IMG/VR virus record: IMGVR_UViG_2648501787_000015
Location: 1 to 3,583 of that record
Reading direction: 5' to 3' (one strand)
Length of the DNA stretch: 3,583 nt
Source: a virus
Taxonomy: Duplodnaviria > Heunggongvirae > Uroviricota > Caudoviricetes
Shown: in pieces, positions 1 to 3,583 of the stretch
How positions within the stretch are numbered: the first letter of the stretch is position 1
Layout of the letters: every line of letters starts with the position of its first letter
Program-made: the position numbers and the translations under genes
The notes under the pieces: model-generated
What the model saw: only the letters and a program-made list of their open reading frames with translations
The model's database searches: none
What the model was told of the DNA's origin: nothing

Positions 1-786
1 CTGACATTAAGTGCGGGAAAGAAATATTCATCTTCGCCATCCCACATCAGGATTAATGGCTATTCATTTACAACCCCGTATCCTGATGAAGCAGCCAGTT
101 ATTACTATGAAATTTTCGCAACGCGAAACGAAAACGGCTATGTCTCAGCCAGTCTGTACTGCAACCGCTCATTAGCTGGAAATGCATCGTTTTATGTATC
201 AGATGACCGGACTGACAAAATTCAGGTGAGTATTGGTAGTGGTGACAATATTTTTTCATCGGGTGCATCCGGCACGTTAATGCTGGGTGATATGTACTGT
301 GGAACAGTGACATACGGTAGAAATAATAGTGCAGAACCCGCCCTGCTCGGAAGCATTGAGGTCAGATACAGCCCGGTAACGGCATTTACCGGTGGAAGCG
401 CCAAAAACTCACTGAATAAAGATATTGTCACGGGGCTGAACACCTCTGACAGCGAGGCCGGATATCTGATGCTCTCGCCGTCCCTGAATGCAGCACAGGC
501 CACGTTTGATGCGGTGGATAACAGCAACAGTGATGTTGTGGCTGTTATGGCCTCGGTCACTTACCGCGGTGCTGATGCCCCCAATAACTGCCTGGCCTGG
601 AAAGTGAAAAATGGCAGCCATGCAGGTGCAACGATTACAGAGAATGGCGTACAAAGCGACACAAACAGCTGGACGACTGTCTCACAGAGTTTTATGACCC
701 AACCAGGAGGGAGCACTCCCTTCGCTAAGGGTGAGCTGACTTTTACAGCGGAGTTGTTTAATCAGGCAAGGAGCGCCACTGAATAA
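1..786 (+). CDS. 3' portion of a gene whose start lies upstream of the window; S/T/G/N-rich protein, putative phage structural (receptor-binding or tail-fibre-associated) protein, family not recognised
   Basis: Frame 1 has no stop codon from base 1 to TAA at 784-786; the ORF track shows only the part after an internal GTG at 226. Composition is typical of beta-rich fibre or adhesin domains, and the gene sits immediately upstream of a tail-fibre gene. No specific family motif recognised by eye. Confidence 0.4.
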   Translation: MTLSAGKKYSSSPSHIRINGYSFTTPYPDEAASYYYEIFATRNENGYVSASLYCNRSLAGNASFYVSDDRTDKIQVSIGSGDNIFSSGASGTLMLGDMYCGTVTYGRNNSAEPALLGSIEVRYSPVTAFTGGSAKNSLNKDIVTGLNTSDSEAGYLMLSPSLNAAQATFDAVDNSNSDVVAVMASVTYRGADAPNNCLAWKVKNGSHAGATITENGVQSDTNSWTTVSQSFMTQPGGSTPFAKGELTFTAELFNQARSATE

Positions 787-828
787 TAAATATCTCTGTA
801 TACACAATATCAGGAGAAATAATCAGAT

Positions 829-1608
829 ATGTTTCACATTGATAATAATACTGGCGTGCCGGTCATGCCGCCCGTCGCGGCTGAATACAGTAAAACGACG
901 CTTTATTTCACCGAAGGAGGGAACGGTATTCCACCCACGTATCCGGGGCCGGACTGGTTTAATATCGTGCAGTCCGAAATGCTGGAAATTCTCCGGCAGG
1001 CAAATATCAAACCGGACAAAAACACGACCAACCAGATTATGACGGCGCTGAAAAAGCTGTTTATCACTAACAGTGGTTCAGCCGGGGCTATTGCCGGATT
1101 AACCGGTCAGAATAATACGTTCCCGTATTTTACGGGCGAAGACACAATGTCATTAACGCCACTCAGTGCGTTTGTGCGCGGTATTCTTGGTAAAACCACG
1201 GCCGGTGAATTTATAGATGCGCTTTCGTTACGTGACACGGTAGATAAAGCCAGTCGTGCCGTACCGAATACCCGCAGGGTCAACAACATGCCCCTGACTT
1301 CGGATATCACCATCAACAACATCAGCGGCAACGCCGGAACGGCAACCCGGCTTCAGACGGCCCGCAGGATTAACAATGTGCTGTTTGATGGCAGTGGCGA
1401 TATCACGATTCCTGCAGGAATGAGTCAGTCAACAGCTGATGCCCGGTACATTCAGAATGTTCAGTTGGGGGCTCAGGTTCAGGGCGGATATCAGGCTCCG
1501 ACAGGCTGCGTGGTCACCTTTGTTGATGGCGGCGAAAAAATGGAGTTCATCAAGTATAAACCAGTGCAAATTTATATTAATGGCGCATGGCGCACTATCT
1601 CTGGTTAA
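829..1608 (+). CDS. Tail fibre protein, distal (C-terminal, receptor-binding/variable) half of a P2 H / Mu S / lambda Stf-type fibre, encoded as a separate 259-aa ORF
   Basis: ATG at 829 preceded by AGGAG at 812-816 (long 12-nt spacer). The protein contains AGLTGQNNTFPYFTGEDTMSLTPLSAFVRGILGK, which matches the conserved PYF(T/A)G..SL..L..GR.ILAK block of lambdoid/P2-type side tail fibres as I recall them. The C-terminus ARYIQNVQLG...IYINGAWRTI resembles the C-terminal chaperone-interaction end of P2 H-type fibres (RY..V.LG ... YINGxW). It is followed directly by a tfa-family gene. Confidence 0.65.
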   Translation: MFHIDNNTGVPVMPPVAAEYSKTTLYFTEGGNGIPPTYPGPDWFNIVQSEMLEILRQANIKPDKNTTNQIMTALKKLFITNSGSAGAIAGLTGQNNTFPYFTGEDTMSLTPLSAFVRGILGKTTAGEFIDALSLRDTVDKASRAVPNTRRVNNMPLTSDITINNISGNAGTATRLQTARRINNVLFDGSGDITIPAGMSQSTADARYIQNVQLGAQVQGGYQAPTGCVVTFVDGGEKMEFIKYKPVQIYINGAWRTISG

Positions 1609-1622
1609 TTAAGGAGAAAATA

Positions 1623-2153
1623 ATGGAACTCAGAAATGTTACACGTTACCACCCTGAAGATATGCCTTATGGTGAAGGCATTCAGTATTTCCGCAGTGAA
1701 GACGGACAGGATTTTTATGAATCCATGGACAAATTCACGAAGAGATACAAATTGTGCATTCACCCTGAAAGCGGCGTGATTTATTCAATGGCGGAAGACG
1801 TGTCCCGTCTTTATCCGACAGGTTTCACCATTGTGGAAGTTGATGAACTGCCGGAAGGTTTTGGCATTGAAGCCAGTTGGTATTACAAAGACGGCGAAGT
1901 GCTGCCGGTTCCTGTTGATTATTCGCAACTGGCAGAAAAACAACGCCAGCATCTGCTGACTGAAGCAAAGGACGTCACCTCCGACTGGAAAACCGAGCTG
2001 GAGCTGGGCGTCATCAGTGATGACGACAAAGCTCGTCTTGCGCAGTGGATGGCGTATATCAAAGCGGTAAAAGCGCTGGATTTAAGCGCCGTTACTGATG
2101 AAGCCTCCCTTAATGCCATCAGCTGGCCGGAGCATCCCGATGCCGCAGCTTAA
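1623..2153 (+). CDS. tfa: Tail fibre assembly protein (chaperone), Tfa / Mu U / P2 G family
   Basis: Strong RBS AAGGAG at 1611-1616 with a 6-nt spacer before ATG 1623; the ORF-track start at 1587 has no RBS and lies inside the upstream gene. The C-terminal region W..ELELGVISDDDKARLAQWMAYIKAVKALDLS....ISWPEHP matches the conserved Tfa C-terminal signature (LGIIS, W..Y..V...D.S, WPE.P) recalled for Mu U, P2 G and lambda Tfa. Position immediately 3' of a tail-fibre gene is canonical. Confidence 0.8.
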   Translation: MELRNVTRYHPEDMPYGEGIQYFRSEDGQDFYESMDKFTKRYKLCIHPESGVIYSMAEDVSRLYPTGFTIVEVDELPEGFGIEASWYYKDGEVLPVPVDYSQLAEKQRQHLLTEAKDVTSDWKTELELGVISDDDKARLAQWMAYIKAVKALDLSAVTDEASLNAISWPEHPDAAA

Positions 2154-2610
2154 AGGTGTGATTAAAACGCCCACAGGAGAACCGCTGGGCAGCACAACCA
2201 TCACGCTGACCTCCCTGCACAACCGTGCAGGGATTCTGAAAGGTGTTTTCAGCCACGTCACTACACAGAGCGGGGAGTACGACTTCCCCGTCATGCCGGG
2301 CGTGTACAGCGTTCGCCTGACACAGAGTACACAACGCCTTTCAGAAATCGGTGTCATTCGTGTTTATGAAGATTCACAGGACGGTTCGCTTAACGATTTT
2401 TTGTCGGTGACAGAGGCAGATTTGCGCCCTGAATCTCTTAAAAAGTTCGAAGAGATTGCAATGCAGATACAAAAAAGTGCGGAAAGTGTCAGATTATATG
2501 CAGAGGAGGTGAAACGGGATTGCGCAATTACCCTCGAAAACAGAAAACAGACAGAGAGACTGCTGTCCCTGATAGCAGAGCCTCTTTCTCAGAGTGCCGC
2601 AGAAAGCTGA
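2140..2610 (+). CDS. Side-tail-fibre N-terminal (virion anchor) domain protein, 156 aa; either a stand-alone anchor module or a truncated stf remnant
   Basis: ATG at 2140 with GGAG at 2129-2132 (7-nt spacer); the start overlaps the tfa stop (2151-2153) by 14 nt. MPQLKGVIKTPTGEPLGSTTITL...GEYDFPVMPGVYSVRL...IGVIRVYEDSQDGSLNDFLSVTEADLRPESLKK parallels the lambda Stf N-terminus as I recall it (MAVKISGVLKDGTGKPV...ITVYEDSQPGTLNDFLCAMTEDDARPEVLRR). The ORF ends at TGA 2608-2610 without any fibre shaft or distal domain. Confidence 0.6.
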   Translation: MPQLKGVIKTPTGEPLGSTTITLTSLHNRAGILKGVFSHVTTQSGEYDFPVMPGVYSVRLTQSTQRLSEIGVIRVYEDSQDGSLNDFLSVTEADLRPESLKKFEEIAMQIQKSAESVRLYAEEVKRDCAITLENRKQTERLLSLIAEPLSQSAAES

Positions 2611-2648
2611 CTCAAAAAAGGTTAATAATTAAGCGTTTTGTATAGATT

Positions 2649-2684
2649 ATGACGATCGATACCATCATATCGATCGTCGTTTTA
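2649..2684 (+). terminator. Perfect 11-bp inverted repeat (GACGATCGATA / TATCGATCGTC, 6-nt loop) followed by GTTTTA; candidate intrinsic terminator for the tail-fibre operon and/or Dam-methylation-sensitive operator of the com-mom promoter
   Basis: Arms at 2651-2661 and 2668-2678 are exact reverse complements. Each arm carries a GATC (2654-2657 and 2672-2675) embedded in CGATCG. A short T-run follows at 2680-2683. It lies between the stf-N stop and the com start. Confidence 0.35.
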
Positions 2685-2751
2685 CATCATGTGTGGTTAA
2701 ATATCCCCAGCCCTCCGGGTGGTCGTATCTGGTTATTACACAGGGGGAATC

Positions 2752-2937
2752 ATGGACTCTGTTCGCTGTAAAAACTGCAATAAGTTACTGTTTAAAGGAG
2801 GTTTTAAGCATATAGAAATTAAATGCCCTCGCTGTAAACGTTACATTGTCATATCGAATGCCAAAGAGCATCCCACGGAGCTGTATTGTGGGAAAAGAGA
2901 AGAAATCACGCATTCTGACAAAACCCTGCGTTATTGA
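2752..2937 (+). CDS. com: Com, zinc-finger translational activator of mom (Mu Com homologue), 61 aa
   Basis: RBS AGGGGG at 2742-2747 before ATG 2752. The protein [61 protein letters not shown] is nearly collinear with phage Mu Com as I recall it ([62 protein letters not shown]), including the CxxC...CxxC zinc knuckle. Its 3' end overlaps the next gene in another frame, as in Mu. Confidence 0.9.
2872..2892 (+). promoter_or_regulatory. Translation-inhibition hairpin (TIS-like): CCCAC / GTGGG stem sequestering the GTG start of mom, with the GGAG Shine-Dalgarno in the loop
   Basis: CCCAC at 2872-2876 is the reverse complement of GTGGG at 2888-2892; t2871 and a2893 can add a sixth pair. The loop is GGAGCTGTATT (2877-2887). 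GTG at 2888 is in the mom frame. This is analogous to the Mu mom TIS hairpin opened by Com. Confidence 0.45.
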
Positions 2938-3583
2938 GTATGAAGGCCGGATTGTCGGCTATGGTTCAAAGGAGTTGCGCGTTGAAACCATATCCTGCTG
3001 GCTGGCCCGCACAATCATTCAGACAAAGCATTATTCCCGCCGTTTTGTGAATAACTCCTACCTGCATCTGGGCGTATTCAGCGGACGTGATCTGGTTGGC
3101 GTTCTTCAGTGGGGATATGCCCTTAATCCCAACTCAGGGCGTCGTGTCGTGCTTGAAACAGATAACCGGGGTTACATGGAACTGAACCGCATGTGGTTAC
3201 ACGACGACATGCCCCGCAATTCTGAATCACGGGCCATCAGCTACGCGCTGAAAACCATCAGGTTACTGTATCCGTCAGTGGAGTGGGTTCAGTCCTTTGC
3301 AGACGAACGCTGCGGGCGTGCTGGCGTGGTATATCAGGCGTCGAATTTTGATTTTATTGGCAGCCATGAAAGCACATTCTACGAACTGGACGGCGAGTGG
3401 TATCACGAGATAGCGATGAACGCGATTAAGCGCGGAGGTCAACGAGGCGAGTATTTGCGGGCTAATAAGGAACGGGCCGTGGTACACAAATTTAATCAAT
3501 ATCGCTACATCAGATTCCTGAACAAGCGTGCAAGAAAGCGCCTAAACACCAAACTATTCAGGGTTCAGCCATACCCGAAGTGA
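2888..3583 (+). CDS. mom: Mom-like DNA modification protein (adenine N6 acetamido/carbamoylmethyl modification, anti-restriction); start uncertain: GTG 2888 preferred, ATG 2858 or TTG 2846 possible
   Basis: Long ORF ending at TGA 3581-3583, overlapping the 3' end of com in a different frame exactly as mom overlaps com in Mu. GTG 2888 has GGAG 7 nt upstream and lies in a hairpin stem. It would give a 231-aa product, which matches my unverified recollection of Mu Mom length. Direct sequence identity to Mu Mom could not be checked from memory; the call rests mainly on the tight com linkage and architecture. Confidence 0.75.

Follow-up and report, generated by a model that had tools for sequence, protein, structure and literature searches.

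The 259-aa fibre gene at the right end of a Mu-like Escherichia coli prophage is probably a whole compact Mu S-type fibre with an internal exchange junction

The window (the whole stretch of DNA that was analysed, 3,583 nt) contains a gene for a 259-aa tail fibre protein, and the locus raises the question of whether this gene encodes only the variable distal half of a fibre or a fibre that is complete in itself. A sequence-only reading had favoured a distal half whose start coincides with the junction between the constant and variable parts of the fibre. We find that the gene very probably encodes a whole compact fibre and not a detached distal half, because homologies reveal an anchor, a short shaft and a tip within the same polypeptide.

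By homology, the window corresponds to the right-hand terminus of a Mu-like E. coli prophage, in which the fibre gene is followed by a tail fibre assembly gene (tfa), a truncated second fibre gene, com and mom (Table 1). Of 5,426 complete E. coli genomes, 22 carry the whole window at about 98% identity. Its final 820 bases share 88-89% identity with com-mom of Mu, SfMu and D108, and both Com and Mom of the window are recognised by Pfam. One of these is NZ_AP041814.1 (E. coli O166:H15 JNE21-009), where the window forms the right end of a Mu-like prophage at 1.508-1.524 Mb (locus L002). The annotation of this locus gives sheath, tube, tape measure, a DNA circularization protein (homologue of Mu gp43/N) and gp44-47, continues with a gp48/YmfQ protein of 324 aa, a hypothetical protein of 352 aa, a 'phage tail protein' and a tail fibre assembly protein, and, after a 'prophage tail fiber N-terminal' pseudogene that is truncated, ends with com and mom. 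The start of the window falls within the 352-aa gene.

Table 1. Features of the window, with the related loci at which the repeat module was located (positions in nt of the window unless a locus is named).
Feature	Position	Strand	Basis or remark
3' 261 codons of independent 352-aa gene, phrog_8291	1..786	+	not a fibre part
Stops, spacer and AGGAG	784..828	+	read from sequence
Compact Mu S (gp49)-type tail fibre gene, very probably complete, 259 aa	829..1608	+	homology and PHROGs
N-terminal anchor domain, aa 1-81, homologous to Mu S 1-81	829..1071	+	phmmer, BLASTP
Block common to P1 S constant part (Sc), aa 87-127	1087..1209	+	BLASTP vs P1 S 409-449
F128-D136 'FIDALSLRD', main module-exchange junction of the family, not a functional crossover here	1210..1236	+	collinear with Mu gixL and P1 cixR
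Shaft repeat 'DITINNISGNAGTATRLQTARRINNVLFDGSGDITI', single copy, aa 159-194	1303..1410	+	matches P1 S repeats
C-terminal tip, aa 195-259, homologous to Mu S and S' tips	1411..1605	+	BLASTP, AF2/Foldseek
Tail fibre assembly protein, Mu U/U' homologue, 176 aa	1623..2153	+	PF02413, E 1.5e-21
156-aa ORF, PF08400 N-terminal domain, second lambdoid-type fibre, truncated	2140..2610	+	PF08400, E 1e-25
com, translational activator of mom	2752..2937	+	PF10122; 89% DNA identity to Mu, SfMu, D108
mom, DNA modification, marks the right end of the Mu-like genome	2858..3583	+	PF25680, E 1.5e-75
Repeat module on gp48	L002, L004, L018		three diverged Mu-like lineages
Repeat module on PF08400 fibre N-terminal domain	L011; uncalled ORF in Raoultella L013
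Repeat module on P2 H-like N-terminal domain	E. albertii L015, 7119-7976
Repeat module on rearranged ORF	L016		LT-II toxin prophage

We examined the boundaries of the fibre gene. As the sequence-only reading had stated, the 259-aa ORF has a start codon of its own, an ATG. The upstream ORF ends with TAA at 784-786, which is followed directly by a second TAA (787-789) and, further on, by a third in-frame TAA (820-822); the three stops described earlier are thus all present, and the spacer measures 42 nt (787-828) instead of the 43 given before. The ribosome binding site had also been read correctly as weakly spaced, since the AGGAG at 812-816 lies 12 nt before the ATG, which is unusually long and suboptimal. 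In and around the spacer we found no promoter-like or terminator-like site, Rfam family or tandem repeat, and we therefore presume that the fibre gene is transcribed together with the genes next to it. The 13-mer CAGGAGAAATAAT (811-823) recurs unchanged in the RBS region of the fibre gene at L004, where the ATG comes 7 nt earlier, and one might speculate that the long spacing in the window is the scar of a junction. At four related loci (L003, L008, L010 and L011), a 194-aa gp48 is followed by the fibre gene within 3 nt, as in Mu. In the lineage of the window, gp48 (L002 10730-11704) carries a 125-aa C-terminal extension (aa ~200-324) and is parted from the fibre gene by the 352-aa gene, which belongs to phrog_8291; the relatives in which the fibre gene abuts gp48 are homologous to the window from nt 828 on. 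Hence, the separately spaced RBS and the 42-nt spacer of the fibre gene can be attributed to the accessory phrog_8291 gene that separates it from gp48.

The two ORFs, 1-786 and 829-1608, are both in frame 1, as they would be if a sequencing error or a recent mutation had interrupted a single gene. We give this possibility practically no weight, as three in-frame stops lie between the ORFs, the arrangement as two genes is 98-100% conserved and is annotated in this way in the 22 complete genomes, and each of the two protein families has its own conserved termini. Furthermore, a fused homologue is absent among 1.84 billion representatives, and the gene orders differ between loci. With in-frame stops, independent families and no fused homologue, the fibre gene is separate from the upstream ORF, as had been proposed. 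The upstream ORF belongs to a stand-alone family, unrelated to the fibre and located elsewhere in other phages, which also argues against the fibre gene being the distal continuation of a split fibre.

The 259-aa protein belongs to a well-populated and already annotated family of Mu-type fibres. It has 226 homologues, mostly of 253-331 aa, with E-values down to 1e-153, the best of which is 91% identical over 259 aa. The start MF(H/Y)(V/I)DN is common to 20 of the 21 full-length homologues that were aligned, and the PHROGs profile phrog_1833, 'tail fiber protein', is matched from profile position 1 (E 1e-82). Together with the PF02413 match of the downstream gene, this bears out the earlier assignment of a tail fibre gene with a Tfa partner. 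The protein has no match in Pfam or NCBIfam, and a collection of 5.8 billion clusters contains no match above 91% identity to its exact pairing of constant part with distal cassette.

The N-terminal part of the protein is decisive for the question of completeness. Residues 1-125 align with Mu S 1-125, Met1 to Met1, at 38% identity (BLASTP, E 8e-25), and aa 1-81 match residues 1-81 of the Tail fiber protein S in the structures 5yvq_A and 9ki1 and of the S/S' chimera 8ju3_A (phmmer, E 2e-24). The alignments with Mu S and P1 S that the earlier reading had called for thus place the onset of homology at residue 1 of Mu S, not at the exchange junction. In cryo-EM structures of Mu, the N-terminus of gp49 anchors the trimeric fibre on a docking loop (residues 133-155) of the wedge protein gp48 (PMC11915804). 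When the gp48 of the prophage was aligned with Mu gp48, the loop motif (V/L)DxV(L/M)TPL was found to be conserved, and an insertion was found near the docking-loop region, so the docking geometry may differ from that in Mu. A protein that is only the variable distal half of a fibre and joins a proximal part encoded elsewhere, or an orphaned Sv alternative of an invertible segment, would agree with the gene's own start codon and the 42-nt spacer after three stops, as well as with the homology of aa 87-136 to the Sc/Sv junction of P1 S. However, such a protein would not be expected to begin with the Mu S anchor, aligned from residue 1, and the relatives that share the N-terminal 128 aa sit directly after gp48. 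We therefore regard a distal half as very improbable, and read the gene as that of a whole fibre.

Following the anchor, the middle of the protein resembles P1 S. Residues 87-200 match P1 S 409-522 (BLASTP, E 4e-21) in an alignment of 185 columns that spans cixR and the shaft repeat. The FPYFTG sequence (aa 98-103, nt 1120-1137, with PYFTG at nt 1123-1137) lies within the aa 87-127 block, where the block FPYFTGEDTMSL occupies aa 98-109 and is aligned with P1 S residues ~420-431. The protein had been thought to begin just upstream of this PYFTG block, but the block starts 97 codons into the gene, after the homologue of the Mu S N-terminus. Nor does the PYFTG..SL block itself mark the boundary between the constant and variable parts, as had been supposed, since the equivalent of the crossover lies about 30 residues further, at F128-D136. 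The shaft repeat, present once in the window, varies among the homologues from 0 to 2 copies.

We presume that the tip, aa 195-259, is the receptor-binding and Tfa-binding domain. Residues 200-259 match Mu S 437-502 (BLASTP, E 2e-8), and the match of the tip to Mu S' 251-322 is weaker (E 2e-5). An AF2 monomer model was confident for the tip alone (pLDDT ~80), with a pLDDT of 44.5 overall and below 50 for aa 1-196. For a fibre that is presumably trimeric, a monomer model is expected to be uninformative beyond the tip, and with such a poor model of residues 1-196 the anchor and the shaft receive no structural support from it. A Foldseek search with the modelled tip gave 5yvq_A and 8ju3 as the sole credible matches (probability 1.00 and 0.99), and the support for homology of the tip is moderate, because these matches are short (66-75 columns).

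We then looked at where the homology between fibres breaks off. The position of the break coincides with known crossover sites: Mu gixL (L001 3955-3980) encodes F166-E174 of Mu S, 'FIQNLGLQE', which is collinear with F128-D136 of the window protein, and the P1 cixR crossover, at aa 454 of P1 S, is aligned with aa 132. Among the 120 homologues listed, a group of 331 aa is 86-93% identical to the window protein up to aa 129-143, mostly up to aa 134, and beyond ~aa 134 this group is weakly related or unrelated to it; the same break appears in an alignment of 21 representatives. In one homologue (P0087), a Mu S'-like variable part is attached at this position. In DNA alignments, L008, L003 and L010 are homologous to the window from nt 828 to nt 1212-1214 and no further. 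Judged from these alignments, an exchange junction does exist, but it is internal (aa 128-150, nt 1210-1278) and lies 3' of a retained constant part of 128 aa.

The sequence downstream of this junction is also found behind another fibre N-terminus. From nt 1278 to nt 2086, that is over the distal 110 aa and tfa, the window is 97.9% identical to the fibre-tfa pair of L004, whose fibre (P0113) has an N-terminus unlike that of the window fibre and sits on a different Mu-like tail module. At the protein level, the distal 115 aa of P0113 are identical to those of the window fibre. In addition, the difference between the window and its closest genome is confined to nt ~1410-1700, which corresponds to the tip and the first 25 tfa codons, and points to a third breakpoint at ~aa 194 ('GDITI'). 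By these comparisons, the C-terminal part of the fibre is an exchangeable host-range cassette. That a mobile cassette common to another fibre begins at nt 1278 could also be expected of an independent distal half. The earlier idea of a variable host-range cassette encoded as a separate polypeptide therefore stands as far as the exchangeable C-terminal part is concerned, and does not stand with regard to the separate polypeptide, in which the anchor is present.

Since the junction is collinear with gix and cix, we searched for the elements of an inversion system, as had been suggested for gix/cix-like sites and an invertase gene. The Mu gix sequence was checked against Mu, where it occurs exactly twice, at the annotated boundaries of the G segment, which served as a positive control. 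A 26-bp gix scan of the window gave a best match of 16/26, compared to a shuffled mean of 15.6, and the collinear position (1211-1236) matches gix at 13 of 26 bases. Neither the 26-bp scan nor one for gix half-sites rose above shuffled controls in the window or in eight related loci. The region is not flanked by inverted repeats, the window having only short chance pairs. With Mu Gin as the tblastn query, the best match in the window had an E-value of 1.8, and the annotations of L002, L008 and L010 include no invertase. A second S'/U' set is likewise absent from the window: Mu S' and U' match only the plus-strand fibre and tfa genes (tblastn), and no minus-strand ORF exceeds 112 aa. The absence of a gix site, of Gin and of an inverted S'/U' set further argues against an orphaned variable alternative; the earlier suggestion of a former invertible-segment alternative that lost its constant part also fails on the retained 128-aa constant part.

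In place of an invertible segment, relatives with the same constant part have two tandem fibre sets and no invertase, in the order S-tfa, then a fibre of the PF08400 type (471 or 1,035 aa) together with a DUF4376 protein, then com-mom. The fibre gene shows clearly that this prophage lineage varies its host range through cassette replacement and tandem fibre sets, not through inversion of the G type. In the window, the first set is continued by a Tfa (1623-2153) that is 26% identical to Mu U over its full length (E 4e-22) and matches Mu U' (E 5e-27) and the chaperone chain 5yvq_B of the Mu fibre-chaperone complex (E 1.6e-16). A deletion of ~1.6 kb has shortened the second fibre to 156 aa, with window positions 2484/2626 corresponding to L008 8908/10551. 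The remaining ORF shares 63% identity with the N-terminal ~145 aa of the L008 fibre of 471 aa, and it is carried as an annotated pseudogene in L002.

With a truncated second fibre next to it, the 259-aa gene could itself be an intact-looking but decayed fibre, an internal-deletion derivative in a cryptic prophage that would adsorb through the phrog_8291 protein. Its length of half that of Mu S with a single shaft repeat, and its long RBS spacing, would be in line with such decay. On the other hand, dozens of 90%-identity clusters at 253-269 aa have intact ORFs, conserved tips and matched Tfa genes, and the late operon of L002 is complete and Mu-like. Moreover, the tip and the Tfa N-terminus have recently been exchanged between near-identical prophages, which implies selection on function. 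Decay thus appears unlikely to us, and a functional compact fibre accounts better for these observations.

For such a whole fibre, the homologies suggest the following mode of action. The Mu S-type anchor (aa 1-81) would dock a fibre trimer on the fibre-docking loop of gp48, and aa 87-127 form a P1 Sc-like linker. The stretch aa 128-136, collinear with gix/cix, is a recombination-prone junction, and aa 159-194 supply one repeat of the shaft. The Mu S-like tip (aa 195-259), its folding aided by the downstream U-type Tfa, would bind the receptor, which is probably LPS. Host range in this lineage shifts by horizontal swaps of the segments after aa ~128, ~150 or ~194, and not by site-specific inversion.

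We also examined the phrog_8291 gene that separates gp48 from the fibre gene. The product is a predicted lectin-like jelly roll. The upstream ORF had no tblastn match among 50,697 phage records, a sequence search of the PDB gave nothing significant, and a scan of genome contigs for phrog_8291 yielded one locus. Each of the seven phrog_8291 loci that we examined also encodes a protein whose C-terminal part is a repeat module of the pattern 'PLxINRxQLQ(S/T)G...', ending 'GL(H/S)FA(V/F)', and at six of these loci the gene bearing this adaptor is immediately upstream of phrog_8291. Neither Pfam nor NCBIfam has a model for the module, and a profile search with it gave 7 matches. We had considered the gp48 extension per se as the docking partner of phrog_8291; this was revised, as gp48 is short at L011, L013 and L015, and the module is found there on other anchors (Table 1). 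The simplest reading, drawn from gene neighbourhood, is that a portable adaptor mounts phrog_8291 on different tails. Whether the baseplate has two receptor-binding devices, namely a short S-type fibre and an undescribed two-component device in which a repeat module grafted onto an anchor recruits the lectin-like phrog_8291 protein, we judge to be an even question. If it has, the notion of a distal receptor-binding part made as a separate polypeptide would fit the upstream gene, not the 259-aa gene. Such a pairing, if confirmed, would offer a simple plug-in way of fitting varied tail types with a receptor-binding protein, which would be of interest for host-range engineering, and the pairing of phrog_8291 with the adaptor is accordingly a more useful lead than the 259-aa gene.

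One of the closest known systems is Mu S (gp49), the partner of U (gp50; PDB 5YVQ, 9KI1, 8JU3). The window fibre shares with it the N-terminal 81 residues, collinear from residue 1, and a homologous C-terminal tip of ~60 aa, and, as in Mu, a U-type Tfa is encoded directly downstream and the locus belongs to a Mu-like late operon that ends with com-mom. Unlike Mu S, which has 504 aa, the 259-aa window fibre lacks most of the shaft, and its middle resembles P1 Sc more than Mu. The G segment, gix, gin and S'/U' of Mu have no counterpart in the window, and the fibre gene is split from gp48 by an extra gene, contrary to the case of Mu. With P1 S, the window protein shares the FPYFTG block and the 'GNAxTATKLxTARxINGVxFDGSGDI' repeat within aa 87-200, but P1 S has 987 aa and a different N-terminus; its junction is a working Cin site, whereas the window keeps only the protein-level motif F-I-x-x-L-x-L-R-(D/E). 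The gene thus illustrates textbook fibre mosaicism, with breakpoints where Mu and P1 have their inversion sites.

Another close system is PHROG 1833, annotated by PGAP as 'phage tail protein', which comprises short S-type fibres from Mu-like prophages of E. coli, Shigella and Salmonella. The window fibre is a full-length member of this family, and the best homologue has the same start, the same constant N-terminal 128 aa and a variable remainder. Split or adaptor-mounted receptor-binding proteins are exemplified by gp36/gp37 of T4. The protein of the 259-aa gene, which carries its own anchor, does not follow this concept, but by analogy the concept may apply to the pair formed by the C-terminal repeat module of gp48 and phrog_8291.

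We looked at seven loci with phrog_8291, the family of the protein encoded at the start of the window, and found that a C-terminal repeat module, 'PLxINRxQLQ...GLHFAV', accompanies it in every one. The anchors fused to this module vary, being the baseplate wedge protein gp48, the fibre N-terminal domain PF08400 or an N-terminus that resembles that of P2 H, and the gene for the resulting adaptor mostly lies immediately 5′ of the phrog_8291 gene. Pfam and NCBIfam hold no model for phrog_8291 and none for the repeat module, and a ConA-like jelly roll is predicted for the uncharacterised phrog_8291 protein. The pairing of phrog_8291 with the module on differing anchors suggests a portable adaptor and a receptor-binding protein that are encoded apart.

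Coordinates of the features in the window and in the compared loci
Locus	Feature	Coordinates
Window	phrog_8291	1-786
Window	region 5′ of the fibre ATG, with the 13-mer	811-828
Window	replaced fibre tip and tfa start	~1410-1700
Window	156-aa ORF, N-terminal domain (PF08400) of a second tail fibre, lambdoid type; overlaps the tfa end	2140-2610
Window	position at which ~1.6 kb is absent relative to relatives	2484-2626
Window	palindrome	2649-2680
L002	phrog_8291/adaptor	10730-12786
L004	phrog_8291/adaptor	4998-5954; 7319-8419
L004	fibre gene ribosome-binding region	5990-6003
L011	phrog_8291/adaptor	5391-7113
L013 (Raoultella)	phrog_8291/adaptor	5039-7149
L015 (E. albertii)	phrog_8291/adaptor	7119-9059
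L016	phrog_8291/adaptor	4001-5803
L016	toxin prophage with the pair	367-1512; 4001-5803
L017	third Mu-like lineage, extended gp48	3861-4978
L018	third Mu-like lineage, extended gp48	3860-4978
L018	phrog_8291/adaptor	3860-6065

In the L016 prophage, one such pair adjoins lysis genes and heat-labile enterotoxin type II genes (Enterotoxin_a and LT-IIB domains), distant from any baseplate genes. The N-terminus of this adaptor ORF is unrelated and DNA-binding-like, suggesting that the ORF is a rearranged remnant. The third Mu-like lineage (L017 and L018) repeats the order extended gp48, phrog_8291, 263-aa fibre and tfa, with the phrog_8291 stop and the fibre ATG overlapping (TGATG); in L017, compared with L018, two ORFs make up the extended gp48, probably because of a frameshift.

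Ahead of the window's own fibre gene, the 13-mer CAGGAGAAATAAT exactly matches the ribosome-binding region of the fibre gene in L004, a different Mu-like tail module, where the ATG lies 7 nt earlier relative to this shared sequence. In the window, the SD stands an unusual 12 nt from the ATG, and this distance may be a scar left by recombination. Within the fibre, the ~32-aa shaft repeat 'DITISNISGNAGTATRLQTARRINNVPFDGTS' differs in copy number between otherwise near-identical homologues of alignment A2 (none in P0074, one in the window, two in P0007, P0008 and P0052), and thus fibre length changes by repeat slippage. Compared to the closest complete genome, which is otherwise 98-100% identical, a single stretch is replaced (40-87% identity), made up of the tip of the fibre (aa ~195-259) and some 25 codons at the start of tfa. 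The replacement is a micro-cassette swap of very recent date that couples the tip with the chaperone N-terminus.

Downstream, the window has only the 156-aa ORF where the related prophages L008 and L010 carry a complete second fibre (471 or 1,035 aa) and a DUF4376 protein, and ~1.6 kb is absent relative to these relatives. GATC is strongly under-represented across the whole window (3 sites against 13.7 ± 3.4 expected), and two of the three sites are placed symmetrically within a 13-bp-stem palindrome, which is followed by a T-run and lies ~70 nt 5′ of com. The mom operator of Mu is Dam/OxyR-controlled, and the GATC-bearing palindrome recalls this operator.

Follow-up and report, generated by a model that had tools for sequence, protein, structure and literature searches.

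The open reading frame of 156 codons that follows a tail-fibre chaperone gene in the stretch of DNA analysed here (the window, 3,583 nucleotides) is very probably what a deletion has left of the 5' part of a second tail-fibre gene, in a Mu-like transposable prophage of a myovirus. It is termed the stf2 remnant. The sequence-only reading had listed such a remnant as the first of three options, and alleles coding for 310–1040 residues, each with a DUF4376 chaperone gene, were indeed found at exactly the same position in related prophages. The truncated state of stf2 was already known: RefSeq flags the copies in L001, L029 and L030 as a pseudogene, 'prophage tail fiber N-terminal domain-containing protein; incomplete; missing C-terminus'. 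The features of the window are gathered in Table 1.

Table 1. Coordinates of the features of the window and the evidence on which they were placed.
Feature	Position	Strand	Evidence
C-terminal half of a 352-aa protein, phrog_8291, function not assigned	226–786	+	PHROG E 1e-243; no Pfam match
Complete short tail-fibre gene, Mu gpS orthologue, 259 aa	829–1608	+	phrog_1833 E 1e-82; match to Mu/SfMu S
Tail-fibre assembly chaperone Tfa1	1623–2153	+	Pfam Caudo_TAP E 1.5e-21
Shine-Dalgarno GGAG of the stf2 remnant	2129–2132	+	Sequence; same in intact alleles
Probable truncated second tail-fibre gene (stf2 remnant, 156 aa)	2140–2610	+	PF08400 E 1e-25, AlphaFold2, Foldseek, RefSeq
Putative stf2 collar domain, residues ~1–91	2140–2412	+	Analogy with lambda Stf
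Putative stf2 linker, residues 92–101	2413–2442	+	Analogy with lambda Stf
Putative stf2 coiled-coil start, residues 102–156	2443–2607	+	Analogy with lambda Stf
Divergent, lower-GC 3' part of the stf2 remnant; mosaic breakpoint at ~2380	2380–2619	+	Identity, GC, nucleotide searches
Deletion junction: stop of the remnant, then last 2–3 codons and stop of the lost DUF4376 gene	2608–2626	+	Alignment with chaperone 3' ends of 14 loci
Conserved spacer 5' of com	2620–2751	+	83–90% identical in all full-length loci
Perfect palindrome GACGATCGATA-N6-TATCGATCGTC with two GATC sites	2651–2678	+	~75 nt upstream of com; kept in all related loci
com	2752–2937	+	Pfam Zn_ribbon_Com; 89% nt identity to Mu, SfMu, D108
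mom (RefSeq start at 2858)	2846–3583	+	Pfam Mom E 1.5e-75; Mu homology; annotation

The reading frame opens with an ATG at 2140 and closes with a TGA at 2608–2610. An in-frame ATG at 2098 would lengthen the product, but all homologues begin with MPQLKG, which corresponds to the ATG at 2140. This ATG lies 7 nt downstream of the GGAG and 14 nt within the 3' end of the Caudo_TAP gene (stop at 2151–2153), so that the good Shine-Dalgarno and the overlap noted beforehand are both real. They had been taken as a sign of an expressed rather than a decayed gene. Between the related loci (24 of 24), including those with an unrelated Tfa1, there is hardly any difference in the 25 nt upstream of the ATG or in the 18 nt that follow it. 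As the intact alleles share this start context, the signals are inherited and provide no argument for a retained function. A scan of the plus strand around the reading frame for promoters and terminators gave nothing above chance.

The protein matches PF08400 (phage_tail_N, prophage tail fibre N-terminal domain in Pfam) with an E-value of 1e-25 and 90.7 bits, well above the curated gathering threshold of 26.6 bits, with residues 4–127 covering positions 5–130 of the 134-position profile. Ten tail or tail-fibre families were matched in a PHROG search, each solely over its N-terminal ~130 positions, for profile lengths of 296–1210. With residues 1–94 of lambda Stf (PDB 9e7m), phmmer gave an E-value of 6e-11 and 37% identity. 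The similarity to the N-terminal region of lambda-type Stf was thus rightly recognized from the sequence. The idea that the product consists of the anchor and nothing else was too narrow, as the product continues past the collar domain with a linker and the first ~55 residues of a coiled coil. The Stf linker and coiled-coil start are still recognizable to about residue 126. In the Stf of Ur-lambda, the 12-copy collar that surrounds the gpV/gpM junction is built from residues 1–94, residues 92–101 are a flexible linker, and the coiled coil starts at residue 102 (PMC12617516).

The AlphaFold2 model (pLDDT 78) consists of a β-sandwich (residues 3–75), a short helix (84–87) and a long helix (97–155). 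The best match in the PDB found with Foldseek is the collar domain of Ur-lambda StfN (9e7m_Ta), with a TM-score of 0.81 and an r.m.s.d. of 2.2 Å over 91 columns, and further matches are the neck collar spike of the Vibrio myophage XM1 (7kjk_A3) and the neck fibre of cyanophage A-1(L) (8keg). The predicted fold corresponds to that of StfN, a six-stranded antiparallel β-sandwich of about 90 residues followed by a helix (PMC12617516). By analogy, all the docking parts would be kept. Pfam detected no Phage_fiber_2 repeats in the remnant, which has only 55 helical residues beyond the linker; such repeats and long C-terminal regions are present in full-length alleles of 639 and 1040 residues. Devoid of shaft repeats, distal shaft, receptor-binding tip and chaperone, the remnant is not a complete side tail fibre of the Stf type. 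When positions 2440–2625 were compared in all frames with the related loci by tblastx, only the in-frame Stf coiled-coil start was retrieved, so that no fragment of a chaperone or other gene is hidden there.

The window comes from a Mu-like transposable prophage, of which it forms the right end. Its closest complete genomes are 22 E. coli chromosomes with about 98.4% identity. In one of them, JNE21-009 (L001/L034), the Mu-like prophage is complete: it encodes a repressor, a Ner-like protein, the transposase, the B ATPase, Gam, gp16 and Mor, followed by lysis genes, a Mu-type head, a contractile tail, baseplate proteins gp44–48, the fibre genes, com and mom. This gene content, the com-mom pair at the right end and varied insertion sites that disrupt host genes characterize a Mu-like transposable prophage. 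As in Mu, baseplate genes gp47/gp48, an S-like fibre gene, its chaperone gene and com-mom are present, the homology of com-mom to Mu, SfMu and D108 (89% nucleotide identity) beginning at 2762. The name given to Mom is 'tRNA(Gly)-dependent adenine aminoacyltransferase' in newer RefSeq records and 'adenine methylcarbamoylation protein' in older ones. In JNE21-009, the Mu-like prophage sits inside a lambdoid prophage, just after the 808-residue PF08400 side-tail-fibre gene of the latter (L034 4217–6643; L001 23749–26611), and fragments of the lambdoid fibre and chaperone genes remain on the other side of the insertion.

The order of a chaperone gene before an stf gene had been regarded as non-canonical. 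This chaperone gene belongs instead to the preceding 259-residue fibre, of which residues 1–125 match the N-terminus of the tail fibre S of Mu and SfMu (38% identity, E 2e-18) and whose gene lies directly 3' of a baseplate wedge gene. Since the 259-residue protein is the orthologue of Mu gpS, and Tfa1 pairs with the S-like gene in every related locus, Tfa1 is the chaperone of the S-like fibre and the gene order is no anomaly. Judged from its sequence, the S-like fibre has its own N-terminal part for attachment to the baseplate. A check for a fibre N-terminus upstream of base 1 had also been advised. The reading frame at 226–786 does not provide one for stf2: it is half of the phrog_8291 gene, which begins upstream of the window (in frame with L001 19728–20786) and is context only, and the 259-residue fibre is complete with an N-terminus of its own. 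The S-like fibre gene of the window differs from that of L001 by a 30-nt indel. The distal part of the S-like fibre gene together with tfa1 (about 1194 to about 2073) forms an exchangeable cassette, an unrelated version of which (Tfa1 34% identical) is found between the same flanks in L006, L032 and L033. A conserved linker spans the 3'-terminal ~80 nt of tfa1 and the initial 240 nt of stf2.

Full-length stf2 alleles were located through their genome context, as a direct search for protein homologues, limited to 112 candidates, gave only short or partial proteins. At the same position in E. coli STEC383 (L002, fibre region 13343–15839), a 639-residue PF08400 protein is followed by a 188-residue DUF4376 chaperone, com and mom. 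A scan of IMG/VR yielded 23 related loci, 16 of which have complete reading frames of 310–1040 residues starting at the homologous ATG and two the 156-residue form. In 13 of the 16 full-length contigs, com-mom lies about 700 nt past the fibre stop, which leaves space for a chaperone gene. The first 240 nt of stf2 are 90% identical to the full-length alleles. Intact alleles, the search for which had been advised from the sequence, are therefore at hand in STEC383 and in the 16 IMG/VR frames; with full-length counterparts this common, the short form does not behave as a conserved independent gene, the observation that had been named as fatal to the remnant model.

In the intact relatives, the region from the baseplate genes to com-mom contains two consecutive fibre-chaperone pairs in the same orientation. 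A Mu S-like fibre and a Caudo_TAP chaperone make up the first; in the second, a DUF4376 chaperone accompanies a fibre whose collar domain is of the lambda-Stf type and whose shaft and tip are hypervariable. In L002 and L008–L026, the second pair stands where Mu has the invertible G segment and gin. Unlike Mu, the window has neither G segment nor gin. Among deposited phage genomes, no close relative of the stf2 N-domain was found, the best tblastn identity being 35%, and the literature searched for PF08400 or for a second fibre in Mu-like prophages yielded no description of such an arrangement.

The extent of the deletion was measured from the start of stf2 to the conserved palindrome 5' of com. 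This distance is 509 nt in the window versus 1926–3733 nt in 14 intact loci, and 1.4–3.2 kb are therefore missing. Homology on the right flank resumes at 2620–2626, which is the end of the DUF4376 gene. The downstream chaperone gene that would accompany a complete Stf-like fibre is thus absent, apart from the last two to three DUF4376 codons. The fibre body had been supposed to be replaced when the com-mom cassette was acquired. This is contradicted by the position of com-mom, which is native: in 14 related loci com-mom follows the intact fibre pair at this very position, and Mu itself has it at its right end. Likewise, a single junction expected between 2480 and 2750 gives way to a mosaic break at about 2380 and a deletion end at 2608–2626.

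By analogy with Mu, the spacer between the deletion and com is presumed to be the control region of the mom operon. In Mu, the mom operon is under Dam-methylation-dependent control. The palindrome of the window looks like such a control site, although its layout is unlike that of Mu. Across the window GATC is strongly depleted, with three sites against 13.7 ± 3.4 expected, and two of the three are inside the palindrome.

The 3' part of the remnant has a history of its own. Identity to eight full-length alleles is 0.87–1.0 up to 2379, falls abruptly to about 0.7 at 2380–2409 and reaches about 0.45 by 2500. The GC content of stf2 falls from 0.53–0.55 to 0.41–0.49 in this part, where that of the intact alleles is 0.53–0.65. 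From this composition and divergence, the last ~230 nt of the remnant stem from a divergent stf allele of lower GC content. The parent of the segment 2380–2619 was sought in several collections. In complete E. coli genomes, blastn retrieved only the 23 truncated copies described below. There was no match in the INPHARED phages, and in the IMG/VR loci the segment occurs only in the truncated forms L006 and L007. Among GTDB species representatives, none of 148 raw protein-pattern hits was confirmed and no exact 24-mer was found. The three matches in JGI metagenome contigs are all truncated forms. At the protein level, a HMMER search with residues 90–156 against 1.84 billion representatives had a best E-value of 2e-5 and gave nothing convincing. 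With no full-length gene for the segment 2380–2619 found in these collections, a replacement of a more complex kind than a simple deletion may have taken place.

The 3' part is virtually identical in all truncated copies, with a single synonymous change (codon 97) in one contig. The window differs from the other truncated copies by 12 codon changes, six synonymous and six not, all within codons 18–92, and these changes look like a recombination patch. Among the other truncated copies there are zero to two changes (0–1 synonymous, 0–2 non-synonymous), too little divergence for a selection test of the dN/dS type. The near identity of the 3' part and the confinement of the differences to codons 18–92 indicate a single truncation event. 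In complete E. coli genomes, the stf2 N-domain region is carried by 48 of 5426 and is truncated in 23 of the 48, many of the 23 being probably one clone.

The truncated prophages are found at at least four insertion sites, each breaking a host gene (the Rac/ompW region, fliM, an SDR oxidoreductase gene and rlmB), and the truncated stf2 is linked to two unrelated cassettes of S-fibre distal part and Tfa1. The variety of sites and the two cassettes indicate that losing the second fibre did not stop the lineage from infecting or transposing, nor from recombining. Some derivatives of the truncated stf2 carry frameshifts at runs of A (P0007, P0008/P0011 and L033), which may be further decay or sequencing errors. 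Other degraded forms of the second fibre pair arose independently (P0024, L028 and L035). In L035, a prophage integrated at tRNA-Ser, only a 3' fragment of the DUF4376 gene follows the Tfa gene (10157–10285); here, the second pair was lost in a separate event and from its other end.

In this lineage, one deletion of about 1.4–3.2 kb very probably took away the repeats of the shaft, the receptor-binding tip and the whole chaperone gene except its last two to three codons. The remnant has kept its inherited ribosome-binding site and its translational coupling to tfa1, and because of these it is probably still translated. Upon late expression, the product would be a collar domain with a linker and a helix of about 55 residues, a stub unable to bind a receptor. 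To judge from its continued spread, the phage would manage without the second fibre and depend on the S-like fibre.

A different view is that the stub is a functional, fibre-less collar protein maintained by selection, which would encircle the virion at its neck or tail and stabilize it or fill the docking site. Nothing is missing from the collar domain or the linker, and the helix is of sufficient length for trimerization. Residues 1–94 of the Ur-lambda protein suffice to make a 12-copy collar on the tube (PMC12617516), and the homologous collar spike of XM1 is said to reinforce the head-tail joint (PMC10457771). Although recombination has gone on around it, the frame has stayed open in 23 complete E. 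coli genomes and several metagenome contigs, and an open frame in all the complete genomes examined is also what a retained functional gene would show. However, all copies have one recent origin, from which an open frame is expected without selection; the open frame is equally well explained in this way and does not discriminate in favour of a retained collar. The expression signals are merely inherited. The frameshifted derivatives, with the reservation that sequencing errors are possible, and the independent degraded forms of the second pair also argue against selection. A retained function of the stub is therefore considered improbable. The same low likelihood is given to a variant by analogy with XM1 and A-1(L), in which the lambda-Stf-type collar of the stub would ring the neck and be kept for particle stability or assembly without fibres. 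If this were true, Mu-like phages would own an optional set of neck fibres besides the baseplate fibre.

The stub had also been suggested to be a separately encoded adaptor for a distal fibre module. Such a module could be supplied by another gene, for instance that of the 352-residue phrog_8291 protein. This gene and a 130-residue C-terminal extension of Mu gp48/YmfQ lie between the baseplate genes and the S-like fibre gene (L001 18730–20786), and may constitute an extra receptor-binding module. All truncated loci that reach far enough upstream contain both, and no full-length locus has either of them. This co-occurrence is explained by the shared descent of one backbone, and about 40 further E. 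coli genomes contain the phrog_8291 cassette (97%) without a PF08400 stub, as part of another prophage, one that is integrated at tRNA-Ser and has Mu-like tail genes. In all relatives, the PF08400 domain is covalently continuous with its own shaft and tip, and nothing fibre-like is present 3' of the reading frame, where 142 nt separate the stop from com. An adaptor is accordingly very unlikely.

Invertible fibre segments occur in Mu and P1, and the locus had been proposed to be rearranged or permuted (distal module, chaperone, anchor), which could make it a relic of a Mu G-like segment; this is refuted by the two complete co-oriented pairs found in the same order in more than 14 loci, and the 259-residue gene has its own Mu S-type N-terminus and no invertase gene or inverted fibre copy is present in the window, L001 or L002, so that next to no credence is left to it.

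The deletion remnant can be compared with several known systems. Like lambda Stf (Ur-lambda StfN, PDB 9e7m), it belongs to the PF08400 family and has a collar domain, a short linker and a coiled coil. Lambda Stf has 774 residues, belongs to a phage with a non-contractile tail and has its chaperone Tfa encoded after it, whereas only the first 156 residues are left in stf2, in a Mu-like contractile-tailed phage, with the chaperone gene deleted. The stf frameshift of lambda PaPa (orf-401/orf-314) is a further parallel, a naturally disabled side-fibre gene whose 5' part is still open. There, all the DNA is kept, in contrast to the loss of 1.4–3.2 kb including the chaperone gene in stf2. Lambda PaPa stays infective through its other receptor-binding protein (PMC12617516).

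In the collar spike of XM1 (gp40, PDB 7kjk) and the neck fibre of A-1(L) (8keg), too, an Ig-like domain of about 100 residues at the N-terminus leads into a helix. The relationship to the remnant is distant, with 24% identity, a phmmer E-value of 0.0013 and a Foldseek E-value of 6e-6. The 100-residue N-domain of XM1 gp40 binds neck proteins (PMC10457771), and in both phages this domain hangs trimeric fibres on the neck of a contractile-tailed virion. By analogy, the intact stf2 fibre would most plausibly dock at the neck of the Mu-like virion.

The remnant is a case of ordinary prophage gene decay, a common outcome in prophage fibre loci, and matters little alone. The only mildly novel angle, outside the remnant itself, is the second fibre with a lambda-type collar in Mu-like prophages. 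Three by-products result from the analysis. The gene order is corrected to two fibre-chaperone pairs instead of a rotated locus. A second fibre anchored by a lambda-type collar is recognized in a group of Mu-like prophages of E. coli. As spread continued after the loss of this fibre, it would be dispensable for at least some hosts.

Follow-up and report, generated by a model that had tools for sequence, protein, structure and literature searches.

A probable functional copy of the phage Mu com-mom operon, with a diverged promoter-proximal region, in a Mu-like transposable prophage of Escherichia coli

In bacteriophage Mu, the promoter of the com-mom operon, Pmom, carries three Dam GATC sites clustered in an upstream region bound by OxyR, and its poor -35 element is overlapped by the site of the C activator. 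A run of six T residues lies in the spacer of the same promoter (PMC4461284). At the level of translation, the Com protein, for which a CCCC finger has been described, recognises a short hairpin with the sequence 5'-CC(N)2-3GAG-3' in its hexaloop, located beside the translation-inhibition hairpin (TIS), and the models for Mu place the GUG start codon of mom within the TIS stem (PMC6483171). The chemistry of Mom was worked out in 2026: it is a GNAT-fold aminoacyltransferase that moves glycine from Gly-tRNA(Gly) to the N6 of adenine in double-stranded DNA, followed by a rearrangement on the base, and the product, N6-carbamoylmethyl-dA (6-NcmdA), is the same compound as N6-(1-acetamido)adenine (PMC13219725). 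Mutagenesis has defined R111, S124, D149, R151, H58, Y59, Y159, W48 and W181 as essential or important for Mom, in a numbering for 241 residues (PMC13219725) that runs 10 ahead of the numbering for 231 residues (PMC7261163), and an HTH-like insertion (about residues 175-209) is needed for activity and has been proposed to contact DNA (PMC13219725).

The stretch of DNA analysed here, referred to as the window, comprises 3,583 nucleotides (positions 1 to 3,583 of the IMG/VR virus record IMGVR_UViG_2648501787_000015). From its sequence, we put the probability at roughly 93% that the com-mom region of the window represents a functional version of the late operon of phage Mu, situated where a transposable, Mu-like E. 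coli prophage has its right end. The features on which this reading is built are collected in Table 1.

Table 1. Features of the window, with positions counted from its first letter.
Feature	Positions	Strand	Basis or remark
Tail fibre	829-1608	+	PHROG 1833, 1e-82
Caudo_TAP tail-fibre assembly chaperone	1587-2153	+	Profile match
Second tail-fibre gene, truncated, N-terminal domain only	2098-2610	+	Pfam phage_tail_N 1.3e-25; directly 5' of the com-mom cassette
com-mom regulatory region, from the left cassette edge to the com start	2620-2751	+	Homology boundary
Candidate Dam/OxyR-type control site	2642-2678	.	Two GATC sites: 2654-2657 and 2672-2675
Diverged promoter-proximal segment, candidate activator-dependent promoter	2693-2731	+	Box GTGGTTAAATATCCCC at 2693-2708, 17-nt spacer, -10-like TATCTG at 2726-2731
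com ribosome-binding site GGGGG	2743-2747	+	Read from the sequence; aligns with the annotated Mu com ribosome-binding site
com, 61-aa CCCC zinc-ribbon RNA-binding translational activator	2752-2937	+	Pfam, PHROG, BLASTP
Com-binding hairpin AUGC[CAAAGA]GCAU, loop motif CC-N3-GAG	2858-2871	+	Predicted fold; conserved in six loci
Translation-inhibition hairpin (TIS) CCCACGG...UUGUGGG, sequestering the mom SD and GUG	2872-2892	+	Predicted fold
mom ribosome-binding site GGAG	2877-2880	+	Aligns with the annotated Mu mom ribosome-binding site; invariant in six loci
mom, 231-aa GNAT-fold Gly-tRNA(Gly)-dependent adenine-N6 aminoacyltransferase	2888-3583	+	Profile and identity to Mu Mom

The mom gene is contained in an ORF of the + strand (2846-3583) that lies in the +1 frame relative to com, and when read from the GTG at 2888 it overlaps com out of frame by 50 nt (2888-2937). 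Its product matches the Pfam family PF25680 with 253.7 bits (cut-off 27.1; E 1.5e-75) and the solved Mom structure, PDB 8BV8, with an E-value of 1.3e-155, and is identical to Mu Mom at 226 of 231 positions (98%; BLASTP 7e-177). At the nucleotide level the two genes differ at 56 positions, 47 of them third codon positions, which corresponds to a dN of 0.011, a dS of 0.41 and a dN/dS of ~0.03; mom is evidently under purifying selection. Some automatic annotations start the gene at an alternative in-frame ATG at 2858, which extends the protein to 241 aa. This ATG lies inside the stem of the Com hairpin and has no Shine-Dalgarno sequence (SD), and Mu Mom stays active without the 10 N-terminal residues concerned (PMC13219725); GTG 2888, with its conserved SD, is the better-supported start.

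All of the residues defined by mutagenesis (R101, S114, D139, R141, Y149, H48, Y49, W38 and W171 in the 231-aa numbering, which we use from here on) are identical to those of Mu Mom in the pairwise alignment, and the HTH-like insertion is present at full length. The five substitutions relative to Mu are Q21R, V123T, T176A, V188E and K225R. Two of these, at positions 176 and 188, fall within the insertion proposed to contact DNA, as might be expected of a Mom with altered specificity or chemistry, using for example another aminoacyl donor or target sequence; we consider this highly improbable, given that the two proteins are 98% identical, that each activity-relevant residue is the same as in Mu, and that the active homologues reported in PMC13219725 are far more diverged than the protein of the window. 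The glycine-transfer chemistry of Mom is already carried in the RefSeq product names.

The preceding gene, com, starts at an internal ATG (2752) of a + strand ORF at 2719-2937 and encodes a protein of 61 residues. This matches the Pfam family PF10122 (Zn_ribbon_Com) with 30.5 bits (cut-off 22.9) and, from end to end, PHROG 13819 ('gpCom'; 4.3e-43), and is 73% identical to Mu Com (45/62 positions; BLASTP 1e-33), with a dN/dS of ~0.15 relative to the Mu gene. Its cysteines C6/C9 and C25/C28 form two CxxC pairs that align with the four cysteines of Mu Com. A sequence search of the PDB returned no solved structure related to Com, and no NCBIfam model matched either Com or Mom, although PGAP names both. 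The automatic RefSeq product name, 'Com family DNA-binding transcriptional regulator', would make Com a DNA-binding transcription factor rather than an RNA-binding translational activator. This name is the sole argument for such a role, which we find hardly credible, as Mu Com and a Haemophilus homologue bind RNA by experiment in a sequence- and structure-specific manner (PMC6483171) and the cognate RNA hairpin is conserved in the present locus.

These results bear directly on the first-pass annotation of the window, which was made from the letters alone. It had taken 2752-2937 for a Com homologue with zinc-binding cysteines, overlapped in the Mu manner by an ORF of ~230 aa in another frame, and both the profile matches and the +1 overlap agree with this. 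It had also proposed comparing both proteins with Mu Com and Mom by BLASTP and Pfam, and would have given up its reading if the product of 2888-3583 had lacked similarity to the Mom family: both proteins score above their Pfam cut-offs, and the similarity of the second to Mom is strong. The name that it used for the DNA adduct, N6-(1-acetamido)adenine, was likewise correct, as it denotes the same compound as 6-NcmdA.

Within com, and reaching into the start of mom, lie the RNA elements of the translational switch known from Mu. We aligned six loci, comprising the window, Mu, another class of E. coli loci, Scandinavium, an Enterobacteriaceae genome and Apirhabdus, from four enterobacterial genera; a scan of species-representative genomes yielded four loci, a number that is enough for footprinting and too small for a survey of distribution. 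The predicted folds of the Com hairpin and the TIS are the same in the window and in Mu (about -10 kcal/mol for the TIS), and the stems, the CC and GAG of the loop motif, the SD and the GUG are invariant in 6/6 loci. The N3 of the Com loop, on the other hand, takes six different values in the six loci (AAA, TGC, CGG, GTT, TCA and ACA), and the loop of the TIS varies in sequence and length, with 98.5% of the cells of the TIS stem paired across the alignment. Natural variation in the six loci thus leaves the N3 of CC-N3-GAG free and holds the rest of the Com target and the TIS stem fixed.

A covariation test of the two hairpins in the six loci found a single change from A-U to G-U and no compensatory changes, since the stems do not vary; what supports the structure is therefore its conservation, together with the published RNA probing in Mu. 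Third codon positions of com point in the same direction: in the stretch 2857-2887, which codes for Com only, 8 of 10 are invariant, whereas elsewhere in the gene the figure is 6 of 35 (Fisher p = 4.6e-4), and this indicates constraint at the level of the RNA. No curated family covers the Com/TIS element, as an Rfam scan of the whole window at E <= 1 returned one chance match to a snoRNA.

The surroundings of the cassette are of a different kind. As the first-pass annotation had it, com-mom stands behind a tail-fibre module, whose three genes (829-1608, 1587-2153 and 2098-2610) are recognised by PHROG and Pfam. E. coli 06-00048 has an intact 749-aa protein, of which the product of the last of these genes matches the first ~130 residues only, and PGAP labels the counterpart of this gene a pseudogene. 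In a DNA search against deposited phages, relatives were found for 2762-3583 only, namely Mu, D108, SfMu and Mu-like Yersinia phages, at 88-89% identity, whereas the remaining 2.7 kb (positions 1-2760, tail-fibre genes included) showed no match to Mu at the DNA level; the likeness to Mu is thus confined to the cassette, outside which the phage is not Mu. The genome-wide DNA similarity and the gin/G-segment in front of com that mark members of Muvirus (Mu, D108, SfMu) are both missing here.

In the E. coli strain 23CRST050, the counterpart of the window is the right-hand end of a transposable, Mu-like prophage of ~33 kb, which encodes a Mu-type repressor, the transposases A and B, Kil, Gam, gp16/GemA and Mor, together with Mu-like head and tail genes. 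Complete prophages of this Mu-like type are the nearest relatives; they have no recombinase gene, and gin is absent from the closest of the complete prophages. In one relative the portal gene is frameshifted, so that some carriers may be defective prophages.

The cassette itself is not of one piece. The first 36 codons of com have a pS of ~1.0 relative to Mu, meaning that essentially every synonymous site differs, compared to 0.315 for mom, and nucleotide identity to Mu rises from ~65-68% to ~90-95% near position 2860. With such unequal divergence of its two parts, the cassette is therefore a recombinant, or mosaic, and its junction, as read from the alignment, is near 2857, at the island of invariant hairpins. 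Two complete RefSeq E. coli genomes carry 2611-3583 with 100% identity, 25 records have it at 99% or more, and the cassette occurs in 96 of 5426 complete E. coli genomes (about 2%).

The left edge of the cassette can be placed by comparison with about 25 E. coli genomes that carry another gene upstream (DUF4376): similarity to the window begins at 2620-2626 and continues into com. The non-Mu version of 2620-2751 is 88-95% conserved in this second class of E. coli prophages, and its conservation next to different neighbours makes it part of the mobile module. Among Mu-like prophages that have otherwise no relationship to one another, the Mu com-mom cassette thus moves as a unit. It was in this part of the locus that the first-pass annotation had to be amended. 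The com-mom genes do lie within 2611-3583, the region it had delimited, but the conserved module begins at ~2620-2626 and not at 2611; and its description as a Mu-type operon stands for the proteins, their overlap and the RNA elements, but not for the promoter-proximal DNA, which differs from that of Mu.

Two GATC sites, at 2654 and 2672, lie 18 bp apart in the upstream region, align with sites 1 and 2 of Mu Pmom, and are invariant in the six loci despite diverged flanks; GATC is otherwise depleted in the window, with 3 occurrences where 13.7±3.4 are expected. Of the 10 positions that the OxyR half-site consensus specifies (PMC2909390), the first half-site, ATAGATTATGACGAT (2642-2656), agrees at 8, compared to 7 in Mu. 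By analogy with Mu, we infer that OxyR binds at 2642-2678. The third GATC of Mu reads CATC in the window; it is kept as GATC in Mu, the Enterobacteriaceae genome and Apirhabdus, and is absent from the lineage of the window and from Scandinavium.

Further downstream, the part of Mu Pmom with the C site and the T6 run has been replaced by a segment that is 11 bp shorter: where Mu has TTATGCCCCAATAACC and, after an interval, TGTTTTTTAAGAT, the window has GTGGTTAAATATCCCCAGCCCTCCGGGTGGTCGTATCTG and no T run, and it thus lacks the C site and T6 by which a Mu-type Pmom is recognised. Within the non-Mu class, the blocks TGTG(G/A)TTAAATA and GCCCTC(C/A)GGG are conserved. A scan for sigma-70 promoters in 2500-2960 found none on the + strand; its one match, weak and divergent, is on the - strand. 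That 2693-2731 is an activator-dependent promoter is speculative. The 17-nt distance between its box and its -10-like element is that of the Mor-type promoters in Mu Pm and in a related prophage, and the box resembles a Mor box weakly, and for this reason we do not claim 2693-2708 as one; the -10-like TATCTG is not conserved.

The activator that could act on such a promoter was sought in the closest complete prophage. Its single gene of the Mor/C family is an orthologue of Mor (59% identity to Mor, 32% to C), and tblastn with Mu C found this Mor orthologue only and no C paralogue. An ORF in the position of C in the related prophage was considered as a divergent C and rejected, being unrelated and without similarity to it, and encoding a secreted protein with a signal peptide. 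In the same prophage, the late promoters in front of the endolysin and protease genes contain GAAGCCGGTAAATCCGGC with T7 behind it, almost the same as the Mor box known from the Mu middle promoter; exact boxes of this type occur at these two sites only, and none is found upstream of com.

Taken together with the replaced C-site and T6 segment, the absence of a C paralogue in the related prophage, and of a Mor box and a consensus promoter upstream of com, could mean that the cassette, though intact, is in effect a silent passenger, which was recombined into a lineage without C and gin, where its promoter is deaf to the resident activators and little or no Mom is made. The frameshifted portal gene of one carrier and the recombinant nature of the cassette, with its unequal divergence from Mu, fit such a scenario as well. 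We nevertheless judge it quite improbable: the dN/dS of 0.03 in mom and the intact RNA control elements argue for continued use, and the regulatory region is itself conserved in the second prophage class with its different neighbours. Moreover, a terminator search of the + strand in 2500-2960 found none between the tail genes and com, so that read-through from late transcripts is possible.

For a cassette in use, as we favour, transcription may have been rewired. The single Mor-family activator, working through the non-canonical box at 2693-2708, or read-through from the tail operon, might drive a recombinant cassette in which a distant promoter and 5' part of com became joined to a near-Mu mom at the invariant hairpins, in a lineage lacking gin and C, and the Dam/OxyR site with its two GATCs might allow heterogeneous production of Mom in the lysogen. 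We put this composite picture forward tentatively and regard it as rather unlikely in its entirety. The com-mom cassette of these prophages can serve as a natural system in which to ask how mom is activated when the phage lacks C.

Under the reading of the region as a functional Mu-type operon, transcription would enter com either from a weak activator-dependent promoter within 2676-2745 or by read-through from the tail operon, the two being equally possible. By homology with Mu, Dam methylation of the GATCs at 2654 and 2672 would keep OxyR from 2642-2678, which it would otherwise occupy. Com would then be made from the ATG at 2752, with the GGAG and GUG of mom (2877-2880 and 2888) predicted to be locked in the hairpin at 2872-2892 of the same mRNA. 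Binding of Com to the CC-AAA-GAG loop of the adjoining hairpin (2858-2871) would open this lock, and Mom would be produced only in the presence of Com; the elements are those seen in the window, and the mechanism is taken from the experiments in Mu. As suggested by the 98% identity and the retained essential residues, a Mom dimer would then transfer glycine from Gly-tRNA(Gly) to the N6 of adenine in double-stranded DNA, at loosely defined SASNY sites. The glycyl group would rearrange on the base to give N6-carbamoylmethyl-adenine, shielding the phage DNA from many restriction enzymes.

The com-mom system is already known, and the exact allele of the window is already in RefSeq. The first-pass annotation had itself called this a known family and not a novel one, and since the system is known and an identical cassette is annotated as com/mom in public E. 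coli genomes, the locus has to be regarded as already known. Its importance beyond correct annotation is small, as anti-restriction by com-mom is textbook knowledge and the enzymology behind it was solved in 2026.

The closest relatives of the locus are the com and mom genes of an E. coli Mu-like prophage in RefSeq (NZ_AP045825.1, 1100800-1101772; WP_001372435.1 and WP_072126634.1), which are 100% identical to it over 2611-3583. Such prophage records have the same tail-fibre neighbours and are 98.4% identical to the window as a whole, with differences in the tail-fibre part only (a length difference of 30 bp, with ~4% unaligned). Next comes the operon of Mu itself (AF083977.1, 35768-36602; Com AAF01130, Mom AAF01131; PDB 8BV8), with which the window shares the gene order, the out-of-frame overlap of 50 nt, GATC sites 1 and 2, and a position as the last genes at the right end of a transposable phage, and from which it is indistinguishable in the Com-hairpin stem, the CC-N3-GAG motif, the TIS stem, the SD and the GUG. 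In contrast, Mu has gin and the invertible G segment upstream, where the window has a truncated second tail-fibre gene, and the third GATC, the T6 run and the C-site sequence of Mu Pmom are all absent from the shorter segment of the window.

More distant parallels exist for both the enzyme and its control. Mom shares the GNAT fold with aminoacyltransferases such as FemX (compare TacT) and probably a FemX-like hold on the CCA end of the aminoacyl-tRNA (PMC13219725), a likeness that would extend to the protein of the window through its identity to Mu Mom; Mom differs from enzymes of the FemX/TacT type in its acceptor, the N6 of adenine in double-stranded DNA, and in its HTH-like insertion. The upstream region, in turn, is reminiscent of the Dam/OxyR switches of agn43, P22 gtr and opvAB, which likewise have closely spaced GATCs inside sequences resembling OxyR half-sites upstream of a promoter, and compared to these the window has one putative, tetramer-sized site with two GATCs.

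In the out-of-frame overlap of com and mom (window 2896-2937), the third positions of com codons, which are the second positions of mom, are invariant at 10 of 14 sites, and the first positions of com, corresponding to the third positions of mom, at 2 of 14. Judging from this substitution pattern, conservation in the overlap is set by the mom frame, so that the C-terminal tail of Com is moulded largely by the N-terminus of Mom. When compared to phage Mu, codons 1-36 of com have reached synonymous saturation (pS about 1.0). The 3' end of com and mom are both close to Mu, with pS of 0.05 and 0.315, respectively; we place a recombination junction inside com, at about window position 2857. In an alphaproteobacterial Magnetospira MAG (L013 40-880), a small ORF that carries a CxxC motif lies in front of the gene for a Mom homologue (53% identical) and overlaps it; the com-mom arrangement therefore extends well outside Enterobacterales.

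GATC is strongly depleted in the window, with 3 sites (13.7±3.4 expected), two of which form the regulatory pair upstream of com. In the related Mu-like prophage of Escherichia coli 23CRST050 (L003 170-33900; NZ_AP045825.1), GATC occurs at 1.42 per kb, compared with 3.42 per kb for the chromosomal DNA that flanks it. This prophage lies in the yersiniabactin island, between irp2 and irp1, and probably interrupts that operon, and its portal gene (DUF935) is annotated with a frameshift.

In front of its endolysin and protease genes, the same prophage carries two identical boxes for the middle activator Mor, each with a -10-like hexamer 17 nt past it. A Mor orthologue is present and the late activator C absent, which suggests that late genes in this phage group are driven directly by Mor.

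Mor boxes in the 23CRST050 prophage (L003 coordinates)
Feature	Position	Strand	Sequence
Mor box, Mu-Pm-like	25356-25370	minus	GAAGCCGGTAAATCCGGC then T7
Mor box, Mu-Pm-like	17803-17817	minus	GAAGCCGGTAAATCCGGC then T7

Upstream of com, the 170-aa ORF at window 2098-2610 corresponds to no more than the first ~130 residues, at the N-terminus, of a second tail fibre that is 749 aa long. E. coli 06-00048 (L014 3797-6636) has this fibre intact and followed by a DUF4376 chaperone and then com-mom, whereas the lineage of the window has lost the remainder of the fibre together with its chaperone. As for Com itself (WP_001372435.1, window 2752-2937), RefSeq names it a 'Com family DNA-binding transcriptional regulator', in contrast to the experimental literature, where it is an RNA-binding translational activator.

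Follow-up and report, generated by a model that had tools for sequence, protein, structure and literature searches.

What is a perfect palindrome carrying two Dam sites doing just ahead of the com and mom genes of a Mu-like prophage? The question arises at positions 2641-2690 of the 3583-nt stretch of phage DNA analysed here (the window). The first-pass annotation had proposed that this span, which contains the palindrome (2651-2678) plus flanks, acts as a counterpart of the methylation sensor of Mu mom, as the terminator of the tail-fibre operon, or as both. Judging from comparative sequence analysis, we consider it likely that the palindrome forms the core of a Dam-methylation-sensitive OxyR operator for com-mom and is the positional homologue of Mu mom region I.

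The window is 99.8-100% identical to a prophage region in 23 complete E. coli genomes. It represents the right end of an E. coli Mu-like prophage, in which tail-fibre genes are followed by com and mom (Table 1). In strain RIVM_C019217, yehR and yehQ flank this prophage, a 33.5-kb transposable Mu-like element. Its genes specify a transposase, Gam, an activator of the Mor family, proteins for lysis, head and contractile tail, tail fibres, and then Com and Mom. The com gene shares 79% DNA identity with Mu com, and Mom is 96.7% identical to Mu Mom and 97.1% identical to D108 Mom (tblastn). Unlike Mu, the prophage contains no gin gene or invertible G segment upstream of com-mom.

The gene upstream of com-mom differs among E. 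coli relatives, being a DUF4376 gene, a full tail-fibre gene or an SGNH hydrolase gene. Relatives with these other upstream genes still align from about window position 2620 onward and keep the palindrome, which thus belongs to the com-mom module rather than to the tail-fibre gene. The homology breakpoints lie at about 2620-2626, roughly 25 bp upstream of the palindrome and outside it. Together, the truncated tail-fibre ORF, the missing gin and these breakpoints suggest cassette exchange or deletion at the junction between tail-fibre genes and com-mom. We also identified one locus (L013, NZ_CP182374.1, locus positions 1500-1700) in which most of com-mom is deleted and about the last 100 nt of mom are left; the palindrome and both GATCs are kept.

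Table 1. Features of the com-mom upstream region in the window, with the corresponding positions in the Mu reference (locus L001)
Feature	Window position	Strand	Mu L001	Remarks
Truncated 'prophage tail fibre N-terminal' ORF, 156 aa	2140-2610	+		Pfam phage_tail_N; incomplete in RefSeq
Proposed extended OxyR operator, 46 bp	2642-2687			Two 15-bp half-sites, 16-bp gap, centres 31 bp apart
OxyR-like half-site A, ATAGATTATGACGAT	2642-2656			8/10; GATC1 overlaps the 3' element (CGAT-C)
ATAG element	2642		2370	
Palindrome, left arm, GACGATCGATA	2651-2661			Read from sequence and checked by script
GATC1 (Dam site)	2654-2657		2382	Corresponds to Mu mom GATC site 1
Palindrome, spacer, CCATCA	2662-2667			Variable centre of the operator gap
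Palindrome, right arm, TATCGATCGTC	2668-2678			Read from sequence and checked by script
GATC2 (Dam site)	2672-2675		2400	In every GATC-bearing com-mom lineage
OxyR-like half-site B, weak, ATCGTCGTTTTACAT	2673-2687			5/10 consensus positions
Third site, CATC	2685-2688		2413	GATC3 in Mu
Putative late-promoter box, TAAATATCCCCAGC	2699-2712	+		Resembles Mu late ATAACCCC / ATAACCAC boxes
Promoter box in the Mu register, ATATCCCC	CCCC at 2705		CCAC at 2433	ATAACCAC in Mu
Candidate -10, TATCTG	2726-2731	+		TATCCT or TGTCTG in relatives
com, zinc-ribbon translational activator of mom, 61 aa	2752-2937	+		Pfam Zn_ribbon_Com, E = 2.5e-7; RefSeq
mom, DNA adenine modification enzyme	2858-3583	+		Overlaps the end of com; tblastn, RefSeq

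The palindrome is real and non-random. Direct reading and a script check agree that its arms are exact reverse complements over 11 bp, separated by a 6-bp spacer, and that each arm carries a GATC within CGATCG, as the first-pass annotation had described. No other short-spacer inverted repeat in the window's 3583 bases is as long. None of 300 dinucleotide-preserving shuffles reached 11 bp (spacer of 12 bp or less; most gave 7-8 bp and the maximum was 10 bp), in keeping with the earlier judgement that chance was an improbable origin. The arms hold two of the three GATCs in the window (2654, 2672 and 3089; 13.7 expected). The 3' end of the palindrome lies 74 bp from the com start codon, and as DNA the repeat forms a hairpin of -10.8 kcal/mol. 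A further idea, that sub-palindromes within the arms permit alternative cruciform or hairpin structures, fared less well. CGATCG and ATCGAT are present, but each is a self-complementary word of just 6 bp that leaves no space for a loop, so they have no structural weight of their own; cruciform or sub-palindrome alternatives add nothing testable.

GATC is scarce across the whole Mu-like prophage, by about threefold. We counted 48 sites against 129-148 expected (loci L181 and L002, NZ_CP087377.1 at about 1963200-1996760), a density of 1.43 per kb compared with 4.28 per kb in flanking host DNA. The twin GATCs of the operator are the closest GATC pair anywhere in the prophage. At prophage scale this clustering is not significant, since by our estimate 48 sites should include about one pair no more than 18 bp apart, and it is not counted as evidence.

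Control of Mu mom by Dam and OxyR is mediated by three GATCs upstream of the promoter, to which OxyR binds when they are unmethylated (Bolker & Kahmann 1989; Hattman & Sun 1997, as cited in PMC2909390 and PMC10742451). An alignment of the window with this Mu region had been suggested as a check. By blastn, the window aligns with Mu only from position 2762 on, inside com, and the intergenic region stays unaligned; the homology of the operator is therefore shown by an anchored register, with the Mu sequence (L001) read directly. Although BLAST fails, the register is identical. In the window and in Mu alike, ATAG lies 12 bp before GATC1, GATC1 and GATC2 are 18 bp apart, and the promoter box starts 33 bp after GATC2. 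The window thus reproduces the fixed register of Mu region I upstream of the com-mom promoter. Of the three-GATC cluster of region I (18 + 13 bp), it contains sites 1 and 2 only. The exact position of Mu GATC3, 13 bp after GATC2, is occupied by CATC, which Dam cannot methylate. This natural GATC-to-CATC difference is the same change that experimenters have used to separate methylation from OxyR binding, as it removes methylation while keeping the OxyR consensus (PMC2909390, PMC4856963).

Besides their downstream genes, the window and Mu region I have in common an inner core, GACGATCGA...ATCGATCG. They differ in the third site (GATC in Mu, CATC in the window), in the inverted repeat (11/11 in the window and 7/7 in Mu) and in half-site B (5/10 in the window and 7/10 in Mu). 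Mu GATC1 lies inside the end of gin, whereas the window has no gin upstream, and the flanks of the window cannot be aligned to Mu by BLAST.

The anatomy of the region resembles that of an extended OxyR site. The OxyR half-site consensus is ATAGnTnnnAnCTAT (PMC2909390), and half-site centres 31-32 bp apart are canonical for reduced OxyR (PMC4856963, 32 bp; PMC3953959). We scanned all 3583 bases of the window with the pattern ATAGnTnnnAnCTAT-N16/17-ATAGnTnnnAnCTAT, scored out of 20. The site at 2642 with a 16-bp gap ranked first at 13/20, with half-site B contributing 5/10 only, and half-site A was the sole half-site in the window to score 8 or more. Mu (L001 2370-2415) and agn43 are laid out in the same way, and the offset from ATAG to GATC1 recurs in Mu, agn43, L059, L061 and L099. 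The 16-bp-gap register accounts for GATC spacings of 18, 13 and 31 bp. A compact register with a 7-bp gap, as for oxidised OxyR, was rejected; it scored only 10-12/20 and leaves the 18-bp spacing unexplained.

The reverse complement of half-site B, ATGTAAAACGACGAT, and Mu half-site A (ATAGAAAACGACGAT) agree at 13 of 15 positions, so the proposed operator of this lineage has the look of a symmetrised version in which both halves are of the A type. Affinity for OxyR may be low, because half-site B matches the consensus at 5/10 positions compared with 7/10 in Mu and 8/10 in agn43. The idea of a Mu-like methylation sensor thus stands on the shared 18-bp and 33-bp register, on agn43 and on the 15 lineages described below, with amendments: the 46-bp site extends beyond the palindrome, which is just its core, the third site is CATC, and half-site B is a weak match.

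We gathered com-mom loci by Mom protein alignment from species-representative genomes, phage records, E. coli genomes, and viral and metagenome contigs. Loci with a Com zinc finger and at least 200 nt of upstream sequence numbered 148, with 101 unique upstream sequences. GATC pairs spaced at 18/19 and/or 13 bp occur in 67 of the 101, which fall into 15 clusters of <70% identity. The Mu type, with three sites at 18/19 + 13 bp, accounts for 23 unique sequences. The window type, with the 18-bp pair only (sites 1 and 2), accounts for 27 and includes the independent lineages L004 (Scandinavium), L099 and L096/L125. Another 17 have the 13-bp pair only (sites 2 and 3), and in three of the lineages concerned a further GATC precedes GATC2 by 31 bp. 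The remaining 34 unique sequences, from high-GC or Pseudomonas-type loci, have no such pair; we count the absence of a GATC cluster from these relatives in favour of control by Dam and OxyR. Pseudomonas is not known to have Dam.

Where GATCs are present, they lie only at the four element positions of the OxyR tetramer site. GATC2 is kept in all GATC-bearing lineages, and site 1, site 3 and the extra element-1 site are optional. Half-sites 16-17 bp apart place possible GATCs at -31, -18/-19, 0 and +13 from GATC2, which are the observed positions; a GATC fits a half-site as G-ATCG in its first element or CGAT-C in its last. The consensus of 16 lineages including agn43, AT.Gat...a.CGATC-N14/15-GATCGtTt.ta.cGATC, matches OxyR at 8/10 + 8/10, with the two mismatches falling at the bases that generate the GATC. 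Half-site A positions not forced by GATC anchoring match at 4.3/6 compared with a background of 1.5/6 (0 of 20000 resamplings), figures that overstate independence because the lineages are related. Site 3 has been lost independently, as its position reads GATT in L099 and TATT in L004.

In the 23 unique E. coli variants compared, the spacer and outer flanks vary but the arms do not, save for a change at one outer base in L011 and L046. E. coli relatives continue after ATCGATA with ACC, AAC, AGC, ATC or AGA, and the spacer of L011 and L046 is CAATCG. In the sequences compared, a two-GATC, fully symmetric version of the putative operator is common in E. coli Mu-like prophages. Other operator variants occur in L058, L063, L095 and the L064 cluster (17 unique sequences, 40 loci). 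One type has lost GATC1 and keeps sites 2 and 3; in another, a GATC at OxyR element 1 (ATCG-N7-CAAT) precedes GATC2 by 31 bp. In L096/L125, from viral and metagenome contigs, twin GATCs lie 18 bp apart with arms extending outward (GGTTCGATC...GATCGAACC; CTCGATC...GATCGAG). These two loci have no OxyR-like half-site (scores of 3-4/10), and their downstream promoter region is of the Pseudomonas-phage type.

A candidate activator-dependent promoter lies between the operator and com. Its box was assigned by comparison with the Mu late promoters in PMC4461284 Table 1, where lys reads ATAATCCCGC, I reads ATAACCCCAG and P reads ATAACCCCGG and mom is also listed, and the box consensus 'aataa.Ccc' is conserved across com-mom lineages. 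Pairing the window CCCC with GCCCCAA of Mu instead gives a 9-bp discrepancy and was rejected; Mu lys, I and P show the equivalent box ATAACCAC. The candidate -10 was not called in a sigma-70 scan of the window, as would be expected of an activator-dependent promoter. Counted from this putative -10, the operator spans about -96 to -51, and Mu by the same reckoning -99 to -54. The Mu OxyR footprint is reportedly at about -104 to -59, a span of 46 bp.

The activator side differs from Mu. The Mor orthologue of the prophage (L181 12513-13399 region) is 59% identical to Mu Mor and 32% to Mu C. BLASTP and tblastn searches of the prophage recovered this Mor orthologue only and no orthologue of the Mu late activator C, so the controlled com-mom promoter must itself be regarded as putative. 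A motif search for the ATATCCCCAG box at the prophage's other late promoters found no convincing intergenic copies. A 159-aa protein without a Pfam family sits before the lysis genes (L181 12513-13399). Near-identical modules are located before the lysis genes (L181 13430-13470) and the head protease gene (L002 3690-3730). Each consists of a canonical terminator, AAGCCGGTAAATCCGGCTTTTTTT, followed by TGCCT(C/T)CCG, which differs from the com box; these modules are probably the late promoters of the phage.

Several characterized Dam/OxyR systems resemble the window. E. coli agn43 (flu) is laid out as ATAGAATAAAACGATC-N15-GATCGTTTATATCGATC, with half-sites of 8/10 each, and has the scaffold ATAG-N7-CGATC, N15, GATCG-N7-CGATC. 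Its three GATCs lie inside the OxyR site at spacings of 19 and 13 bp, and the right arm of the window, TATCGATCGT, is shared with its GATC-II context. Unlike the window, agn43 is a chromosomal host gene subject to heritable ON/OFF Dam/OxyR phase variation, and it has all three GATCs and no extended perfect palindrome. The position of the agn43 operator relative to its promoter probably also differs from that in the window. In Salmonella/P22 gtr and in opvAB, the OxyR half-sites contain GATCs as part of ATCG/CGAT, a GATC pair at 13 bp covers a single half-site, and half-site spacing is that of reduced OxyR (PMC2909390, PMC4856963). The gtr and opvAB systems have three or four half-sites whose alternative OxyR occupancy produces phase variation, with OxyR also acting as an activator, whereas the window has two putative half-sites only and a role that would be purely repressive.

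The host is identified as E. coli by the near-complete identity noted above, and E. coli encodes both Dam and OxyR. Transferring OxyR binding, methylation sensitivity and repression from the homologous Mu mom and agn43 sites onto the register, anatomy and conservation observed here, we infer the following switch. An OxyR tetramer in the extended, reduced-type mode would contact ATAG (2642-2645), CGAT (2653-2656), ATCG (2673-2676) and ACAT (2684-2687). The two inner elements, CGAT and ATCG, would carry GATC1 and GATC2, and because they lie mirror-wise about the operator centre they would give it dyad symmetry. In the window lineage this symmetry would have been lengthened to a perfect 11-bp repeat (inner CGATC/GATCG plus flanks). 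With both GATCs unmethylated, OxyR would be bound and the downstream activator-dependent promoter off. With the GATCs methylated by Dam, OxyR would be unbound and a late activator could turn on com, whose product would permit translation of mom. The retention of just two methylatable sites counts as a point against control by Dam and OxyR.

The palindrome could instead act chiefly, or additionally, as a Rho-independent terminator that ends the late tail-fibre transcript and insulates com-mom from read-through. Such a stop would be biologically sensible, since transcripts running on from the tail operon would otherwise escape control by Dam and OxyR. The gin gene, which separates the tail genes from mom in Mu, is missing here. 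The predicted RNA hairpin is stable (13 pairs including A-U and G-U extensions, -17.6 kcal/mol, z = -4.1 relative to shuffles), is followed by UUU(U)ACAU, and is the sole hairpin between the stop codon of the upstream ORF (2608-2610), about 40 nt away, and com. Its T-tail is short, however (UUUACAUC, 3-4 U only), and a terminator scan of the window did not report it. The tail decays to GGTTTGCA in E. coli relatives that keep the palindrome and reads GTAATACAG in Mu, where the dyad overlaps the gin stop codon, and the dyads retained in other lineages (-4.5 to -16.6 kcal/mol) are not followed by a T-tail. The hairpin is thus kept while the tails vary. At other operon boundaries the same prophage has canonical GC-rich terminators with a T7 tail (AAGCCGGTAAATCCGGCTTTTTTT). 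We regard the termination proposed in the first-pass annotation as improbable as the main or an added function, and at best a secondary, lineage-specific addition. A combined model seems comparably doubtful: given its symmetric two-GATC form, non-methylatable site 3 and weak half-site B, the operator would behave unlike that of Mu; in a lysogen, it would be held either OxyR-bound and unmethylated or fully methylated, so that only a heritable fraction of induced cells makes Mom-modified, restriction-resistant phage (bet-hedging), and the palindrome would be bifunctional in also terminating RNA.

There is a smaller chance that the twin GATCs serve a different methylation-dependent dimeric protein; candidates would be SeqA, on hemimethylated DNA, and a regulator that is phage-encoded or another of the LysR type. 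Contacts by OxyR should not demand a perfect symmetry of 11 bp, half-site B is weak, and SeqA is an ancillary factor at the OxyR/Dam-controlled opvAB (PMC4856963). L096/L125 retain the 18-bp GATC pair and dyad flanks without the OxyR consensus, so in some phages the pair could serve another protein, and in these two loci it may be a Dam-sensing site for one. Against this, ATAG lies outside the palindrome, 11 bp from CGAT in the OxyR register, and is conserved in the window lineage, Mu and agn43; the homologous Mu region is a proven OxyR site according to the literature cited in PMC2909390 and PMC10742451; and no candidate for the alternative protein emerges from the data. The least probable reading, which we disfavour, is that the palindrome is a remnant without function, arose by chance, or marks a recombination or cruciform site that cassette exchange left behind. 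It would fit the movement of the com-mom cassette between phage backbones, the breakpoints near 2620-2626 and the survival of the palindrome in L013. Yet those breakpoints fall upstream of the palindrome rather than inside it, the shuffles never matched its length, its arms are near-invariant in E. coli while spacer and flanks vary, and its register is conserved across 15 lineages. It is also not known to resemble gix-type sites.

An OxyR operator sensitive to Dam methylation thus remains the preferred reading, and positions 2642-2687 are best annotated as a regulatory site rather than as a terminator or coding feature. Dam/OxyR control of Mu mom was already described in 1989, so the element adds little conceptually; in sequence it is most likely a relative of the textbook Mu mom switch and not a new kind of element. 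The survey indicates that the com-mom cassette carries its methylation-sensing operator along across at least 15 diverged phage lineages, in which GATCs fill different subsets of the four OxyR contact elements. These lineages form a natural allelic series that could reveal the number and identity of the methylatable sites required by an OxyR/Dam switch, and whether mom phase-varies, a question that is open even for Mu (PMC2909390).

Other features of the palindrome region were also noted. A pair of promoter-like hexamers on the minus strand, TCGATA-16-CATAAT (9/12 match, window 2646-2673), points leftward inside the palindrome; four such matches were found and 4.9 are expected by chance. It recalls the leftward momP2 site of Mu. 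A small ORF (2649-2771) with its ATG in the palindrome was rejected, since it stops after 15 codons in relatives, and an Rfam scan of the window reported no RNA family at the palindrome.

Among the loci without GATC clusters, a set of high-GC gut-metagenome loci (L136, L141-L146, L150-L153, L164 and L176-L180) share a conserved upstream stretch of about 150 nt with many GC hairpins (GGCGGGGGAG...CTCCCCCACCGGCCCGG...CCGGACCACGGCCCCAC), which may represent another kind of regulatory module or a structured RNA. In the prophage itself, Mom is about 97% identical to the Mu and D108 proteins, yet the overlapping com region has only about 79% DNA identity, Mor is at 59%, and the rest of the prophage is much more diverged. 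Some newer RefSeq records name Mom a 'tRNA(Gly)-dependent adenine aminoacyltransferase'.

Follow-up and report, generated by a model that had tools for sequence, protein, structure and literature searches.

The Mom protein is toxic to the host, and the expression of mom is a textbook example of layered control. The GUG start codon of mom in phage Mu was reportedly established by Hattman and by Wulczyn and Kahmann in 1991. Com is an RNA-binding protein that activates the translation of mom (PMC6483171, PMC3378877). In Mu, a short Com-binding hairpin lies just 5' of a "translation inhibition structure" (TIS) that holds the GUG of Mom in its stem, and SELEX together with SHAPE defined a loop motif, CC(N)2-3GAG, whose closing C-G pair is invariant and whose GA is critical (PMC6483171). 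The same study gives the sequence of the native 19-mer Com target of Mu, describes the motifs as "partially overlay[ing]" the TIS, and proposes a role for the disordered C-terminal tail of Com (PMC6483171). Binding of Com to RNA and Com-dependent translation of mom are known only for Mu and for the Com of H. sputorum (PMC6483171).

The window, meaning the whole 3,583-nt stretch of DNA that was analyzed, is the right end of a Mu-like prophage of E. coli. Prophages 98.4% identical to it are present in 22 complete E. coli genomes, and from position 2762 onward it shares about 88.6 to 88.8% identity with phages Mu, D108, and SfMu; the DNA 5' of 2762 is unalignable with Mu. It encodes a tail-fiber assembly protein (Pfam PF02413) and a tail-fiber N-terminal domain (PF08400), and the gene order runs from the tail-fiber genes to com at 2752 to 2937 and then to mom, whose final base is 3583. 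The com product, with its zinc-ribbon cysteines at positions 6, 9, 25, and 28, matches Pfam PF10122 (Zn_ribbon_Com; 30.5 bits against a cutoff of 22.9) and carries a Com-family annotation in a near-identical E. coli prophage (L004); a PDB search with Com returned only chance zinc-finger matches. The mom product matches PF25680 at 254 bits and PDB 8bv8, "Methylcarbamoylase mom," with E = 1.3e-155, and NCBIfam gave no match to Com or to either version of Mom. The two genes overlap by 50 nt, with the com stop lying 47 nt beyond the mom GTG. At the protein level Mom is 97% identical to Mu Mom and Com 72.6% identical to Mu Com, which, with the unalignable DNA 5' of 2762, suggests on sequence grounds a recombination junction within com. 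The divergence between the two Com sequences is found mostly in the 5' half of com (window 2752 to 2830 against Mu L001 391 to 470).

Several other features of this end of the prophage can be described. At the place of Mu's invertible G segment and gin, window positions 2140 to 2610 hold only a 156-aa ORF for a tail-fiber N-terminal domain (PF08400), which the near-identical E. coli record (L004, NZ_AP045825) lists as a truncated pseudogene; in that genome the prophage end adjoins irp1 (yersiniabactin synthase). No sigma-70-like promoter was found on the + strand 5' of com in the window. A perfect 11-nt inverted repeat, GACGATCGATA-N6-TATCGATCGTC, with two GATC sites within it, occupies 2651 to 2678 and is followed by AATATCCCCA (2701 to 2710), an arrangement kept in 32 window-type loci. 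The Pmom region of Mu carries three GATC sites followed by ATTATGCCCCAATAA. The layout of 2651 to 2710 thus resembles that of Mu's Dam/OxyR sites and C-activator box, though the sequences are unalignable.

We consider it highly probable that window positions 2856 to 2893 form the Com-responsive translational operator of mom in this Mu-like E. coli prophage, where Com would bind the hairpin, the TIS would open, and a 231-aa Mom would be made from the GUG. The element is the already described com-mom translational operator of Mu, found in a close relative, and its biology is already known. Its parts and the two genes that it joins are as follows.

2752..2937, + strand: com, 61 aa, ATG 2752 to TGA 2937, encoding a CCCC zinc ribbon (ORF list and Pfam)
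2856..2874, + strand: equivalent of the Com-target 19-mer, GAAUGCCAAAGAGCAUCCC against GAAUGCCUGCGAGCAUCCC in Mu, differing only at the three N of CC(N)3GAG
2858..2871, + strand: predicted Com-binding hairpin, AUGC 2858-2861 with GCAU 2868-2871, loop CAAAGA 2862-2867, at -30 to -17 from the start codon
2871..2893, + strand: TIS (translation inhibition structure), core CCCAC 2872-2876 with GUGGG 2888-2892, outer pair U2871-A2893
2877..2880, + strand: Shine-Dalgarno GGAG, 7 nt before the GTG, aligned with the Mu RBS in AF083977
2888..3583, + strand: mom read from its probable GTG start, 231 aa and a stop codon, encoding a GNAT DNA-modifying enzyme of the Mom family

Direct reading confirmed each of the five motifs from which an earlier note on this DNA had argued for a start codon buried in a hairpin (ATGC 2858-2861, GCAT 2868-2871, CCCAC 2872-2876, GGAG 2877-2880, and GTGGG 2888-2892). 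That note had suggested a comparison with the Mu mom leader, and over the aligned element (GAATGCC...GTGGGAAAAGAGAA) the only differences between the window and Mu are in the loops, three bases in that of the small hairpin and four in that of the TIS. The AUGC/GCAU stem of the Com hairpin, the UCCCAC/GUGGGA stem of the TIS, the Shine-Dalgarno GGAG, its 7-nt spacing, and the GUG are all identical, and hairpins, Shine-Dalgarno sequence, and GTG match those of D108 and SfMu as well. The loop of the Com hairpin is CAAAGA in the window and CUGCGA in Mu, the changes falling at the three free N of CC(N)3GAG, and the loop of the TIS is GGAGCUGUAUU against GGAGAAACAUU. The window hairpin at 2858 to 2871 reads CC-AAA-GAG and thus has the published CC(N)2-3GAG loop motif with its C-G closing pair.

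The start-codon hairpin predicted in the earlier note was recovered when RNAfold was run on 2840 to 2910, where it is closed by U2871-A2893 and comprises six Watson-Crick and two G.U pairs. It is also part of the minimum free energy (MFE) structure of the 209-nt and 301-nt contexts, with a pair probability of 0.98 in a 131-nt context and of 0.64 to 1.0 across 18 representatives. The two G.U pairs (G2877.U2887 and G2878.U2886) are optional in the RNAfold prediction and allow the first two G of the Shine-Dalgarno sequence to join the stem, so that GGAG, which had been placed in the loop, lies there in its third and fourth bases but not necessarily in its first two. The 4-bp hairpin at 2858 to 2871 has an energy of -2.4 kcal/mol and is out-competed in context, with a probability of about 0.01 to 0.02. 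In MFE structures of 131 to 301 nt, UUGUCA and GAAUGC (2846-2861) pair with GCAUUC and UGACAA (2910-2921) and enclose the TIS; this helix ties up the 5' side of the Com hairpin, lowering the hairpin's probability to about 0.01, and occurs in window-type relatives and partly in L051. It was dropped as a part of the mechanism, being absent from the MFE structure of Mu.

Compared with chance, the energy of the 71-nt fold is unexceptional (z = -0.45), and a scan for 23-nt hairpins of -8.5 kcal/mol or lower counted 14 in the window and 8.75 in dinucleotide shuffles, leaving the energy of the TIS unremarkable. Because these results show the TIS to be thermodynamically ordinary, we set energy aside as evidence, and the case beyond chance rests on conservation, covariation, and identity with the studied Mu element. 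A cmscan search of the whole window against Rfam (E <= 1) yielded only a spurious snoRNA match elsewhere, and the element is in no Rfam 15 family.

To the comparison with Mu we can add covariation, which we assessed among 209 loci encoding Mom relatives gathered from viral and genome collections. Thirty-six distinct leaders retain CCCA(C/U)...GTGGG and have its GTG in frame with mom, and 20 remain distinct after loop trimming; from the untrimmed sequences of these 20 relatives RNAalifold predicted exactly the Com hairpin and the TIS and nothing else. Compensatory changes were seen at all four pairs of the Com hairpin (AU/GC/GU, UA/CG, GC/AU, and CG/UA), and pair counting found 95.6% of cells paired, compared with 23 to 56% when the partners were slid. 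The earlier note had thought the small 5' hairpin a possible part of a Com target and had doubted a stem of 4 bp; the four compensatory pairs settle that doubt in its favor, and the proposed role agrees with the published Mu model. The five core pairs of the TIS are invariant in the 20 relatives except for a single C-to-U substitution, which preserves pairing as U.G, and since they otherwise never vary the core cannot be tested by covariation. The core also lies in the com reading frame (His-Pro-Thr / Cys-Gly), and it is retained even though the enclosed loops are unrelated in sequence and vary in length from 11 to 20 nt. The outer pair does covary (UA in 11 relatives, CG in 8, and UG in 1), and its changes fall at synonymous third positions, His CAU/CAC in com and Gly GGA/GGG in mom. 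U2871 can pair with A2858 in the Com hairpin or with A2893 in the TIS and covaries with both (AU:8/GC:7/GU:4 and UA:11/CG:8/UG:1), counts behind which stand few independent events.

In the wider family, the 120 nt upstream of Mom were scanned for hairpins that fit NNNC-[C N2-3 GA]-GNNN. Of 91 distinct loci with com, 71 have one, where shuffles lead to an expectation of 1.2; of 24 loci in which com was not detected, 2 do. The stems of these Com-type hairpins comprise dozens of different sequences. In Desulfovibrio, Azospirillum, Pseudomonas, and others the hairpin is located at -30 to -17 (+/- 3 to 5 nt) relative to the predicted start, matching the register of 2858 to 2871 before GTG 2888, and in most distant loci the com stop falls 30 to 60 nt beyond the mom start. 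A second Com-type hairpin at about -54 to -42 was observed in 14 distant loci (the L066-L128 set). A coding sequence for mom with no com detectable upstream (about 100 nt 5' of mom) was found in L052, L055, L056, L176, L177, L180, and L186. Most of these have a GATC-rich leader (e.g., TTGATCTGTTAAATCGATCAT) directly 5' of an ATG start, L052 being without one; all seven lack the CCCAC/GTGGG hairpin and are therefore apparently under different regulation.

Measured against mononucleotide shuffles, the start regions of the distant loci were more structured, with a mean z of -1.86 and a start-codon pairing of 0.70 versus 0.54 (Wilcoxon p = 8e-4), statistics that derive from automatically picked start codons and phylogenetically non-independent loci. 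In 26 of 35 distant loci the MFE structure pairs the start codon with a strand that the hairpin overlaps, which suggests, as far as the folding models go, that the Com hairpin and the start-codon helix are mutually exclusive folds there. In many distant lineages the same nucleotides serve in both structures, and Com could therefore capture an alternative fold; forcing the Com hairpin in the distant loci lowered start-codon pairing from 0.70 to 0.58 on average, a modest effect. We tentatively raise the possibility, which at present we doubt somewhat more than we credit, that the Com hairpin and a start-sequestering helix make up a position-locked, protein-responsive translational switch across many com-mom loci of Proteobacteria, the lineages in question including Enterobacterales, Desulfovibrionaceae, Rhodospirillales, and Pseudomonas. 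We found no comparative description or Rfam family for such a family-wide com-mom switch. In Mu and in the window the Com hairpin and the TIS have a single nucleotide in common, U2871, which may be a vestige or a pivot of an alternative-fold toggle.

We hypothesize that, in the com-mom mRNA of the window, GUG 2888 and part of the Shine-Dalgarno GGAG (2877-2880) are locked in a TIS of 6 to 8 bp such that binding of the 30S subunit would be blocked. The 4-bp hairpin at 2858 to 2871, immediately 5' of this structure, would present the CC(N)3GAG motif through its loop and closing C-G pair. By analogy with Mu, the zinc-ribbon Com made from the overlapping upstream ORF of the same transcript would bind this hairpin, upon which the TIS would open and the 231-aa Mom would be translated from the GUG. 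The present sequences provide the anatomy, its identity with Mu, the covariation of the Com hairpin and of the outer TIS pair, and the assignment of the start codon by comparison among relatives. Binding of Com to RNA and activation of mom translation are taken here from the Mu literature, and the opening step is one that we infer. The idea, already put forward in the earlier note, of a hairpin block on translation that Com releases accords with the published Mu model (PMC6483171), the stem being identical to that of Mu. When the Com hairpin was forced in silico it cost 0.8 kcal/mol in the window and the start codon stayed fully paired, and opening therefore needs more than capture of the hairpin. 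A simple alternative-fold mechanism is not claimed for the window, as forcing the Com hairpin was without effect in the window or in Mu. Opening would probably proceed through Com contacts that reach the CC of the 5' strand of the TIS (the GAGCAUCC motif, whose last two C form the first two TIS pairs) or through the C-terminal tail of Com. U2871, able to close either hairpin, may be part of the link between Com binding and the TIS, and translation of com through the TIS may help in cis.

The proposed operator places the start of mom at GTG 2888, and we regard it as very unlikely that Mom instead starts at ATG 2858, which would give a protein of 241 aa with the hairpins inside its coding region and no start-site switch. 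The mom frame contains GTG 2888, ATG 2858, and TTG 2846, each of which also falls inside com. ATG is the commonest type of start codon, the ORF is open back to 2846, an in-frame TGA immediately precedes the corresponding ATG in Mu, and the equivalent of ATG 2858 is used for mom in the GenBank records of D108 (L002) and SfMu (L003) and in the PGAP-annotated E. coli record NZ_AP045825. However, the ATG itself belongs to the 5' arm of the Com hairpin, and the earlier note was right that neither it nor TTG 2846 has a Shine-Dalgarno sequence, with anti-Shine-Dalgarno duplexes of +1.2 and +0.9 kcal/mol compared with -5.8 kcal/mol for the GTG; across relatives the values are -3.1 to -8.7 kcal/mol for the GTG versus +0.6 to +2.7 kcal/mol for an ATG or GTG at -30. 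The -30 codon is ATG in some relatives only and GTG in others, with GCG or GCA elsewhere. Three relatives have in-frame stops between the -30 position and the GTG (L050 at -15, L045 and L065 at -6) that cut this position off from the conserved Mom sequence, and two others (L174 and L054) are without any in-frame start 5' of the GTG. No in-frame start other than the GTG occurs in all 21 sequences or has a Shine-Dalgarno sequence, and Mom protein homology starts at the N-terminus that the GTG encodes. The Mu reference record (AF083977) likewise begins the mom CDS at the GTG in this position of the alignment and marks the corresponding GGAG as the RBS. In the crystal structure 8bv8, which begins M-VGKEKK, residues 2 to 232 align with residues 11 to 241 of the ATG-start translation, and biochemical and structural work on Mom, including its residue numbering, uses the 231-aa GTG-start protein, as does the Mu literature. 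We considered whether the report that "Delta10 Mom is active" (PMC13219725) reflects the difference in length between the ATG and GTG forms and rejected this, the numbering there being from the 231-aa protein. The view that the listed ORF begins too far upstream and that the GTG in the stem is the real start is thus supported, as judged by its Shine-Dalgarno pairing, the upstream stops in three relatives, and agreement with the published Mu model. The ATG-start annotations in the PGAP record, D108, and SfMu are probably 10 codons too long. Close homologues of Mom have predicted lengths of 226 to 257 aa, and start calls are inconsistent among databases.

The complementarity could in principle be incidental, a product of overlapping frames (com ...HPTE..CGK and mom MGK) and chance hairpins with no regulatory role, and the ordinary energy (z = -0.45; 14 hairpins of this stability where shuffles have 8.75) and the five invariant core pairs, which lie in coding sequence and carry no covariation signal, are what such an explanation would have in its support. 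Yet synonymous third positions change together, both at the outer pair of the TIS and in all four pairs of the small hairpin, the Pro codon CCC keeps its last base in 20 distinct sequences with diverged flanks and loops, and the stem is maintained over the whole range of loop lengths. The hairpin motif also follows the presence of com (71/91 versus 2/24), and the near-identical Mu RNA has published structure probing and Com binding; we therefore judge an incidental origin extremely unlikely. A different account keeps the operator and changes what works it: the TIS would be opened mainly in cis by ribosomes translating com (translational coupling), which is compatible with opening by Com. The layout is favorable to this, with com covering both hairpins before it ends past the GTG, a similar position of the com stop in most distant loci, and a TIS that stays closed when the Com hairpin is forced in silico. 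Against it, Com given in trans activates mom, and a sequence-specific hairpin motif that is conserved and tracks com would be needless for pure coupling. The literature, moreover, has Com as an RNA-binding activator of mom translation (PMC6483171, PMC3378877). We consider coupling improbable as the main route and prefer Com binding as the event that would free the mom start.

The element constitutes the translational layer of mom control, and it contains nothing new for Mu biology. Its value for annotation is that the ATG at the equivalent of 2858, from which at least one PGAP E. coli record and those of D108 and SfMu begin mom, is really the 5' strand of a Com-binding hairpin. The comparative data provide support from natural sequences for the form of the Com-target hairpin and for the SELEX motif, and they would permit the construction of an RNA family for the com-mom element.

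Among known systems, the locus is like the com-mom of Mu (Hattman; Wulczyn and Kahmann; Nowacka et al. 2019, PMC6483171) in its gene order and in the overlap of com with mom. It is unlike Mu in that the region 5' of com cannot be aligned with Pmom and in that no gin or G segment precedes com; the window Com is also one residue shorter than Mu Com and diverges in its N-terminal half. Hairpins that sequester a start site until a trans-acting protein or translation from upstream opens them are a general class, exemplified by the coupling of coat and replicase translation in RNA phages. The window element resembles this class in burying a Shine-Dalgarno sequence and a start codon in a local stem to be freed by a specific event, and it differs in having a dedicated 61-aa zinc-ribbon activator that is encoded on the same mRNA and would bind an adjacent hairpin rather than the blocked site. 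A comparison with Tat-TAR of HIV, which has been drawn for Mu (PMC6483171), holds insofar as each system pairs a small protein with a short hairpin bearing a specific loop or bulge motif. Tat-TAR, unlike the element in the window, acts on transcription elongation in a eukaryotic virus, with no homology to it and no sequestration of a start codon.
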